A DNA stretch of 64,000 nt. It comes from Candidatus Falkowbacteria bacterium. Its GTDB lineage: Bacteria > Patescibacteriota > Patescibacteriia > UBA11705 > JABHMO01. The position numbers and the translations under genes were made by a program. The notes beneath the pieces were generated by a model. That model worked only from the letters and a program-made list of their open reading frames with translations, searched no databases and was not told where the DNA came from. Shown here in pieces: positions 1 to 64,000 of this stretch. Within the stretch, counting starts at the first letter, position 1, and each line of letters opens with the position of its first letter. The stretch spans positions 30,683-94,682 of the forward strand of contig JABHAL010000015.1 in NCBI GenBank assembly GCA_018674305.1. The letters run 5' to 3'.

Positions 1-10
1 TCAAGTTTAT

Positions 11-850
11 ATGGTAAATCAGGCTACAGCAAATTTATACAACTACACACCACATATTCATGGTAATTATGTTTTTTGGAAAATCTGGAATAACTGGTTC
101 ACGCAAAAATATCCAGACGAGTCGATGCTACAGGCAGAGGGAGAGGCTGGAGTTTGGCTAATTGACAACGGAGTACGCAGGCCGTTTTTTAGCAAAAGCG
201 CCTTGATTTCTCGTTATGATATTGCTAATGTAATTTCAGTGAGCAAAGCTGAACTTGAAAAGTATGAAATTGGTCATCCGATTAAATTTTCTAATTACTC
301 TATATTAGAAACTCCAATGGGCAATGTGTTTTTGCTGGTAGATAACGAACTTCGAAAGTTTGCTGACGCTGAGGTTTTAAGATTACTTGGGTACAATCCT
401 GAAGAATTTGAGTTCTTGAGTTTAAGTGATTTTGCAAAGTATGATCTAGGTGAACCAATTACTATGCAGAGTGCTTATCCAACTGGCTCATTGCTACAAA
501 ATAATCAAACCGGTGGCGTTTATTATGTTCAAGATGGATTAAAACATCCAATTATAACTAAGGATATCTTGAAGCTTAATTATCCTCAATATAATTTAAC
601 GCAAGTTTCGCCTGAGGAATTATCTAAATTTCCGAATCAGGACCCAGTTAAATTAAAAAATGGAATTTTAGTAAAGGCAGAGTCAGGTTCCGCAGTATAT
701 GTTATTTCTAATGAACAAAAAAGACCAATTGTTTCAGGTAGTGTCTTTGAAAAACTGGGATATAGATGGGAAAATGTTCATATAGTTGATGAGAAAAGCT
801 TATCAAATTTAGAATTGGGTGCTGTCGTCGACCTTGATTTTAAAAATTAA
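11..850 (+). CDS. Repeat-domain protein, probably 5'-partial (reading frame is open back to position 2); four tandem ~65-aa repeats with the pattern G-x-Y/W-x-I/V-x-N/D-G-x-K/R-x-P-I...
   Basis: Internal protein repeats (GVWLIDNGVRRPF / NVFLLVDNELRKF / GVYYVQDGLKHPI / AVYVISNEQKRPI); no recognised catalytic motif. Confidence 0.4.
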   Translation: MVNQATANLYNYTPHIHGNYVFWKIWNNWFTQKYPDESMLQAEGEAGVWLIDNGVRRPFFSKSALISRYDIANVISVSKAELEKYEIGHPIKFSNYSILETPMGNVFLLVDNELRKFADAEVLRLLGYNPEEFEFLSLSDFAKYDLGEPITMQSAYPTGSLLQNNQTGGVYYVQDGLKHPIITKDILKLNYPQYNLTQVSPEELSKFPNQDPVKLKNGILVKAESGSAVYVISNEQKRPIVSGSVFEKLGYRWENVHIVDEKSLSNLELGAVVDLDFKN

Positions 851-869
851 TGTTTAAATAAATTTCAAT

Positions 870-1658
870 ATGCTCGTATTTTCAGCAATCGTGCCACATC
901 CTCCGATATTGATTCCATCAATCGGCAAGGAAAATATAAAAAAATTAAAAAAAACCATTCACGCTTTGGACATTTTAGAGCAGGACTTAAATGATGCTAA
1001 ACCTGATACTTTGATTGTAATCACTCCGCATGGTGATATTAATTTTGATGCTTTTACTATTAATACTAACCAAAAGTATACAGCTACGTTTGAAAAGTTT
1101 GGTGAATTTTCTACCAAACAAGAGTTCAAGTCAGATCTTGGTTTCATAAATCAACTCAAAGGTGCAAATGAAGTTGAATTGCCAATCCAATTAATTTCAG
1201 AGTCAACTTTGGATCATGGCGCCTCAGTTCCCTTATACTATTTGACTCGCAAAAATCCAGATTATCGAATTGTTCCAATGACTTACAGCTTTTTGAATTT
1301 TCAAAAGCATATAGAATTTGGTGAAGTTTTGAAGGAAGCTATTTATAGTTCAGATAAAAAATATGCCATAATTGCATCTGGTGATTTATCACATCGTCTA
1401 AGTATGCAGGCGCCAGCAGGTTTTTCGCCAAAAGCCAAAGAGTTTGATAAAAAATTAATTCAACTTTTGAAAAAGAAAAGTGTTGAAGGTATCCTAAACA
1501 TGGAACCAGCATTCATCGAAGAAGCTGGTGAGTGTGGATTGCGATCGTTTTTAATTATGCTTGGCGCTATCAAGAATATGAGTTATGATTTTGAAGTATT
1601 GAGTTATGAAGCGCCGTTTGGAGTTGGGTATTTAGTGGGTTCAGTTAAATTCAAGTAA
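870..1658 (+). CDS. LigB-type class III extradiol dioxygenase-like / Memo-like protein (AmmeMemoRadiSam protein B-like)
   Basis: VPHPP...ITPHG N-terminus, DHGxxVPL, ASGDLSHR and AGECG motifs typical of the LigB/Memo fold. Confidence 0.5.
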   Translation: MLVFSAIVPHPPILIPSIGKENIKKLKKTIHALDILEQDLNDAKPDTLIVITPHGDINFDAFTINTNQKYTATFEKFGEFSTKQEFKSDLGFINQLKGANEVELPIQLISESTLDHGASVPLYYLTRKNPDYRIVPMTYSFLNFQKHIEFGEVLKEAIYSSDKKYAIIASGDLSHRLSMQAPAGFSPKAKEFDKKLIQLLKKKSVEGILNMEPAFIEEAGECGLRSFLIMLGAIKNMSYDFEVLSYEAPFGVGYLVGSVKFK

Positions 1659-1748
1659 ACCAGTTAGCACCGAATCCTCTCTAGATTGTTATTCCGGAAT
1701 GAAGTTTTAGGGTTTTATAATTTATAACAAAATATCATTTAAAAAAGA

Positions 1749-1790
1749 AAAACGCGCTTATGGATTCATTAGCGCGTTTTGTGTTTTGTA
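1749..1790. terminator. Bidirectional rho-independent terminator (aacgcgct-loop-agcgcgtt + T run)
   Basis: Perfect 8-bp GC-rich inverted repeat flanked by A-run/T-run between convergent genes. Confidence 0.7.
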
Positions 1791-1811
1791 CATTCATCAA
1801 CAATGGCAGAA

Positions 1812-2033
1812 TCAGTCATTCGTCGTCTCCTCTTGTTTTTTTTCGTATTCTTCGATTGAGACAAATACAGGAAAAAGACCTTTGGATTTTGGGAGTTCAG
1901 CGTCGTTGCGATCATACGCAATGAAGCCCGTTCTTTTTGACTGATACTCTAGATTGTCGTACATTGAGAATGGCATGTTCCCGATGAATTTTTCACCGGT
2001 TTTGGCTTCTGGATGATCTTCACTTCGAAACAT
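1812..2033 (-). CDS. Hypothetical small protein (73 aa)
   Basis: ORF only; sits downstream of the terminator; no motif recognised. Confidence 0.25.
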   Translation of the reverse strand: MFRSEDHPEAKTGEKFIGNMPFSMYDNLEYQSKRTGFIAYDRNDAELPKSKGLFPVFVSIEEYEKKQEETTND

Positions 2034-2139
2034 CTTATCCTCCTTTGATTTAGATAATACGAAGATTCCTTATAACATATCAAAATAATTGGTGTTTGTC
2101 AAGGATTAGTCCTGATTTGCTTCTAAATTTACATAAATA

Positions 2140-2168
2140 TTTGTTTTATCTGTGGGAAGTGCTATAAT
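2140..2168 (+). promoter_or_regulatory. Sigma70-type promoter with TATAAT at 2163-2168, 6 nt before the priA ATG (leaderless or near-leaderless mRNA)
   Basis: gctTATAATgaaaatATG; weak -35 tttgtt with 17-nt spacer. Confidence 0.45.
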
Positions 2169-2174
2169 GAAAAT

Positions 2175-4043
2175 ATGCAAAAAGTAGCTCAAATAATACC
2201 CCATAAAAAATTGCCTCGTAGCATGCATTATTTTGATTATTCAATTCCTAAAAATCTAGAATTAGTGCCTGGTCAAATTGTTAATGTACCATTCAAAAAG
2301 AGTGAGATGTTGGGAATTGTGCATAGTTTGAAAGATAAATCAGAATTCAAATATATCAAAGAGGTTATCAGTTTGGAACCCAAAATAAAATCTTTAGTAC
2401 CCTATCAGTTGGAATTTATTAATTGGTTTAGCCAAAATTATTATTATTCAAAAGGGTCGACTTTGGATTTGTTATTGCCACACATGCCTAAACGTAAAGT
2501 AAAGGTAGTTGATAAAAAATTAGAAATCCCAGTTTCTGAGTTGAAGGAAAATCAAGAGGTTAAGGATTTAGCTGAAAAAATTAGCAAATCAAAGACTCGT
2601 AATTTTTTATTATTTCCTTTCGATATTAATTTAAAGAGGTGTTTATATTTAAATTTGATACAGGATATTGTAGCGCAAGAAAGGCAAATTTTGATATTGT
2701 TTCCACAGGTTTACAAAGTTCATGAATTCTATGCTCACTTGAGTCCTGAATTACGTAAACAAACCGCAGTATTAACTTCTGATTTGTATACTTCCAAGGC
2801 GCGTTATTTCACAGCTTGGCAGAAAATAAAATCTGGTGAAAGTAAAATTATTTTGGGTACCCGTTCTGCGGTGTTTGCGCCATTGTCTAAATTGGGAACC
2901 ATTATTTTGGATGACGCTCATAGTGATGATTACAAGCAATGGGACCAAAATCCCCGTTATGAAACTCAAAAGGTTGTTCAAAAAATTCAGGAAATAACCA
3001 ATTGTAAATTGATTTTATCATCATTAACTCCCAGGGTTGAAGACAGTTACTTGGCGAAAGAACAAGATTATAAGTACATCTCCTTGGGAAAAAAAACAGC
3101 ATCAGAAATCAAAATTATTGATCTAAAGAGAGAGCGAGAAAAATCATTTACTTATTTGTCAGATGATTTATTGAATTCAATTAAAATAGCAAACAAAAGT
3201 TTGTTAATTGTAAATAAACTTGGTGAGTATAGTTATTTCTTTTGCGAAGACTGTGGATTTGAGGCTACTTGTCCTGAGTGTAAATTACCTTTAACGGTTG
3301 AAAATAATCAATTGTCTTGTTACCGCTGTGGTATAAAACAGTCTGTCTATTTGAACTGTCCTAAATGTCGCAGTGTGAAGTTGAAAAAGCTTGGAATCGG
3401 GTTACAGCAAATAAAAGAGCAATTGCGAAATGTTTTGGGTGCTGAAGTTTGTGATTTAACCCAGGATGAGAATAGTTCGACCGCTAAGATATTGATTTCT
3501 ACTGGTCAGCAAATTAAGACAAAGCATTTTCAAAATTTAGAGTTACTGGCTTTTGTATATATAGATAGTTTGGCCTACTTGGCTGACTTTAATTCCAATT
3601 TTAAATTGTATAGTTTTCAACAAGAATTAATTCATCGTGCCGTTGGCGCAAAAGTTATTGTGCAAACTTGTTTTCCTGAGAATCTAGCGTTTCAAAGTCT
3701 AAATCAAGGTTATGATTATTTCTATAAACAAGAGATTGATAGTAGAAAAACATTTGGCTATCCCCCATTTGCAACACTGATAAAGTTATTTTTTGATCAT
3801 CATGATAAAACAGTTTGCGAAAGAGAAGGTTCGAATTTTCACAAGCAAATTAATTCATTGATTACCCAAAACAAAGGCAAGATTAGTGAGCCATATTTAC
3901 ATTATCGACAAAAAGTTCGAAAACGGTTTCGTTGTCAAATGGCGATATTTTTACCTGAGCTTGATCTTTCAGTTGAAAATGAGATTTTAGCTCAGGTAAC
4001 AGAGCATTGGACTATTGACAAAAGCCCGATTGACCTGTTATAG
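2175..4043 (+). CDS. priA: Primosomal protein N' (PriA) homologue with degenerate ATPase motifs
   Basis: PriA-like N-terminal 3'-DNA-binding domain (PHKKLPRSMHYFDYSIP...VNVPF), Cys4+Cys4 zinc-binding insert (CEDCGF..CPEC...CYRCG...CPKC), TRSAVFAP motif; Walker A GxxGSGKT is replaced by PFDINLKR and DEEH by DDAH. Confidence 0.75.
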   Translation: MQKVAQIIPHKKLPRSMHYFDYSIPKNLELVPGQIVNVPFKKSEMLGIVHSLKDKSEFKYIKEVISLEPKIKSLVPYQLEFINWFSQNYYYSKGSTLDLLLPHMPKRKVKVVDKKLEIPVSELKENQEVKDLAEKISKSKTRNFLLFPFDINLKRCLYLNLIQDIVAQERQILILFPQVYKVHEFYAHLSPELRKQTAVLTSDLYTSKARYFTAWQKIKSGESKIILGTRSAVFAPLSKLGTIILDDAHSDDYKQWDQNPRYETQKVVQKIQEITNCKLILSSLTPRVEDSYLAKEQDYKYISLGKKTASEIKIIDLKREREKSFTYLSDDLLNSIKIANKSLLIVNKLGEYSYFFCEDCGFEATCPECKLPLTVENNQLSCYRCGIKQSVYLNCPKCRSVKLKKLGIGLQQIKEQLRNVLGAEVCDLTQDENSSTAKILISTGQQIKTKHFQNLELLAFVYIDSLAYLADFNSNFKLYSFQQELIHRAVGAKVIVQTCFPENLAFQSLNQGYDYFYKQEIDSRKTFGYPPFATLIKLFFDHHDKTVCEREGSNFHKQINSLITQNKGKISEPYLHYRQKVRKRFRCQMAIFLPELDLSVENEILAQVTEHWTIDKSPIDLL

Positions 4044-4182
4044 TTATGTTTAAATTACCCTAATTGTTCTAATTAATCTAAAATGAACAAACCCCAATTC
4101 AAACGTTTGTTTTGGAGTTGTAGCTTTGAAATTGTTTATAATAATTTCCTTTTGTGTTTATTTTATGGTTTAATATTAATAT

Positions 4183-4641
4183 ATGATTAAAGAGATCGTC
4201 ACTCATCCAGATGACAGGCTAAGAGAAAAGTCTAAAGACGTAAGTTTGGGTGAAATAACAACTGAAAAGTTTAGTCAATTAGTAAAAGATATGACTGAAA
4301 CTATGAAAAAAAAAGACGGAATTGGCTTGGCTGCTCCGCAAATTGGAGTTGGAAAAAGAGTGGCTGTAATTAATTCAAAAAATGGAGTCATTATTTTTGT
4401 TAACCCAAAAGTTGTACGGAAGTCATTTCTTAAAGATATAGATGAAGAAGGTTGCTTAAGTGTTCCAGGTAAATATGGCAAAGTTAAGCGTTGCCGAAAA
4501 ATAACTGTTCGCTTTGACGATGGCCAGGGTCAAAAAAATACAATTGTAGCCAGAGGGTTATTTGCTCGAGTCATACAACACGAGCTTGATCATTTAGATG
4601 GAATTCTTTTTATTGATAAGTTAGTCAAATCCAAAAAGTAA
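4183..4641 (+). CDS. def: Peptide deformylase
   Basis: GIGLAAPQIG, EGCLSVPG and HELDHLDG motifs. Confidence 0.9.
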   Translation: MIKEIVTHPDDRLREKSKDVSLGEITTEKFSQLVKDMTETMKKKDGIGLAAPQIGVGKRVAVINSKNGVIIFVNPKVVRKSFLKDIDEEGCLSVPGKYGKVKRCRKITVRFDDGQGQKNTIVARGLFARVIQHELDHLDGILFIDKLVKSKK

Positions 4642-4643
4642 AC

Positions 4644-5591
4644 ATGATAAATGAAAAACAAATCAAGATAGTGTTTCTGGGATCAGCAACTTTTTCTGTT
4701 CCAATTTTAATGGAATTAATAAAGCGATATACGGTTGTGTCTGTGGTAACAGAAATTGATAAACCAGGAGGTCGGGGCTTGGAAATTGTTTCGCCTCCAA
4801 CAAAAGCTTTATCTCAACAACAAGGTATTCCAGTTTATCAACCGTTAAGTCTACAGAAAAACCCAAAACTTTTGGAAAAATTAGCCGGTTTAAATCCAGA
4901 TCTCTGTGTGGTGGCAGCCTACGGTAAAATATTGCCATCCGAATATTTAAACTTTACTCGGCATGGGTGTTTGAATGTGCATCCTTCACTGCTACCAAAG
5001 TACCGAGGCGCTTCTCCGATTCAGAGCGCTTTTTTAAATTCTGACATAGAAACTGGTTGCAGTATTATTTTAATGGATGAAGGCATGGATACTGGCGATA
5101 TTTTGGTTCAAAAAAGCGTACAAATTGATCCTGATTGGGGCTATAGAAAGCTGGAGCAAAAACTGTCTTTGTTGGGGGCTCAATTGTTGGCGAAAAGGAT
5201 CCCAGATTATATTAAGGGTAATCTTAGTTTTGATATTCAGGATGATCATAAAGCAAGCTTTTGTTACAAGGTATCAAAAGAAGACGGCTTGATTAATTGG
5301 GCTCATTCTGCGAAAAAAATCATTGGAAAGGTTAAAGCATTTGAAGTTTGGCCTGGAAGTTATACATATTTCGGAAATAAAAAATTGGACATAATTAATG
5401 CCCAAATAGCAGAGATCCCCAATGAAAAGGTTGACTTGGGTAAAGTTATGAAACAAAATGGAAAAATTTTCGTGAGAACAGGTTCAGGTTTTATTGAGTT
5501 GTTTGAAGTTAGGCCTGAGGGTAAAAATAAAATGTCAGTTAAGGATTTTATAAATGGACATCAGGATTTTGTGGGTTCTGTCTTGGGGTGA
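4644..5591 (+). CDS. fmt: Methionyl-tRNA formyltransferase
   Basis: N-terminal formyltransferase domain (IVFLGS..., HPSLLPKYRGASPIQ) plus C-terminal Fmt domain; immediately follows def. Confidence 0.9.
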   Translation: MINEKQIKIVFLGSATFSVPILMELIKRYTVVSVVTEIDKPGGRGLEIVSPPTKALSQQQGIPVYQPLSLQKNPKLLEKLAGLNPDLCVVAAYGKILPSEYLNFTRHGCLNVHPSLLPKYRGASPIQSAFLNSDIETGCSIILMDEGMDTGDILVQKSVQIDPDWGYRKLEQKLSLLGAQLLAKRIPDYIKGNLSFDIQDDHKASFCYKVSKEDGLINWAHSAKKIIGKVKAFEVWPGSYTYFGNKKLDIINAQIAEIPNEKVDLGKVMKQNGKIFVRTGSGFIELFEVRPEGKNKMSVKDFINGHQDFVGSVLG

Positions 5592-7090
5592 AGTATCGGA
5601 ATCAATGTTAATAAAATTAGTAAATATCCAATACCAAGTGGATGGTTTAGATAAGGGCTGAAGCCGTGAACAATAATTAGTGAAAATAGGCCGAACATTA
5701 AACCAAGAATCAGAGCGCGAACATAGCGGTCTGTGTTTTTTTTGTGTAAATCCCAAAGTTTTTTGAAAATTGAAATTAACAAAGTTAGGTAAATGATTAA
5801 TCCTAACAAACCAATCTTCAGCAGGAAGTCTAAATATCCCCACTCAAAAGCATAAGTTGTATACCAACCATGCGGATTTTCTTCATTCAAAATTCGAGGA
5901 TCTTGACTTTGATAAGTTACAGTAGTCCCCCAGCCAGAGCCAATTATGGGATGCTTAATGATTTTTTTCGACAATTTGGGTAGTTGGCTCCAGCGACTAG
6001 AAACAGCATTGTCTGAAATTGAAATTCGATCTGTTATCATAGAGCCGGAAGTGGAAAAGCCGTTTCCGAAAGAAATTGGTATGTTGATTATAGTAATAAT
6101 TAAGGCGTAACTTAGGAGTGTTATAAACGTTAGACGAATAATTAACGCGGCTAGTCGACTCTTTTTTTGTTTGACTATAAATGTGGCGACTATTAGCAAT
6201 AAAATAAATCCAAGAAATAAACCAACCCAATAGCTTCGAGAAAGGCTAAGGATGATTGTACTAAGTAATAGGAAAAGTACTACAGATAAATATTGATTAT
6301 TTTTGACGCGGTAATTTGATTTGCCTTTGAAAAATAAATAACTTAATAATATGAAAAAGCCGATCAGAATAAAGATTTGTGATTGAGAAAATATTCGATA
6401 AAAATTATTACTGAGCAAGGTGAATTCTCCCCATCTTGTGTCTCTGCCCCAGCGATAAAAATCACGCAGTATGCTTAATTTATGTGAGAAAATAAATAAA
6501 ATGAATATTGATTTTAGGCTAATAGCAATAATGCTTGCTGTAAAAACTTGTAAAATCTGATTTAAGTGTTTTTGGGTTTTGAAAATAGTCAAAAATGGAA
6601 GGAAATATAAAAAGTATAACCAGGCATTGAAATCCAAAAAGATATCTTTTAGTGAATTTTGTCGGAACAAAGCAAATGCCAATGCCCATAAGCATATTGC
6701 TGCTAAATAGATTAACTCTTTATGACTTTTAATTAAATTTACAGTTGAGCGATAAGTCTTTTTTCGAATTGTCCAAATTAACCAAGCTAGCATAACCACG
6801 GTAAAAATCCCGATACGAATTGAAATAGCAAAATTGCCAATATTTAAATTAAACAAATGGCCCTGGGCGCCAATGAATAATTCAGTCAAAGCAGCTAACA
6901 GTCCAAGTTTTAAATCCTTTAAACTGATTAAAAAAATCACTGAAATTATTATAACGAAAACAATTGCTTGTATGTCGAAAACAATTTTATACCAATAAAC
7001 AAAAAAAGACAGTAATTCTGTCAGAATAATAAATAAAATGGTTAAGCGAAAGGTTGAGCCGAAAAACTTAAGTTTCACCATAGTTAACAA
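5561..7090 (-). CDS. Polytopic membrane protein, O-antigen ligase (Wzy_C)-like
   Basis: >10 predicted TM helices; large loop carries a NPHGWYTTYAFEWGYLDFLLKIGLLG segment resembling the Wzy_C motif. Confidence 0.4.
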   Translation of the reverse strand: MLTMVKLKFFGSTFRLTILFIILTELLSFFVYWYKIVFDIQAIVFVIIISVIFLISLKDLKLGLLAALTELFIGAQGHLFNLNIGNFAISIRIGIFTVVMLAWLIWTIRKKTYRSTVNLIKSHKELIYLAAICLWALAFALFRQNSLKDIFLDFNAWLYFLYFLPFLTIFKTQKHLNQILQVFTASIIAISLKSIFILFIFSHKLSILRDFYRWGRDTRWGEFTLLSNNFYRIFSQSQIFILIGFFILLSYLFFKGKSNYRVKNNQYLSVVLFLLLSTIILSLSRSYWVGLFLGFILLLIVATFIVKQKKSRLAALIIRLTFITLLSYALIITIINIPISFGNGFSTSGSMITDRISISDNAVSSRWSQLPKLSKKIIKHPIIGSGWGTTVTYQSQDPRILNEENPHGWYTTYAFEWGYLDFLLKIGLLGLIIYLTLLISIFKKLWDLHKKNTDRYVRALILGLMFGLFSLIIVHGFSPYLNHPLGIGYLLILLTLIPILHPKTEPTKS

Positions 7091-7527
7091 GAATAAAGTT
7101 GATAAAATGGGTTTTTTGCATTATCACAAATAAAACAACTGTGATCTAGTAGTGTTCTTAAGGTTTCATTCAAATTAATGCTTTTGTTAGAAAACTGTTT
7201 AATCGTTACATCAATAATTAAATCATCAACCTGAATCCAGTGATGAGATAGCGGATAATTGCCAAACATTCCTTTGTGAACCATTGCAGTTTCCTGCTGG
7301 TTATTGAAAATAATTCGATTCAGATATTTAGCCAGCTTTTGGTGATGCAGTTCAGCAAGGCCACTGACATGAAAAACTGAACAAGGTTCGCCCGCGATGA
7401 TTGTTTTTTGTTGATTGTCGATAATGTATTCTTCAATTGCCTGCTTTAAATCAGATAGAATTTCTAGGTTTTGTATTACATCAACAATGGGCTCATGCGT
7501 AATTTGATTTTCTTTAATTAAGATCAT
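7084..7527 (-). CDS. Hypothetical protein (147 aa)
   Basis: ORF in operon context with GT genes; no motif recognised. Confidence 0.3.
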   Translation of the reverse strand: MILIKENQITHEPIVDVIQNLEILSDLKQAIEEYIIDNQQKTIIAGEPCSVFHVSGLAELHHQKLAKYLNRIIFNNQQETAMVHKGMFGNYPLSHHWIQVDDLIIDVTIKQFSNKSINLNETLRTLLDHSCFICDNAKNPFYQLYSC

Positions 7528-7543
7528 ATTGTTATAAAAGAAT

Positions 7544-8434
7544 TTAAATTTTTGATTGAGGGCGTGGTTTAATTCTAAACATTTGAGTAATGAAGGTCAG
7601 AATATAGCTTAAAGGTTGCAGTAATAGAAGTATAACATACGACCACATAGAATGATTCTTTCGGAAATAAGTCAACATTCCTTTGTTGAATCGTTTTTGT
7701 TTTTTTAGTCCAAAGGTTTGAGCAAAACTTTTACCTTCATAATGTACAACTTCAGTGATCGGTAGGTAAACTAGATCATGTCCTAGTTCTTGGACATCTT
7801 TGCATAGTTGTAGGTCTTCCCACCAAATCCAGTAATCTTCATCCCACCCTTCCATTTTTGCCATTATTTCTTGGCGTGTGAAGACAAACGCGCCCATAAT
7901 CTGTTTGACGTATGATTTTTGTGTATAATCAAAATCCTTTTGTAGATATTTTTTCAAACATGGTAAAAATCCTAAAAAATGGTGCAGTTTTAGTAGAATT
8001 AATATTTGACTGCATAAATCTGGATTGATTTTAATATTTGGTTGAGTAGTTTTATCTCCATATAGTAAACGACAGGTGCAAATACCAACATTGGGTGTTT
8101 TTTTCATAAACGAATGTAATTTCTGAAAACTGTTTTCCAAAAGTTCCATGTCTGGATTCATAAATAAGACATACTTACCTTGACTCATTTTTAGGCCTTG
8201 ATTGTTGGCTTTTCCAAATCCTGCATTGTGCTTGTTGTCAATAATTTTCAGTTTTCCAGACTTAATCCAGGGTTTATAGTATTTATGAAGAGATTCTACT
8301 GTACCGTCCTTGGAGTCATTATCAACTACGATTACTTCATATTCAATGTCATCGGTAAACTGAAAAATTGAGTCAAGTAATCGACTCAATAAATCGCGAA
8401 CATTCCAGCTGACAGTGATGATTGATAAGTGCAT
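7544..8434 (-). CDS. Glycosyltransferase family 2
   Basis: IITVSWNVRDLL...VIVVDNDSKDGT...DMEL GT-A/DxD signature. Confidence 0.75.
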   Translation of the reverse strand: MHLSIITVSWNVRDLLSRLLDSIFQFTDDIEYEVIVVDNDSKDGTVESLHKYYKPWIKSGKLKIIDNKHNAGFGKANNQGLKMSQGKYVLFMNPDMELLENSFQKLHSFMKKTPNVGICTCRLLYGDKTTQPNIKINPDLCSQILILLKLHHFLGFLPCLKKYLQKDFDYTQKSYVKQIMGAFVFTRQEIMAKMEGWDEDYWIWWEDLQLCKDVQELGHDLVYLPITEVVHYEGKSFAQTFGLKKQKRFNKGMLTYFRKNHSMWSYVILLLLQPLSYILTFITQMFRIKPRPQSKI

Positions 8435-8493
8435 ATTTAATTAATGACCAATTGATCAATTTTCCAAATAATAATTAATTACAAAATTACCAA

Positions 8494-9714
8494 TTACTTA
8501 ATTTCCAATTTATTAAACATTAATTCAGTCATTTTCTCTACTCTAGCGCGCCATGAGTGTTTTTTGACCGCATTTCGACGTTTAGCTGTTAGTTCAGGGC
8601 TATCTTCAGCAATTGCTTGATCAATAAAATCAGAAAACTTATCATGGTCATTAGTTATATACATTAAATCCTTAAACATATCAACCCCGGCGCCTTTGGT
8701 GGTTACAACTGGTTTACCGCAAGCTAAGTATTCGTACATTTTCATTGGGTTGGTTGATTTTATAAAATTATTAATTTTATGTGGAATAATTGCGACATCG
8801 AATTTGTTAATGTAACTGGGTGCATCCTGATATTTAATTCGCCCGGTGGTAGTTATGTTTTTGTATTTGCCAAGTTTTTTATTGAATTCGTGCTTGACAA
8901 CTGGCCAGATTGGACCGCAAAGAACAATTTGTTTATCTTTGTGTTTTTTGGCAAGTGTGGCAATTAAATCAAAATCGAGTCGATCCTCTATCGTGCCAAA
9001 GTAACCAATGATTTTTCCTTCAAGTTTGTTTAATTCATTTTCCTTATCAATTTTTTCTGGATCATTAAACAAATCAAAATCCACTCCATTAGGAATCCAG
9101 TGTACGTCTTTGGTTCGATCCATTTCTTTATAAAAATCTTTGAGTTCGTCGGAGACTGTAAAAATCAAATTAGCTTTGTCCGCAATTTTTTTGTAATTAC
9201 GTCCGAGTCTACCCTTGCGCATCAATTTTGTGTATTGCGGGTGTTCAACCCAGTTATCCACAGTGTCGAAAATAAACATTTTTTCATTTAGTTTTCCAAT
9301 AAACTCAGTGAACATGGGATTGTATGACCAGAAAACTACATTATTGAGGTTCAACATTTTTTCTACACGTTTTAGTTCCCGCGCCACTTTTTTGAATGAA
9401 AATAATGAGTCGATGCTGGTGTAGGCGTAAATTTTATCAGTTCGTCTGTAACAAGCGCTGGTCAAATCACCGTAAACTATATCTGCAGTTCGGATTTCCC
9501 ACAATATATTTTGAAAATAATGTTTTACTGCTTTTTTCCAGCCGATCGGCAGAAAATCAACGCCAACTATTTTGCCGATGCGATCATCTTTTTCCAAGGA
9601 GTGTAGAATATTATAATTCCGATTTACAATGCCATGATCCCAATCAAAAAAGCTACTCATGTTGAACATGATGATATTTACTTTTTCATTGTCGTAACCG
9701 TAGATATCGGGCAT
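8494..9714 (-). CDS. Glycosyltransferase family 1 (GT4-like)
   Basis: C-terminal GT-B domain with E-x7-E-type motif (MKMYEYLACGKPVVTTKGAG). Confidence 0.75.
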   Translation of the reverse strand: MPDIYGYDNEKVNIIMFNMSSFFDWDHGIVNRNYNILHSLEKDDRIGKIVGVDFLPIGWKKAVKHYFQNILWEIRTADIVYGDLTSACYRRTDKIYAYTSIDSLFSFKKVARELKRVEKMLNLNNVVFWSYNPMFTEFIGKLNEKMFIFDTVDNWVEHPQYTKLMRKGRLGRNYKKIADKANLIFTVSDELKDFYKEMDRTKDVHWIPNGVDFDLFNDPEKIDKENELNKLEGKIIGYFGTIEDRLDFDLIATLAKKHKDKQIVLCGPIWPVVKHEFNKKLGKYKNITTTGRIKYQDAPSYINKFDVAIIPHKINNFIKSTNPMKMYEYLACGKPVVTTKGAGVDMFKDLMYITNDHDKFSDFIDQAIAEDSPELTAKRRNAVKKHSWRARVEKMTELMFNKLEIK

Positions 9715-9768
9715 ATTAGTTAAAAGTTGAAAGGTGAAAGTTGAAAGTTGTTAATCAATTTATTGAAA

Positions 9769-10833
9769 TTATTTATTCGAACTTGCTTTTTGATAAAGAC
9801 CAATCCCCTTTTGGGTTATCTTTTCGGTTGCTTGGGTTTGGCAACCTTGTTCAATCTCTTCAAGAATTTTTGCTTCTTGTTCAGAAAAAGGTTCATACGG
9901 AATATGTAAATCCTTTGTTTTGTGAAATAGTCCAATTTCGGTCATTTTAAAATCAGTTTTTGAAAATTCAGGGTGGGCAGAAAAAAATTCATCAATAGTT
10001 TTATAATTTGTCTCAATCACTTGAAATTGTTCATCAGTTTCTGAAATTCTGTCTTCTAGCTCAGGTCTATTCAATAACATTTCAATCACCTCTCCATTAT
10101 TGAATTTTAACGTCTGAACTAATGGTTTAGGAGCAAGCTCACCTTTTTGAATTGCTTGTTCAAAAGCTTGATTGCGAAGTTGATCAAACTTGGCTTGATC
10201 AACTTTTTCAACCGTTGTTGGTTCTGGGCGAATGCCTTCAATTTCGCTTAAGTCTAAACTTGCTAACTGTTCACTGGAAAAAAACGTAGAATCGTCAGCT
10301 AGGTCGCGGTCTGGAATTACGTAACCGCCATCCGCTAGGCTCTCTATTATGTTAGCGATTTTTTCTGTGGGTGTGTGTTGAAGATCTTCGTCGTTTATGA
10401 CAACTCTTCGGCCGGAAAAGTAAACATTGAAATTTTCAGGCATGTTTTCTTTTTCAGTTGCATCGCCGGCAATGAAAGTTATCTTTCTTGGTTTACTTTT
10501 GTACTGAAATTCAACTGTTAACTTTTCTCCAGGTGCAACTTGTTTTTCGCTTGTCGAAATAGGTTCATCTGTTAATGCTTCGATAGCTTGTAAATCCCAA
10601 GCTAGTCTTTCTGCTTGTGCATAACCTGGGTCAACCAAAGTCCCTTCATCCAAATCAGTTGATTCAACAAGATATGGTATTTCTGAGTTATTAGCTCTCA
10701 TTGGGCAGGTTCCAGCACTGAATACAAGTTTCTTTTTAAATTGAAATCGTTCAGGGTCAGTAAAAAATTGATTCAGCCTTTGGGACAGATCAGGTTTGAC
10801 TTCTCTTTCAGGGTTTATCTGCTCGATTGACAT
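9769..10833 (-). CDS. Hypothetical acidic protein (354 aa)
   Basis: ORF with good coding periodicity; no motif recognised. Confidence 0.4.
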   Translation of the reverse strand: MSIEQINPEREVKPDLSQRLNQFFTDPERFQFKKKLVFSAGTCPMRANNSEIPYLVESTDLDEGTLVDPGYAQAERLAWDLQAIEALTDEPISTSEKQVAPGEKLTVEFQYKSKPRKITFIAGDATEKENMPENFNVYFSGRRVVINDEDLQHTPTEKIANIIESLADGGYVIPDRDLADDSTFFSSEQLASLDLSEIEGIRPEPTTVEKVDQAKFDQLRNQAFEQAIQKGELAPKPLVQTLKFNNGEVIEMLLNRPELEDRISETDEQFQVIETNYKTIDEFFSAHPEFSKTDFKMTEIGLFHKTKDLHIPYEPFSEQEAKILEEIEQGCQTQATEKITQKGIGLYQKASSNK

Positions 10834-10856
10834 AGATTAATTCTTCGCAAATAGAG

Positions 10857-11315
10857 TTAATTGTTGGGAGTACCTTTCAAAATCCTGGTAATTTCATCTT
10901 CTTGTCTGGCTCTTTCTTGTTCTTGTAATTTGTTTAATTCTGGCCAGAATAGTAAATCGTCTTTGTCTATAAAAAACATTGCACCATCATTCAACACTGT
11001 TCCTCCATGTTTTGATGAACCATTATATTTACAAAGAATACCAAATTCATTTGATGTTCCCATAACTGTAACAGTGGCACCTTCCTTGATAATACCCTCA
11101 TCGCTAGTTCCGTGTCCGGTTTTACCTCGGACAATTTTAACCCAGGGTAATTTAGTTTCAAAACCAAAGTTCGCCGATCCTCCAAGGACTGGAATTGTAA
11201 ATTTATCCCCAGGTTTTAATTCTTTTTTCTCGGCTTTTTTAAAAGAGGCAAAGTCAACAATTGTAGAGTTTTGAGGGCCTTCTTGTTCTGTGAGGTCCTT
11301 TTTTTCTTTATTCAT
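10857..11315 (-). CDS. Hypothetical protein (152 aa)
   Basis: ORF; no motif recognised. Confidence 0.4.
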   Translation of the reverse strand: MNKEKKDLTEQEGPQNSTIVDFASFKKAEKKELKPGDKFTIPVLGGSANFGFETKLPWVKIVRGKTGHGTSDEGIIKEGATVTVMGTSNEFGILCKYNGSSKHGGTVLNDGAMFFIDKDDLLFWPELNKLQEQERARQEDEITRILKGTPNN

Positions 11316-11322
11316 AGTTCTG

Positions 11323-12306
11323 TTAATTTAAATATAACTTCGTTTCCAACGCATAATTACGATCTGAATACTCCGCGTCACTATTCTTATTTTCATTAAT
11401 AACTTTTTGGGCGGTGTTAACTTTTGCGGATAGATTATCAATGTAAGCCAAAGCAAATGTTTCAGGAATCATAGGCTTTACTGGACTGCCGTATTCTAGT
11501 TTTTCGTGATGACCAAGAACAAGATTCAAAACTTTTGCTCTTAGCTCTGTTGGGAAGTTTTTTATTTTATCAATTTCTTTGTCAATTGAAATTACACCAA
11601 GAGAAATATGGCCGGCTAAATTTCCTTCAAGGGTTCGATAAATCGTGTGATCGATGGCCAACTCCTGCATTTTACCAATATCATGCAAAAGTATTCCTGT
11701 AATTAATAAATCACGGTTGAGATCTTCGAAGTCAGTTAGGATGCTGTTGCCGAGGTTTAACATTTCAACAACGTGTTCCATAAGACCACCAACGTAGGCA
11801 TGGTGAATGTTTTCAGCTCCAGGTGCTAATTTGAATTTTTCTGCAAAAGATTCTTCCTTGAAGAATGATTCAACAAGGCTTTTTAGATATTTCCCTTTGA
11901 TTAATTTAATATTAGCTTCAACAGTTTGCCAAAGTAATTCTTGATCTTTTTTTGATGTTGGCAAAAAATTAGATAAGTTAAAATCATCGGCTTGTTGAAG
12001 GAATGTGATTTTTATCTGTAGTTTATTGCGGAACTCGTCTATTGTGCCAGACAGTTCGACAACTTGTCCAAGTTTTGGCTCTTGGCAGTTTCCAAGATTA
12101 GATTCCCAGATTTTTCCCATTATTTCGCCGGTTTTATCGCCCAGCGTTAGGTCTGTGTAATCTTTGCCAGCAGAAGTTTTTCCGTTGCGAATACTTTTTA
12201 CAGCGAATTGTTCGTTGACTAATTTGTCTCCAGTTTGCAAATCTTCAATAAAATGTTTTCCATCAGAATTGCCATTTAGTGCTGAGACGAGTGAGGATTG
12301 GTTCAT
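11323..12306 (-). CDS. YhaM-like 3'-5' exoribonuclease / OB-fold plus HD-domain phosphohydrolase
   Basis: N-terminal OB-fold region followed by an HD motif (HHAYVGGLMEH...LLHDIGK). Confidence 0.55.
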   Translation of the reverse strand: MNQSSLVSALNGNSDGKHFIEDLQTGDKLVNEQFAVKSIRNGKTSAGKDYTDLTLGDKTGEIMGKIWESNLGNCQEPKLGQVVELSGTIDEFRNKLQIKITFLQQADDFNLSNFLPTSKKDQELLWQTVEANIKLIKGKYLKSLVESFFKEESFAEKFKLAPGAENIHHAYVGGLMEHVVEMLNLGNSILTDFEDLNRDLLITGILLHDIGKMQELAIDHTIYRTLEGNLAGHISLGVISIDKEIDKIKNFPTELRAKVLNLVLGHHEKLEYGSPVKPMIPETFALAYIDNLSAKVNTAQKVINENKNSDAEYSDRNYALETKLYLN

Positions 12307-12335
12307 AAAATCTAAATTGTTATATTGTTACATTG

Positions 12336-12893
12336 TTATACTGTTCCACCTTGGCTATTTTCACTGAAGACTATTGCTTCATATTTATAAAATTTTGTAG
12401 ATTTATCCGTCCAGCAAGTTTCACCTAGTCCAGCTTTTTGACAAAGCGTACCAAGGAACTTTTCTTTGCTAGATAAGCTTTCCCATACTTGTGGTAAATA
12501 AGTTGCTTTGTGTGGTCCTTGTTGGATAATCACGCCGTGTTTGCCTGCTTCAATATCTTCGAGTTGACATTCTTTGGCTGGAGTTAAAATAGAGATTTCG
12601 ATTTTAATTTCATCAAGTTCTTCAACAGAAACTTCTAGAAATCGGACATCCCTAGTGGCTGAGGCAACTGCGTTGTCGGCAATTGCGTCCCAAATACTGG
12701 AAACCGGCTCAATGTATCCAATGCAACCGCGTAATTCTTTTCCTTTGTGAAGCGAAACAAAAACACCCGCTGATTCTAGATAATTTGAATCAGGGCAATC
12801 CTGTTCAACTTTCTTGCCATCTTTTACAATATGAACTAATACTTGCCTGGCATAGCCAAGAAGTTCACTTTTTTGTTCATCTGTGAATTGCAT
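12336..12893 (-). CDS. AMMECR1-domain protein (AmmeMemoRadiSam system protein A-like)
   Basis: Hallmark LRGCIGYIEP motif. The ORF-track start at 12914 is a TTG; the first ATG is at 12893, just after a TATACT/TATAAT box (leaderless-type start). Confidence 0.8.
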   Translation of the reverse strand: MQFTDEQKSELLGYARQVLVHIVKDGKKVEQDCPDSNYLESAGVFVSLHKGKELRGCIGYIEPVSSIWDAIADNAVASATRDVRFLEVSVEELDEIKIEISILTPAKECQLEDIEAGKHGVIIQQGPHKATYLPQVWESLSSKEKFLGTLCQKAGLGETCWTDKSTKFYKYEAIVFSENSQGGTV

Positions 12894-13091
12894 ATTATAA
12901 TTTAAGTATAGCAATTTAAGTTAAAGAGTTCAAATGAAAAATAACCACTTGTGATTGTCGAGATTCCGGATCGTAGTCCGGAATGACGCTTGGGGGTGTT
13001 TTGAGGCATTGGGTAAAATCTGGAAGGACACTTTTGGTAACAGTTTTTTATGTTTGAATCTTCTTCTTTATTGTTATTCCATTCCTGGCTT

Positions 13092-13123
13092 GCCTGCCTA
13101 CCGTAGTTTTAACGAAGGTAGGA
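13092..13123. repeat. 31-nt hairpin element (cctacc-gtagttttaacgaa-ggtagg), member of a family also found at 63465-63495
   Basis: 26/31 identity to the reverse complement of 63465-63495, with a compensatory double change in the stem. Confidence 0.5.
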
Positions 13124-13153
13124 CCCGGAATCTAAAGCGTCTAAAGCGAATTT

Positions 13154-14188
13154 TTAAGATAAAAACATTCCATCACCAAAACTGTAAAAACGATATTTTA
13201 GTTTAATTGCTAATTTGTACAGTTGAAGTGTTTTTTGTCGGCCAATAAATGCGGAGACAAGCATTAGCAAACTAGATTTTGGTAAATGAAAATTGGTGAT
13301 CATGGCGTCGATGAATTTAAACTTATATCCGGGGTGAATGTAGATATTAGTTTTAAGATTTAAGTTTTTAGTGTTTGCTTTTTTGCTGGAAAAAATTGTC
13401 TCTAATGTTCGAACTGAGGTTGTCCCCACAGCAATAATTCGCCGACTTTGTTGTTTAGCTTTTTCTAAACTCTTAATTGTGACAGAGTCAACTTCAATGT
13501 ACTCGGTATGTATTTTGAAGTCTTCAATATTTTCAGTGTTTACTGGCGCAAAAGTTCCTAGGCCAACATGAAGTGTTATGAACTCCAATTGCACTCCCCT
13601 ATTTTTTAATTTTTTCAATAATCTGTTTGTGAAATGCAAGCCAGCTGTTGGCGCTGCAGCTGAACCATCTTTTTTTGCGTAAACAGTTTGGTATTGATCT
13701 TTGATCTTTGCCCCTTGCCCTTTGATCTTCCGAATGTAATGAGGTAATGGCACTTGCCCGATTTTGGCTAAAATGGCTCTAAATTTAGGACCTGCAAAAT
13801 TGAATTTTAAGAGCCAGGTTTTTTCACTAATCTTCTTAATCACCCCTGCTTGTAGACCATGTTCAAATCGCAGTTTTAAGCCGATTTTAGGCTTTCTGGT
13901 GCCCAACATTGCTTGCCAAATGTCGGTATCTTCTTGTTTTAATAATAATGCTTCAGCTTTTCCCCCAGTAGATTTATTGCCAAGTAAACGAGCTGGAATT
14001 ACTTTAGAATTATTAAATACCAAAACATCACCAGTTTGAAGGTATTTGTCTAAATTAAAAAACTTGTCATGAATGATTTTATCTTGATCTTTGTTATAAA
14101 CCAAAAGTCGTGAACTGTCTCGCGGTGAGGCTGGTTCATTGGCTATCAGTTTTGGTGGAAGATTGTAATTGAATAAAGATGTTTTCAT
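13154..14188 (-). CDS. queA: S-adenosylmethionine:tRNA ribosyltransferase-isomerase
   Basis: N-terminal YNLPPKLIA..., VGTTSVRTLE and the overall QueA layout. Confidence 0.9.
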   Translation of the reverse strand: MKTSLFNYNLPPKLIANEPASPRDSSRLLVYNKDQDKIIHDKFFNLDKYLQTGDVLVFNNSKVIPARLLGNKSTGGKAEALLLKQEDTDIWQAMLGTRKPKIGLKLRFEHGLQAGVIKKISEKTWLLKFNFAGPKFRAILAKIGQVPLPHYIRKIKGQGAKIKDQYQTVYAKKDGSAAAPTAGLHFTNRLLKKLKNRGVQLEFITLHVGLGTFAPVNTENIEDFKIHTEYIEVDSVTIKSLEKAKQQSRRIIAVGTTSVRTLETIFSSKKANTKNLNLKTNIYIHPGYKFKFIDAMITNFHLPKSSLLMLVSAFIGRQKTLQLYKLAIKLKYRFYSFGDGMFLS

Positions 14189-14270
14189 GGTTTTAGTATA
14201 AAGGACAAACTAAAAAGTTTCAACAGTGTTTGTTCGGTGCAAAGATGTCTCGCTTCCCGATTCACTTTGT

Positions 14271-14311
14271 GAAAATAAAAAAAAGGACAACCTTGTGTTA
14301 CAAGATTGTCC
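14271..14311 (-). terminator. Rho-independent terminator of the helicase gene
   Basis: ggacaaccttg/caagattgtcc hairpin followed on the minus strand by a T8 run. Confidence 0.7.
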
Positions 14312-14320
14312 TTGGTTTGT

Positions 14321-17230
14321 TTAAGCTTCGAGTTCCTCCATGATCTCGAGAGCTTCGTTTTCAAATTTGTCAATTTTTTCAGATAGCTGAGTAATTTTCT
14401 TTTCAGCGTTTGTCCAGGCTCGTTGATGTTCGAGTGTTATCCCGTTGCCATCATATGCCTTTTGGTAGTCGACCATAGCTTGATCACGAATTGCAATTTG
14501 CGCTGTGATTTTGGCTCTGGTCATTTCCGTTTGTTCAATCAACCAGTCAGCACGAGCTTGCGTTTTTCCAGTGGGAATAACGGGCTCGTTGGTTTCAACC
14601 ATTGGCTCAGCCATGTCTTTCTTGAATTCTTTCCGTCGCCGAGCATTACCCTTATCAGACTTTTTCCTGGGTGTCGCCGCCGTGTTGCTTTCAAAATCGT
14701 TATTGAAACGACTGCCAGAACTTGGCATGTGGCGGATCGGATAAATCGTCGGTAATGGACGAATGGGTCTGGGCATAGGTTGAGTTCGCGTTATAGAACG
14801 TCTGAAGATCCCAGATAACGCATTTCGAAATGAGATGTTACCAGGTTCACTAACGCCATTAAAGTTAACATGACCAGTTTCAAAACCATTCGGTTGAACA
14901 GGCGCATGCCCTTCTGGAATTCGTGACTTCGGAATTTTCAGGCTGATACCCTTTTCTTTTGCTAACTCAACGGTGTATACACCAGTTCCTAGAATCAGTC
15001 GAGAGTATTCATCTCGTGCAGTACTTATGCTGGAGTAGCGTGAAGTACCAACAATTGCTCGGATAACGATTTGATTATGTCTTTCAATATCATCATCCAA
15101 GTCTCCCAACTGATTGTACGCCAGTCTGTCGATGAATGAACTTTCAAGGCTGGTCAGTAGTTCAGGTGTAAGATGTTTATCTGGAATTCTGTCGTCATTG
15201 TCTTCTACAACGAAAAGATTTTCCATTCCTAAACCTGGATAGTACCAGCTGATATTCACACCGCCGTAGGGACTACAGCTTGCATTGTGAATATATGGTT
15301 CACTAAAAACAGTTTCCAGATCCTGCATAGTCAGGAACACACCTTCCATATTGTGGAACGTTCCGTTTCGTTGGGTTCGGATAGTATGAACCGAACCATA
15401 CATAGGTAGGCGTTGTCCGCTTTTTCTACATACTGAAGTTTTGGACAGTTCCACTGTGTCAATACTCCAGCCGCTTCTTTGCTCACGCAGAATTCCACGT
15501 TGATTGGCTAATTCCATTGCATCAACCTTGATCAGAAGCTGTTTAAAGTTAGCTTCTAATTCGGGGGTGATTTCCGGAAGGTCCTCTTGGAATCGGAATA
15601 GCGGAATTTTAAGTGCCCGGAGAATGCTGCTGACTGCAATCAGCGTGCTATCCACAGACTTGTAGTAAATCCCATGTTCAATTGCCCAGCTTCGGTATTC
15701 GCGCTTCAGTCCAAAGACGGAAGTTCCGTCCTGATGATTCTTGCGAATATAGCCAAAGCTTTCCAGTGCATGAATTACGATGTTGTATTTAGTCAGTAAA
15801 TCATTGCATGGAACAATGAATTCGTCGATGTCGTACTTACCATCACGGTTTAGCATGGAGTACAAGCTTGAGGTGGCGGCGCAAACCATAACTAGCGGTA
15901 ACAATTCATTACTCGACTGAGCAAGATGTTCACCCCAGATTCTGGCCACCGGGAACTTTTCAACTTTCTGACCGTAGTCAGTCAGTTTATTGTCCCTGGA
16001 AATTAGACCTCGCTTGACTAGCATAAGCCAAACCTGGCGATATCGATCATGATCAATTCCACCAATAGGATCCAACTCATCCAAGTCAATTTCCATTCTT
16101 GCACAAGTCAGAGCAACCTGTTCGAGGTCACCAGCCAGTACAAATTCCGGAACCACAGGCTTTAACGTGTGGTAGTCAACCTCATATTCAGTAAGAATGT
16201 CGATTTGACCACCAACAACGCGACCGTGCACACGTCCACCCATTTGTAGGATGAAGTTGGAATCAAGCGCTCGCTTTTCCAGCGCTTTAACTCCTGTGTA
16301 CTTGTCCACCACTTCAGTGAACATTTCATTATGAATCACGACCCAGTCCAGTCCCTGAACATTCAGGGAAGAAGAACCAGCAATGGTCATAAATATAATG
16401 AACGGTTTCTTGACTTCACCACGCATGTACTTGTACAGCTTGTCTGCTGACTCGCCACCGTGGTAGAAATCAGTGTGTAGAGTTGAATTCCCATCATATT
16501 TTCTGGCCATCTTCTCGCACATGGCGCGGGTTGGTAGAAACACTACCATGCCACGCTGTCCGGAAATGACCTTGTCCAGATTGCCCATGTCATCGAGAAA
16601 GTACTCAACCCAGGGTTTTCTGGTGTTAATGCCAAGACCGTACCGTTGATAGGTAAAAAGATGACAGTTAACAGTTGCTTCTTTACCAGGTTCTACATGT
16701 TCACATTCAATTATCTGGCGGGTGCCAAAGTAATCAAGGTAAACAGTTGAATCGATGGTCGCACTCATCCAGCTTACTTGAATTTTCTTGTACTTGGCTA
16801 GAGCCATAACAAGTTCCAGATGTTCACTGGTTTGATGCACTTCATCGATGATCACTACATCACCGCCGTCATTCTTGATGATTCCGGCTTTGAGATAGTT
16901 CATGGCTACTCCAGTAGTACAGATGACCACTGGGCACTGCCAAGTGTAGGATGTTGCTTCATCTTCACTGGTGACAATATCGTATTGAAATTTGTCACCA
17001 AAATGTTGTTGGCAAATGTCGCGCAGAAAAACAGTTTTTCCTACGCCGGTGCCAGCTACAATTCCAAACGATTCCTCGAGTTTTCCCAACTCGAGGAGCT
17101 TTGTGGCAAAGGTTTTTCTGAGATAGGTCTCGATTGGACCGTTCTCAAAGATTGCCTTCACAGTTCTAGTGTGGGCTCTCATCGGAGCTACGATCCAAAT
17201 TCGATTGACCTTGCTCATCTTTTCCTCCAA
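14321..17230 (-). CDS. DExH-box (DEAH/RHA, HrpA/HrpB-like) superfamily 2 helicase, 969 aa with a long C-terminal extension; compositionally GC-rich
   Basis: Motif I AGTGVGKT, motif II IIDEVH, motif III SAT, motif VI QMGGRVHGR; HA2-like segment FPVARIWGEHL...VCAATSS. About 45% GC by eye against about 33% in the flanks. Confidence 0.7.
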   Translation of the reverse strand: MEEKMSKVNRIWIVAPMRAHTRTVKAIFENGPIETYLRKTFATKLLELGKLEESFGIVAGTGVGKTVFLRDICQQHFGDKFQYDIVTSEDEATSYTWQCPVVICTTGVAMNYLKAGIIKNDGGDVVIIDEVHQTSEHLELVMALAKYKKIQVSWMSATIDSTVYLDYFGTRQIIECEHVEPGKEATVNCHLFTYQRYGLGINTRKPWVEYFLDDMGNLDKVISGQRGMVVFLPTRAMCEKMARKYDGNSTLHTDFYHGGESADKLYKYMRGEVKKPFIIFMTIAGSSSLNVQGLDWVVIHNEMFTEVVDKYTGVKALEKRALDSNFILQMGGRVHGRVVGGQIDILTEYEVDYHTLKPVVPEFVLAGDLEQVALTCARMEIDLDELDPIGGIDHDRYRQVWLMLVKRGLISRDNKLTDYGQKVEKFPVARIWGEHLAQSSNELLPLVMVCAATSSLYSMLNRDGKYDIDEFIVPCNDLLTKYNIVIHALESFGYIRKNHQDGTSVFGLKREYRSWAIEHGIYYKSVDSTLIAVSSILRALKIPLFRFQEDLPEITPELEANFKQLLIKVDAMELANQRGILREQRSGWSIDTVELSKTSVCRKSGQRLPMYGSVHTIRTQRNGTFHNMEGVFLTMQDLETVFSEPYIHNASCSPYGGVNISWYYPGLGMENLFVVEDNDDRIPDKHLTPELLTSLESSFIDRLAYNQLGDLDDDIERHNQIVIRAIVGTSRYSSISTARDEYSRLILGTGVYTVELAKEKGISLKIPKSRIPEGHAPVQPNGFETGHVNFNGVSEPGNISFRNALSGIFRRSITRTQPMPRPIRPLPTIYPIRHMPSSGSRFNNDFESNTAATPRKKSDKGNARRRKEFKKDMAEPMVETNEPVIPTGKTQARADWLIEQTEMTRAKITAQIAIRDQAMVDYQKAYDGNGITLEHQRAWTNAEKKITQLSEKIDKFENEALEIMEELEA

Positions 17231-17295
17231 AATTAGAATAAATTTTCAAAAAACAATATCATAGAATTATAGCATTAATATTCAGTTTTGTCAAT

Positions 17296-17330
17296 ATAAA
17301 AAAGAGGCTTTTTTAGAGCCTCTTTTTTTA
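17296..17330. terminator. Rho-independent terminator (aagaggct/agcctctt) usable in both directions
   Basis: Perfect 8-bp stem flanked by an A-run and a T-run, lying between convergent and divergent units. Confidence 0.7.
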
Positions 17331-17349
17331 TCTAAATTTACTTTTGAAT

Positions 17350-18660
17350 TTAGGTCATGGCAAGTATAGCAATAAGAATCACAAAAAGGATTGCGCTAAT
17401 AATAACTATATCTAATAATACTGATACAAAAGCTCTCCATCCACCTTTGCTGGCAAAGATTGCTGGAACTCCAAAAATCAAGAATAAATAAATCAGAAAC
17501 AAGACAATTACACCAATTAGAATCATTGACTCAAAACCGTCGGGCAAAACTTTATGCCAACGAATATCATCTAGCCAGTTTAATGCATAAGTTAAAGCAA
17601 ATAAACACAGAGAGGCAACAAAAGCCCAGGTTAAATATTGTCCATTAAAAAGATTTATTTGTGAATCATGATCTTTGGGTTTGTGTGTTGGTTCTACATG
17701 TGGCTTATCCATTTTTGGTTTTCTGTCACTGAAGTGTCGGTTCAAGAAATACAGTCCGACAATTAACAATATTAAAATTATAATTGTAGTTAAAATGCGA
17801 CCAAGGTTCAGTCTTAGCTTAGACGTTGCATATGTACCAGGAACATTAAAAGTTTCGTCTGGTGCTAGATCCGTTCCTTTCTTGTTAATTGTACCAGAGT
17901 AACCGATTCTTCTTGAAGCTTCATCAAGACTTTTGTTTGAAAAGCTGGTTGCTCCCAATCCAGCTGATTCGCCAACTGTCATCATATCAGTATCATAATT
18001 TACAGTTGTCTTTTGTCCACGCATTTCTAAATCTGCATCAGTGCTAATTGCCACGTTTAATTCCTTGATTCTGACGGGAGCTTTTAGATTATTAAAATTG
18101 AACTTAAATAAACCTCCCCACTTCTCTTCAACATAACTCTTGGAATAATATGATAGAACAACAGCTCCTTGTTTGTCTGGTGCAACCGTTTGTTCAAGGT
18201 TAATCAAAATGGAATCACCATTAGTTTGTGATTTTAGTTTAAAATATTTGGCACTGCCTTTTGAATTACCGTAATAATAGCGATTGTTTTGGTAATAGTT
18301 TGGGTCTGAATATTTTTTACAATCGTTAGCTTTAGTTTCTTTATTGTAAACTGATTCATCGCAAACTTGGGGTAGAACTTGTTGATAAGTCATTAGTTCA
18401 TATAGCTGATCGTCTGAGGAAAATTTCAACTCTGATAAATCATTGTCAGAAAAGTTTGTAAAAGCAATTCTGGCAGTGATAACTGCTTCACCATTACCAC
18501 GCATAGTTACAGAATAGTTGTGCTTTTGACCAAAAATGATACCACCAACAGAACTGTCAGGTGATGGTGGAACTGGCATAATTTCAATTTCTTGGGCTAA
18601 AGTCAAAGCAGGACACAAAAGTAGGAGCAAAATAAAACTTGAAACAAAAAGTTTTTTCAT
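17350..18660 (-). CDS. Exported protein with N-terminal signal peptide and C-terminal TM anchors (hypothetical)
   Basis: MKKLFVSSFILLLLLCPALTLAQE signal peptide; 3 C-terminal hydrophobic helices. Confidence 0.4.
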   Translation of the reverse strand: MKKLFVSSFILLLLLCPALTLAQEIEIMPVPPSPDSSVGGIIFGQKHNYSVTMRGNGEAVITARIAFTNFSDNDLSELKFSSDDQLYELMTYQQVLPQVCDESVYNKETKANDCKKYSDPNYYQNNRYYYGNSKGSAKYFKLKSQTNGDSILINLEQTVAPDKQGAVVLSYYSKSYVEEKWGGLFKFNFNNLKAPVRIKELNVAISTDADLEMRGQKTTVNYDTDMMTVGESAGLGATSFSNKSLDEASRRIGYSGTINKKGTDLAPDETFNVPGTYATSKLRLNLGRILTTIIILILLIVGLYFLNRHFSDRKPKMDKPHVEPTHKPKDHDSQINLFNGQYLTWAFVASLCLFALTYALNWLDDIRWHKVLPDGFESMILIGVIVLFLIYLFLIFGVPAIFASKGGWRAFVSVLLDIVIISAILFVILIAILAMT

Positions 18661-19109
18661 ACATTGGATTTAATGATTTTTTGACAGTTATTTAAAATAT
18701 TTTTGCCGGACATAGTATCATCATACTCCTTCCCTATTTTTTCAAATATGACTTGATGGTCTGGTGAAATTAAAATCACCGCTGGTTTACTGGTGATATG
18801 ATCTTTGAATTTGGTTTTTAGTTTAAAATAATCAATCACAGAAAATTCAGTGTCTGATAAAATTGGAAACTTTAATCTGAGAAAAGTTTTAAGTAAACTA
18901 GATTTAAACTTAGTGTCCGGTGAAATTGCTAGAGGTTTTATATTCGAGGAAGTAAACTCATTAATTAAGCTGTTAACTTCAACTAATTGCCTTTTGCACA
19001 AATTACACCAGGCTCCACGAAAAAAGATTAATAGTAAATAATCTGATCCCTGGTATTGTTCAAAATTTAATATTGAATCGTCGTTGTTTTGTAGTTCTAA
19101 GTTTTGCAT
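18657..19109 (-). CDS. Thioredoxin-fold redoxin (AhpC/TSA-like thiol-disulfide oxidoreductase)
   Basis: GAWCNLC CxxC motif in a thioredoxin-like context; 4-nt overlap with the downstream exported protein gene. Confidence 0.55.
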   Translation of the reverse strand: MQNLELQNNDDSILNFEQYQGSDYLLLIFFRGAWCNLCKRQLVEVNSLINEFTSSNIKPLAISPDTKFKSSLLKTFLRLKFPILSDTEFSVIDYFKLKTKFKDHITSKPAVILISPDHQVIFEKIGKEYDDTMSGKNILNNCQKIIKSNV

Positions 19110-19290
19110 TATAAAAGGTGTGAGATTATAGTTGTAAGTTAATAGTTTAAGTATAGCAGTAAATTCAGAACTTTTGTAGCCTTGACAATGAGGGATTATT
19201 GTGATAAGTTTATTTTACTAGTTTAAGGTAATGAAATTGAATAGTAATTGATTCGCTGAAATTGAATTTTAACAAGATGGAGGGATTACA

Positions 19291-19536
19291 ATGTCAAACT
19301 TTACAGTTGTTTTAAAGCAAGACGAACCTGGTTTTTTTGTGGATGTACCTGCTTTGCCAGGATGTAATACTCAAGGCCGAAATGAAGAAGATGCAGTAGT
19401 TCAGGCTAAAGATGCAATCGTTGCCTGGTGTGATCATGCAACAGAACTAGGAGTTAAGATCCCAACTAATGTCCAGGTTAACCTTGCCAATTATAACGGC
19501 AATGTTTCACTGCATGTTGTGAGTGTGGATGTATGA
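19291..19536 (+). CDS. hicB: HicB-family antitoxin-like protein (UPF0150 N-terminal domain only)
   Basis: FVDVPALPGC...EEDAVVQAKDAI matches the HicB_N fold signature; GGAGGG ribosome-binding site; no hicA partner found. Confidence 0.6.
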   Translation: MSNFTVVLKQDEPGFFVDVPALPGCNTQGRNEEDAVVQAKDAIVAWCDHATELGVKIPTNVQVNLANYNGNVSLHVVSVDV

Positions 19537-19542
19537 AATCCA

Positions 19543-19575
19543 AAAGCCCGAGAACAAAGTTCCGGGCTTTTATAT
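19543..19575 (+). terminator. Rho-independent terminator after hicB
   Basis: aagcccg...cgggctt hairpin followed by ttttat. Confidence 0.6.
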
Positions 19576-19602
19576 TTGGCAGTTGTTTTTTGGTACTTGT
19601 AA

Positions 19603-19758
19603 CTTTTAACAACAATCATCCCAGTCAACCACACCATCAAGTTCTTTAAGTTTTTCTTCGTATTGCTTTAAGCAGTCTTCACAGCAAAAATTAACATCAT
19701 GTTTAGCGATGATTTTTTCATCTTCAATTTGTTTCTCGCAAGTAATGCATTTCTTCAT
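19603..19758 (-). CDS. Small Cys-rich protein (51 aa, MKKCITCEKQIEDEKIIAKHDVNFCCEDCLKQYEEKLKELDGVVDWDDCC), TRASH/MYM-like zinc-binding candidate; not in the ORF track
   Basis: Own translation of the minus strand; C-x2-C-x16-CC-x2-C spacing. Confidence 0.3.
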
Positions 19759-19826
19759 ATTGAATTGCAATAATATTCAATTTAATTATATCCTAGAATA
19801 GGTAAGAATGCAATTCATTCTCTCTG

Positions 19827-19855
19827 TTGACAAAGTTATACTTGTGTGCTATAAT
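19827..19855 (+). promoter_or_regulatory. Consensus sigma70 promoter (TTGACA-17 nt-TATAAT)
   Basis: ttgaca at 19827-19832, 17-nt spacer, tataat at 19850-19855. Confidence 0.7.
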
Positions 19856-19889
19856 ATTCTAATGATATTTGAGGTATATTTGAAGCGAC

Positions 19890-20099
19890 ATGGAGGTCAC
19901 TGTGAAAAAGGGAACAAAGTATATGCTGCAGTATGCTATGAATTTGAACATTCCTGCTGGTGGATCAACTGGCAACATGGAGATGAAGTATTTTCGAACT
20001 TTTATTGGCCTGTGTTGGTTTGTCATTCGTGACAAAGTTGCCTGCGCGGCGCTTAAGGCTGGTAGAGTCCGAGTCATCACAATCAAAAAAGACAAGTGA
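19890..20099 (+). CDS. Small ORF (69 aa) inside the promoter-to-terminator unit. An alternative 56-aa leaderless Cys/His-rich ORF runs 19862-20032; the unit could instead encode an sRNA
   Basis: GGAGGT ribosome-binding site before ATG/GTG; the stop abuts the strong terminator; no homology recognised. Confidence 0.25.
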   Translation: MEVTVKKGTKYMLQYAMNLNIPAGGSTGNMEMKYFRTFIGLCWFVIRDKVACAALKAGRVRVITIKKDK

Positions 20100-20106
20100 A
20101 AAACAA

Positions 20107-20141
20107 AGAGACGCGAGTTATCACACTCGCGTCTCTTTCTA
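20107..20141. terminator. Strong bidirectional terminator (12-bp stem agagacgcgagt/actcgcgtctct)
   Basis: Perfect 12-bp GC-rich inverted repeat; T-run on the minus side, serving gene 20150-20941 and the plus-strand mini-unit. Confidence 0.8.
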
Positions 20142-20149
20142 TATTAAAT

Positions 20150-20941
20150 CTATTTCTTCTTCTTTGTTACAGTTTTCTTTTTTGGAGCTGTTTTTTTAGT
20201 AGCTGCTTTCTTTGCTGCCGGTTTCTTTTTTGGAGCAGCCTTCTTGGTAGCTACTTTCTTTGCAGTAGGTTTCTTTTTTGGAGTAGCCTTCTTTTTTGTT
20301 ACTGCCTTTTTCTTTACTACAGCTTTCTTTGGAGCTGGTTTTGAAGGTGTTGCCTTTACTTCTGAAGACGGAGGAGAATAAGGTTTTGGTTTTTGTTCTT
20401 GGTAAGAAGATCGTCCACCTTGGTCACCACGTGAAGGTCTTGAGTTTTGTCCTTGATAAGAAGATCGTCCGCCTCGTCCACCACGTGAAGAGCTTGAATT
20501 TCGCCCTTGATATGAAGATCGGCCACCTTGTCCGTATGCGGGTCTTGAGTTTTGTCCATGATAAGATGATCGTCCGCCGTGACTTTGTGGGCGTGAGTAA
20601 GATTGGCTTTTGATCCCAAGTGCCTTTAGAATTTGGTCTAATTTAGCATTCAGAGTTTCAAAATCAGGTCTTGATCCACCTGCTCCACCTGAACCGCCAC
20701 TTGAGTCGCTTCTTTTTATACCACCAAAACATTTATTACAATAAATTGGCTTATCACCGCTTGGGTTGAAAGGCACTTCACAGCGCTGTCCACAAGCAGC
20801 ACAAACCGCCTTGAATAAAGGACGGTCAGAGTTTTTTCTATTTTCTTGGAAACATTTATCACAGAAAACCGGTTTGTCTCCAGAGGGTGTAAACGGAAGT
20901 TCACAACTATTTCCGCATTTATCACATTTTGCATTAAACAT
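20150..20941 (-). CDS. Nucleic-acid-binding protein: two CxxC...CxxC zinc ribbons, an RGG/SY-QG-N-SRP low-complexity repeat region and a Lys/Ala-rich histone-H1-like tail
   Basis: CDKCGNSCELPFTPSGDKPVFCDKCF and CAACGQRCEVPFNPSGDKPIYCNKCF; GGRSSYQGQNSRP repeats; C-terminal AKKAATKK repeats. Confidence 0.6.
   Translation of the reverse strand: MFNAKCDKCGNSCELPFTPSGDKPVFCDKCFQENRKNSDRPLFKAVCAACGQRCEVPFNPSGDKPIYCNKCFGGIKRSDSSGGSGGAGGSRPDFETLNAKLDQILKALGIKSQSYSRPQSHGGRSSYHGQNSRPAYGQGGRSSYQGRNSSSSRGGRGGRSSYQGQNSRPSRGDQGGRSSYQEQKPKPYSPPSSEVKATPSKPAPKKAVVKKKAVTKKKATPKKKPTAKKVATKKAAPKKKPAAKKAATKKTAPKKKTVTKKKK
20390..20620. repeat. Imperfect tandem DNA repeats (~39-nt unit, about 5 copies) encoding the GGRSSYQGxNSRP region
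   Basis: Recurrent ...gatcgtccgcc...gtccttgataagaagatcgtcc... units visible in the sequence. Confidence 0.55.
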
Positions 20942-20962
20942 AAAAATAAAATATTCTTATAG

Positions 20963-21163
20963 TTACTTAATTATTTGTTGTACTCGACCTACTTCACCTG
21001 TTGTTAAGCGGACTTTTATACCTCGGTGATGTTCAGCTGAGGAGGTAAGTATATCCTTTATCACCCCAGATGTCAATGGCCCGCCTTTTTGGTCTTGTTT
21101 GAGGACAATAGCTACCTCAAGACCTGGGTGAAGATTGCTTCGTAAGGTGCCTGGATTTTCCAT
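20963..21163 (-). CDS. YwbE-family small protein (DUF2196-like)
   Basis: GVIKDILTSSAEHHRGIKVRLTTGEVGRV signature. Confidence 0.55.
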   Translation of the reverse strand: MENPGTLRSNLHPGLEVAIVLKQDQKGGPLTSGVIKDILTSSAEHHRGIKVRLTTGEVGRVQQIIK

Positions 21164-21165
21164 AT

Positions 21166-21732
21166 TTAATTGAAAAATTTAAAAACTTGATTAACCTTTT
21201 TGTTAATCTTGTTTTTTTGTTTTTGGTTAAATTCAAAACAGTTGTCAATCATATAGCCTTTTGTTTTTAATCCACAAAAACCTAGAGTATTTTTTGTAAC
21301 GGTTTTTAAGGCTCGATTTTTAGCAATTAGCTTTTCATAAATTGCTGGACCACCAGTGGTTACAATAACGGCCGCTTTTCCTTTTAGTAATCCAACCGGT
21401 CTTTTTCCAATATAATGAAAAGCAAAATCCTTAGTTAAAACTTTATCAAAAAAACCTTTCAGGATTGCAGGACTACTATTCCACCAATTGGGAAATATCA
21501 CAATGATTTTTTTGTTTTCTTTAATTAATTTTTGCCATGATTTCACTTGAGCTGAAATTTTTGATTCGGGTCTGGTATAAAGTTCGTTCGATTGTAAAAT
21601 AGGATCAAAATCTTCTTCATACAGATCTAGTAGCTTATAGTCGTTTTTTTTATTCTTTAATAGTTGTTCTATTTTTTCTAAAATGAAACCATTATGACCT
21701 TTTTTATCTGGATGCGCGTAAATAATTAACAT
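21166..21732 (-). CDS. Flavodoxin-like fold NAD(P)H-dependent oxidoreductase (NQO/azoreductase-like)
   Basis: MLIIYAHPDKKGHNG...IVIFPNWWNSSPAILKGFFDKV Flavodoxin_2 pattern. Confidence 0.6.
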   Translation of the reverse strand: MLIIYAHPDKKGHNGFILEKIEQLLKNKKNDYKLLDLYEEDFDPILQSNELYTRPESKISAQVKSWQKLIKENKKIIVIFPNWWNSSPAILKGFFDKVLTKDFAFHYIGKRPVGLLKGKAAVIVTTGGPAIYEKLIAKNRALKTVTKNTLGFCGLKTKGYMIDNCFEFNQKQKNKINKKVNQVFKFFN

Positions 21733-21809
21733 TTGCTCTGTTTGTTATTAAAAAGATGCTAGCTTACACTAACATCTTCTATTTTACCTTAAATTTTGTG
21801 TAAAATCAA

Positions 21810-23375
21810 CTAGTTGGTGTCATTAAGTTGTTTTTTTGGTGCAACTTTGACCTTTGGTTTTATTTTAATTAGACCAGGCCCTTGCTGTACGGGTTGAACT
21901 TTAATATCAACTTTAGGAAAAACACTACTGCTGCCGTCATTGGTGAACTCTTTGTTTGGTGAATCACTAATTGTGCTACCACCTTGATCATAGGGTTCAG
22001 TTTTCGGTGCATTAATTTCTTTGGGATTGAACTTAGCTTCAACAGTAGGCTTTACTTCCTTTTTTTGGGGATCCCACTTAGTTTCGTCATAAGCTGGTAG
22101 CATTTGTTTTTCTTTTCTGATTTCGTGAACCTTTCGTTTCTGATTATCTTTCATAAGATCCTTTTTCTCGTTGATTTTTCTCAATAATTCATCTGCAGCA
22201 ACATCACCGCTTTCAGCCTTGGTAGTTAATTCTAATTTCTTGGCTTTAAGTATTTTAGCTTTTTCGATTCTGCGTCGGGCATCATTTTTTGCTGTGCTTA
22301 TGGTGGATTTTAGTTTACTGGATAATTCTTTGGCTTTTCCGGCTTGATCAAGAATCTTATGACGTCTTTCTAATAACTTTTCTTTCAACTCATCATTTTT
22401 AGCTTGAACATGGGCCATGTAATTCTTTACTTTGGCAGCACGTTCGCGAACATCAATTTTTTCCATTTTTTCTCCAAGTTTTCTGTGTCTTTCGGCAATA
22501 GCTATATCAAAAGCCTTTTTGTTATCTCCAAATTTATCTTTTAGTTTATCAATAAATTCTAAATCGTTTAAAGGTTTAAGATTACTACCTTGTTTTGCTT
22601 CAAATATTTTGCGTAAACGTTCAGCTACTTTTTCTGGATCGTTATTGTCAACCTTTTCCATAACTTCTTTCATGTTTTCCAAATGTCTTTCGCGGGTGGC
22701 TTTAATTTTTTCATAAGCTTTGTTTGTCACTTGGTTTTCCAGTTTTTCAAGAATTTTATGGTGCAAGTACTGTTGGTGGGTAAATTTATCTTGAAGGTTT
22801 TTCAATTTTTCCGGATCTATATCGAAACTTGTGATTTTGTTTTTAATGTAAGTTACATATTCTTGAGCTTTCTCAATGTCTTTAACTGCTTTAGCTTTTA
22901 ATTTTTCATTATCACTATTTTCAATAACGTATTTGGCTCGAGCAACTTTTTGATTAGCGTAGGTAAATCGCTTTTCTGCAGCTTTAGCGGCATCAAAAGT
23001 TGTAGCTAAAGAAATAGCTTGTTTGGTATTTTGCCACCAACGACGCCAGCGGGAAGTTGTTTGAACATTTGCGTTAACCTCTAAGTCCTCAACTGTTACT
23101 TCATTATCAATTATCGCTTCTTCAGAAACTATTTCTTCTATTACTAAATCATCATATTCTGCTGGTAAAACAATTTCTTCAGTTGGTAAAGCACCGCCTT
23201 CAGTTGATCCGCTTATATTTTCAGCCTCCATAACTTCAATTGTTGTGTCATGATTGACATCCTCTGCTTCGCCTTGAATATCGCCGATCTGTATAAATGC
23301 GCTTTGTGCTAAAGTTGGAGAAGCTATACAAAGCATTACCAAAATGATTAAAATTCGACTAAGATTAGATAACAT
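21810..23375 (-). CDS. Secreted K/E-rich coiled-coil protein (hypothetical)
   Basis: Signal peptide (ILVMLCIASPTLAQS) followed by a long charged helical region. Confidence 0.45.
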   Translation of the reverse strand: MLSNLSRILIILVMLCIASPTLAQSAFIQIGDIQGEAEDVNHDTTIEVMEAENISGSTEGGALPTEEIVLPAEYDDLVIEEIVSEEAIIDNEVTVEDLEVNANVQTTSRWRRWWQNTKQAISLATTFDAAKAAEKRFTYANQKVARAKYVIENSDNEKLKAKAVKDIEKAQEYVTYIKNKITSFDIDPEKLKNLQDKFTHQQYLHHKILEKLENQVTNKAYEKIKATRERHLENMKEVMEKVDNNDPEKVAERLRKIFEAKQGSNLKPLNDLEFIDKLKDKFGDNKKAFDIAIAERHRKLGEKMEKIDVRERAAKVKNYMAHVQAKNDELKEKLLERRHKILDQAGKAKELSSKLKSTISTAKNDARRRIEKAKILKAKKLELTTKAESGDVAADELLRKINEKKDLMKDNQKRKVHEIRKEKQMLPAYDETKWDPQKKEVKPTVEAKFNPKEINAPKTEPYDQGGSTISDSPNKEFTNDGSSSVFPKVDIKVQPVQQGPGLIKIKPKVKVAPKKQLNDTN

Positions 23376-23432
23376 AGATTCTTATTGTTATTAATTATCT
23401 TCGTAATTCATTATACCATGAATTACGAAAAT

Positions 23433-23461
23433 CAAAAGAGAGCAGTTACTGCTCTCTTTTG
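23433..23461. terminator. Rho-independent terminator (agagagcag-tta-ctgctctct + T-run)
   Basis: Perfect 9-bp stem; T-runs on both sides. Confidence 0.7.
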
Positions 23462-23480
23462 TATAGAATTTCTTTAAGTT

Positions 23481-24620
23481 CTATCTACTTGCTCCGGTAT
23501 AAGCGATTGCTCTCATAATTGACCAGTGATGTGAAGTGCTTGGTACATAACCATATACACCTTTGAAGCTGCCAATGGCGGCTCTTTCACTATCAAGGTT
23601 TCTAACAACATTTCTGATGTTGTAGCCTATATAGTACAAGGCCCATTCATCGTAAATGTTATTAAAGTCTGGCAAACGTTTGTAAACTTTTGTGAAGTCT
23701 ACAAGAGCAGTTTGTTCAGCGCTGATCTGCCTTTGAGTTGGCTTATGGCTGGTCAATATTAGATCAATATCATACCAGTCTGTTGTTGATGCCGGTACTC
23801 GACCATATATGTCGAAGTAGTCACCAACTACACCTTTTCGGTCACGGACAGACATACCAGTAGAGTTTGTTGTACCGTAAGCAATAAAGTTAACACTTTG
23901 CCATTCCCCATCAGTTGCTGGCACATCTCCAGTTAATGCAATAAAGTGTTCCAATCCCTCAGCCTCATTATCTGCATTGATAACAGCAGCCTGAGTTGGT
24001 ACTACCTCTGAAACAGTTTCGGTTGTTAATTCAACTCCAGTATCTGTAGTCACAGTTTCAGTCGTTGTAGTAGTTGTAGTAGTACCTCCATTACCTCCAC
24101 CATTGCCACCACCACCTGCAGTGATGGTAAATGTGCTGTTTGTTGGAGTTGGGGTGTAACCGTCACCACTATGAGTTCTAACCGCTACCACGCCGGCTGT
24201 TGCTGCGCCTGATCCTGTTGTATAGCCAAATGTCCAGGTAGTACCTGATCCACTCATTGCAGTGTAAGCTTGAGTCGCTACTGCATCTTCCGTGATGTAA
24301 ATGTCAGGTGTTCCTGAAACCGCAGAGCCGAATGTTGCGGTAATTGTAACTGCGGTATTTGGAGTGATTGTACAACTGCTAGAACATGAAGCGTATGTGA
24401 TTGCCAATGTCGGAGTTTCCTCTGTCCAATAACCATAACCATATCCATATTCAGAAGCTACACCATAACCATAACCATAGCCAGAGTCTTGTGTCGCAAA
24501 GGTTGTATAAACTGTACTCAAGTCAAAAACTGTTACTAAAGCTACTATCATAACTAAAGCAACAATTACCTTTGCTATTGTTTTCTCACTACTAAAAAAT
24601 TTTCCTATTTTTTTTTCCAT
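23481..24620 (-). CDS. Membrane-anchored surface protein with GYGYGY repeats and poly-Thr/Gly linker (hypothetical)
   Basis: N-terminal TM helix; SGYGYGYGVASEYGYGYGY; GGGGNGGGNGGTTTTTTTTETVTTD. Confidence 0.45.
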   Translation of the reverse strand: MEKKIGKFFSSEKTIAKVIVALVMIVALVTVFDLSTVYTTFATQDSGYGYGYGVASEYGYGYGYWTEETPTLAITYASCSSSCTITPNTAVTITATFGSAVSGTPDIYITEDAVATQAYTAMSGSGTTWTFGYTTGSGAATAGVVAVRTHSGDGYTPTPTNSTFTITAGGGGNGGGNGGTTTTTTTTETVTTDTGVELTTETVSEVVPTQAAVINADNEAEGLEHFIALTGDVPATDGEWQSVNFIAYGTTNSTGMSVRDRKGVVGDYFDIYGRVPASTTDWYDIDLILTSHKPTQRQISAEQTALVDFTKVYKRLPDFNNIYDEWALYYIGYNIRNVVRNLDSERAAIGSFKGVYGYVPSTSHHWSIMRAIAYTGASR

Positions 24621-24836
24621 TTTGGTAAATTTTAAGATTAATCAATTTAAACCATTCGACCTTTAAGCAGTTTGCTTAATGATTATGGTAATATGGATTC
24701 ATCTATATGCTTAAGGTTGGATCCTAATAGAAGATTATATATTACCAAATGTATTATACCATTTTTCTTATTATTCTAAAAGTTTTAATAGTATGTATGT
24801 GGATAAACTATATGTTGTAAATTGAAGTTATTGTTT

Positions 24837-25535
24837 TCATTTTTCGAAGGATTTTTTTTTAATTAAGGTAATAAATAAAGTTGAAACTCCAATCACAAGA
24901 AAATAGTAAGCATAAATAGCCAAAAATTCAGCAAATAGTTTTTTATCAAAAGCAATAGAAATAGGAATTATTATTAGAAGTATGGTGGCTAAAATAAAGC
25001 TCCATTTTTCATTTTTCGTTGACAGTATCGTTCTTAAAGCAAAAATTAAAATTAGGAAATCAAAAAAAGTTGCTTGAATATAGAAACATAATGCTAGGAT
25101 TATACTAATAATAATAATTTTTATATTCGAGGATTGTTTAGTTTTATCAATAGCAAATACTGTTGCAATAAATTTAACAAACATTTTATATGAATTTATG
25201 CAAAATCTAGGTAACAACCTCAAGAAAAAAATCTTAATAAAAGTAAGAGAATTCTTTAATATTGTTTTTGTGGTAAAATTTGATGTATTTTTTATTAAAT
25301 TATCATTAGTTTTATGAAACTTAAATGAAGTAAATGTTTTATGAAAATTATTGATTATGAATAATAAAAACAAACTAAAAACGCATATATGGAATGCTGG
25401 CCAATTAAAATAAGCCTTCCATGATGAAAAAAATAATGAACCAAGAAAAGCTGTCAAATAAAACAATAAAATATATGAAAATAGGTTGCCCACATCATTT
25501 AGAAAAAACTTGATTACACTTTTTAATTTAAACAT
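24837..25535 (-). CDS. Polytopic membrane protein (hypothetical)
   Basis: About 6 hydrophobic helices; no motif. Confidence 0.35.
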   Translation of the reverse strand: MFKLKSVIKFFLNDVGNLFSYILLFYLTAFLGSLFFSSWKAYFNWPAFHICVFSLFLLFIINNFHKTFTSFKFHKTNDNLIKNTSNFTTKTILKNSLTFIKIFFLRLLPRFCINSYKMFVKFIATVFAIDKTKQSSNIKIIIISIILALCFYIQATFFDFLILIFALRTILSTKNEKWSFILATILLIIIPISIAFDKKLFAEFLAIYAYYFLVIGVSTLFITLIKKKSFEK

Positions 25536-25539
25536 AGCC

Positions 25540-27168
25540 TTATTTAATTTTATAAAGAAGTAAGTTCTTAGTATCTATTATTTTTTCAATATCCTCATCC
25601 TTCTCCATCCACAAATAATCTTCCCACTCTAATTCCTTGGCTAATATAATATATTTTATATTTAATTCATCTTTTTTCAATAATTGTACTGGAGCTTTAT
25701 ACTTTATCCAATCTTCAATAAAATTGCTGTCATTAGCTACATTATTACTATAAATATTTCCAATCTCAATATTTGTTCCTATAATCACTGGACATTCAAA
25801 ATATAAATTTGCTGGATTTGCAACTATCCTACCAATCCAATTGAAACTCATATACATATGCCAGGGCAAAAACAAAGTATTCCCATCACAGTCTTGTTCC
25901 AGTAAATATTGATCTACTTCTTGCCAATCTGGAGGATACCTAGCGGGATTAATCTGTCCATAGCCAGCCCCAAACAAAGGTAATGACTGAAAACAGACCA
26001 AAAAGATTAAAGTTGTTATAAAGACTGTTTTATAACTTTTAAATACTTTACTTTGAGTTAAACCATATACACCACACGCAAACCAAACTGTGTACACCAA
26101 AACAATTAGACTTATCCACTTGGCTGTATCTCTCATCCCTTTATAAAACGGGAAATTATCAAACATGAATTCAGTAATTTGTTTAGTTATTGGGAGACGA
26201 ATACCAACAGCTAAAGTGATAGCAACTATCCACATGATTATCAGGCCGATAGCTATTTTTTTAGTTTTTGGATCTTTGAATAATCGCCAGACACCATAAA
26301 TTAGTAATGGCACTAGCATTATAAAGGCTACTCGAAAATTAGTATTAGTAGCAATATCCAAATAACGATGCTGTTCACTACCCCAAAAGCCTGATAATAA
26401 AATAACATTAAGCAGTGCATCTTGCCCCGTCTCACCAGCAGTTCTGAAAAAAAATAGATGTTCTTTGGTAATTGTTTGACCAATAAAATCTTGATCCAAG
26501 GTTTTGGTTGCAAAAACTCCGATTATCCAGTTCAAGTTAATCACAATGCAAATTAGCAGTGACCATAAAACTATTTTTTTTAATTTTTGTTTGTTCAATA
26601 TATTTTTCGGAATCCGAAAAAGATATAGCAAGAAAAAGATAATTCCTACTAATCCTATGAAAAATAAAAAATGTGCTGAAAAAACTAAACTAAAGGAGAA
26701 ATAAATTGCTGCCTTGAATAAATTTTTTATTTGATTCGATTGAACTAACCTGATTAAATGGGAAAAACCAAAACCAAACAAGGCAAAAGCTAACAAGAAA
26801 TGCAATTGGCCATACATTAGCCGATCATATACAAATGGATTTACTAAAGTCAATAAACTGGCCAACCAAACAACAAACTTATTGTCAAAAAAGTTTCTAG
26901 TTATACTTCTACCACTCAAAATAATAGCTGCCAAAACTCCAGTAATAAATAGTTTTTGAATAAAAGCTATTGGTAAAATAAGTGACAATATTTTCACTAT
27001 TGAATTTAACAGAAAAGACTGCTTAAAAAAATCAACCGTTATTTGCGGACCCCAAGCAAGGTCAGTTAAAAATACAAAACCTGGTTTTAATAATATTGGA
27101 ATAACAATTACCAAAATAGGAACAGCATACCAAGTCAAATCTGAAATTTGATTTTTTTGTTTATTCAT
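25540..27168 (-). CDS. Polytopic membrane protein with C-terminal soluble domain (GT-C-like candidate). The start is moved to the ATG at 27168, 2 nt after the upstream stop
   Basis: >10 TM helices; ATG (MNKQKNQ) immediately after the stop of the rSAM gene. Confidence 0.4.
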   Translation of the reverse strand: MNKQKNQISDLTWYAVPILVIVIPILLKPGFVFLTDLAWGPQITVDFFKQSFLLNSIVKILSLILPIAFIQKLFITGVLAAIILSGRSITRNFFDNKFVVWLASLLTLVNPFVYDRLMYGQLHFLLAFALFGFGFSHLIRLVQSNQIKNLFKAAIYFSFSLVFSAHFLFFIGLVGIIFFLLYLFRIPKNILNKQKLKKIVLWSLLICIVINLNWIIGVFATKTLDQDFIGQTITKEHLFFFRTAGETGQDALLNVILLSGFWGSEQHRYLDIATNTNFRVAFIMLVPLLIYGVWRLFKDPKTKKIAIGLIIMWIVAITLAVGIRLPITKQITEFMFDNFPFYKGMRDTAKWISLIVLVYTVWFACGVYGLTQSKVFKSYKTVFITTLIFLVCFQSLPLFGAGYGQINPARYPPDWQEVDQYLLEQDCDGNTLFLPWHMYMSFNWIGRIVANPANLYFECPVIIGTNIEIGNIYSNNVANDSNFIEDWIKYKAPVQLLKKDELNIKYIILAKELEWEDYLWMEKDEDIEKIIDTKNLLLYKIK

Positions 27169-28744
27169 TGTTATATTTTTTTTCTTTTTGTTTCTTTCTA
27201 AGCATTGTGACATCAAACCGACCATAATATATTGACCGGAAGACAAGCTTAATAACACTAATAACGATCTTTAAAGTATATAATAAACTGTCTTTTGAAT
27301 AAACTTTATAAAACACTTCCCAAGGTCTAAAAACATATCGTAAAATCTTGTTTTTCAAAAACTTTTTTGTCGCAAATCCAACTAGGTCGTCAAGTTCTTT
27401 ATTACTCAAATGTCTAGTTCTAACCTCAGCTGACAAAAAATTTGAAATCAATCTAGCATTTTGACTATTTGGATCAATCATAGCATCAAAGTTTAGTAAC
27501 TTTTCTTCTCTCATTATTTTATACAATGGAGCATCAGGATATGGTGTCAATTTGTAAAAAGCTGCATAATCAACACCACAGGACAAAGCAAAATTAACTG
27601 TATCCATTATTTTTTCCTTAGTTTCATATGGAAAGCCAAAAATTGTAGTGATCACAGTCCACATTCCAATCTTATTAGCATATTGCAAAAGTTCTTTAGC
27701 TTGAGCAAGATCAAAAGGTTTGCCAATAAACTTTCTAATCTCATTATTACCTGACTCAATACCAAAAGTAATTCTATAACAACCAGCCCTGCGCATCAAT
27801 AACAAAATTTCCTTATTCAATGTCCAATGAGCAATCCCATTTGGTGTTGACCAGTAAATTTTCAATCCACGATCAATAATCCCCTGACAAATTGCTTTGA
27901 ACCTATGTGGATCAACGCTAATACTATCATCAAGAAATGAAATTTCCTTAATACCAAAGTTTTTCTGCAAATATTCAATTTCATCAAGAACTTGATCAGG
28001 TGTTTTACCTCGCCACTTGTGTCCCCAAACAGTTTTTACTGAACAATAAATACAGTCCATTGGACAACCACGACTGGTTGATAACTGAAAAGACGGCGTT
28101 TTCATTTGATAATCCTCATTAAAGGTAATATATCTTTTCATGTCCAAGGAGGCATAATCCAGAATTGGTAAAGTTTTTATATCCAAAGGTTCACGAACAC
28201 CTGTTTTGATCGGTTTTCCTTTATTATTCCTATAAGCAATCCCAGGTACATCCTGAATAGATTGATTTTCTGAATATTTATTTAATAAATCCAAAAATGT
28301 TAATTCACCCTCACCTATCACAACTAAATCAACATTTTTGTCAGTTAAAGTCTCTTGCCAGAAATTTGTGGCATGAGTACCACCAAAAATAACTTTTACT
28401 TCAGGATTTATCTTCTTGGTAATACTAGCTATACTATGTGAATCCATAAAATACCTAGTAAACACACAAGAAACACCAACTATATCTGGCTTACTTTCTC
28501 TAATCTTCTTTTCAATCTCTGTATCATCAACACCTATTCTCACACTGTCATTGGCTAATCTTTTTCTAATCTTTTCCTTGGTAAACATGAAATCCTCTAT
28601 CATTATATTTTCATAACCATGTTTTTTTACATAACTTAAAACAGATAAAAGATTAATTGGAAATGAAACCGCTCCAGCATTAGAATCTTCACCATAATGC
28701 GTTAACGGTGGTTGTATTAATAAAATTTTTAAATCTTTTTTCAT
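27161..28744 (-). CDS. B12-binding (class B) radical SAM enzyme
   Basis: N-terminal cobalamin-binding Rossmann region (KILLIQPP...) and TSRGCPMDCIYCS CxxxCxxC motif. Confidence 0.8.
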   Translation of the reverse strand: MKKDLKILLIQPPLTHYGEDSNAGAVSFPINLLSVLSYVKKHGYENIMIEDFMFTKEKIRKRLANDSVRIGVDDTEIEKKIRESKPDIVGVSCVFTRYFMDSHSIASITKKINPEVKVIFGGTHATNFWQETLTDKNVDLVVIGEGELTFLDLLNKYSENQSIQDVPGIAYRNNKGKPIKTGVREPLDIKTLPILDYASLDMKRYITFNEDYQMKTPSFQLSTSRGCPMDCIYCSVKTVWGHKWRGKTPDQVLDEIEYLQKNFGIKEISFLDDSISVDPHRFKAICQGIIDRGLKIYWSTPNGIAHWTLNKEILLLMRRAGCYRITFGIESGNNEIRKFIGKPFDLAQAKELLQYANKIGMWTVITTIFGFPYETKEKIMDTVNFALSCGVDYAAFYKLTPYPDAPLYKIMREEKLLNFDAMIDPNSQNARLISNFLSAEVRTRHLSNKELDDLVGFATKKFLKNKILRYVFRPWEVFYKVYSKDSLLYTLKIVISVIKLVFRSIYYGRFDVTMLRKKQKEKKYNNE

Positions 28745-28745
28745 A

Positions 28746-31463
28746 CTATTCATCTTTTTTACAACACACAACATACACTACCAACATACCCAGTGCAATT
28801 ATTGATATTAATCCTCCAAAATAAAACACATTTTGTGGCCAAAATTCCAAAACAACTAATCTTGTTGGGCCAAGTACTGAATCATCCAATTGCCAACTAT
28901 TAGCATAACCATTTGCCAATCTAACCGGCGCTAAATTACCTTCATCACGAGAAAATACTTTTGTGAAAAAGTTTTGTTCTTTATCAGTTTCATATGTTTT
29001 TATAGTCCAACCTGAGTTATAACCATTGTTAAAAACTAAACTATAAATACCATCCAACTTAGGAACCTCTACAACATACTTGCCAGGATTTAGTTTAGCA
29101 AATTCTAAACCTTGATCATAATCTGGTTGAATATTTTCTTGATTATAAACAAAAAGCAAATTGTTCACAGGTATAGCATATATTGAATGTCCTTCAGCAT
29201 TCTTAATATCTACAGAATAAATATCTTTTTCAAGATTAAATTTACCAAAGTCAATCCAATCACCAGACATAACAACATCACTTCTAATTACTTTATCGTC
29301 AAGACTTAAATATACAGGTGCTTCTAAACCTGCTTCATTCAAATTAAAATATATTTCATACTCACCCGTATGAACAATCTCTAATTTGTAATCATCCAAA
29401 ACAACATTTTCCGTGTTGTAATTTACTTCTCTTTTTAGTCTAGCTTGTTCCTCTGAATCACTGATTTCTGTAGCCTCTTTTAATTCTTTATTGAACTCTG
29501 CTAATTTATCAATATCTGTATTATTAGCAATTACTTCAACTGCATATTCTCCATACTGACCAGCTTCAGAAAAATGAATTACAGGTTTAAAGTTATTATT
29601 ATATTCAGAAATATCCAAGTAAGAAATCAAAGAACCCATATCACCATCAATAACAATATCTTTATTAGCAATGTACAAAAACGGTGTAAAATCATTATAT
29701 TCGTATAAATCAATATTCTCACTTAAACTCAGCAAGTTCAAATCCTTATTATTCATTAAATATTCTTTTTGTTGTGAAATATTCCAAATTCTAGCACAAC
29801 TAAAATGCGGTACTATATCCGTGCGGAAATAAACATACTGAATATTTAAAATCTGTAACATTTTTGAATACAACTCTGAATTTTTTGCTTGACATTGAAA
29901 ATCTCGAAAACCTTGCAACAACTTCTCACCCATTTTATTACTAAATCCTTGATCAACCACAACATTAAATGGTGCAAATATTTGATTCACATCAACACCC
30001 TGGCCATCTAACTGATAATCATTTGGTACAAACGCTGGTGAAAAAGAAATTGGTTGAGCCAGAACCTTGGCACCTTCAAGATTCTCATCTAGATATTCAT
30101 AAACTTCTTCCAAATCTGGATTTAACTGATAAACATCAATATGATCTTTATTTTTTTTAGTTAAAACCTCTCGTCCTATATCTCCTAAATACCAGTATGG
30201 CAAACTCCAGACAAGCAAAATTATAATCAAAACACTTTTAGCAATTTTCTTATTTACCTTTTTTAAATCTTCAAAAATCAAAGTAAATCCGTACGCAAAA
30301 ATTATTGTTAAACAAAACAACACACCAGGAATATAATGCTGCGCAGATCTGAACATAGCATAAGCAGAAAAATGTTGTACTAACCAAAGCACAAAATCAC
30401 CAAATGGCGGGTTTCCACTTGTAGCAAAAATCATGAAGATAACAAATGTAAATAACCAAAATAAAATATCCTTATTAAACTTCTTTTTTATCGTGACATA
30501 AAGAAAGGTTCCAGCCAAAGACAAATACATTACAGCATACCAAATTGGCAAAATCACATTTGACATCGTAGCTGTAAACATGTGTCTATCAAAAAAACCA
30601 GTACCGACTAACATCTGCCAAACCTTTGGAGCAGACTGAATATTTTTCAAAGCAATACCAGCAAAACCTTTCTGAGCTTTCAAGCCTGATAAATAACCAA
30701 AATCAGCAATCATTGGCACAATCCAATAAGCGTTTAAAAACAAGGAAAAAACTCCAACAAGTATTAATCGTTTAATAATCTGCCAATCTTTTTTCAGCCA
30801 AGCATACCAACTACAGTATAAACAAAACATTACTACCACAAATACAAATTGTTGAATTGAGATCATCAAGGCAGTAATTAGAACTGCTGAAGTTAGCAAA
30901 TATATCTTGCGAGAACTGTTAATCAAATAATGGAACGACAAAAAACACCATGGCCAAAGAGCATAGGCCAAAAACTGACTCATAGCTCCACCAATAAATT
31001 CAGAAAACAGGAATGGTGAAAACCCATACAATAAACCACCAACAAAAGACATTAAACCAAGATTTGCTTCCAATTTATAGTGTTTAAGCAGCCTTCTTAA
31101 ACACAGATACATACCAAAAGCTGCTAAAGTCATTGTAAAAATCAATAAAAACTTAGAAAAGTAATTACCATCCAAATCAAGCAAAGAAAATGGCCCAACC
31201 AAAATAATTCTTAACAATTTCACTGGCAAGGTCAAAGACATAGCAGAAAAACCTAAAACAGAATCTTTCCAAAGATAAAAGGAAGAATAAACTTGATTAG
31301 ACAGAAACGAAGCCATGTTCGGTACTGACCAATCCCAATTATGTCCAACTGTACCCACAGTGCTAAGTAATTTTCTTATCGAAAAAACAGCCATTAGCAC
31401 ATATAAACAAAAGGCTGACACAATTTGAACTTTATTTTGTAGAAACAATTTTTTCAATTTCAT
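28746..31463 (-). CDS. Large (~900 aa) polytopic membrane protein with big extracytoplasmic C-terminal domain (GT-C / YfhO-like candidate)
   Basis: About 14 N-terminal TM helices then a ~450-aa soluble region; start uncertain (31463 or 31496). Confidence 0.4.
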   Translation of the reverse strand: MKLKKLFLQNKVQIVSAFCLYVLMAVFSIRKLLSTVGTVGHNWDWSVPNMASFLSNQVYSSFYLWKDSVLGFSAMSLTLPVKLLRIILVGPFSLLDLDGNYFSKFLLIFTMTLAAFGMYLCLRRLLKHYKLEANLGLMSFVGGLLYGFSPFLFSEFIGGAMSQFLAYALWPWCFLSFHYLINSSRKIYLLTSAVLITALMISIQQFVFVVVMFCLYCSWYAWLKKDWQIIKRLILVGVFSLFLNAYWIVPMIADFGYLSGLKAQKGFAGIALKNIQSAPKVWQMLVGTGFFDRHMFTATMSNVILPIWYAVMYLSLAGTFLYVTIKKKFNKDILFWLFTFVIFMIFATSGNPPFGDFVLWLVQHFSAYAMFRSAQHYIPGVLFCLTIIFAYGFTLIFEDLKKVNKKIAKSVLIIILLVWSLPYWYLGDIGREVLTKKNKDHIDVYQLNPDLEEVYEYLDENLEGAKVLAQPISFSPAFVPNDYQLDGQGVDVNQIFAPFNVVVDQGFSNKMGEKLLQGFRDFQCQAKNSELYSKMLQILNIQYVYFRTDIVPHFSCARIWNISQQKEYLMNNKDLNLLSLSENIDLYEYNDFTPFLYIANKDIVIDGDMGSLISYLDISEYNNNFKPVIHFSEAGQYGEYAVEVIANNTDIDKLAEFNKELKEATEISDSEEQARLKREVNYNTENVVLDDYKLEIVHTGEYEIYFNLNEAGLEAPVYLSLDDKVIRSDVVMSGDWIDFGKFNLEKDIYSVDIKNAEGHSIYAIPVNNLLFVYNQENIQPDYDQGLEFAKLNPGKYVVEVPKLDGIYSLVFNNGYNSGWTIKTYETDKEQNFFTKVFSRDEGNLAPVRLANGYANSWQLDDSVLGPTRLVVLEFWPQNVFYFGGLISIIALGMLVVYVVCCKKDE

Positions 31464-32592
31464 ATTTAAAATTGTTGGAAAATTTTTGCCAATCACACTT
31501 ATCTTTTACGATTTCCGCTGCCCTATCCGCAATTCTGGTTAATTTTTCTGTATTATTATTTTTTATAATTTTTTGAATCTGCTGACTTTGCTTATTTGTA
31601 TTTTTTGTATCAATAATAAAGCCACTTTCCTGATCAGTGATAAACTCAGAGTTTGCCCCAACATCTGTAGTTATTATCGGCCGCCTCATTGACATGGCTT
31701 CTAACAAAACCAATGGTGGCATATAGTTTGTATACAAATAAGGCAATAAAACAAAGTTAACTTTGGCAAACTCGCCTGGAAAATCATCACAATATCCTAA
31801 CAATTCAACATTCCTTATCTGATAACGTTTAATAATTCGTTTAATTAAATCTTTGGTAGCTGGGAAATATTCCGGCCAAGCTAATATTTTAAACTTTGAA
31901 CTTTTCAGTTTACGAGCTATATTAATTATCTTTAATGGTCCTCGTCGTAAATCCAAAGCACCAAAATACAAAAATTTCACTTCATCATCCAATTTATTTT
32001 CTGGTAAATCTTTTTCAGGTATCTCTTTAATACCAGGATAACAAATTTGCACCTTCTTATTATATACTGGTTTAATATAATTTTTTAAATATTCACATGA
32101 AGCAATCACTTTATCAACATAATTTAACTTTTTCAAAAAAAACTTTTTTGTTTTCAAACCATCAAACACTGCGTGAAAAACTTCAAACAAAGTATTATCA
32201 ATATTACGGAAAAAATTCTTTGATGGATAAATTATATTGAAAAAATTCAACTTTAATACATTATAAAAATTTGATTTTGGATAATTAATATGCGTTAAAT
32301 AAAAAATGGCAGGAATACCTAACTTTTTTCTAACCAAACCTGTCAGTGCTCCCCAAAATGGTGTACCACTACTTAAAATAACATCTCCAGTATAATCACC
32401 TTTTTTATACTTAAATATGCTTTTTATAATATGATAATTTTGCCAAGATGACATTGGACCAACATTTTCAGTAATAATCTCATAACTATGTCCTTGCTTT
32501 TCCAAATCTTCTGCAAGCTGAACCAACTTCTTGGCATCGCCACCAAGATTTTCCCCCTTGATTAAAAATGGTTCAAATAAAAGTATTTTCAT
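31432..32592 (-). CDS. Glycosyltransferase family 1 (GT4-like)
   Basis: LLPYLYTNYMPPLVLLEAMSMRRPIITTDVGANSEFI EX7E motif. Confidence 0.75.
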   Translation of the reverse strand: MKILLFEPFLIKGENLGGDAKKLVQLAEDLEKQGHSYEIITENVGPMSSWQNYHIIKSIFKYKKGDYTGDVILSSGTPFWGALTGLVRKKLGIPAIFYLTHINYPKSNFYNVLKLNFFNIIYPSKNFFRNIDNTLFEVFHAVFDGLKTKKFFLKKLNYVDKVIASCEYLKNYIKPVYNKKVQICYPGIKEIPEKDLPENKLDDEVKFLYFGALDLRRGPLKIINIARKLKSSKFKILAWPEYFPATKDLIKRIIKRYQIRNVELLGYCDDFPGEFAKVNFVLLPYLYTNYMPPLVLLEAMSMRRPIITTDVGANSEFITDQESGFIIDTKNTNKQSQQIQKIIKNNNTEKLTRIADRAAEIVKDKCDWQKFSNNFKYEIEKIVSTK

Positions 32593-32594
32593 TC

Positions 32595-33932
32595 TTATTC
32601 TCTTTTTAAGATATTGAATCTTCTAAGTGGTTTAAAAATATATAGCATAATTGCATCCAAACTGTATGAAAATATATCATATCCAACAGTATTTAAACGC
32701 AAACTAATCAAATCCAACCACAGTTTATGAATTCTTGCTTTAAATAACTGGTTCAACTTGATATTCACTGGATATATTCCATTTACATACTTTTTCGCTT
32801 TCAAAAACTTAAAAAATGTTTTGTACGCAACTTGCCAGTGATAATCCTCTGTTCTTTTTAATAATTTTTTACCATCAACTCTTTCTAAAAGATATATTAA
32901 ATGCAATAAATCAATCATTCTTAACTTATGCACTTCGAAAATAATATGAGCCACTTGAATCAGTAGTGCATCCTCATCACTTGATGTATCAAATTCAATA
33001 TCATGAACTAACTGTTTCTTTTTATTAACAAAAACTTTTTCTTTATCAATATAAATCACACCTCGCCAACTGATTTGCTGATGCAAATGAACAGTGACAA
33101 ATTCCCCCTTACTTTTATATCTCCAAATTTCCTTATACTTTTCATTACAGTTATCCCAAAATTTAATTTTAGAAACTTTTTTCTGTTTCCAACCTAATTG
33201 TTTTAATTCTTTTCTAAAGTTGCCAAAATCCTGTTCATTTTTAAACAAAACATCTATATCATGACCAACATAAGCCTGATCTTTGTGCGCTTTGAATAAA
33301 ACAAATTCAAAATTTTTGTTCAATTTCTGGAGAAGTTTAAGAGTTTCTTTATATGCTCTTTGCGCTTCCTCAATTATAACATGTTTTTGATTTGAATACT
33401 TGTGACTAACTCCGTACAATCCACTATCACTTAACTTCTTTTGCTCTAATAAATCATAATCTATTTCATCAATTACTAACTTCTCCACTTCAGCCTTATC
33501 CAGCTCTGCATTTATTCTAATAACCGGCACTATTTTTTCTAATAATTTATATAATCTAGCTCTTTTTTCATATTCTTTCAGTGTTAATTCCTTTTTTCGC
33601 TTACATATTGTTTCATATGATGCGTCAAGCAGAAAAACCTTATCAAAACCTGGCAAGAAAAAATGCATTAACTTAAATATTATCCTAACAAAAATGTCAG
33701 ACTTTACTAAAAAATCTGGCATCATCACAATCGCTGAATCATAATATCCCCTATCACATATCAAAACACGATTATTATTCCCCCAAACCTTTAGAGCCAA
33801 AACAAAATTATATCTTGCCTGGCCTGGTCGATAATATTCAGCTATTTTTAATTTTTGATTAAATTGGTCAACCAAGTTCTTTGCTAACGTAGTCTTTCCA
33901 GTACCATCATAACCAATAATATTTAAATTCAT
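32595..33932 (-). CDS. P-loop kinase-like domain (dNMP/thymidylate-kinase-like) fused to an uncharacterised ~270-aa C-terminal domain
   Basis: IIGYDGTGKTTLAKNL Walker A at the N-terminus; C-terminal half has no known motif. Confidence 0.45.
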   Translation of the reverse strand: MNLNIIGYDGTGKTTLAKNLVDQFNQKLKIAEYYRPGQARYNFVLALKVWGNNNRVLICDRGYYDSAIVMMPDFLVKSDIFVRIIFKLMHFFLPGFDKVFLLDASYETICKRKKELTLKEYEKRARLYKLLEKIVPVIRINAELDKAEVEKLVIDEIDYDLLEQKKLSDSGLYGVSHKYSNQKHVIIEEAQRAYKETLKLLQKLNKNFEFVLFKAHKDQAYVGHDIDVLFKNEQDFGNFRKELKQLGWKQKKVSKIKFWDNCNEKYKEIWRYKSKGEFVTVHLHQQISWRGVIYIDKEKVFVNKKKQLVHDIEFDTSSDEDALLIQVAHIIFEVHKLRMIDLLHLIYLLERVDGKKLLKRTEDYHWQVAYKTFFKFLKAKKYVNGIYPVNIKLNQLFKARIHKLWLDLISLRLNTVGYDIFSYSLDAIMLYIFKPLRRFNILKRE

Positions 33933-33942
33933 ACATTACTAA

Positions 33943-35004
33943 TTACTGATTCTCAGGAGTTACAGCTTTTTTTTGCGAATCTGTAAATCGTTTAATAAAA
34001 TAAAAAATTGATTTCTTTTTATATAATCCTTGTTCAATAAACAGTTGCTGATCAGATAGTTTACGATTTTTTTGGATCCTTCTTCTTTTTTTGTAATTAG
34101 CTGGCAGATGAAGAAAAAACCACATAATTCCTTTCAAAATATTAATACCTGAAGTCCAATTACCCTTAAAAAGTAAATAAAAGGCCAAACCATTCCACAA
34201 AAAAATATGTTTAGGCAAAATTCTGACTAAATATTTAAAAGATAAGTTTTTGTACAAAGTTAAAATGTAATTTTTGCAACCATGGAACCGAACCAGTTTG
34301 TTATTAAACTTTTTGTCAGTAATATCCTTAGTAGCTGAATAATGATGATACACAACTGACTCTGGACAAAAAACAACCTTATAATTTTTTAACCAACAAC
34401 GCCAACCAAGGTCAGTTTCTTCCACAAAAATAAAATAGTCTTCATCAAATCCTTCTGCAGCCTCAAATGCCTGGCGAGTAATAAACATTCCAGCTGACTT
34501 GGCTGCTAATATTTCTTTGACCTGATCATATTGTCCATTATCCGGTTCACCATACTCAGCAATTGAAATTAAAAAACCTAGCGAACCTAAATACTCTCCA
34601 ACATAATCAATGCTCTTTTTATCTTTTAAGAATAATAATTTGCACTGCAATGCGCCAACCTTTTCATCTTGTTCAAAAACTTTATCAGCATTGATAAGCC
34701 AGTCAGCTGTTACTTCTGTATCATTGTCCAAAAATCCATAAACCTGACCTGTGGCTATTTTCACACCCTCATTTCTAGCCTTAGCAGGACCAAAGTTTTT
34801 TTCAAGTTGAACAAATTTAATTTTTGCTAGATTTTTAACAAAAGTCTGCTCAATATGCTGCACGCTACCATCAGTAGAATTATTATCAACAATTATGATT
34901 TTAAAATTCTGATAATTACTATTTAAAACAGAACGTACCGTTCTTTCCAAGTACTCTTTTCCATTAAAGTTAACAATTACAATTGAATATTTAATTTCTC
35001 TCAT
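33943..35004 (-). CDS. Glycosyltransferase family 2
   Basis: YSIVIVNFNGKEYLERTVRSV...IIIVDNNSTDGS, DxD. Confidence 0.75.
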   Translation of the reverse strand: MREIKYSIVIVNFNGKEYLERTVRSVLNSNYQNFKIIIVDNNSTDGSVQHIEQTFVKNLAKIKFVQLEKNFGPAKARNEGVKIATGQVYGFLDNDTEVTADWLINADKVFEQDEKVGALQCKLLFLKDKKSIDYVGEYLGSLGFLISIAEYGEPDNGQYDQVKEILAAKSAGMFITRQAFEAAEGFDEDYFIFVEETDLGWRCWLKNYKVVFCPESVVYHHYSATKDITDKKFNNKLVRFHGCKNYILTLYKNLSFKYLVRILPKHIFLWNGLAFYLLFKGNWTSGINILKGIMWFFLHLPANYKKRRRIQKNRKLSDQQLFIEQGLYKKKSIFYFIKRFTDSQKKAVTPENQ

Positions 35005-35875
35005 AATTTTTATAAAATGACATATTTAGATCCTGATATTTATTTTCTGCAGAAAGTGGAATGCATTTAGCATCAACCTGGTATGAATAATTTGCTTTTT
35101 CAAAAATTTGCAGAAATGAACTCAGTTTAGACTTGTCCTCATTAATATTATGATGGTATTCAATACCATATTTTTCAACCATACCAACTTGACCTGCTTG
35201 CTCCAAATCCTGCAAAACCTCATTCTCTGCCCCTTCAATATCCATTTTTAAATAATCAATTTTTGATAATTTCTGATTACTGATAAAATTGGCAAATGAA
35301 ACACAACTCACCTCAATCTTATCACTTGAAAACTGTTGGTGTTCAGTCATTCTCTCCTTTTTTGTACTCATAACTAAAGAACCTGGAGTTTTCTTGTCAA
35401 CATAAAAATCAATTTTCCCATCATGATCAGATATTGCCCAATTAAATAGATAAACATCTTTTAATTTGTTTTTTTCAACATTATATTTCAACAATTCAAA
35501 TGTAGCTGGATCAGGCTCAAAACTATAAATACTACTGTTAGGATATAACCACTTGAAAAATAGTGTGGCCATACCAATATTTGCACCGCAATCAAAAATC
35601 ACTGGCCGATCATTTTTTGTAGAAAAATAGTATTCATTGCGATAAAAAATATCTTCATACAAAAATTTTATATTCTTGTATTCAAAAGCTTTGAAATGCA
35701 AGCCAAAAATTTTCTCAGTATTAAACTTAAACCAAGTAGCATAAGTTAAATATTTGAAATTTATCCTTAACCAGGCACACAAGATTCTAAATTTATTCCT
35801 ACCTGAATGACCTGAACTTGTCAAATAGGCAAAATTTCTAATGGCAATATAAGTTGTAGGAAATAATCTTCTCAT
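34991..35875 (-). CDS. FkbM-family SAM-dependent methyltransferase
   Basis: VIFDCGANIGMATLFF motif. Confidence 0.7.
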   Translation of the reverse strand: MRRLFPTTYIAIRNFAYLTSSGHSGRNKFRILCAWLRINFKYLTYATWFKFNTEKIFGLHFKAFEYKNIKFLYEDIFYRNEYYFSTKNDRPVIFDCGANIGMATLFFKWLYPNSSIYSFEPDPATFELLKYNVEKNKLKDVYLFNWAISDHDGKIDFYVDKKTPGSLVMSTKKERMTEHQQFSSDKIEVSCVSFANFISNQKLSKIDYLKMDIEGAENEVLQDLEQAGQVGMVEKYGIEYHHNINEDKSKLSSFLQIFEKANYSYQVDAKCIPLSAENKYQDLNMSFYKNYERN

Positions 35876-35917
35876 AATTATTGATTTAATATTTTTCTGT
35901 TTCCTCTATTAACCCAA

Positions 35918-37024
35918 TTAACTTTCATTAACTTTCTTCTTATCCTCTTCAGTCACATTCATAGCAAAATCTTTATTCACAAACTTAGCAATCTTCTTTA
36001 AAGGTTTATAAAAATTGTAATGAAAAATTGAATTCAAAGTACTGGCAAAAATACCTCGCATACCAGCTGGAAAACTTAGAATCTGTTTTTCCCAAATACT
36101 GTCACACTTTTCACAATTTTTATTGTAACTAAGATAAGTATTATTCAACATTGATTCACGAAAAGCCACCATCTGATCACTGTTCCAAAGTTGCTTTAAG
36201 TTATGCTCTGGGAATTTACCAAGTTTATTATCACCAAAAAAATCAGAGGTGCAGGCGATCAAATGACCATCCCATTGAATATGCATTGAACTCCACAGGT
36301 ATGAACATGGTGAAAACTCTTTACCTAATTCTTTGGCTTCAAATTTATCTGTATCACTGAGAAAATTGCCCCAAGTACTTGGTCTTCGCATTTGAATACA
36401 GTCAATTGGCAAATCCTTGAAATTTTGCATAAACTGTTCTCTGTTTTCTTGATAAATCTTGTCCCCTTCATCATCCATAATCATAACTTGCAAATCAGCA
36501 ACAGTTTTTGCACCAAGTTCTTTTTTTATTTTCAAAAAGTTGATCACATTTTCTAATGATTTTTCAAAATTAGCATTTACCCTAACTTTTTCATAAACTT
36601 CCTTGGTTACACCATCAAAAAAAAAATTTATCCAGTCTAAATCTGCTTCTAAAAGTTTGCGAGAAATTTCTGGTGTTAGTAAAGTACAATTTGTAGAAAT
36701 ATAAACTGCAATTTTATTATCCTTGGCATACTTAACCATTTCAGGAAACTTTGGATGCAAAAGTGATTCACCAGAAATACATAAGATTATAAACGAAACA
36801 AATGGCTTCGCTTCATCAATAATCTTTTTGTATAAATCAAAATCCATATAGCCAGGATTTGGTTGACCAATAATTGAATTTGGACACATGATACATTTCA
36901 GATTACAAACATTAGTTGGCTCAATCCAAAGAGCGGTTGGCAAATATTTCAATCTGGTCTTTTTTCGTTTATAACTCCAATGCGCTCGTGGCATGGCTAT
37001 TAAATTGTTTATTTTTTTAATCAT
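35918..37024 (-). CDS. Radical SAM / SPASM-domain protein (paralogue 1). Start moved to the ATG at 37024, which overlaps the upstream stop (ATGA)
   Basis: EPTNVCNLKCIMCPN CxxxCxxC; C-terminal Cys cluster (CSYLW...WDGHLIACTSDF...CEKCD). Confidence 0.75.
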   Translation of the reverse strand: MIKKINNLIAMPRAHWSYKRKKTRLKYLPTALWIEPTNVCNLKCIMCPNSIIGQPNPGYMDFDLYKKIIDEAKPFVSFIILCISGESLLHPKFPEMVKYAKDNKIAVYISTNCTLLTPEISRKLLEADLDWINFFFDGVTKEVYEKVRVNANFEKSLENVINFLKIKKELGAKTVADLQVMIMDDEGDKIYQENREQFMQNFKDLPIDCIQMRRPSTWGNFLSDTDKFEAKELGKEFSPCSYLWSSMHIQWDGHLIACTSDFFGDNKLGKFPEHNLKQLWNSDQMVAFRESMLNNTYLSYNKNCEKCDSIWEKQILSFPAGMRGIFASTLNSIFHYNFYKPLKKIAKFVNKDFAMNVTEEDKKKVNES

Positions 37025-38396
37025 TGTCTTGATGTATCTCCTCTGGTTAATAATGATAAACCTGTTTTTATAGAATATTTTAGATTTTCCCAAGAAGAAA
37101 TGTCTTGAAAAAATCTGCGAATCAAATAACTTGGTCGGAAATAAAATTTAAAATATGCTTTTTTACGAAAATCTTCTAATTCTTGCAAGTTAAAACCTTC
37201 TGGCACATAAAATGGCCATGAACCATGAAAGCCTTCGCCAAGTTCGCCTCGCGCATATTGATCAATTGTATCGATTGAAATTTTATTTTCAGACTTAGCA
37301 GTTTCAAATAATGCAGCACCTGGTAATGGCAAGGAAATATGCACGCCAACAATATTGTATCTAGCAGTTTTATAAAACTGCATTGTTTTTTCAATATCTT
37401 CTCTAGTTTCTGTTGGAAAACCAAGCATTAGAAAAGCATTAACATTAACCCTATTTTTGTTACATAACTTTGCAGCTTTGACAATTGCTTCTGTACTTAA
37501 ATTTTTCTTAATAATTTCATTTCTAATTCGTTCACTACCAGATTCAACTCCAAGCGTTACTTCAAGGCAACCAGCCTTTTTCATTAATTTTACAATATCT
37601 TCATCAAGCATATCTGCCCGAGTAATAGCCGTCCAGGTAATTTTCATTCCTCTCTTTAATATTTCCTGACAAATACCAATAATATGATCCTTTTTCAAGG
37701 TTAAAGTATCATCAGCAAACATAAAGAAAGTTTCACCTTGTTTATAAATCTCTTCCATTTCATCCAAGATTTTCATAGGATCACGAAAGCGCATTTTGTC
37801 ACTTAGTGCTGGCCGAGAACAGAAGACACATTTAAACGGACAACCTCGACTAGAAAAAATATGTGCACCTTTTTTGTACTTTACATGTTGAAGTTTTTCT
37901 CTTGCTGGAAATGGCAAAGAATCCAAATCCTGCACAGGAACTCCTTGATAAAATTTCTCCACAGGCTGATTAGTTTTCATTTTGTTAATAATTGCTGGCA
38001 AAACAGTTTCTGCTTCACCAGCAATACCAACATCAAATAAATGAGCAAAGCGATTGATAAAATCATTATCAGCACTGATATGTGCTCCACCCAATATAAG
38101 TTTAATTTCTGGGAAATTTTGCTTTATAAATTCAGCAGCCTGCACAGTGCCGCGAAGATTCGCTGTCATGGTAGTAAATCCAATTACTCGCGGCCGTTTT
38201 TCAGTAATTATATTTTTTAATCGGTTTAAATCAATATTTTCCGCTCCAATATCTAAGATCTCTGCTGAAACATGTTCTTTTTCCAAACTACTGGCCAAAT
38301 ACAAAACTCCCAGTGGCGGATGTTCCACATCCATAGTTTCTGGTCCACCCTCTTTATTAAAATAAATCGGCGGGTAAATGAATAGTATATCTAGCA
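37021..38396 (-). CDS. B12-binding (class B) radical SAM enzyme. Start moved to MLDILFIYPP; the upstream 5' extension is GC-rich non-coding
   Basis: Cobalamin-binding N-terminal domain; SSRGCPFKCVFCS. Confidence 0.8.
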
Positions 38397-38513
38397 TAAT
38401 TTTTCTTTTCCGTCTATAGAGCCACCCTGGGGGTTTTGGGGTGAAATTGAGCCCATGAAAGAACCCCAAAGCATACTATTTGTTACGGCGAATTTGAAAC
38501 CCCAACACTTTTT

Positions 38514-38539
38514 GTTACTTTTTGGTGTCAAAAAGTAAC
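38514..38539 (-). terminator. Hairpin (gttacttttt-ggtgtc-aaaaagtaac) downstream of the SPASM gene
   Basis: Perfect 10-bp inverted repeat in the 80-nt gap that breaks the operon. Confidence 0.45.
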
Positions 38540-38548
38540 AAAGTTTTA

Positions 38549-39667
38549 TTAAAACTTAAACTTACACATAGCACAACATCTAAAACATGCCGGGGTGATG
38601 TGCTTGTTTTTAATTAACTCTCTAAATCGCTTGGCTTTCTTAGACTCCCAAGCTTGTTTAATAGTGCCCTCTTTCACATTACCAATAATTATCCCCTGAC
38701 AAAGTTCAATATCTCCATTCTGTCGGATAAATATTTGCCAAAATGGTGAATCGCAATATGATTTATCAGATAAGGGTACACCTTCATAATATTTTTGCAA
38801 ATCACCAGGATCTTGTACATTAACTTGGAACTTGGCCTTCTTCTGCATCTTTTCCAAACCAATAGTTTTGCTTTTTAACTTTTCTATCTGCTCTTTTTCA
38901 AAATAATTTTGTTGTTCAATTGGCATGCCCCAAATATCCTTGCCAGATTTGAACTTATCAGCAAAAATATCATTTTTTCTTTTTAATCCTTCTGGATAAT
39001 AGAAAAATTGACTAACTGACCACTCATCAATCCCCTGCGCTGCTCCAATATTATAAACAGTATCAAAATCATCCAAAGATTCTCGAGAAATTACAGTTCT
39101 GAGATGAATATTAGGAAAATTTTTCCAACCTCTTTGCTTTTTGATTTCTTTAATCCCTGAAAGAGCTTGATCAAACACATTATCAGCTCCACGCACTTTA
39201 TTATGCGTCTTTGGTAGTCCACTATCTAAAGAGACGGCTAAAAACTTAAGCTTTGAATCAATAATCTCCTTAGCTTTAGCTTTTAAAATCGTTCCATTGG
39301 TTGTAATTGAAGTTACCAGTCGATTTTTATTAGCATGTTTAATTACTTCAAAAATATTTGGATAAAGTAGTGGTTCGCCACCAACTAATTGAATAGTTGA
39401 GCCAAAATCCTTGGCTTCATCCAAAGCTTTCTTCACTAATTCAACATCTAAGTCAATTTGATTGCTTTTTTCCAAAAATTTACGCCGTGATTCACTAACA
39501 TGACACATTGGACAGTTCAAATTGCATCTTTCAGTGATAAAAAAAGTTATCTGCACCGGAAATTCAAATTTATAGTACTTTTCTTTTTTAAAATAGTCCT
39601 TTTTTAAATAATTAAAAAAAGTTTTTGGGTTAAATAGTGATATTAATATCTTTTTCCTTATATTCAT
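38549..39667 (-). CDS. Radical SAM / SPASM-domain protein (paralogue 2)
   Basis: ITERCNLNCPMCHV; C-terminal CDSPFW...NGDIELCQGI...CFRCCAMC. Confidence 0.75.
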   Translation of the reverse strand: MNIRKKILISLFNPKTFFNYLKKDYFKKEKYYKFEFPVQITFFITERCNLNCPMCHVSESRRKFLEKSNQIDLDVELVKKALDEAKDFGSTIQLVGGEPLLYPNIFEVIKHANKNRLVTSITTNGTILKAKAKEIIDSKLKFLAVSLDSGLPKTHNKVRGADNVFDQALSGIKEIKKQRGWKNFPNIHLRTVISRESLDDFDTVYNIGAAQGIDEWSVSQFFYYPEGLKRKNDIFADKFKSGKDIWGMPIEQQNYFEKEQIEKLKSKTIGLEKMQKKAKFQVNVQDPGDLQKYYEGVPLSDKSYCDSPFWQIFIRQNGDIELCQGIIIGNVKEGTIKQAWESKKAKRFRELIKNKHITPACFRCCAMCKFKF

Positions 39668-39669
39668 AA

Positions 39670-40560
39670 TTATTTTCTTCCAAAAATTAAATTCAACTGC
39701 GCTGCAATCTTAGACTTATTAACAAAGTCTTTCTCTTCCATCTTCCACCATTTTTCATTACTTAAATATTTATTTAACAGAATTTGAGAAATTTTTACTA
39801 AATGTCCATTATAAATAACCTGTTTCTTATCAAAGTCATGACTTTTAAACTTTTTTTCTAAATCTTCTTCAGCATAATGCCTTAAATGACCAACCTTTTT
39901 GTCATTATAATAGTACATTGGCCAAAGAAATAGCCAAACTCTTTTGTATGTATTTGGTACAACAATATAAATAACATCATTACTAACTCGACACAGTTCT
40001 GAGATTGCCTTCTGATCATCAAACAGATGTTCCAGAACTGAAATTGAAGCTGTAAAATCAATTGCTTTACTTTTCAAAGGTAACTTCTCTACTGTAGCCA
40101 CAAAAAAGAAACATTTATCACCAACACCTTGCTGCTCAGCATATTTACTGGCCTTGATCATTCCTTGCAACGAAATATCAGTTCCAAGACAGTGTCCATA
40201 TTTCTTGGCTTGCTCAATTACTGTATAAGCAGTACCACCAACACCAAAATCACAAAAAACTTTATTCTCTTTTTCAATTTGATTTTCAGAAGCCAAATCC
40301 AATCGCTTGATCATGCTTTTGCGCCAATTTTCTAATTTATATTCAGGCAATTCTGTATACTCTTTATCAAAATATTTACTTTGTGCATCTAATTGTGATT
40401 TTTGATCATCTTTTACATCTGAAGGCAAAAAAACTGGTACTCCCTCAACTACTTCATATTCCCGCTGACAACTTTTACAAATTAATTTGCTATCAAAAGA
40501 TAACTGACCACCACAGTCAACGCACTGAAAATAATGAATAAATTTTTCTATATTCTGCAT
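39670..40560 (-). CDS. Class I SAM-dependent methyltransferase with N-terminal Trm112-like zinc ribbon
   Basis: CVDCGGQL...CKSCQ ribbon; FGVGGTAYT motif I. Confidence 0.65.
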   Translation of the reverse strand: MQNIEKFIHYFQCVDCGGQLSFDSKLICKSCQREYEVVEGVPVFLPSDVKDDQKSQLDAQSKYFDKEYTELPEYKLENWRKSMIKRLDLASENQIEKENKVFCDFGVGGTAYTVIEQAKKYGHCLGTDISLQGMIKASKYAEQQGVGDKCFFFVATVEKLPLKSKAIDFTASISVLEHLFDDQKAISELCRVSNDVIYIVVPNTYKRVWLFLWPMYYYNDKKVGHLRHYAEEDLEKKFKSHDFDKKQVIYNGHLVKISQILLNKYLSNEKWWKMEEKDFVNKSKIAAQLNLIFGRK

Positions 40561-40649
40561 ATTTGTTTTTGTATTTTCTAACTAACCTTTATCAACTTTC
40601 CTTCTTTTTCATTAGTTTTAATCAACTTTATTAACTTCCCTGCCCTTCT

Positions 40650-41669
40650 CTACTTACTAACCCACCACGGTGATTTGTAATGAAAATTATACTGACAATT
40701 AACACATATTGGAATATGTCCAAACTCTTTTTTAAGATGATTTTGTCTAATCAATTCTAATCTTTGTCCTCCCCAAACTTCCATGATCGTTTGACTGTTA
40801 ATATCACCTAACTCAACTTTAGCTTCATAATCATTACAACAAAGTGGTACTTTGCCATCCCAATTAATAACCATATCCATCCAAAGCAACCGACAAGGAT
40901 CTCGTAGCAAACTTTTTTTGTAAATAAATTCTTTACTCTCAATATCACCAGTCCAATTGTGAATCAATGAAACTGAAACACCATCAACCAAACCTTTCCA
41001 TTCCTGAATATACCTTTTCACTTCATGTTTATTATCATCACTTTCCACAAAACTTAAATATATTTTTGTTGTAGAGTTTTTATCATTACGAAGCCGCACA
41101 AAATTCAAAATATTTTTCTTTGTGCTATTAAAATCCAGATTGCATCTTATCTTTTTGTAAGTTTCTTCACTAGCAGCATCAAAGGAGATATAAACTTCAT
41201 CAATGCCAGATTCAAGCAACTCTCTAGCTTTATCAGAGTTTAATAATGAAGCATTAGTATTGGTTGTTACTCTTTTCAAACCTGCTTGTTTGGCATATTG
41301 AATTCTTTCAATAAAATCCTTATCCATTAATGGTTCGCCAAAACCATACACAGTTACATAATCAATACTGTTCCTTGCACATTGATCAATAATCTTTTTA
41401 TACAAATCCAGAGACATAAAGCCAACCTTTCTTTGCATTTTTCCGTGTGGGCAAAACGAACAGTTAGCATTGCAAGCATTAGTATTTTCAATCATCACTC
41501 GATGAGGTTTCTTTGCAAACTTTTCTATTTTCTTTTTTATTTCCTTTTGATACTTAGCCTGATAGATTTTACTATTTACAATAAATTCACGAGACAAAAT
41601 AAAAGATATAAACCTTTTCAAGGCTCTATTATATATTATTAAATCAAACATTAAATCACGTTTACGCAT
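40650..41669 (-). CDS. Radical SAM / SPASM-domain protein (paralogue 3)
   Basis: ENTNACNANCSFCPHG; C-terminal CRLLW...WDGKVPLCCNDY...CVNCQ. Confidence 0.75.
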   Translation of the reverse strand: MRKRDLMFDLIIYNRALKRFISFILSREFIVNSKIYQAKYQKEIKKKIEKFAKKPHRVMIENTNACNANCSFCPHGKMQRKVGFMSLDLYKKIIDQCARNSIDYVTVYGFGEPLMDKDFIERIQYAKQAGLKRVTTNTNASLLNSDKARELLESGIDEVYISFDAASEETYKKIRCNLDFNSTKKNILNFVRLRNDKNSTTKIYLSFVESDDNKHEVKRYIQEWKGLVDGVSVSLIHNWTGDIESKEFIYKKSLLRDPCRLLWMDMVINWDGKVPLCCNDYEAKVELGDINSQTIMEVWGGQRLELIRQNHLKKEFGHIPICVNCQYNFHYKSPWWVSK

Positions 41670-41671
41670 AT

Positions 41672-43645
41672 TTATTCGTAGTAAGCTTTTTCAATATGAG
41701 CGCCATTCTGTTCACTAAACCTTTCTTCAGCATATGGCCTACAATTTGCAGTCAACCGGTCTAATTCTTCTTTATTATTTTTTAAATATAATATTTTTTC
41801 TTTAACATTTTCTAATGATGGATCAATCAAAAACCCAACTTCAGGTGTTATCATAAATGGCAAACAACCTCTATTCGATGAAATTAACGGACGACCAGAT
41901 GAAAATGTTTCTAATACAACTCTTGCAAAACCTTCTTCATACTGTGATGGCAAAGCTACAGCATCGGCAGAGCCATAATATGGTGGTACTTCTTCTGGCG
42001 ACTTTCTACCAACAGCAAAAATATTTGACTGCTTCTTACCTAATTCTTTGATCTCTTCTTCCATTGGCCCATCACCAACAAATACAAAATTAATATCTAT
42101 TTCTTCTTTGGCGATATCAAGCAAAACCTTTGCACCTTTCTTTTCAATCAAACGACCAACAAAGGTTATTGTAAATCGATCAGGAATACCAATCTGTTTT
42201 CTAGCTTCTTGTTTATTGTAAGGTTTGAAATTATCCTGATCACACCATTGAATATATATATCCAAAATTTCAGCCGGTAATTTGGCTTTTAGTAAATCCT
42301 GACGAGATGGTTCTTCCAAACAGAAAACCATAGTAAATCTTTTCAAAATCCAATGACAAACCTTTGTTAACCATCCTTTTCCAAAACCATAAATCGCATG
42401 CATACTACCAATCAAGCGAACTTTGAAAAGTCGAGATAATAAATTGGCACAAAACGCTGCTGCAAAACCATGAGCATGGATCACTTGCCATTTGGCTTTT
42501 TTACCTGCAAACAATCGATAGAAAAAAGTAAACACAAGCAGTCCTGGTACTAAATAAGCAAATTGTAGCGGGGCAAACTTTTCAAATCGATGAAAAAGAG
42601 TTTTGCCAAACCATGGGATACGATAAATCGTTAAATTTTCAGCAGTTTCTTTGAATTTTGCTTTGACTCTGGTTGTCAGAGGTTTATAAGTAATAATTGT
42701 CACTTGCCAATTCTGTTTAAGAAGATAACTTTGCAAATCTGCAATATGAGTTTCCACACCACCAGTATTTGGCAATAAAAATGGTGATAAAATTAATACT
42801 TTTTTTGGCTCTTTTGATTCCATATTATTTGTTTTTTTATGTCTGAAAATAAATTTAAGTCCAACTAAAAAGCGCAATCCATACATTCCCAAAGTTGAAA
42901 TCGGCTTAATCAATAACTTTTTCCATTTCCCTTTTTCAATAAAAATCCCCAAGAACCGATAGTACAAACCGAGCTGTTTTTGCAAATCAGGATCAGTCAT
43001 CCCCCACTTGGCAATATATTTATCAAAACTTTTTGCATAATACCCCTTTTTCTGTAAATAACTTTTTAATTCTATTTCTGACTCATTATGATCAAGTGCT
43101 GTTTTAATCAGAGCTGTTTTTCCTTTTTGTCGAAGTTTTTTATCCAAATCCCAATCTTCTGGTCCTGTGAAGTTCAGATCAAAACCACCAACTTCTTGAA
43201 AAGTTTGTTTTTTTATAAATCTTGCACAGTCAACAACTGTACCATCATAAAAACTTCTTTCAAATCGCCTGATTTGACTTAGGAACTTATCACCCATAAC
43301 AACCTCAGGCACATACAAACCAACAATTGCCGTATCTTTTTTTATTAACTCGACACATTCTGTAATTACTTCTGGTCGAAGGATCATATCAGCATCCAAA
43401 TACATAAAATACTCACCTCTGGACTGATCAACACCAAAATTTCGCTGCGCTGATCGTTCTGGACCTTGATTAAAAACTTTTTCAGTGTACTGTTTCGCAA
43501 TTGCAGCGGTTTTATCATCAGAATTATTATCAACCACAATAATTTCAATTAAATGCTTGGGATAAGTTTGATCTCTTATTGAACGAAGACAGTTCTCAAT
43601 ATGTTTTTCTTCATTCTTGGTTGTGATTATAGCTGAGACAAACAT
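41672..43645 (-). CDS. Bifunctional GT2 (N-terminal) – GT1 (C-terminal) glycosyltransferase fusion
   Basis: IITTKNEEKHI...IIVVDNNSDDKT at the N-terminus; GT-B EX7E-like region (GRPLISSNRGCLPFMI) at the C-terminus. Confidence 0.7.
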   Translation of the reverse strand: MFVSAIITTKNEEKHIENCLRSIRDQTYPKHLIEIIVVDNNSDDKTAAIAKQYTEKVFNQGPERSAQRNFGVDQSRGEYFMYLDADMILRPEVITECVELIKKDTAIVGLYVPEVVMGDKFLSQIRRFERSFYDGTVVDCARFIKKQTFQEVGGFDLNFTGPEDWDLDKKLRQKGKTALIKTALDHNESEIELKSYLQKKGYYAKSFDKYIAKWGMTDPDLQKQLGLYYRFLGIFIEKGKWKKLLIKPISTLGMYGLRFLVGLKFIFRHKKTNNMESKEPKKVLILSPFLLPNTGGVETHIADLQSYLLKQNWQVTIITYKPLTTRVKAKFKETAENLTIYRIPWFGKTLFHRFEKFAPLQFAYLVPGLLVFTFFYRLFAGKKAKWQVIHAHGFAAAFCANLLSRLFKVRLIGSMHAIYGFGKGWLTKVCHWILKRFTMVFCLEEPSRQDLLKAKLPAEILDIYIQWCDQDNFKPYNKQEARKQIGIPDRFTITFVGRLIEKKGAKVLLDIAKEEIDINFVFVGDGPMEEEIKELGKKQSNIFAVGRKSPEEVPPYYGSADAVALPSQYEEGFARVVLETFSSGRPLISSNRGCLPFMITPEVGFLIDPSLENVKEKILYLKNNKEELDRLTANCRPYAEERFSEQNGAHIEKAYYE

Positions 43646-43652
43646 ATATCGT

Positions 43653-45113
43653 TTATTTGCGATTTTTAAAATCAGCCAAATGACTAAACACCTTTTTTGC
43701 TGAAGTTAATAAATATTTAATATCATCCATACTTCTTATTGAAAATAACTTTCGAACAATAAATTGAGGGCTCATCCAAGCTTTATATAGTTGCTGTGTG
43801 AAGTTTTTCACATCCTCTGTTGTTAATTCGCTTTTCATGACCTGTTCACGCTGATCAAACCGATCGTAATCTTTGAATCTAAGTAGATCGTTTTCCTTAC
43901 AGTATTTATAAAGTGGTGTGCCGGGATATGGAATTACAACTGTGGCCTGAAGAGTGTCAACAAGACCGCCCTGAAATAGTTTTTTGGCCAAATCGATAGT
44001 ACGCTGAGCATCGACCTTGGTTTCCCATGGATATCCAATCATGGCCGTAATATGAGGTTCAAGTCCGGCCTCTTTACAAATTTTTAGGCCGGGTTCAATT
44101 TCCTCTATTTTTAAATTTTTATCAATTTTATCTAAAGTTACTTGATTCGCAGATTCTAATCCGAATAAAACAAATCTAAAACCAGCTTTTTTCATTAAGT
44201 GCCATATTTTTATATCATCAATTCCATTAATCCGCATATTGCAACTCATGACCACCTTTTTATTTAAGCCACTCTCTATCATACCATTGCAAAAATCAAT
44301 TAGCCAATCGCCAATTGGTAAACTGCCAGAATCCTCCATGATTTCTTTAACACCCAGAGAAACTAAATGTTCAACTTCATCCAAAGCTTGCTCAGCGGTT
44401 CTGGTTCTAAAAGATTTACCAGGGAAAAAAGTAGTCCAAGAACAAAATGTGCATCTTCCCCACCAACAATCTCGACCACTCATCATATAGGAACCTGGTG
44501 TATGTTTGAAATTACCATTCTTTTCTGAATAAAGTTTCCATTTGGTTAATTCTCGATCAATCATTGGTAAATTAGTCAATTTATTCTCATGTAAATTGTA
44601 TTCTCCACTATTTGTGACTTTCCTTTCTTCTTTGAAATAAATACCAGGCGTTAGTGAAGCACCTTTACTTAAATGATTAGCAATGCCAAGAAGCATAAAA
44701 TCAAAATCACCACCAACGATAACATAATCAACTAAGCATTTTTCAAAAGATTCCAAAGGTCGAGCTGTTGCATGGTCTCCCATTAAAACAATTTTTGAAT
44801 CTGGTAAGCTTTTTTTTATTTCATCAATTATTTGCCAATGTTTTTTCACAACTGGTGTTTTGGTTTCAATAGCAATCACATCCGGCTTTTCAGCAATCAA
44901 TCTCATTAGCCAGTCATTATAACTTAACTCTTCAGCAATTCCATCATCCCAAAAAACCTCAAACCCCTTTGACTGTAACAAAGTTCCTGCATACGCAGGA
45001 ATCATTGGGTAAATATAGGTTGGACTATTGAACCATTGAAATTGCCGATTCTGAGTCAGTAAGGGTACGCCCTTGGGCGATTCTAATGGAGGAAAGGATA
45101 TTGAAATTTTCAT
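43653..45113 (-). CDS. B12-binding radical SAM enzyme with unusual Cx4CxxC cluster spacing
   Basis: Cobalamin-binding N-terminal domain (VIAIETKTPVVKK...); SGRDCWWGRCTFCSW. Confidence 0.7.
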   Translation of the reverse strand: MKISISFPPLESPKGVPLLTQNRQFQWFNSPTYIYPMIPAYAGTLLQSKGFEVFWDDGIAEELSYNDWLMRLIAEKPDVIAIETKTPVVKKHWQIIDEIKKSLPDSKIVLMGDHATARPLESFEKCLVDYVIVGGDFDFMLLGIANHLSKGASLTPGIYFKEERKVTNSGEYNLHENKLTNLPMIDRELTKWKLYSEKNGNFKHTPGSYMMSGRDCWWGRCTFCSWTTFFPGKSFRTRTAEQALDEVEHLVSLGVKEIMEDSGSLPIGDWLIDFCNGMIESGLNKKVVMSCNMRINGIDDIKIWHLMKKAGFRFVLFGLESANQVTLDKIDKNLKIEEIEPGLKICKEAGLEPHITAMIGYPWETKVDAQRTIDLAKKLFQGGLVDTLQATVVIPYPGTPLYKYCKENDLLRFKDYDRFDQREQVMKSELTTEDVKNFTQQLYKAWMSPQFIVRKLFSIRSMDDIKYLLTSAKKVFSHLADFKNRK

Positions 45114-45124
45114 ACTTTTTAAAA

Positions 45125-46096
45125 TTATCGTAAACTGATTTTTATTTGTTTTTTAAATAAACCTTTTATAAAATTACTTCCGTAAGCAATATGGGTTCCG
45201 AAAATATATGGCAAAGCCACAAATGCTACTGATCTTTTTTCATGCTTTCTAATATCAAAAAAAGCTTTAATTAACGCTAGTACATAAATAAATAAACCTG
45301 CAATATATGGCCATAGTAGCCATTCAATTTGCAAACTGACTATCAAACCAACTACAATATAAACTAGAAATAAACTTGGTAAGAAATACTTAAACCTCCT
45401 TGAAGTTTTAGGGAATTTTCGAGCAAAATGACCTCTATGCAAACCATAAGCGCCAACCTGTTTCATATGTCGCCAAAAACCTTCGCGACGATGATGATAA
45501 ACTAAAGCTTCTGGTAAATACAGTATTTTTTTACCAGTTTTTTTGATCAGCTCCAAACAGAACAGAGTATCCTCTCCTGGCCAATAATTACTATCAAAAC
45601 CACCAACCATTTCAAAGACATTTTTTCTGACTGACAAATTAACACTTGGCCAATCGTCAACAAATCTTTTTTCACCAATTGGCACATATCTTTCCGGACA
45701 CCCGCCAGACAAAGGACTTAAAAAAACTGCGCCAGAAACTTTTTGTTGAAAACTATTGTGCTTAGGTGTAATCGCTGGACCACCTACGGCAACAATTTCC
45801 TGATCAGCAAACTCAGCATCTAACTTTTTAAGGAAATCAATGTTTGGATAAGCATCATCATCAATAAAAATTAAAACTTCTCCCTGAGCTTCTTTAATTG
45901 CCAAACTTCGTTTCATTGCTGGACCTCCAGGGCCTGTTGCTACTTGCTTTGTTTTTGTCCAGGTTTCTGAACTGGATTCGTCAGGGAAAATTATAATTTC
46001 ATAATCATCGCGGTTAATTTTAAGGATCTTTGGAATTGATTCCCTAATATACTCATTGATTTTCTTAACCGGAACTATGAAGCTATATTTTATCAT
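45125..46096 (-). CDS. Glycosyltransferase family 2 with C-terminal TM helices
   Basis: FIVPVKKINEYI...IFIDDDAYP; 2-3 C-terminal TM helices. Confidence 0.7.
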   Translation of the reverse strand: MIKYSFIVPVKKINEYIRESIPKILKINRDDYEIIIFPDESSSETWTKTKQVATGPGGPAMKRSLAIKEAQGEVLIFIDDDAYPNIDFLKKLDAEFADQEIVAVGGPAITPKHNSFQQKVSGAVFLSPLSGGCPERYVPIGEKRFVDDWPSVNLSVRKNVFEMVGGFDSNYWPGEDTLFCLELIKKTGKKILYLPEALVYHHRREGFWRHMKQVGAYGLHRGHFARKFPKTSRRFKYFLPSLFLVYIVVGLIVSLQIEWLLWPYIAGLFIYVLALIKAFFDIRKHEKRSVAFVALPYIFGTHIAYGSNFIKGLFKKQIKISLR

Positions 46097-46099
46097 ATA

Positions 46100-47389
46100 T
46101 TATCTACCTATACCGAAATAATTAAATCCAAGATCTTTCATTTCTTCAGGCTCAAAAATATTTCGACCATCAATTATTACATCGCCCTTCATAATTGAAC
46201 GCAAAGCTCGAATATCAAGTTGTTTGAATTCATTCCAATCAGTAATAATCAAAAGTGCATCACATTCTTTAGCTGTATCATACGGACAGCTCGAATAATA
46301 AATATTAGGAAATATTTTTTTAGCATTAGTTACAGCTACTGGATCATAAGCTCTGATATTAACATTGTGTTCAATTAATTTTTTGATAATACTCACAGCT
46401 GGGGCAGATCTAATGTCATCAGTGTTCGGTTTGAAGGCCAATCCCCAAAGTCCAATGGTTTTTTGTGATAAATCGGATATTTGATTTTTTAACTTTCCGT
46501 ATAAAATTAATTTCATTTCTTCATTTACTTCTTCGACTTGATTTAGAATTGTAAAGTTGTGATTGTTTACTTGCCCTATTTTAATCAAAGCTTGTACATC
46601 TTTTGGAAAACAAGATCCACCATAACCACAACCAGCATGCAGAAATGATTGTTTACCAATTCTCTTGTCAAATCGAACACCTTCTGAAACTTTTTTTACA
46701 TCAGCACCTACTTTTTCACAGATTAACGCAATACTATTTATAAACGAAATACTCGTAGCCAAAAAAGCGTTTGATGCATACTTGATCATTTCTGCACTTT
46801 TTAAATCTGTGATAACAATTGGACAATTTAATGGCTCATATATTTTTTTCATTTTTTCAATTGCTTGCTTACCATTATCACTACCCAAAACAATTCTGTC
46901 AGGTTGTATGAAGTCTTGAATAGCTGAACCTTCACGCAGAAATTCTGGATTAGAAATTACATCAAATTCTCCAGCATAGTATTTTTTTATAATTTGTGAA
47001 ATTAGGTTACCTGTTCCTATTGGTACTGTACTTTTATTGATAATGATTTTATAACCATTTATACTTTTACCTATCTCATGAGCAACTGCTTCTACATATT
47101 GTAAATCAGCTTCACCATTTTCCTTTGATGGAGTCCCAACAGCAATATATATTATTTCTGTTTGTTCAATGTTTTCCTTTAAATTTGTATGAAACTTTAA
47201 CCTACCAGACTCAAAATTTCTTTTTACTAAATCTTCTAATCCTGGTTCGTAGATTGGAATAATTCCATTTTTCAAATCTTGAATTTTATTTTCATCAATA
47301 TCAATACAAGTGACAATATTTCCTAGATCTGCCAAGCATGTACCTGTCACTAAACCAACATAACCTGTCCCTATTACAATAATTTTCAT
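46100..47389 (-). CDS. ugd: UDP-glucose 6-dehydrogenase
   Basis: [19 protein letters not shown]-binding fold and catalytic GGSCFPKD. Confidence 0.85.
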
Positions 47390-48333
47390 ATACCTGTAAC
47401 TATATTCTTAAAATACTCAATAGTGTTTATTAAACCTTGTTCAAGCTGAATGTTTGGTTCCCAATTTAATTTATCTTTGGCTAAATTTATGTCGGGCTTT
47501 CGTTGAAGTGGATCATCCATTGGTAATGCTTTGTAAATAATTTGGCTAGTTGAGCCTGGTAGTAATCTTAAAACATTTTCAGCCAACTGTTTTATAGTAA
47601 ATTCAACAGGATTACCTAAATTCACAGGCCCAATAAAATTTTGTTCATTGTTCATCATTAAAATCATACCATTAATTAGATCATCAACGTATTGAAAAGA
47701 TCTTGTTTGAGAACCATCACCGTAAATTGTCATTGGTTGATTTTGTAATGCTTGAACAATAAAATTAGAGACTACTCGCCCATCATTTGGATGCATATTT
47801 GGACCATAGGTGTTAAAAATCCTAATTATTCTAATATCTATCTTGTTTTGCCTATGATAGTCCATAAATAAGCATTCTGAAGCTCTCTTGCCCTCATCAT
47901 AACAAGATCGAATCCCAATTGGATTGACATGTCCCCAATATGACTCTGTTTGAGGATGCACACTTGGATTACCATAAACTTCTGAAGTTGATGCTTGCAA
48001 AATTCGAGCATTTACTCGTTTAGCCAGTCCGAGCATGTTAATCGCCCCTGAAACACAAGTTTTTATAGTTTTGATTGGATTGTATTGATAGTGAACCGGT
48101 GACGCGGGACAAGCCAAATTGTAAATTTGATCGACCTCCAACCAAATCGGATTGGTAATATCATGACGAATAAATTCAAAATTTTCATGACTCATCAACT
48201 TATAAACGTTGTCTTTTCCACCAGTGAATAAATTATCCAAACAAATGACATCATCACCTTGCGATAATAATCTCCTGCAAAGATGTGATCCTACAAAACC
48301 AGCCCCCCCTGTTACCAAAATTCTTTTTCTCAT
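47386..48333 (-). CDS. uxs: UDP-glucuronate decarboxylase (UDP-xylose synthase)
   Basis: [23 protein letters not shown] and the UXS-characteristic [16 protein letters not shown]. Confidence 0.75.
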
Positions 48334-49289
48334 AAATCTGTATCAAAATTATTTTTTTTCTTAATTATATATAAAGGTCTGTTGTTAACCTCTTGATGAA
48401 TATTGCCAATATACAAAGCAATTAGACCGATACTACACAGAAATACACCCATCAAAAATAAAATCAGAATAGATATTTGAGCCATATTAGAGAAGTGCAT
48501 TTCTAAAGGGTCATGCAAAAAATGCATCTCAACCAACATAAACATTCCAACGAGAGAGGAAAAAATAGTTATAATGACGCCCAAATAACCTGCTAGTTTT
48601 AAGGGAAATAAACTATGAGTGATAAAAGAATTAAAAGCTAACTTCATTAACTTACAAAATCCGTAGTTCGCCTTGCCTGCAAATCTTTTGTTAGCCGTAA
48701 ACTTGACGTACTCTCTCTTGAATCCAAGCCAATCGATCAAAACTCTAGTTATCCTATTTTTTTCATTAAATTTATTAAACTCATCTATTACTTGTCTATC
48801 AATCAAACGAAAATCGGTTTCTCTAGGAAGAATTTTCGTTTCACTTATTAAGTTCATGATTTTGTAAAAGAAAAATGATCCTGATTGTTTAATCCACCCT
48901 TCTCCCTTGTTTTTTTCTCTAATACCAACCACAATATCATTGTTTTGTTGCCATTTATTTATAAATTCAGGGATTAGTGCAGGTGGATGTTGTAAATCAG
49001 CATCGACTATTATAGCGCAATCACCTTTTGACTGTTTTAACCCCGCGGAAGTTGCCAATTCCTTTCCAAAATTTCTAGAAAATTCAATATATTTGATGCG
49101 ATTATCTGACTTTGATAGCTTTTTCACAATATTAAATGATTGATCTGTACTACCATCATTTATAAAAATAAATTCAAAATTGAAGGGCAATGGTTGGATT
49201 ACTTTTGTTAATTCAAAATAAAGCTTTTCCAAATTGGCTTCTTCATTATAAAGGGGAATTATTAAGGAAATTAATTTATTGTCTGACAT
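48330..49289 (-). CDS. GT2 polyprenyl-phosphate sugar transferase (DPM1/GtrB/ArnC-like) with C-terminal TM helices
   Basis: [15 protein letters not shown]...[10 protein letters not shown]; 2 C-terminal TM helices. Confidence 0.7.
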
Positions 49290-50544
49290 ATGATTTTTGG
49301 TCTTTCTCTAATTCGTATCTATAATAAATATAAGTAGCAACTAAAATAACAAACATTGAAGCCAACATAGCATAAATAACCTGAGTGATTGTTTGATGAA
49401 AGAAAAACAACAAACTAATTTGTAGTAATAAACCTACAACAAATATATATAAAATTTTAAATTTTGAAACTGCCAAAAAATAGCGAGAATAAAGATTGAC
49501 AATTGAAAACATCATCATGGCGATTCCAAATAAACCGATATATTTAGCGATTCCTAAATATTTTGAACCAACTAATACTTTAATAATCAAGGTTGGCCAG
49601 AAAAAATACACTAAAATTATACAAACTGAGGTCAAAACAACCAAGAATAAAGTATTTTTCAGCAAATTCCTCTCACTTCCTTCTTTCTCGGCCCGAGAAA
49701 TCATTGGAAAGACGACTGTAGCTATTACTCCTGTAATAAAAAATATGACCTTGCCGATAATTGAAATCGCTCCATATTGACCAGCTTCCTCTGGTGATAA
49801 AAAATATTTTACTAATAATACGTCTGCATTATAAAATAACCCTAAACACAAAGTAACTACAAACGTCGGCATTAGGTATATTAACATTTCTTTGGAATCT
49901 TTCAATTTTCCGGCTCTGGGCCTGATATATTTACGGATCGGAAATAAGCTGATTAAATACCCAAAAACCGCTGCCAGACTAACACCACCAATCACACCGC
50001 TTAATCCAAATGACAAACAAACAAAGGAAATCGCAAACAAAATCTTCGTTATTACGTTTACAACGCCAAGCCACGACATTGCAAAAAAATTTTCCGTACC
50101 ATTCATTATCCCTTGGTTAACCGCCGACGGAAATGAAGCTAAAAATAAAACTCCGAGAATAACCACCGGCCAAAAACTATCCAATTTTAAGAATCCAGCA
50201 ATTAGCGGACTTGCTGATATAAAAAGGATAAATATGACAAAACTCCAAAATATTAAAACTTTTGTGAATGAATTAAATAACTGAGAAATTTTTTCAGGAT
50301 GATTCTCAGCTTTGAAGTCAGCTGTATATTTAACGATCATGGTAATCAACGTAGCCGCTGGAACAGAAACAATGTACATTAACGAGATCAATGCTTCAAA
50401 CTCTCCAAAAGTCTTGACATCCAACATCCGACTCATAATCAAATGAAATAAAAAACCTCCGGCACTGGCTATCATAGTACCAACAAAATATATAAAACTA
50501 TTGCTAAGCAATTTACTTTTTTTGACTAGCGCAATCGGATTCAT
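49276..50544 (-). CDS. MOP-superfamily polysaccharide flippase (Wzx-like)
   Basis: About 12 TM helices, no soluble domain; operon position after the GT and sugar-nucleotide genes. Confidence 0.55.
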   Translation of the reverse strand: MNPIALVKKSKLLSNSFIYFVGTMIASAGGFLFHLIMSRMLDVKTFGEFEALISLMYIVSVPAATLITMIVKYTADFKAENHPEKISQLFNSFTKVLIFWSFVIFILFISASPLIAGFLKLDSFWPVVILGVLFLASFPSAVNQGIMNGTENFFAMSWLGVVNVITKILFAISFVCLSFGLSGVIGGVSLAAVFGYLISLFPIRKYIRPRAGKLKDSKEMLIYLMPTFVVTLCLGLFYNADVLLVKYFLSPEEAGQYGAISIIGKVIFFITGVIATVVFPMISRAEKEGSERNLLKNTLFLVVLTSVCIILVYFFWPTLIIKVLVGSKYLGIAKYIGLFGIAMMMFSIVNLYSRYFLAVSKFKILYIFVVGLLLQISLLFFFHQTITQVIYAMLASMFVILVATYIYYRYELEKDQKSYVRQ

Positions 50545-51324
50545 TTAACTATTTTTAATAAATTCAATTATTAATTTCTTCACCCTATCAGCATTTTCCC
50601 TCATTGTGGCAAAAACCATTTCTAGCGTAACGGGCTCTTCACCCTCTTTCCAGCAATCATAATCTGTTGACATAGCAATTGACTCATATGGAATTCCAAG
50701 TTCATTAGCTAAAATTACTTCTGGCACAGTACTCATATTAATTACATCAGCCCCTAAGGCTCTAAACATATGACTTTCAGCTTTTGTTGAAAACCTTGGG
50801 CCCTCAATTGTGACCATAGTCCCCTTTTCGTAAAACGAATAACCCAGGTTATGTGCTATTTTAATTAATTTTTGTCTTAATTCTAAATTAAATGGTTCTG
50901 CCATTGGCGTATGAACTACTGTGTCTTCATGAAATGTTAAATTGCGATGTTTTGTAAAGTCAATAAATTGATCAACAAAAACAAAATCCCCAGGTTTAAT
51001 TTGCTCACGAAGTGAACCACATGCTGTTGTTGCTAAAATATGTGTACAACCTTGATCCTTCAAAGCCATAATATTCGCCCTGTATGGAACTTTGGTTGGC
51101 ATGATCGTATGACCTTTGCCATGTCGAGCAATAATCACAACCTCATGCTGCCCAATTTGACCAGTTGTTAATTTACTTGAAGGTTTACCAAACGATGTTT
51201 CAACCTCAAGTTCTTGATAATTTTCTAGCAACTTCGGGTCGTCAAGACCACTTCCCCCAATGATTCCAAATTTATGCATATAGCTCAAAAAAGAGATTAA
51301 GTGGATAAGAGACTGAGGACACAA
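50545..51324 (-). CDS. mtnP: S-methyl-5'-thioadenosine phosphorylase (PNP family 2)
   Basis: KFGIIGGSGLDDP...ARHGKGH...TTACGSL motifs. Confidence 0.8.
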   Translation of the reverse strand: MCPQSLIHLISFLSYMHKFGIIGGSGLDDPKLLENYQELEVETSFGKPSSKLTTGQIGQHEVVIIARHGKGHTIMPTKVPYRANIMALKDQGCTHILATTACGSLREQIKPGDFVFVDQFIDFTKHRNLTFHEDTVVHTPMAEPFNLELRQKLIKIAHNLGYSFYEKGTMVTIEGPRFSTKAESHMFRALGADVINMSTVPEVILANELGIPYESIAMSTDYDCWKEGEEPVTLEMVFATMRENADRVKKLIIEFIKNS

Positions 51325-51341
51325 AAATCTAATACCAACTT

Positions 51342-51707
51342 CTAATTAATACGTTTTTTATAGTTTAATATGAATTCATTGATCCCGATAAGCAAACCTG
51401 CATATTCTTTTTCTAATTCTTGATAAACTTCTTCTGAAACATAATTCAACTGAAAAGAAACTAACAAATGACTTCGTGTCTCTTCCAGCTCTCCCCTTGC
51501 AATGTATAAAACTCGAATTTTATCTTTAAAATGAAATCTACCATGACATTCTGCAATATTTGCAATAATTGAATTTGCTGCTCTTCTTAATTGTTGCGTC
51601 AAAGAAAATTTTTCTTCTTTAGGGAAATCTGCTGTAAGTTCATAAATCTGTAATAAAAGCTTATTACCTTTTTGCCATACACGCAACTCCTTAAATGAAA
51701 CTCCCAT
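51342..51707 (-). CDS. Four-helix-bundle protein (TIGR02436-type, as found in 23S rRNA intervening sequences)
   Basis: ELRVWQKGNKLLLQIYELT...QLRRAANSIIANIAE signature. Confidence 0.7.
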   Translation of the reverse strand: MGVSFKELRVWQKGNKLLLQIYELTADFPKEEKFSLTQQLRRAANSIIANIAECHGRFHFKDKIRVLYIARGELEETRSHLLVSFQLNYVSEEVYQELEKEYAGLLIGINEFILNYKKRIN

Positions 51708-51767
51708 ATTTAAAATGTAATTTATCTTATTCCTCTCAATCTCTTTATCTCTGAATCTCTATTCTTA

Positions 51768-52289
51768 TCACTCTGAATCGTACGAAACTAAATGTTTTAA
51801 ATTATATTTTTCAAACTTTTCTCGTCCACCAAGAAACGGAAGGTCAACAATTAAACTTACACCGATAATATCACCACCTAATTTTTCAACCAATTCAATT
51901 GAAGCGCCCAATGTTCCTCCGGTAGCTAATAAATCGTCAACGATTAGAATCTTTTCACCAGGTTTAATTGTGTCTTCATGCATTGTCACTGTATCTGGGC
52001 CATATTCTTTCATGTAAGAAGTTTCAACAGTTTTGTATGGCAACTTACCCTTCTTGCGAACTAAACACACGCCAACGCCCAAATTATAAGCCATAGGTGT
52101 CCCCAAAAGAAATCCTCGTGCATCAAGAACCACAATTTTATCAATCTTTTCATTTTTAAATGGCTCAATCATTTTATCAATCACATAACGAAAAGTTTCG
52201 CCATCTTCAAGCAGAGTGGTTATGTCTTTAAAATTAACACCAGCAATTGGCCAGTCAGGAACTTCGCGGATTTTAGATTTAATGTCCAT
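51768..52289 (-). CDS. apt: Adenine phosphoribosyltransferase
   Basis: PRPP-binding ILIVDDLLATGGT and full-length Apt similarity. Confidence 0.9.
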   Translation of the reverse strand: MDIKSKIREVPDWPIAGVNFKDITTLLEDGETFRYVIDKMIEPFKNEKIDKIVVLDARGFLLGTPMAYNLGVGVCLVRKKGKLPYKTVETSYMKEYGPDTVTMHEDTIKPGEKILIVDDLLATGGTLGASIELVEKLGGDIIGVSLIVDLPFLGGREKFEKYNLKHLVSYDSE

Positions 52290-52423
52290 AAATTTTATTT
52301 AGTGATTTATCAATGATATTTTATCACAAATAAACACATCAAGGCAAACATAATTCAATTGACAATTGATTAAATTTGTGCAAAAATACAATATTAATGA
52401 ATTTTAACAACTGGAGGAATATA

Positions 52424-53224
52424 ATGAAACTGGCGATCATCTCTGATGTCGGTGGAAATCTTGTTGCCTTGCAAGCACTATTTGCAGACCTACACAAACA
52501 TAAAGTTAATGCGATCTTGTGCCTGGGAAATACTATTGGTTATGGTCCAAACCCACGCGAGTGCTGGGAATTGACCATGGAACGAAGAATGGTTCTCACT
52601 CGCGGCGAAATGGAACATTGGCTTGGTCAAGGCATTTATCCACCAAATCAAACACCACAGAAATATCTTTTTCTGGAATTTACTCAAAAGGCCCTAATCC
52701 AAAAGCAACTGGATCAAATGTCTCAAATGACAAAAGTGAAAAAGATCCCCTTGGACAACAAAAAGGGTACGACTGGTCAATCGTTGCTAATGGGTCACTC
52801 AAGTTTACTTGCGAATGAAGTTGGTCAATCAGTAAATACCACCGGCCGTATCTATACGGAATTTGAAATTCTAGACAAGCACTTTCAAGAAGCTAATATT
52901 CTACTTCTTGGCAACAACACTTTTCCGATCTTTATGTCATCACGGGGTCGGTACGTTGAACGTACCTGCGATAAATTCAATCAACGTCACCATTTGCACA
53001 GTGATCATAAATATCTGATCAACCCTGGTGCAATTGGCCGTCCCATGGATGGACATGTGCTCAACAGTCGAGAGATGATGCCTTTCACCTACGCAATTCT
53101 GACAATTGAAGATAATGACGTCAGTGTTGTTTACTATCGCGTTCACTATGACCCGACTGAACACTTGAAGGCTATGACTGAAAAAGGTTTTCCGCCTGAG
53201 TTCATTCGTAAATTCACAGGTTAA
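52424..53224 (+). CDS. Calcineurin-like metallophosphoesterase homologue with substituted metal-binding residues (probable pseudo-enzyme); GC-rich
   Basis: IISDVGGN (expected DxHGN), LGNTIGYGPNP (expected GDxxDRG), LLGNNT (expected GNHE); GGAGG ribosome-binding site before the ATG at 52424. Confidence 0.5.
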   Translation: MKLAIISDVGGNLVALQALFADLHKHKVNAILCLGNTIGYGPNPRECWELTMERRMVLTRGEMEHWLGQGIYPPNQTPQKYLFLEFTQKALIQKQLDQMSQMTKVKKIPLDNKKGTTGQSLLMGHSSLLANEVGQSVNTTGRIYTEFEILDKHFQEANILLLGNNTFPIFMSSRGRYVERTCDKFNQRHHLHSDHKYLINPGAIGRPMDGHVLNSREMMPFTYAILTIEDNDVSVVYYRVHYDPTEHLKAMTEKGFPPEFIRKFTG

Positions 53225-53256
53225 AACAACTACAACGGATCTCACAAGGTCAACTT

Positions 53257-53295
53257 ACCTGCCGAAGCTCAACAGAGCAAAGGCAGGTTTTTTAT
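53257..53295 (+). terminator. Rho-independent terminator (acctgcc...ggcaggt tttttt)
   Basis: 7-bp stem plus T6. Confidence 0.7.
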
Positions 53296-53438
53296 TTTCA
53301 GTTTTCGATGAATGTTTGATTATTCAAGGCCTGTGTTTTGTGTTTAATGTTACGTGTTATGTGTTACGTGTCTCGTGATAACGACTTGTCCACATTGCTC
53401 AACTAATTTAAAAAGGTTAGAATTAAATAAGAACAGCA

Positions 53439-53678
53439 ATGGAGGAAGTTATGGATGCTGAACTAAAATCCCTTCAAAGTGCGGACTGTCCTTTGCATGG
53501 ATGTCCAGGACTTCTAATGACCAATGGCAGTAAAAAGACATTACAATGCCATGTCTGCAAAACACCCATCTCTTCGGTTGAGGACTGGAGAGACAAAAGC
53601 TCCAATAGTACTCTTCACCAAACGAAAGAGGCTCGACTGAACCGACTAAACTACAAACGCCAACATTGGCTTCCTTAA
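53439..53678 (+). CDS. Small zinc-ribbon protein (C-x4-C ... C-x2-C), GC-rich; start 53439 or 53451
   Basis: CPLHGC...CHVC; GGAGGA ribosome-binding site; followed by a terminator. Confidence 0.35.
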   Translation: MEEVMDAELKSLQSADCPLHGCPGLLMTNGSKKTLQCHVCKTPISSVEDWRDKSSNSTLHQTKEARLNRLNYKRQHWLP

Positions 53679-53689
53679 ACAAACACAAA

Positions 53690-53717
53690 GGCGTGAAACA
53701 TCACGCCTTTTTTATTT
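53690..53717 (+). terminator. Rho-independent terminator (ggcgtga-aaca-tcacgcc + T-run)
   Basis: Perfect 7-bp stem followed by tttttt. Confidence 0.7.
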
Positions 53718-53750
53718 ATCAAAAAAACACCACGTTTTGTGATGTTTTCT

Positions 53751-53825
53751 TGGCAGGGGCGCCAGGACTTGAACCCGGTCTAAAGGTTTTGGAGACCCTT
53801 GTGCTACCATTGACACTACGCCCCC
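53751..53825 (-). tRNA. tRNA-Trp (anticodon CCA), 75 nt, CCA-encoded
   Basis: Manually folded: acceptor GGGGGCG/CGCCCCU, D GUGU/GCAC, anticodon stem AGGGU/ACCUU with loop CUCCAAA, T-arm CCGGG-UUCAAGU-CCUGG, discriminator G, CCA. Confidence 0.8.
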
Positions 53826-53870
53826 ATAAGTGTGTAAACAGAATATCAAAAATTATTCATTTTTACAAGA

Positions 53871-55028
53871 CTACATCGATAGAATCTTTTTGATATATTC
53901 TTCGAGATTATAATTCTTCACTTTTTCTAAACAACGCTCAGACATTTGTATGTACTCCTCCTCGGAAACTGAATCAACCTTAGCCAAAACCTGACTCAAA
54001 GAGCTTTTATCTTTTGCTTGAAAAAGCCAACCTGTCCGCTCAGGTTCAACCAATTCTCCAGCCCCACCAACATCCGCCACAATTACTGGCAAGCCATAGG
54101 CATAGGCTATGGAAATAACTGTTGGTGAATTCTCATAACAAAGACTCGGAACAATTAAATATGATGCCTGAGCAAAGACCTTTTCCAACTGCTCCTTTAT
54201 TAATCGACCATGCAGTTGAACATTGCCTCTTTTTAAATCGGACTTCCCCAAACTTCCATCACCAACAATATGCAATTTACCTTTCTGGGGTTTTTCTTGC
54301 CAAAAATTTACCAGCCATTTAATTCCTTTATGTTTTTCCAATTGGCCGACAAATACATATTCTGAGTTTTTTTGACGCTCAAACTTTTTCTTTAAAACGG
54401 AATCTACTGGATTTCGAATAACCACTTTATGTGAATTAGCAAAAAACGACTTTTTTTCATAAAAGTGTAGTAACCACTTTGAAGGGCTTATCACAACATC
54501 GGGGCTGGCAAATAACCTACGACAAATACTGGTATATATATTAGCAAAGGGTCCTTTTACCATTAAACTATTTTCTTTGCCATGCAAAATCAAACCCGAA
54601 GGAACTGACAATTGAACATCATGCAAAACATGAAAATGCTTTATTTCCAACTTTTTGATTAACTTAGGTAGCAGAAAACTAATTCCCATTAAGTTGTGAG
54701 TGATAACCAATTCTGGTTTTTCGCGAATCAATATTTCTTTAACAACTTTGGAGGCCTTGAAATTGTAAAGATTAATTACTTGCCAAATTAATCGCAAAAC
54801 AAAGTTATATTTCGACGCGTCAGTATAATAAAAAAGATTCAGGGGTCTGAATCGATAAATCTTAACTGAGTTTTCCTCACTAAAACTAGCCTCTTTATTA
54901 GGGTGAGTTGTAATTACAACAACTGAGTGCCCTGAACGTCGAAGGCCCAGCACTGTTTGCTCAACCACGACCTCTGCTCCACCTCTGGCGTATGGTTTAT
55001 ATAGATTGTTGATTAAGCAGATTTTCAT
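53871..55028 (-). CDS. Glycosyltransferase family 1 (GT4-like)
   Basis: MKICLINNLYKPYARGGAEVVV...; C-terminal GT-B EX7E region. Confidence 0.75.
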   Translation of the reverse strand: MKICLINNLYKPYARGGAEVVVEQTVLGLRRSGHSVVVITTHPNKEASFSEENSVKIYRFRPLNLFYYTDASKYNFVLRLIWQVINLYNFKASKVVKEILIREKPELVITHNLMGISFLLPKLIKKLEIKHFHVLHDVQLSVPSGLILHGKENSLMVKGPFANIYTSICRRLFASPDVVISPSKWLLHFYEKKSFFANSHKVVIRNPVDSVLKKKFERQKNSEYVFVGQLEKHKGIKWLVNFWQEKPQKGKLHIVGDGSLGKSDLKRGNVQLHGRLIKEQLEKVFAQASYLIVPSLCYENSPTVISIAYAYGLPVIVADVGGAGELVEPERTGWLFQAKDKSSLSQVLAKVDSVSEEEYIQMSERCLEKVKNYNLEEYIKKILSM

Positions 55029-55032
55029 CTTT

Positions 55033-56196
55033 TTATTTAAGCAACTTATAATAAATTTTTTCCAATTTATCAGTCACAACTGACCAACGATATTTCTTTT
55101 CTACTGATTCTAAACCACTTTTTCCAAAGCTTGTAATCTTGTCAGGATTTTGAAATAAGTAATTAATTTTATTTGCAATATCTCTGCTGTTCTTAGGTTC
55201 AACCAATATTCCATTGATGCCTACGTCAACTACCGATCGAACTCCTTTTAAATTTGAAGCAATTAAGGGTTTCCCACAAGCCATAGCTTCAATCAATACA
55301 ATGCCAAAGGCCTCTGAACTGTTAATAGATGGTAAAATAAAAACGTCCCCTAAGTTAAAATACTTAACCATTAAACTAGGTTCAACATAACCTGAAAATT
55401 TGACTTGCTTCTCGAGTCCTAACCTTTTAGACAATTTTTCAAAGTCAGCCTTCAAGTTTCCACCACCAACAATTAAACATTTAATTTGTTCGTCTTCAAT
55501 TTGAGAAAAAGCCTTAATTAGAAAGTTCACTCCCTTAAAATAGTGCGATGCCCCCAGCCCACCAACAAACAATACTATTTTATCATCCGCAGACAGTCCG
55601 TGCAATTTTAGTAATTCATGATCTTTTTGCTCTGGTTTAAACAACTTTGGAACCCCAAAAGGTATCTCAGCAAACTTATCTATATTTTTGAAATAAAAAT
55701 CTTGAATTCTTGAATTTTCAACATAATCTTCCGAAGAAACAATTATTTTGTCAGCTGATGACAATATAAAATCTAGAAAAAAAGTTCGACAGAGAACTTC
55801 GTAAACCTTTCGCCAACCAGTAAGATTAACGTCCATGTGGTAAGTCAAAACCAATTTCATTTTTGAACCACGAAGCTTTTTCAGAATAGCTACAAAAACT
55901 GAACTACCAAACAATGGATAATGAAAATGAACAATATCAAAACTCCACAACCTCCATAATAGCTGGGGTAGAATTGCCCCAAGTCCAATCTTAATAGGAG
56001 TAAATAAGGTTTTTACTTTGTACTTTTTTTCACTGTTCTGTCCTTTGTGTTTAGGCACAAATACGGTGACATCATGCCCTCGTTTAATAAGTTGTTCAGC
56101 ATAAGAGTGAGCAACCATAGCAATACCGCCAGCTCGAGGAGGCAAAAGACATACCACCTGGGCAATTTTCAATTTTGATTTATTCAATGATTCCAT
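55033..56196 (-). CDS. Glycosyltransferase family 1 (GT4-like)
   Basis: IAQVVCLLPPRAGGIAMVAH...; GT-B fold motifs. Confidence 0.75.
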   Translation of the reverse strand: MESLNKSKLKIAQVVCLLPPRAGGIAMVAHSYAEQLIKRGHDVTVFVPKHKGQNSEKKYKVKTLFTPIKIGLGAILPQLLWRLWSFDIVHFHYPLFGSSVFVAILKKLRGSKMKLVLTYHMDVNLTGWRKVYEVLCRTFFLDFILSSADKIIVSSEDYVENSRIQDFYFKNIDKFAEIPFGVPKLFKPEQKDHELLKLHGLSADDKIVLFVGGLGASHYFKGVNFLIKAFSQIEDEQIKCLIVGGGNLKADFEKLSKRLGLEKQVKFSGYVEPSLMVKYFNLGDVFILPSINSSEAFGIVLIEAMACGKPLIASNLKGVRSVVDVGINGILVEPKNSRDIANKINYLFQNPDKITSFGKSGLESVEKKYRWSVVTDKLEKIYYKLLK

Positions 56197-56764
56197 CTAT
56201 TTGTTGATTATCATTTATTGCATTCTCTATTATAGCGTTTTGTATTACGTTGTCATTAGATTTTCGTTGATCCTTGATGTATAGTGGCTCACAGCTCTCG
56301 AAAAAATCATCCGCCAAGACTGTGCAAGTATTAATAAAGTATAGTGGCCGCTCTCCTTCAGTAATTGCAAGCTTCTGTTCATCAAAATAATGTTGAATAA
56401 TACACTCACTTTGATCATTTTGTCTCAAAATTTTAATATAAGAATAAGTAATACTTGATTCACTTGTTGCTCCTCTATCACTTATTTCAAGTATGCTTTT
56501 TTGTTCACACTTTTCAAACGCTTCAGTAAAACATTTTTTAATTTGGTCATTTCCGCTTCCCTTGTATTCGTCCGGACCTAATCTTTCATACCAAATCCCA
56601 CAACTCTTTTCTGGTGCATTATAAAAATGTTCGACTGGCATTGCTTCAACAAACCGAAAAGATTTCTCTAGTTGTAACTGAGATCCAGGATAAAGAAACT
56701 TCATGTATAAACCACCCAATACGATAGCAACAATTATAATTGACCAAACAATCTTACTGAACAT
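56180..56764 (-). CDS. N-terminally membrane-anchored hypothetical protein
   Basis: One N-terminal TM helix followed by a soluble domain. Confidence 0.35.
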   Translation of the reverse strand: MFSKIVWSIIIVAIVLGGLYMKFLYPGSQLQLEKSFRFVEAMPVEHFYNAPEKSCGIWYERLGPDEYKGSGNDQIKKCFTEAFEKCEQKSILEISDRGATSESSITYSYIKILRQNDQSECIIQHYFDEQKLAITEGERPLYFINTCTVLADDFFESCEPLYIKDQRKSNDNVIQNAIIENAINDNQQIDGIIE

Positions 56765-56767
56765 AAA

Positions 56768-57847
56768 CTACCAAATAATTATAAATTTCATAAACTTGAA
56801 ATATAGGTCTGTAATTGGATTTCCAACCCATTTTAGCAAAGGATTATTAATCTCCATAAAATCCAAGCGCCCAACCAGCTTAGCAAACAATTCGCCATCT
56901 GACAATGCTCTCTTTTTATGCACTTGTTTTCGACGTTCAAATATATATTTCCAGGTTTTTGGCCTTAAAAAATAAAAATAAATCTTTAATTTACTGTAAA
57001 ATGTGTTATTTAACACCGAGAAAAACAACAAGCCTAAATCCATAACTAACATTATAGGGAAAAGTAATAACAAGGTCAACCACTTATAATAAATTAACAT
57101 TATTAAATAACGATTGCGTTCCATAAAGTAGAACATTCGAACACTGCGGGAAAATTCATATTTATGATAAACTATCGACTTGGTCGCTAAAACTATCTTA
57201 TAACCAGCCAAACGAACTTTTAAACTGACGTCAATGTCATCATGATACATATATAGTTCTTCGTCATAACCAATAATTTTTTCTAGAACTTGTTTTTTTA
57301 TTAAAAATGAACAACCGCTGGCATAACCAGGAATTTCCTTAACAGTAATTCCTGAATCATTAGGCCTATCAACTTCTCCATAACCATCAGTAAAACCAAA
57401 TCCAAGATAATGCAATTTATTCCCTACAGAGTTGATCTTTGGCTGCTTCCATTCAGCTTCAGTTTCTGGATACAAAAATATTTTTGACTGTACCACTCCA
57501 ATTTGACTATCATTCTCAGCAGCTTTGACTAATTCATTTAGCCAATCTTTACCAAACTTAGTATCCATGTTGGCAATGACCACATATTCACAGTCATCAA
57601 GTAAAGCTTGCTTTATTCCCACATTATTTGCGGCGGCGTAATTACCATCATAGCGAGGTAAAATTTTTGCCGTAGGATAGGCTTTACTTATAAAGAGCCT
57701 AGACTCCTGACTTGTTGCATTATCAACTATATAAACGTTAACAAATTGACTGTCATAGGTTTGACCCTCTATACTGGTCTGACATTCAGCCAAATACCGA
57801 TTAACATAATCTTTGTAATTTACTAAAACAATACCAACCTTTTTCAT
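56768..57847 (-). CDS. Glycosyltransferase family 2
   Basis: VGIVLVNYKDY...VYIVDNATS, DxD; C-terminal TM. Confidence 0.75.
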   Translation of the reverse strand: MKKVGIVLVNYKDYVNRYLAECQTSIEGQTYDSQFVNVYIVDNATSQESRLFISKAYPTAKILPRYDGNYAAANNVGIKQALLDDCEYVVIANMDTKFGKDWLNELVKAAENDSQIGVVQSKIFLYPETEAEWKQPKINSVGNKLHYLGFGFTDGYGEVDRPNDSGITVKEIPGYASGCSFLIKKQVLEKIIGYDEELYMYHDDIDVSLKVRLAGYKIVLATKSIVYHKYEFSRSVRMFYFMERNRYLIMLIYYKWLTLLLLFPIMLVMDLGLLFFSVLNNTFYSKLKIYFYFLRPKTWKYIFERRKQVHKKRALSDGELFAKLVGRLDFMEINNPLLKWVGNPITDLYFKFMKFIIIW

Positions 57848-57913
57848 ATAACAATAAGATAAAGGAGTCGGAAGAAAGCTACAAAAGATAACAATAAAAA
57901 TTTTATTATCTTT

Positions 57914-58270
57914 TTATTCTTCATTTTCCTTTGATTCAACTTGTTTAAATGCTTTTTCAATAGCAACTTGCTGAACCACTCGACTTAGTTTTTTTTCGTA
58001 CCTTTGCAGTCGTAAATTATATTTGAAAACAATATAAAACAACAAAACAATTCCTAAATATATAAGTAAATCTACTCCCCGACCAACACCCAAAACAAAA
58101 GCGGCCCACGATAATAATTCCGGAAAGAAATTAATCACTCCTACTGCTCCCCAGAAAAATAGCCAAAGAATAAACAGCCAACTGGACATTTCCTTGTGCA
58201 ACAATCTAATTACTGCCTTTATAACAACAACAATAATTATTATTAATATTAAAAATTGAAATAAAGTCAT
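57914..58270 (-). CDS. DUF2304-family small membrane protein (typical partner of DPM1-like GT2)
   Basis: 3-4 TM helices plus a charged C-terminus; 4-nt overlap with the upstream GT2. Confidence 0.55.
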   Translation of the reverse strand: MTLFQFLILIIIIVVVIKAVIRLLHKEMSSWLFILWLFFWGAVGVINFFPELLSWAAFVLGVGRGVDLLIYLGIVLLFYIVFKYNLRLQRYEKKLSRVVQQVAIEKAFKQVESKENEE

Positions 58271-58941
58271 AATTTATTAAACAATTTAGCAATTAACAAC
58301 CTCCACCCCATGCGCATTTGTGGTTTCACTGATTTATTACCAGTTGCCACAGAATATTCAACTTTTATGGGGACTTCTTCGAATCTTAATCTATTCTTTG
58401 CAATCAAACTTAAAATTTCACTACAGTGCGCAAAATCATCATGCTGCCAATCAATTTTTGAAATAATACTAGTTCTAAATGCCCTTAAACCACTTTGTGG
58501 ATCAGTAAATTCTAATTGCAATAACTTTCGACTAAATATCTTGGCTAACCAAAGAATAATTCGTTTTTTTAATGGCAAGTTAGATTTGTGTTGCAAAAAC
58601 CTAGAACCAATAACAACGTCCACATCTTCGTTCTCTAAAACCTTGAGCATAGTATCAATGTCCTCAATTCGGTGTTGACCATCAGCATCAAAATGAACAA
58701 CTACATCAAAACCCAGACGCATAGCAATCTGAGTTCCAGTTCTGAGTGCAGCACCTTGCCCTAAATTGATTTGATGTTGTGCTACTATAATCGGTAATTC
58801 TTTTACTGTTCCCAATGTTTCATCATCACTACCATCATCAACTAAAATTACATTCTTAAATCCCGATTGTAACAACTTCGTCAGCACAACCTTAATTCTA
58901 CCTCCTTCATTAAAAGCAGGAATTACGATACAACTTTTCAT
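58267..58941 (-). CDS. GT2 (DPM1-like, soluble) glycosyltransferase
   Basis: CIVIPAFNEGGRI...ILVDDGSDDETL...DADGQH. Confidence 0.75.
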   Translation of the reverse strand: MKSCIVIPAFNEGGRIKVVLTKLLQSGFKNVILVDDGSDDETLGTVKELPIIVAQHQINLGQGAALRTGTQIAMRLGFDVVVHFDADGQHRIEDIDTMLKVLENEDVDVVIGSRFLQHKSNLPLKKRIILWLAKIFSRKLLQLEFTDPQSGLRAFRTSIISKIDWQHDDFAHCSEILSLIAKNRLRFEEVPIKVEYSVATGNKSVKPQMRMGWRLLIAKLFNKL

Positions 58942-59048
58942 ATATAAAAAATATAAATAGCAAGTGGTGAGTTTAAGCTCACTACTCGTATTTCTGTAAA
59001 TTTAAGTGGACTTTAATAATGTAACAGTGTAGCAATTTAACAATTTAA

Positions 59049-60053
59049 CTATATATCTGTACTAAATGTTAATAGATCCTTATGCGCACGTGTGTAGTCA
59101 ACCGTTTTTTGTAAACCATCGCTCAAAGTAACCACTGGAATCCAACCAAGTTCTTCTCTAACCTTGGTGATATCAGGTAATGCTAATTCACGCATAAATT
59201 CTTTCTCTTCTTTAAATACAATTTTAGACTTTGAACTGGTAAGCTCAATTATCTTTTTTGCTACATCTACAAGTCTGTAAACGTCAGTACTACCAACATT
59301 AACTGGATCAAGCACCGGTGTTTCCATTATTTTTAGACAGCCCTCAACCACATCACTTACAAAACATAAAGATGTTTCAAATTTTTCATCTCCAAAAATA
59401 ACTAAATCCTTATTTTCAAGTGCATTAGAAATAAAATCTGGTAGCATCTGATCATCATTTAATAACATTTTAGGCCCATAGGTCCTAAAAATTCGCACAA
59501 TCCGAGCATCAACATTGTGAGCCTCTTGATAGGTTTTAACAATGGTCTCAGCATAACGCTTACCTTCATCGTAACTAGCCAATGGAGACAACATATCAGC
59601 TACCCCTCTGTAATCTTCCTTGACAAATTCACCTTTTTTTACATCTCCATAAACAACTGAAGAAGATGCTTGCAAAAACTTTGCTTGATATTTAACTGCC
59701 AACTCTAGAGCATTTACCAATCCAGTTGTTTGAGCTAGAACAGTATTGATCTTTAGCTTTTCGAAATTCTTAACAGACATTGGACAAGCAAAATTGTAAA
59801 CTTCTTTGATTCCAAAAACCTTGATCTCAAACTGATCCAAGTCTTTATTGTTTTCCAAATCAAGGCCCTTTGTAAAATCATGGTTAACAAACTTAAAATT
59901 CGGTGAGCGTAAAAGATGATTAATATTACCTTCACCACTTGTGCTAAAATCATCAACACAAATCACATTAGCATCTGATAAAAGTCTTTCGCACAAATGC
60001 GAACCAATAAAACCAGCGCCACCTAACACAAGAACATTTTTTCTTTGAGCCAT
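59049..60053 (-). CDS. NAD-dependent epimerase/dehydratase, divergent UXS-like SDR
   Basis: VLVLGGAGFIGSHL, YDEGKRYAE, GPKMLLNDDQMLPDFI. Confidence 0.65.
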   Translation of the reverse strand: MAQRKNVLVLGGAGFIGSHLCERLLSDANVICVDDFSTSGEGNINHLLRSPNFKFVNHDFTKGLDLENNKDLDQFEIKVFGIKEVYNFACPMSVKNFEKLKINTVLAQTTGLVNALELAVKYQAKFLQASSSVVYGDVKKGEFVKEDYRGVADMLSPLASYDEGKRYAETIVKTYQEAHNVDARIVRIFRTYGPKMLLNDDQMLPDFISNALENKDLVIFGDEKFETSLCFVSDVVEGCLKIMETPVLDPVNVGSTDVYRLVDVAKKIIELTSSKSKIVFKEEKEFMRELALPDITKVREELGWIPVVTLSDGLQKTVDYTRAHKDLLTFSTDI

Positions 60054-60199
60054 ATAAAATCGAGTAATCAGTAATTTGTAACTAGTAATTAGTAATAATT
60101 AAAAATCACGCTCACTACTCACTCCGTATTAATTATATCTATATTTTATCGTAATTATCTTAATTTAGCAACTATTTATAAATCATTATAAACTCGCTT

Positions 60200-61867
60200 T
60201 TACTCTAAATTTTGCAATTTATAGAGCTTATACACACTGTCAATTTGACTCGGCTCAACCAACTTTAAGCCTAGTCCTTGAAGCTTTCTATCGTTAATGT
60301 AATCAATATCTTCTTCCCCAAGTAAATTTAAATAATAAACCGATTGTGCATTAATAACTTTCTTCAAATCAGTAAAAATCGTATAATCCAAATTAAAATC
60401 TATTACTCTATATTTTGGAAACAATAATTTATCTGTCCTATCAGTAATCACAATTGAATCTTCAAAAATCAAACCTTGAACTGTTCTCGCGCGATCATGA
60501 TAACTTTGCAAAACTATTTTCTGATCAATCAAGCCATCACCTGGCGTTTGATAAACTAAAGCAAATGAATAACCTATCAAACAAAAAACAACTACCCCAA
60601 CTATCAAATTGCTCCAGATCTTTTTCAAGGGAAGTTTATTAATTTGAACTAGTAAATATGCAATGAACGGAAGAATTATAATGTTCAAAGGCAACCAATA
60701 ACGCATATATGAACTACCAATTGTATTATTTTCTAAAACCATTTTGTCTACAAACTGCCAGCTACCATAATAAATTATTAAAATGACAAAAACAACTAAA
60801 CTGCCAATTAAATAAACTAACTGAGCTGTTACTTTTCTGTTTTTCAACCATTGCCTTAACCAAAAAATTAAACCGCAAATGAAAACTCCCACATATGGCC
60901 AAAACATCAAAACAAAATAGTTCATAATATTACCCAGAATTCTAGTTTCATAAAAACCAAACGGGATGAATAATAATTTCAAAAAACCAATTACACTGCC
61001 GGATTGTCCGATTTCAATTTCTGTTGGTAGCTTCGACAACAAGTCTAAGTTAGAAGTAGTATTAAAATAACCAAAACTGAACATTGAACCATAGGTTTGC
61101 CAGTTAAATCCCAGTAAAAGCGCAACTGGAACTATTCCACCAAGAATAAAGTACAACAATCGAGTCCAATTGAATTTGTTTTTATAAGCAATAGTTATAA
61201 CTAAAAGTAATGCCAACACCCAGACCAATTCAGACAAACGCACAATTAAGGCTAAGCCAACAAGAAGACCACTTAATGCTGAATAATGCCATTTATATTT
61301 TTCCTCCCCTTGAAGAACAAAGTAATACAGACCAACAATAAGCAGGCTTGTAAAAAGAACGGTTGGCAACATTACCAAACTGGCATAATACCAAAACGAA
61401 GCTAGGCTAAATAACAAAATTGCCGACAAAAAGCCTGTTTGCTCATTAAAAATACGACTAATTAATTTATAAAAATAAAAAACTGCAATCACTGCAGCTA
61501 GTGGGGTTATAAATCGCACTAAGGTTAGTCCAATAATTTTACCAATCAATCCCAAGATTATAACAAACCCTAAAAATGAAACTGGTACCACATCACCGGA
61601 GTTAGGTAAAACATTGGCACTTCTCGGATGAATTATAGAACTTAACTCCTGATTTAAAGATTCAACTTTTTTAAAATTACCATTATCAACAAAATGCTCA
61701 ATAAAATAATTATTAGCCATAGCATCTGGCCAACTAAATATTAGCTGTCCAGTTGATTCTTGTCCCGGCAAAGTTGCCGTAACCAAAAACCAGGAATATA
61801 CAACAAAAAAAACAATTGTTAGAACAATTATAATTGATTTATAACTTATATATTTCCGTATATTCAT
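60200..61867 (-). CDS. Polytopic membrane protein, GT39/ArnT-like (GT-C) candidate
   Basis: About 12 TM helices, an early periplasmic loop with acidic residues, and a C-terminal soluble domain. Confidence 0.4.
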   Translation of the reverse strand: MNIRKYISYKSIIIVLTIVFFVVYSWFLVTATLPGQESTGQLIFSWPDAMANNYFIEHFVDNGNFKKVESLNQELSSIIHPRSANVLPNSGDVVPVSFLGFVIILGLIGKIIGLTLVRFITPLAAVIAVFYFYKLISRIFNEQTGFLSAILLFSLASFWYYASLVMLPTVLFTSLLIVGLYYFVLQGEEKYKWHYSALSGLLVGLALIVRLSELVWVLALLLVITIAYKNKFNWTRLLYFILGGIVPVALLLGFNWQTYGSMFSFGYFNTTSNLDLLSKLPTEIEIGQSGSVIGFLKLLFIPFGFYETRILGNIMNYFVLMFWPYVGVFICGLIFWLRQWLKNRKVTAQLVYLIGSLVVFVILIIYYGSWQFVDKMVLENNTIGSSYMRYWLPLNIIILPFIAYLLVQINKLPLKKIWSNLIVGVVVFCLIGYSFALVYQTPGDGLIDQKIVLQSYHDRARTVQGLIFEDSIVITDRTDKLLFPKYRVIDFNLDYTIFTDLKKVINAQSVYYLNLLGEEDIDYINDRKLQGLGLKLVEPSQIDSVYKLYKLQNLE

Positions 61868-61889
61868 ATATGAATCATCATAGCAAATT

Positions 61890-61928
61890 TGGCGAAAAAA
61901 TCAAAAGCGACCATAAGATGATCGCTTG
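61890..61928 (-). terminator. Terminator hairpin with T-run on the minus strand
   Basis: aagcgaccat/atgatcgctt stem (one mismatch) followed by a T-rich tract. Confidence 0.5.
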
Positions 61929-61934
61929 TAATTT

Positions 61935-62177
61935 CTATGAAAATTCTGGGGGTCCGTGACCAGCTCCACCGAACATGCTTTCTTCAGTTAGTATACTACC
62001 CATAGCAGGGCCAATTGGATGACCTTCCTTGTCAAGCATTTGAAAGCAACCCAAGCAAACCTCCTTATCAATTTCAGGTGCACCCACCTCTGCGTAAAAT
62101 GTTGCTTCAAATCCACAACCTTTACATTTCACATTTTTGCCAGGCCCGAGATTTTCACCAAATAAGCCTTTTTTCAT
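61935..62177 (-). CDS. Small zinc-ribbon protein (CxxC...CxxC), GC-rich; start placed at MKKGLF
   Basis: CKGCGF...CLGC; about 42% GC; terminator downstream. Confidence 0.35.
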   Translation of the reverse strand: MKKGLFGENLGPGKNVKCKGCGFEATFYAEVGAPEIDKEVCLGCFQMLDKEGHPIGPAMGSILTEESMFGGAGHGPPEFS

Positions 62178-62237
62178 AATTTGCTCCTTGTGATTTACCT
62201 GCATTCAAAGCATAGCAAAATCACTTCAATTTGACAA

Positions 62238-62278
62238 TAAAAAAACTCTGCCTTGATATTATCAAGAACAGAGTTGTA
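62238..62278 (-). terminator. Rho-independent terminator (aactctg...cagagtt) with T-run
   Basis: Imperfect long hairpin followed on the minus strand by ttttttatt. Confidence 0.55.
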
Positions 62279-62289
62279 AATTCATATCA

Positions 62290-62571
62290 CTAAACGCTAA
62301 TCACAATTTTTCCAGCTGTGACTTGACCATTTACCCATCGGTTATCACTTTTGTCCCAGCGCAAATTGTGTCTACGGAAAAATCGTTCATTTACAGCCTT
62401 TTCAACTCGGCCAACAAGGAATGTTGGGACTCTGTTGATTCGGCCACAGACCACAATCAAGTCAGCATCCTCAGGAACGTCCTCAGCCGAGGAAAATCGT
62501 TTGATGATGTCAGGCCTGATTGTTAGTACCTTCTGACTTCGCGGAAAAGCATAAAATTCCAATCGATTCAT
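62290..62571 (-). CDS. Hypothetical protein (93 aa from MNRLEF), GC-rich
   Basis: Strong AAGGAGG ribosome-binding site 8 nt upstream of the ATG at 62571 (the ORF-track start at 62652 is rejected). Confidence 0.45.
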   Translation of the reverse strand: MNRLEFYAFPRSQKVLTIRPDIIKRFSSAEDVPEDADLIVVCGRINRVPTFLVGRVEKAVNERFFRRHNLRWDKSDNRWVNGQVTAGKIVISV

Positions 62572-62683
62572 TTGCGTCAAACCTCCTTTGTTGGTTATTA
62601 ATAACGCGTTAATAGAGTAACAAACAAGCCTCAATTTGTCAAGAGTAAACAAAAAATACAGCTTAATTTGCCATATTTTTTGC

Positions 62684-62839
62684 TTACTTTGTTTCTTTGT
62701 GCGAAGTATGAATTTTACATTTCTTGCAATATTTCTTCAGTATCAATTTTTCCTTTATCTTTTTCTTATTGCGTCGTGAATGATAATTTATACTTCGACA
62801 CTCTGAACATTGTAATTTGATCAGATTGTCTTGTGACAT
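62684..62839 (-). CDS. rpmG: 50S ribosomal protein L33 (51 aa: MSQDNLIKLQCSECRSINYHSRRNKKKIKEKLILKKYCKKCKIHTSHKETK); missed by the ORF track
   Basis: Own translation of the minus strand; zinc-ribbon CxxC...CxxC and KLxLxKYCxxCxxHTxHKETK match bL33. Confidence 0.85.
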   Translation of the reverse strand: MSQDNLIKLQCSECRSINYHSRRNKKKIKEKLILKKYCKKCKIHTSHKETK

Positions 62840-62867
62840 AGATTGTTAATTATTTTATTATGCTAAA

Positions 62868-62896
62868 AGTGTAGCTTAATTCAAAAAGATTGTCAA
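62868..62896 (-). promoter_or_regulatory. Sigma70-like promoter for rpmG (TTGACA-17 nt-TACACT)
   Basis: Minus-strand ttgaca (62891-62896) and tacact (62868-62873). Confidence 0.45.
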
Positions 62897-62909
62897 CCTC
62901 TTATTAACT

Positions 62910-62980
62910 GGCTGCGCCATTCGATATGTCCGTTGGAGCTTTACGCGAAAACGGAAGCTCCGACTCATGGAGGAGCGAAG
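62910..62980. repeat. Left copy of the 40-nt direct repeat (ggctgcgccattcga|agctccgactcatggaggagcgaag), interrupted by a 31-nt hairpin insertion (62925-62955)
   Basis: Identical to 63305-63344 except for the inserted tatgtccgttggagctttacgcgaaaacgga. Confidence 0.7.
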
Positions 62981-62990
62981 TTACAGTTTC

Positions 62991-63248
62991 CTATTTTTTA
63001 ATAAAACGTTTATTTGTAAATGCAATACCCGATGCAGTTTTAAGATATGTTTCGAAGTTCAAAGCCATTATTTTATCATCAAATGCACAATAAAATTTCA
63101 ATTTCCAAGGTTTGTATTTATTCGTATATTTACTTCTTCCATCATTATGGTGCTTCAGTCTATCAAAAACACTAATTTCTGTAAATCCCTTATATAAATA
63201 TCCATGATTTATACTTTCAATCAAATAAACAAAATAGGGTTTTTGCAT
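62991..63248 (-). CDS. GIY-YIG nuclease family protein (YhbQ/UPF0213-like, 85 aa)
   Basis: YFVYLIES...GYLYKGFT...RLKHHNDG...PWKL motifs. Confidence 0.65.
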   Translation of the reverse strand: MQKPYFVYLIESINHGYLYKGFTEISVFDRLKHHNDGRSKYTNKYKPWKLKFYCAFDDKIMALNFETYLKTASGIAFTNKRFIKK

Positions 63249-63304
63249 ATAGATACGGCCCTTCTTCGCGTTAAGCTACGAAGGACATTCTTCGCTTTTT
63301 TTAC

Positions 63305-63344
63305 GGCTGCGCCATTCGAAGCTCCGACTCATGGAGGAGCGAAG
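63305..63344. repeat. Right copy of the 40-nt direct repeat flanking the GIY-YIG ORF, abutting the tRNA-Thr 3' end
   Basis: Exact match to the two halves of 62910-62980. Confidence 0.7.
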
Positions 63345-63346
63345 AA

Positions 63347-63422
63347 TGGAGCCGACGGAGGGACTCGAACCCACGACCAATAGTTTACAAAACTACTGCT
63401 CTACCAACTGAGCTACGTCGGC
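63347..63422 (-). tRNA. tRNA-Thr (anticodon UGU), 76 nt, CCA-encoded
   Basis: Manually folded: acceptor GCCGACG/CGUCGGC, D GCUC-AGUUGGUA-GAGC, anticodon stem GUAGU/ACUAU with loop UUUGUAA, T-arm GUGGG-UUCGAGU-CCCUC (one U-U mismatch), discriminator U, CCA. Confidence 0.75.
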
Positions 63423-63448
63423 CTGTTTTTTGTAAATTGCAACAATCT

Positions 63449-63561
63449 CACGACCAATAGTTTATCTACCTACGTTAAAACTCCGGCAGACAGGCAAAAC
63501 TACTGCTCTACCAACTGCTGCGTCCTCCGAAGCTTTATGCGAAGGCGGAAACTACGTCGGC
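63449..63561 (-). pseudogene. Truncated 5' copy of tRNA-Thr (positions 1-51) interrupted by two ~31-nt insertions (D-stem, 63518-63549; anticodon between nt 35/36, 63465-63495)
   Basis: Segments GCCGACGTAG / CAGTTGGTAGAGCAGTAGTTTTG / TAAACTATTGGTCGTG identical to the intact gene; the T-arm and 3' half are absent. Confidence 0.5.
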
Positions 63562-63624
63562 GAAACTGTATGACGATAATAACAAATCAACTGTAAATAG
63601 TCAAGTGTGAATAAACCCTTTGAG

Positions 63625-63670
63625 AAAAGAAAAGGCAAGGATCGATTTAATCCTTGCCTTTGGGTTTATT
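63625..63670 (-). terminator. Rho-independent terminator (aaggcaagga-loop-tccttgcctt)
   Basis: Perfect 10-bp stem 6 nt after the GNAT stop, followed by a T-rich tract on the minus strand. Confidence 0.65.
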
Positions 63671-64000
63671 TCCAGAAACGAACAAACAACTGACATTGAT
63701 CATTTTTCAATTCACATTTATCCCAACAGTCAGTTCGCATTTTCTCAGCCGAACAAATACAGGTAGCCCGGTGAATATTTTCCGGGAGATCCCAGAAGTC
63801 TGGATTAGAAATCCCTAATCCTTCGTTCATCTTCATAACAATAGGATTAGTCGTAGTTGATAGAACATTCAAGTGTTCACTCTTTTCTATTAACTTCCTT
63901 TTTATCAAGATTCCCACACCGTGTCTTCTGTAATCAGGATGAACCCACATTGAGCCAGATTCATACCAATTCCCTTCAAGTGGCCACAATGTGATATGAC
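63666..64000 (-). CDS. GNAT-family N-acetyltransferase, C-terminal part (gene continues beyond the window end)
   Basis: VHPDYRRHGVG acetyl-CoA-binding motif A; the ORF is open at the window edge. Confidence 0.55.
   Translation of the reverse strand, partial: HITLWPLEGNWYESGSMWVHPDYRRHGVGILIKRKLIEKSEHLNVLSTTTNPIVMKMNEGLGISNPDFWDLPENIHRATCICSAEKMRTDCWDKCELKNDQCQLFVRFWK

Follow-up and report, generated by a model that had tools for sequence, protein, structure and literature searches.

Repeats of the REP/RAYT type are short palindromes whose partner is an HUH Y1 (IS200-like) transposase. The PstI palindromes of Neurospora and the GC clusters of yeast are small, mobile GC-rich hairpins beside the tRNA genes of AT-rich mitochondrial genomes; a role as processing signals has been suggested for them. 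The CGTC-tagged REPs, including dRS3 of Neisseria and RPE-4/6 of Rickettsia, are orphan palindromes with unpaired CCA tails; they are common in Bradyrhizobium and other alpha-proteobacteria, and an associated transposase was not reported for them (Di Nocera et al., 2013). I-TevI, a GIY-YIG enzyme, cuts at CN|NN|G (PMC12774661). A prokaryotic Slx1-like GIY-YIG domain is fused to TrmH, for which a role in RNA metabolism was suggested (Dunin-Horkawicz et al., 2006, PMC1564403).

Here, we describe a locus in which the putative partner of REP-like repeats is a GIY-YIG (SLX1/UPF0213) nuclease. The locus lies within the window, i.e., the whole 64-kb stretch of DNA that was analysed. It belongs to a module with two components, a family of hairpin units and the gene for a minimal GIY-YIG nuclease (~80 aa) of the SLX1/UPF0213 type. 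With a probability of roughly one half, we read the locus as one copy of a widespread, REP/RAYT-like module anchored at tRNA/tmRNA 3' ends and equipped with a putative structure-specific nuclease. In full-text literature searches, we found no account of a GIY-YIG gene that is linked to a tRNA and accompanied by hairpin repeats.

The locus between tRNA-Thr and rpmG

The nuclease ORF resides between tRNA-Thr and rpmG (Table 1), and its product is named in the database as a GIY-YIG nuclease of Candidatus Falkowbacteria. The neighbouring genes encode GNAT, peptidase M28/M20, L33, and PMT_2, with neither a recombinase nor an HUH gene among them. The locus is 100% identical in GCA_018670895.1 and in contigs of several samples, which excludes an assembly artefact. 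The interval between tRNA-Thr and the ORF contains no promoter-like site, and the single terminator-like hairpin on their strand (63631-63661) is located upstream of the promoter-like site. The nearby pseudo-tRNA-Thr carries two inserted hairpin units and lacks the T arm and the 3' acceptor strand.

Table 1. Features of the nuclease locus and the hairpin units in the 64-kb window
Feature	Coordinates	Strand	Remarks
rpmG (L33)	62684..62839	-	Downstream neighbour, bounds the module; own promoter-like site at 62896-62868
Left 40-nt repeat copy	62910..62980	-	Starts 10 nt past the stop codon; split by the nested unit
Nested 31-nt insertion	62925..62955	-	R1 match 62929-62955, 22.5 bits, E = 0.0012
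GIY-YIG nuclease, stand-alone, SLX1/UPF0213 type, 85 aa	62991..63248	-	Pfam, homologs, structure matches
Unit D, inverted orientation	63259..63285	+	R1 22.5 bits, E = 0.0012
Segment C, AGCGAAGAAUG	63286..63296	-	11 nt, 100% complementary to CAUUCUUCGCU
Right 40-nt repeat copy	63305..63344	-	U1 minus its first five bases, plus a GGC-GCA-GCC tail
Unit U1	63312..63349	-	R1 29.8 bits, E = 1.1e-05
tRNA-Thr(UGU), intact, CCA encoded	63347..63422	-	Rfam tRNA 71.9 bits
Pseudo-tRNA-Thr, copy of tRNA positions 1-51	63449..63561	-	Repeat families and alignment with the intact tRNA
Unit in the anticodon loop of the pseudo-tRNA, opposite orientation	63465..63490	+	R1 19.3 bits, E = 0.0096
Unit in the D loop of the pseudo-tRNA	63523..63549	-	R1 21.8 bits, E = 0.0019
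Sigma-70-like promoter, TTGACT-17-TATTAT with TG	63576..63604	-	Sole promoter-like site upstream of the tRNA/nuclease unit
Solo dispersed unit, intergenic	13097..13122	-	R1 36.4 bits, E = 1.5e-07
Solo dispersed unit, intergenic	53258..53287	-	R1 21.2 bits, E = 0.0027

A preliminary description of this DNA had placed the ORF between two copies of a 15+25-nt repeat, and both copies proved to be exact: GGCTGCGCCATTCGA occurs at 62910-62924 and 63305-63319, and AGCTCCGACTCATGGAGGAGCGAAG at 62956-62980 and 63320-63344. No further copy of either was found in the 64-kb window with 2-3 mismatches allowed, and two matches were reached in 0 of 100 shuffled controls. Dispersal of the repeat, named in the preliminary description as a refuting outcome, applies to the repeat family, although the exact 40-mer is unique in the window. 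In the tRNA sense, the right copy starts with the third base after CCA; the repeat begins past the CCA and contains no tRNA sequence. The usual ...GCCA tail is present only on the rpmG-side copy. The split of the left copy by a 31-nt hairpin insertion, also described before, was borne out by folding and by the R1 match; the insertion sits in the CTT^CG loop of the repeat, and nesting at the same position occurs in another locus (L036).

The two 40-nt direct repeats are copies of U1, and the 40-mer is the core of a conserved hairpin unit. In the outer stem of U1, CCAUUC pairs with GAAUGG, the CCA being the tRNA 3' end, followed by UUC/UUC internal loops and an inner hairpin, GCUCC...GGAGC. The earlier reading of the 40-mer as a duplicated target, and likewise as an att site, is not supported, because the unit is the conserved first part of the leader throughout the nuclease family and also occurs solo after many other tRNA genes. 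We had also considered CTTCGAATGG in the repeat as a mimic of the tRNA T loop and dropped this idea, since its central bases covary with the triplet after CCA and vary between loci.

CAUUCUUCGCU comprises the tRNA end and the start of the leader, and its pairing with segment C is an alternative to the outer stem of U1; this pairing is present in the MFE fold and covaries across loci. Unit D ends ~10 nt upstream of the start codon and shows GUA/GAA internal loops in the mRNA sense.

The GIY-YIG nuclease and its relatives

The protein scores 49.7 bits with the Pfam GIY-YIG domain (PF01541; E = 4.6e-13), for which the curated cut-off is 22.6. Y8, Y19, R30, H34, and N35 are invariant among eight homologs, and E66 within the FExYLK motif is found in seven of the eight. 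By analogy, these conserved residues would represent the catalytic Tyr of GIY, the Tyr of YIG, the Arg, the His, and the metal-binding Glu. The AF2 model (pLDDT 92) has the order E-E-H-E-H-H, a three-stranded sheet with helices, and resembles Slx1 with a TM score of 0.71 and an r.m.s.d. of 2.0. Sequence search of the PDB identified 1zg2 (UPF0213, E = 3.4e-10) and Slx1 (7cq2, E = 2.8e-07), which were also the best structural matches with Foldseek (E = 4e-4 to 5e-3), where I-TevI had E > 1. The protein belongs to the SLX1/UPF0213 clade, nearer to these proteins than to the homing or UvrC clades, in agreement with the YhbQ/UPF0213-like identity assigned to it previously. Because of this clade and the absence of a DNA-binding domain from the 85-aa protein, it is not a classical homing endonuclease. 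To our knowledge, no role has been defined for stand-alone UPF0213/Slx1-like GIY-YIG proteins.

The family comprises 3,548 clusters at E <= 1e-10; in the best 150 of these, the protein is the 80-aa domain and nothing else. A phage, plasmid, or defence-system origin was dropped, as the family had no matches in the phage, plasmid, PHROG, and PADLOC collections; of three pattern matches in viral contigs, two arose by chance within coding sequence and the third was the end of a tRNA at the border of a contig.

In Bradyrhizobium, the nuclease loci are syntenic with a dN/dS of 0.043; the gene is under purifying selection and inherited vertically, and the locus is fixed and has long remained stable. 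An extra unit 1.5 kb upstream in these loci turned out to be a regex artefact inside coding sequence. The cassette-free tRNA-Thr/rpmG junction envisaged in the preliminary description gave 0 matches in metagenome contigs, using patterns with or without the nested unit. Both the long-stable Bradyrhizobium locus and the missing cassette-free allele of the window locus speak against the REP/RAYT-like reading.

Leaders, hairpin units, and their spread

Among 80 related loci from many phyla, 66 have the ~80-aa nuclease gene 65-500 nt downstream of a tRNA or tmRNA on the same strand, and in most of the other 14, the same leader comes after a ...CCA end. Modules A (CCA-xyz-TTCGC), B, C, and D are common to the spacer leaders. 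In 53 of 57 leaders, the xyz triplet and its complement covary, compared with a mean of 4.3 and a maximum of 9 after swapping the triplets between loci. From reading the leaders, no consistent covariation was found between the W in CTWCG of module B and the W in CGWAG of unit D, and this candidate pair was abandoned. Rfam gave nothing for the window leader at E <= 1 and only tRNA and tmRNA at gathering score for 20 related loci.

We scored the units of the window with the covariance model R1 and found seven significant ones in 64 kb, five of which sit within ~650 bp of the nuclease gene. Counted from the table of related loci, ~100 of 114 units in 82 loci are located <= 500 nt upstream of the ORF, and the unit density at the nuclease gene is ~tenfold above expectation. 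One might still regard the locus as a coincidence, in which a UPF0213 gene with an ordinary housekeeping function happens to lie near REP-like or terminator hairpins that accumulate after tRNA genes and are unrelated to it, as the Bradyrhizobium synteny with strong purifying selection and the large share of solo units would allow. We consider this highly improbable, given the clustering, the units ahead of the gene in essentially all 80 loci across many phyla, and the lack of T runs behind the units, for which we also discarded the terminator reading.

The relatives always have the upstream unit, and a further unit copy downstream of the ORF is present in 5 of 67 and absent from 62. This bears on the proposal of a homing or site-specific GIY-YIG cassette inserted between tRNA-Thr and rpmG with duplication of a 40-nt target, or of a Campbell integration at a resident solo unit leaving one unit on each side. 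The exactness of the repeat copies, the downstream one beginning 10 nt past the stop codon, and the ...GCCA tail confined to the rpmG-side copy would suit such an event, and four other lineages (L053, L057, L064, and L075) share the geometry of the window with repeats of 97-100% identity. The ORF is present or absent beside the same units in related contigs, and foreign or duplicated tRNA 3' fragments adjoin the leaders at L063 and L037. However, the upstream unit belongs to the conserved leader rather than to a target, most relatives lack the downstream copy, the protein is outside the homing clade and devoid of a DNA-binding domain, the vicinity contains no recombinase gene, the search for an empty site gave none, and inheritance in Bradyrhizobium is vertical. 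Taken with these points, the cassette origin appears doubtful.

A unit measures 26-40 nt. Its outer stem has 6 bp, the internal loops are TTC/TWC, and the inner hairpin is closed by GC. In 117 distinct U1 units, the pairing of the inner stems is 93% Watson-Crick. In 37 minimal units, pre-selected by a pairing filter, changes occurred on both sides in 8 of 9 pairs, and 0 of 500 shuffles matched the score. A scan with the U1 pattern gave 127 matches, 74 of them directly behind a tRNA/tmRNA gene. The nuclease gene follows downstream in 29, and the remainder are solo; the majority of units found by the DNA pattern are solo, they follow ~18 tRNA isotypes, and other tRNAs on the same contigs have their own U1.

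The units are small insertion elements. They insert at the DNA level, as they are found in both orientations relative to transcription, in coding sequence, and in the D loop and anticodon loop of tRNA. One unit breaks an IS91 transposase gene in its Zn-finger domain. Units are nested in one another in the window and in L036, L104, L106, and L136, and form tandem arrays in L168 and L175; two pairs of related contigs (L158/L207 and L164/L101) show presence and absence, with the ORF varying beside the same units. The earlier judgement that the locus is not ordinary intergenic DNA has held up: it bears the marks of a module that is selfish or mobile and linked to a tRNA gene. The idea that all insertion sites are of the I-TevI type CNNNG, which fits the nested site and two tRNA D-loop sites and fails at the anticodon-loop site, was set aside and serves as a lead only.

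Under the REP/RAYT-like reading, the single-copy nuclease would be transcribed by read-through from the tRNA promoter and would recognise or cut the folded units as DNA. Against this reading, GIY-YIG enzymes cleave DNA without joining it, and any spread would have to lean on the host, whose repair of the nuclease breaks could duplicate, nest, and spread the units. The leader copy behind the ORF might originate from duplication or recombination between units, and could permit loss of the ORF, leaving a solo unit. The stems differ among the units of one genome (L036) with pairing retained, a pattern that suggests selection for hairpin function more than recent copy-and-paste.

An RNA switch or processing signal also fits, because the leader folds well as RNA into two alternative structures of equal energy (-32.8 kcal/mol), both with covariation. 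The units would then be structured tRNA trailers together with a 5' leader, in which U1-CCA pairing directs the 3' processing of a tRNA that is co-transcribed with the mRNA, translation is controlled by the A-B versus A-C helices together with the D hairpin, and the D hairpin may mask a purine-rich ribosome-binding stretch; the protein would be an RNA processor or a passenger on the tRNA promoter, and solo units would be trailers or remnants of ORF loss. The tRNA-to-ORF interval without a promoter-like site, the many loci in which unit D ends 0-20 nt ahead of the start codon, the pairing kept despite stem differences within one genome, and the GWA/GAA 3x3 loops, a familiar RNA motif, all count for it. 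So does the TrmH fusion of the Slx1-like domain with its suggested role in RNA metabolism (PMC1564403). On the other hand, the orientations and insertion sites listed above demand insertion as DNA, G.T (G.U) pairs are not in excess of A.C pairs (12 vs. 12), and the leader fold reaches a z-score of only -2.0. We also know of no RNase activity in the SLX1/UPF0213 clade. Overall, we regard the RNA-level explanation as somewhat unlikely.

A bolder variant concerns specificity. Here, cleavage at CCA would release the hairpin leader from the tRNA precursor, and this leader would be a target and, in addition, the specificity module for a nuclease without a binding domain, with ...z'y'x'UGG segments pairing with CCA-xyz and thereby directing the bare GIY-YIG domain to tRNA-gene ends. 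We find this variant rather improbable; if true, it would be a guide-like targeting of a GIY-YIG enzyme by structure plus pairing, and would explain the homing of the units to CCA ends.

Significance and comparison with known systems

The module provides the UPF0213/Slx1-like family with a concrete, testable nucleic-acid partner. If the REP/RAYT-like reading is true, the nuclease would be a second enzyme class, besides the HUH transposase, in repeat-enzyme pairings of this type, and the pairing bears on REP families without a transposase (PMC3733652). As the units touch the tRNA CCA, split tRNA copies, and make gene callers over-extend the ORF, they have consequences for how tRNAs and genes are annotated in Patescibacteria and in other metagenome-assembled genomes. 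An 80-aa minimal nuclease with a defined hairpin substrate could also serve as a molecular tool.

Unlike integrase-driven islands that target tRNA genes, the locus has no recombinase, and its repeats include no tRNA 3' segment. The mitochondrial palindromes are organellar, unrelated in sequence, and without a dedicated linked nuclease gene of the GIY-YIG type. IS200/IS605 derivatives are likewise defined by hairpins, insert by a short specific sequence (here CCA), and have non-autonomous copies outnumbering the gene-bearing ones; however, neither an HUH transposase nor TnpB is present here, and the hairpins do not frame the gene as left and right ends. SegB of phage T4, from a tRNA gene cluster, and I-TevI share with our module the GIY-YIG catalytic fold, the selfish behaviour, and the place beside tRNA genes. 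The C-TTC-G and C-TAC-G loops of the units also recall the I-TevI site, although CNNNG is not found at all insertion sites. Those enzymes have a long DNA-binding domain and are borne by phages or introns, whereas the present nuclease is a bare, chromosomal 80-aa domain of the SLX1 clade.

The CGTC-REP consensus (CGTC, an 8-9-bp stem from AT, a 4-5-nt loop, and CCA) differs from the TTCG...CTWC unit, a distinction that we draw from its published description. From REP/RAYT systems, the module differs further in that its units are anchored on the tRNA/tmRNA CCA end, the units precede the gene on the tRNA transcript, and the copy number appears low (7 in 64 kb). Yet in both, dispersed short palindromes share a conserved motif, show compensatory changes in their stems, and occur as singletons, inverted pairs, nested copies, or clusters, and a single-copy, vertically inherited gene under selection is flanked by its own repeats. 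In the stem, the mismatched trinucleotides, and the GC-closed loop, the units resemble the GTAG-3 REPs (PMC3733652).

The tRNA-Thr locus and its hairpin units

The GIY-YIG gene belongs to a module anchored on the CCA end of a tRNA. On the sense strand, a promoter-like site, a pseudo-tRNA-Thr and the intact tRNA-Thr are followed by a leader, an A-rich spacer, AGCGAAGAAUG, a second hairpin, the ORF, a second repeat copy starting 10 nt past the ORF end, and rpmG. No promoter-like site was found between the tRNA and the ORF in the window. Read from the last three tRNA bases, the leader is CCA-UUC-UUCGC-[hairpin]-CUUC-GAAUGG-C-GCA-GCC, and over 11 nt AGCGAAGAAUG is fully complementary to the stretch formed by the tRNA end and the leader start. 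Contigs of several marine samples and one Candidatus Falkowbacteria genome assembly carry the locus without a single base difference. Contigs of the same population from other samples (L003, L006) end inside the pseudo-tRNA and exactly at U1, the first hairpin unit, which suggests that assemblies break at these repeats. Downstream of rpmG, a weak L10_leader-like match overlaps a 93–120-aa hypothetical ORF and is probably due to chance.

Features of the window (R1, covariance model of the minimal hairpin unit)
Feature	Coordinates	Strand	Remarks
Intergenic unit far from the nuclease gene	13097-13122	minus	R1 match; then CAGGCAAGCC, like U1 tails
Intergenic unit far from the nuclease gene	53258-53287	minus	R1 match
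Small conserved ORF	61935-62204	minus	No Pfam or NCBIfam match; Cys-rich, with CxxC pairs
L10_leader-like match (Rfam)	62230-62395	minus	27.1 bits, E = 0.09, below gathering score
Small conserved ORF	62290-62652	minus	No Pfam or NCBIfam match
rpmG	62684-62839	minus	Own promoter-like site precedes it, after the second repeat copy
Repeat, 15-nt half	62910-62924 and 63305-63319		Exact copies
Insertion splitting left repeat copy	62925-62955		31 nt
Repeat, 25-nt half	62956-62980 and 63320-63344		Exact; 27 nt counting two shared flanking bases
GIY-YIG ORF, 85 aa	62991-63248	minus	Pfam GIY-YIG, E = 4.6e-13
tRNA-Thr(UGU)	63347-63422	minus
Pseudo-tRNA-Thr	63449-63561	minus	tRNA positions 1-51, no T arm, two hairpin units inserted
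Candidate sigma-70-like promoter	63604-63576	minus	First element of the sense-strand order

Every leader is built of a single type of unit. Its outer stem has 6 bp, and between the two arms of that stem lie TTC, an inner hairpin that is GC-closed and variable in sequence, and TWC. The 5' arm of U1 joins the CCA of the tRNA to a triplet xyz, of which eleven versions occur, and the 3' arm reads z'y'x'TGG. With several module assignments made by reading tables and sequences, we also recognized a segment C (GCGAAG-z'y'x'-TG), able to pair with the same bases as the U1 3' arm, and an inverted second unit, D, just upstream of the ORF. xyz covaries across loci: in 53 of 57 leaders its complement, then TG, occurs downstream, as against a mean of 4.3 and a maximum of 9 when triplets were swapped between loci. 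In 117 distinct U1 units, 93% of the inner-stem pairs are Watson-Crick. Among 37 minimal 26-nt units, changes on both sides were seen in 8 of 9 pairs, and no shuffle or slid register came near the observed score; a pairing filter had been used to choose these units, a selection that raises the share of paired positions and leaves the range of pair types unaffected. Rfam has no family that matches the leader of the window or of the 20 related loci searched.

The preliminary description had noted direct repeats around the ORF, and the two exact copies were confirmed; neither half occurs elsewhere in the 64 kb, and no shuffle gave two matches. It read the arrangement as a likely small mobile cassette, homing-endonuclease-like or inserted site-specifically with target duplication. 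Since the leaders are built from the units described here, the 40-mer is U1 lacking its first five bases, plus a short GGC-NNN-GCC tail.

Hairpin units as DNA insertions

The hairpin units behave as DNA insertions. Units occur within other units: in the window, the left repeat copy is interrupted at its CTT^CG loop by the 31-nt insertion, the related locus L036 shows the same nesting, and units lie within inner loops at L104, L106 and L136. L168 and L175 carry tandem arrays with a 31-nt period. The pseudo-tRNA of the window holds one unit in its D loop and another, in opposite orientation, in its anticodon loop. Two units split an IS91-type transposase gene (PF14319) within the part coding for its zinc-binding domain (L101, L112, L149 13366-13731, L164), and U1 has CCA on both sides there; L164 and L101 have the insertion site and units in common, and the ORF follows the units in L164 and is absent in L101. 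One tRNA-Gln locus was found filled (L158, 1040-1640) and empty (L207, 6680-7000), the insert being a small GIY-YIG gene from a related subfamily. In L158, ~21 nt of the next tRNA, taken from its 5' part, are duplicated on the two sides of the insert; the upstream duplicate bears hairpins in the D loop, a signature shared with the window's pseudo-tRNA.

Bracketing of the ORF by repeats holds for the window and is not a general feature of the family. The leader, minus its first 2–11 bases, is repeated 2–20 nt past the stop codon with 97–100% identity in 5 of 67 loci of unrelated lineages (the window, L053, L057, L064 with 123 nt, and L075), and nothing follows the second copy in these loci. Tandem duplication and recombination at a resident unit would both fit this recurring arrangement, which would also let the ORF be lost by recombination between the two copies. 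Of the two copies in the window, the rpmG-side one alone has the usual ...GCCA tail, which agrees with a solo unit having stood after tRNA-Thr beforehand. A search of metagenome contigs for the junction of a cassette-free allele, proposed earlier as a check, matched nothing. The original model of insertion with duplication may describe how an ORF-bearing copy reached a resident unit; it leaves the repeat itself unexplained, and we consider it improbable.

Scanning metagenome contigs with CCATTCTTCG-N(8-38)-CTWCGAATGGC gave at least 127 matches in at least 119 stretches. Among the 127 listed, 74 stand immediately after a tRNA or tmRNA gene called by ARAGORN, with about 18 isotypes in all, and 29 have the nuclease gene downstream, mostly 110–280 nt away; the others are solo, a few being chance matches within coding sequence. 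The C or D module, or both, follow about half of the listed U1 units, also where there is no ORF. In contigs with a nuclease gene, other tRNA genes carry their own U1 with different stems, e.g., four tRNAs with four different units in L036. These comparisons covered genome fragments only.

The units cluster at the nuclease gene. R1 run over the whole window with filters off gave seven matches at E ≤ 0.01 (rough E-values), the next being at E = 2.6, and five of the seven fall within 62929-63549. In 82 related loci, about 100 of 114 R1 matches (counted by hand from the table of matches) are no farther than 500 nt upstream of the ORF, a zone that makes up about a tenth of the searched sequence.

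A tRNA-linked nuclease family

A word-indexed search found eight close homologs of the 85-aa protein, two of them directly after a tmRNA gene (L007) or a tRNA-Lys gene (L009), with leaders that begin alike. A profile scan over one genome per species returned 442 relatives, of which the best 80 were examined for context. These come from Patescibacteria, Peregrinibacteria, Bradyrhizobium, Sphingorhabdus, Marinimicrobia, Dependentiae, Omnitrophota, Lentisphaerae and others. Of the 80 ORFs, 66 lie 65–500 nt downstream of the end of a tRNA (12 isotypes) or tmRNA gene on the same strand; most of the remaining 14 have a tRNA- or tmRNA-like ...CCA end and then the same leader, or are cut by a contig end. 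At L074 (850-1581), two tandem divergent nuclease paralogs follow one tmRNA gene. A foreign tRNA-Gly 3' fragment adjoins the leader downstream of an intact tRNA-Gly at L063 (1-320), and a tmRNA 3' end is duplicated over 10 nt at L037 (2176-2200); both look as if transfer had carried a tRNA end along.

Of the two groups that the preliminary description proposed to tell apart, UPF0213 and the homing endonucleases, the protein falls with the former. In both sequence and fold (confidently predicted structure, pLDDT 92), its closest counterparts among solved structures are UPF0213 BH0048 and the Slx1 nuclease domain (TM up to 0.71, rmsd 2.0) rather than I-TevI. The family comprises 3,548 clusters at E ≤ 1e-10, the best 150 of which hold the 80-aa domain alone, and longer gene calls extend upstream into the leader. 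Many database gene models (among P0009-P0157) have 100–130 aa with the domain at the C-terminal end, as if their start codons had been placed within the leader, too far upstream. No matches to the family were found in phage, plasmid, PHROG and PADLOC collections. The Bradyrhizobium tRNA-Ala/nuclease locus is syntenic across 13 species, and the median dN/dS of the nuclease gene is 0.043, with dS about 1.3.

Relation between nuclease and units, and known systems

We give roughly even odds (about 0.5) to a REP/RAYT-like relation, in which the nuclease would act on the hairpin units. It is favored because the gene is single-copy, stable and ringed by its own repeats, and because Slx1-type enzymes cleave branched and hairpin DNA, according to structure entry titles. 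Two further points in its favor are that the units occur in both orientations, and would therefore form one structure as DNA and two different ones as RNA, and that G.T pairs are no more frequent than A.C pairs (12 vs 12). The main rival is that the units serve as an RNA-level trailer and leader. The helices formed by leader modules A-B and A-C are equally stable alternatives, both covarying, and the stems of copies within one genome differ with pairing kept, as an RNA-level role would have it; we nevertheless regard that role as rather unlikely, about half as probable as the REP/RAYT-like relation.

Our literature search found no description of a tRNA-linked GIY-YIG gene with hairpin repeats, which may have been described elsewhere. 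Among the closest systems are GC-rich palindromes beside mitochondrial tRNA genes, IS200/IS605 elements with palindromic derivatives, and free-standing GIY-YIG homing genes beside tRNA genes. The module falls outside the GIY-YIG homing endonucleases by the domain architecture and clade of the window's protein. REP/RAYT pairs, from which it is set apart by enzyme class, and the orphan CGTC REPs, which have CCA tails (PMC3733652), are likewise among its closest counterparts.

Follow-up and report, generated by a model that had tools for sequence, protein, structure and literature searches.

ARAGORN finds two tRNA genes in the window (the whole 64-kb stretch of DNA that was analysed, from a Candidatus Falkowbacteria bacterium): tRNA-Trp and tRNA-Thr(UGU), the latter at 63422..63347 on the minus strand. 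Immediately upstream of this tRNA-Thr lies a second, shortened copy of its 5' part, which is interrupted by two inserts of about thirty nucleotides, one in the D-stem and one inside the anticodon. This raises the question of what the inserts are, how they came to lie within a tRNA sequence and whether the interrupted copy is still a gene. The preliminary description of the locus had suggested a small element that targets tRNA, either a decaying intron-like or miniature insertion element or the relic of a mobile element with tRNA-Thr as its attachment site.

Results and discussion

The interrupted copy of tRNA-Thr

The intact tRNA-Thr was aligned to its 153 upstream nt and the letters were then checked base by base (Table 1). 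The upstream copy occupies 63561..63449 on the minus strand and, as had been described, corresponds to positions 1-51 of the intact gene, with which 50 of its 51 bases are identical. It stops at position 51, 3 nt into the T-stem, and the T-arm, whose absence had been noted at the outset, is missing together with the 3' acceptor strand. Colinear exact repeats of 23, 16 and 10 nt between the copy and the intact gene were recovered independently by a repeat search, so the resemblance is not due to chance. The upstream copy, called the pseudo-copy below, thus duplicates only the 5' part (positions 1-51) of the tRNA-Thr gene and is non-functional.

The anticodon insert had been placed correctly, between positions 35 and 36, but its length is 30 nt by alignment and not 31. 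The D-stem insert does have the length of about 32 nt first given to it, but it does not replace C11-U12; it lies cleanly between positions 12 and 13 (the 12/13 site) and C11 has become T. Relative to the tRNA, insert 1 is in the forward and insert 2 in the reverse orientation. Neither is accompanied by a target-site duplication or by any ambiguity in its boundaries.

Table 1. Features of the tRNA-Thr locus and further copies of the M hairpin in the window (12/13 and 35/36 denote insertion between these tRNA positions; R1 is the covariance model of the M family)
Feature	Position	Strand	Evidence or remark
sigma-70-like promoter, TTGACT, 17 nt, TG-n-TATTAT	63576..63604	-	10/12 matches, extended -10
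pseudo-tRNA-Thr positions 1-12, GCCGACGTAGtT, C11 to T	63550..63561	-	alignment and exact repeat
insert 1, forward M hairpin, 32 nt, TCCGCCTTCGCATAAAGCTTCGGAGGACGCAG, at 12/13	63518..63549	-	R1 match
M corresponding to insert 1	63519-63549	-	R1 18.9 bits, E=0.008
pseudo-tRNA-Thr positions 13-35, 23/23 identical to intact gene	63495..63517	-	alignment and exact repeat
insert 2, M hairpin, 30 nt, CCTGTCTGCCGGAGTTTTAACGTAGGTAGA, at anticodon 35/36	63465..63494	+	R1 match
M corresponding exactly to insert 2	63465-63494	+	R1 23.6 bits, E=4e-4
pseudo-tRNA-Thr positions 36-51, 16/16 identical	63449..63464	-	alignment and exact repeat
spacer, 26 nt, pseudo-copy to intact tRNA-Thr	63423..63448	-	sequence reading
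intact tRNA-Thr(UGU)	63347..63422	-	ARAGORN; Rfam tRNA model 71.9 bits
M1, forward, from C74 of tRNA-Thr	63311-63349	-	R1 19.5 bits
long-range helix 3' strand, AGCGAAGAATG	63286..63296	-	pairs with CATTCTTCGCT at 63348..63338
M, reverse, just before GIY-YIG start codon	63259-63289	+	R1 19.7 bits
85-aa protein gene, GIY-YIG domain only	62991..63248	-	Pfam PF01541, 4.6e-13
M1 copy B, 5'-truncated, downstream of GIY-YIG gene, then CCA-GTTAAT	62908..62980	-	repeat search
M nested in M1 copy B	62925-62955	-	R1 24.2 bits
M, degenerate copy	53254-53287	-	R1 20.7 bits
M, solitary, well preserved, after queA	13093-13122	-	R1 33.4 bits, E=8e-7

Seamless insertion points, one of them in an anticodon loop, might point to a functional tRNA gene with two mini-introns, and insertion into a tRNA-like anticodon loop recalls the group I introns of bacterial tRNAs and the bulge-helix-bulge introns of archaeal ones. 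However, a copy that ends at position 51 cannot complete the cloverleaf that an intron-containing tRNA gene must have. ARAGORN, run on the pseudo-copy with intron models and lowered thresholds, called nothing, and Rfam recognises the intact tRNA alone and no tRNA in the pseudo-copy. Unlike either type of intron, the inserts are simple hairpins of 30-32 nt that have no ribozyme core, no bulge-helix-bulge splice motif and no match to an Rfam intron family at E ≤ 10; their host copy is truncated, and 12/13 and 35/36 are not known intron sites. At none of 86 comparable junctions from other genomes (see below) did removal of the hairpin in silico yield a complete tRNA. The intron-like reading had therefore to be abandoned. 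The segment's letters are identical in three independent assemblies (ENA, NCBI MAG GCA_018665965.1 and Logan), which excludes an assembly artefact; the Logan contig breaks off within insert 1, as expected at a repeated k-mer. Taken as one alternative, a functional gene with mini-introns or an artefact of assembly deserves practically no credence.

The relic of an integrase-type integrative element, with tRNA-Thr as its attachment site and a duplicated tRNA segment left behind, was considered next to this, as tRNA genes are classical integration sites and a partial tRNA duplicate here adjoins the gene. However, it is the 5' part that is duplicated, on the upstream side, whereas in events of the integrase type it is the 3' part. 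The two copies are only 26 nt apart, there is no 3'-part direct repeat bounding an integrase element, and no integrase, recombinase or transposase family is listed within ±10 kb. The attachment-site reading is thus largely refuted and can be called very improbable. A 9-nt inverted repeat (TACAGTTTC/GAAACTGTA) that abuts the pseudo-copy as well as the end of the GIY-YIG gene was rejected as the end of an element, since a stretch of 1.1 kb should contain about two such repeats by chance alone.

The promoter-like site ends 14 nt before position 1 of the pseudo-copy, and no second such site was found on the minus strand from there down to the intact tRNA-Thr. With the sole good promoter upstream of it, the pseudo-copy occupies the place where the 5' end of the gene would be expected, and it is probably transcribed as a leader of about 150 nt of the functional tRNA-Thr. 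In a test for tandem duplication, the similarity between the spacer and the leader that precedes the pseudo-copy was not significant (p = 0.09). The second tRNA inspected in this genome, tRNA-His, also has 5' and 3' fragments.

The inserts as members of a hairpin family

Searches of the window for exact or near-exact copies of inserts 1 and 2, allowing up to 3 mismatches, returned none. Repeat analysis showed that insert 1 resembles pieces after tRNA-Thr, before the GIY-YIG gene and after it, and the kinship of the inserts became visible only through a structure-aware family model. This covariance model, R1, was made from an alignment of 67 distinct hairpins, all of them from other genomes, and was used to scan the entire 64-kb window with filters off. 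Seven matches were obtained at E < 0.01, five of them within one 700-bp locus. The R1 boundaries of insert 2 coincide to the base with the gap in the tRNA alignment, and its nearest relative within the window is the solitary copy after queA, which means that the family is present elsewhere in the genome too. Inserts 1 and 2 are complete units of one hairpin repeat family, named M here. The inserted sequences are thus not peculiar to the pseudo-copy when they are compared at the level of the family.

The design of M comprises an arm of 5-6 nt, (C)TTCGC, a short loop, GCTWCG, the complementary arm and a CAGG-like tail, about 30 nt in all. Both inserts of the pseudo-copy are decayed: their arms contain mismatches, they fold weakly and they score low beside the 40-48 bits of pristine copies elsewhere; in insert 1 a G.A mismatch in the arm and a weak fold mark it as a decayed copy. 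M is also found behind queA and hisS and in tandem arrays that have no connection with tRNAs.

That M is a real structural family was clear from two comparisons with shuffled sequence. A pattern search for copies with perfect arms gave 81 in 437 kb of related loci and 4 in shuffled sequence, and in the 67-copy alignment 98.3% of the cells were paired, against 76% in shuffles. Pairs 6-21, 11-16 and 12-15, which had not been imposed by the selection of the copies, covary (CG/UA 59:5, CG/UA 59:8 and UA/CG 30:25, respectively). Non-Watson-Crick pairs are few, so that the wobble statistics of the arms (G.U versus C.A mismatches) do not separate constraint on DNA from constraint on RNA. When the locus and 12 related loci were searched against Rfam at E ≤ 10, only tRNA and tmRNA were returned, and Rfam 15 has no family for the M motif.

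The 12/13 junction in other genomes

A scan of JGI metagenomes for TAGYT followed by M with a 4-nt loop found this junction in at least 120 contigs. The suggestion of a small element that targets tRNA has accordingly held up: both inserts belong to one hairpin family, and the 12/13 site is reused in various tRNAs. The 80 stretches that were retrieved contain 86 junctions. In 45 of these a tRNA gene follows on the same strand within 202 nt, and in 32 of the 45 (about 35 if a one-base offset is allowed) the 12 nt before the hairpin are the first 12 nt of that tRNA; a matching tRNA upstream of the junction was seen in no case. Nine tRNA identities are represented (Lys, Val, Met, His, Thr, Ile, Pro, Arg and Ala). 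The fragment extends to position 12, to about 17-33, or, in the window and in contig L155, to about 50, where it contains further small palindromes; in another contig, L139, a 40-nt leader is duplicated.

Many junctions are inverted doublets, in which a forward M is followed by CAAGAC...GTCTTG and a reverse M, and these doublets lie between direct repeats of tRNA positions 1-12. Such an arrangement resembles a REPIN or MITE bounded by a target duplication of 12 nt, and the fragments of exactly 12 nt at many of these loci look more like a target duplication than like a hit on a pre-existing pseudo-copy.

An arrangement close to that of the window was found in L089, a distant relative (its acetyltransferase is 45% identical) with an orthologous tRNA-Thr(UGU)-rpmG locus. 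Two tandem fragments, GCCAGCATAGCT, each followed by M or by other hairpins, stand ahead of the intact tRNA, and these 5' fragments carry a hairpin at 12/13. No GIY-YIG gene is present at this L089 locus.

The recurrence of the fragment on one side of the gene, 32 times upstream of the matching tRNA and never downstream, could also mean that the 5' fragment and its hairpins form a functional leader, either a part of the pre-tRNA that is under selection or a site for protein binding. It might then be a processing or regulatory module, or a platform for the GIY-YIG protein or an RNase, and selection rather than gene conversion would keep the match to the tRNA. The position of the fragment in the window, downstream of the sole promoter-like site and so within the predicted transcript, agrees with this, as do the covariation of the hairpin arms, the identity of 50 of 51 tRNA bases beside decayed inserts, and the similar arrangement at the orthologous locus of L089. 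However, whenever a partial tandem duplication spans the 5' end of a gene the fragment comes to lie upstream, so the direction on its own proves nothing and needs no special mechanism. The fragments vary in length from 12 to 51 nt and in copy number from 1 to 2 or more, the fragment in L010 does not match the tRNA adjacent to it, and the hairpins at the window locus are degenerate. The occurrence of M after queA and hisS and in the tandem arrays likewise counts against it. A functional leader is thus unlikely, but it has to be kept in mind.

The GIY-YIG gene and its leader

In the protein encoded behind tRNA-Thr the GIY-YIG domain takes up residues 5-73 of the 85 aa and there is no DNA-binding domain. 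The sequence is 100% identical to an NCBI protein entry for Candidatus Falkowbacteria. The closest solved structures are UPF0213 (1zg2, 3.4e-10) and the structure-specific nuclease SLX1 (2.8e-7); Y8, Y19 and R30 are invariant and the Glu is present in 7 of 8 aligned sequences. The protein is therefore, by sequence membership, a UPF0213/SLX1-like GIY-YIG nuclease. No match to it was found in phage and plasmid collections, PHROG, PADLOC or NCBIfam.

The family was found at no fewer than 442 loci among GTDB representative genomes. At 63 of 80 retrieved loci a tRNA or tmRNA gene lies upstream on the same strand within 330 nt, the distance being 56-316 nt with a median of 128 nt. These neighbours are tmRNA or the tRNAs for Ala, Gly, Val, Ser, Ile, Met, Pro, Asp, Lys, Arg or His, and the host groups are Patescibacteria, Bradyrhizobium, Gammaproteobacteria, Verrucomicrobiota, Marinimicrobia, Dependentiae and others. 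R1 gave 128 matches in 405 kb of GIY-YIG loci, nearly all of them within the 300 nt before the GIY-YIG start.

The leader has four recognisable parts. The first is a forward M whose left arm is the CCA of the tRNA plus two or three bases, and the second is the M tail followed by CCA or CCG again (23 of 26 cases). The third is a long-range helix of CCA-NNN-CTTCG with CGAAG-N'N'N'-TGG, and the fourth is an M in reverse orientation that directly precedes the start codon. The bases after CCA vary by lineage (TTC, CGC, GCC, CCC, TGC or TCC) and every partner changes alongside. In the window the left arm of M1, CCATT, begins with C74-C75-A76 of tRNA-Thr itself, and an M1-like arrangement with covarying arms exists at 26 other tRNA or tmRNA loci. 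The long-range helix in the window is 11 nt long and 100% complementary and takes in the CA of the CCA end; this pairing too covaries between lineages, as with CCACGCTTCG/CGAAGCGTGG in Bradyrhizobium. In several GIY-YIG loci the tRNA is preceded by a fragment of its own 5' end followed by M (tRNA-Val in L033, tRNA-Ile in L044, and L010). Shuffling of the modules and their tandem reiteration were seen in many GIY-YIG leaders.

The link between the nuclease and M is associative: copies of M always surround the gene, and relatives of its product cleave DNA structures. The GIY-YIG gene is also present in only 4 of 82 metagenome stretches with the 12/13 junction; as it is near the junction in so few, the argument for a relationship in trans is drawn from the association in the leader.

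The GIY-YIG gene adjoins tRNA-Thr, and the locus could be explained in another way, if its product were a homing-type endonuclease that cuts tRNA genes and the patchwork had been left by error-prone, template-switching repair. T4 SegB, a GIY-YIG endonuclease with its cleavage site in a tRNA gene region, is a precedent (PMC2330249), and the fragments at tRNA-His and the shuffled, reiterated leaders would fit. Against such an origin, the inserts are complete hairpin units with exact boundaries and not random fragments, an identical 12/13 junction in 120 contigs or more favours a defined reaction, and most junction contigs have no GIY-YIG gene nearby. Nor does the protein look suited to the task. 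The gene resembles segB in encoding a GIY-YIG nuclease beside tRNA genes and in being suspected of selfish behaviour (PMC2330249), but Seg proteins are phage-borne and have a DNA-binding domain, whereas the 85-aa protein is chromosomal, has no phage, plasmid or PHROG match and consists of the bare catalytic core. A Seg-type homing endonuclease, with a C-terminal DNA-binding domain after GIY-YIG and about 200 aa or more, was rejected on these grounds as well as on size. Repair scars left by such an enzyme are, all told, distinctly unlikely.

Filled and empty sites

Three pairs of filled and empty sites exist within the locus: inserts 1 and 2, each compared with the intact tRNA-Thr, and M1 copy B compared with copy A. 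The two M1 copies flank the GIY-YIG gene and share 27 nt as an exact repeat in direct orientation (63318-63344 and 62954-62980). In copy B there is a 31-nt M between GAGCT and TCGAATGG (GAGCT/TCG, the slash marking the point of insertion), which copy A does not have, and in L034, a contig from unrelated Patescibacteria, this nested site likewise holds an insertion. No target duplication accompanies any of the three insertions in the window. M insertions were seen only in partial duplicates or flush with gene ends.

The left flanks at the 12/13 site (TAGCT/) and at the nested site (GAGCT/) resemble GCT/WCG of the M core, which suggests, as far as sequence can, one common recognition or cleavage motif for the two. 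The left flank ends in GCT at these two sites but in TTTA and GGGT at two others. An empty-site comparison by way of the neighbouring acetyltransferase gave two relatives, one with no tRNA-Thr there and the other, L089, with fragments of its own. No pair of sister strains differing by the presence or absence of an M copy was found.

Comparison with known systems

M has the marks of a REP/REPIN repeat, as it is a short palindrome with a conserved, asymmetric core and compensatory changes in covarying arms, and it occurs as singlets and inverted doublets. Copies in opposite orientation flank a single-copy nuclease gene, as in REP/REPIN-RAYT systems, and there is little or no target duplication. 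The flanked gene, however, encodes an 85-aa GIY-YIG protein (UPF0213/SLX1-like) and not a Y1/HUH transposase (RAYT). M also differs in having no GTAG or CGTC head, in the low copy number seen in the window, and in lying at defined tRNA or tmRNA positions rather than at generic intergenic sites.

The elements of the IS200/IS605 type, with their single-strand "peel and paste" transposition, may share with M a precise insertion with no target duplication, 3' of a short motif, and hairpin ends. M, however, has only about 30 nt and comes with no TnpA or TnpB gene; no TnpA (Y1) or TnpB family is present in the gene table of the locus. With no Y1 transposase, the M system fails the defining enzyme test of both REP/REPIN-RAYT and IS200/IS605. 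The M arms act as inverted repeats, which would be in keeping with a MITE; the insertions in the window have no duplication, while doublets elsewhere have the 12-nt repeat.

Miniature hairpins in or next to structural-RNA or protein genes include the RPEs of Rickettsia, the Correia elements of Neisseria, mitochondrial GC clusters and double-hairpin elements. These are tolerated where they are harmless, and their sequence families differ from M. None of these palindromic elements is known to be tied to tRNA 12/13, to the CCA end or to a GIY-YIG gene.

The nearest published context found is a study of the rRNA genes of CPR bacteria, which contain insertion sequences that are not introns, some of them encoding GIY-YIG proteins (PMC11270868). 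The bacterial group is the same, a structural RNA is invaded by something other than group I or II introns, and there is a link with GIY-YIG; that study, however, deals with rRNA genes only, and tRNA and the M hairpin are absent from its text. A description of the M hairpin or of the linkage of GIY-YIG genes with tRNA was not found in the literature searched.

By analogy, then, the M system may work most like REP/REPIN-RAYT or the hairpin-dependent IS200/IS605 elements, with something of a MITE such as an RPE. What would be new is the combination of small palindromic mobile repeats with a different partner enzyme and with specificity for tRNA landmarks.

Proposed origin of the pseudo-copy

Any explanation has to account for the anatomy of the pseudo-copy, the membership of both inserts in one family, the covariation of the hairpins, the recurrence of the site and the linkage of the GIY-YIG gene to M, all of which were observed. 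On balance the pseudo-copy is probably a decayed 5' partial copy of tRNA-Thr that harbours two REP/MITE-like M hairpins, a kind of repeat that would land in tRNA genes and be putatively mobilised by the GIY-YIG protein.

M would be a mobile element, miniature and palindromic, for which tRNA genes offer fixed landing sites. The first would be the point after tRNA position 12 (..TAGCT/C..) and the second the 3' end of the tRNA, where an arm of M would supply or overlap the CCA; the third would lie within other copies of M, at a similar GCT/WCG site. M would survive only where it does no harm, and a dispensable 5' partial duplicate could have absorbed two copies. Since forward and reverse M copies form the leader of the GIY-YIG gene, it is proposed that the structure-specific GIY-YIG nuclease recognises M hairpins and mobilises them in trans. 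The 5' duplication itself may have arisen as a partial tandem duplication, and the decayed pseudo-copy would be a by-product of the M/GIY-YIG system.

Several observations count against this explanation. No sister strains with and without a copy were found, few junction stretches contain the GIY-YIG gene, and neither the spacer nor the fragments of exactly 12 nt point to a simple origin of the 5' duplication. The copy number of M looks low here, unlike that of classical REPs (the seven matches in 64 kb, five of them in one locus), and the decayed inserts stand beside tRNA parts that have hardly changed, which calls for gene conversion or selection. Gene conversion from the adjacent intact gene, which would keep the tRNA-derived parts identical at 50 of 51 positions while the hairpins decay, appears to be the simplest answer, with selection on a functional leader as its main rival.

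A wider proposal, made tentatively and to be taken as possible rather than probable, is that M and the 85-aa GIY-YIG protein constitute an undescribed class of mobile element with a very broad phylogenetic spread (Patescibacteria, Bradyrhizobium, Gammaproteobacteria, Verrucomicrobiota, Dependentiae and others), the GIY-YIG counterpart of REPIN-RAYT. In such a class the nuclease would move hairpins or doublets to fixed points in tRNA and tmRNA genes (behind position 12 and at N73/CCA), the arms would regenerate the CCA and so keep the host gene functional, and the nuclease gene would ride on tRNA promoters.

Conclusions

If the proposal is true, a partnership of a repeat and a nuclease has been missed by current annotation, in which M is not in Rfam and the 85-aa protein is labelled only "GIY-YIG nuclease family protein". 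It would account for the position of small UPF0213-type GIY-YIG genes directly behind tRNA or tmRNA genes in many phyla, for the tRNA fragments that litter the tRNA loci of ultra-small Patescibacteria and for the breaks of assemblies at such loci; tRNA finders and quality checks of MAGs should expect pseudo-fragments of this kind. The large, uncharacterised UPF0213 family would gain a substrate that can be tested, namely a hairpin whose internal loop is CTTCGC/GCTWCG, and GCT/C would be a candidate cleavage or insertion site for it.

Results and discussion

Several loci elsewhere resemble the tRNA-Thr locus. About 6 kb past the high end of the window, in the same genome (L001 3060-3410), tRNA-His repeats the tRNA-Thr pattern. 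A 5' mini-fragment, GGTGGGCGTAG, lies on its upstream side and a 3' pseudo-copy running from T-loop to CCA on its downstream side, the T-loop of the latter being interrupted by a 35-nt GC-rich double hairpin. The pseudo-copy is followed by M1 (the forward copy of the hairpin repeat M that starts in the CCA), the long-range helix, a reverse M and then hisS, and there is no GIY-YIG gene between the reverse M and hisS. The same arrangement was observed in a contig carrying tRNA-Gly, where the leader of the GIY-YIG gene is joined not to the intact tRNA but to a 3' fragment (T-arm to CCA) about 60 nt downstream of it. Two further GIY-YIG loci were noted: one in which the gene lies between two tRNA-Ala genes that are identical across positions 1-62, and one with two paralogues.

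Insertions within tRNA fragments are not confined to M. In AT-rich Patescibacteria genomes, tRNA fragments also contain other small GC-rich palindromes unlike M, such as CCCCAAAGGGGCCCCTTCGGGG, as inserts. A close parallel to the tRNA-Thr pseudo-copy is found in L155, whose tRNA-Ile pseudo-copy is about 50 nt long and contains several of these palindromes.

Copies of M were also found away from tRNA genes. The solitary hairpin after queA is the least decayed M in the window, and is the nearest relative there of insert 2, the reverse M in the anticodon of the tRNA-Thr pseudo-copy. A degenerate M-like hairpin is located on the downstream side of tRNA-Trp, at a distance of about 460 nt; the tRNA-Trp gene itself has no fragments and no M at either end. 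Three metagenome contigs carry tandem arrays of M with constant spacers (..GTAGTTCGTAGTT..), the period being about 44-51 nt in L147 and L116; no tRNA lies near any of the three arrays, which are a satellite-like use of the M unit.

Location of features
Feature	Position	Strand	Remark
T-loop difference	L002 alignment column 332 = window ~63369		normally invariant T54
Perfect 9-nt inverted repeat TACAGTTTC/GAAACTGTA	window 63562-63570 and 62982-62990
tRNA-His	L001 3124-3199
GIY-YIG leader on tRNA-Gly 3' fragment	L061 ~130-165
GIY-YIG gene between two tRNA-Ala genes	L065 2279-2824
Two GIY-YIG paralogues	L072 947-1581		tandem, behind single tmRNA gene
Non-M GC-rich palindromes in tRNA fragments	L089 6745-6770; L034 1533-1553; L155 ~4120-4200; L004 2471-2492
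Solitary M hairpin	window 13093-13122	-	intergenic, after queA
Degenerate M-like hairpin	window 53254-53287	-	20.7 bits
Tandem M arrays	L147 424-621; L116 10983-11057; L100 95-239

At the tRNA-Thr locus itself, there is a single-base difference between the window and the NCBI MAG (L002). It affects the T-loop of intact tRNA-Thr (GGGTTCGAG to GGGCTCGAG) and represents a polymorphism or else an error. The pseudo-copy adjoins, at its position 1, one half of the 9-nt inverted repeat, and the other half adjoins the GIY-YIG stop codon. As about two perfect 9-nt inverted repeats are expected by chance in the same 1.1 kb, this one may be without significance. In the stretch from 62908-62922 onwards, M1 copy B, the copy beyond the GIY-YIG gene, gives way to CCA-GTTAATAAGAGG and then to the promoter-like site of rpmG (L33); M1 copy A, directly after the intact tRNA, has CCG where copy B has CCA. 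Originally, the CCA-GTTAATAAGAGG segment may have flanked tRNA-Thr on its 3' side, until the insertions pushed it away.
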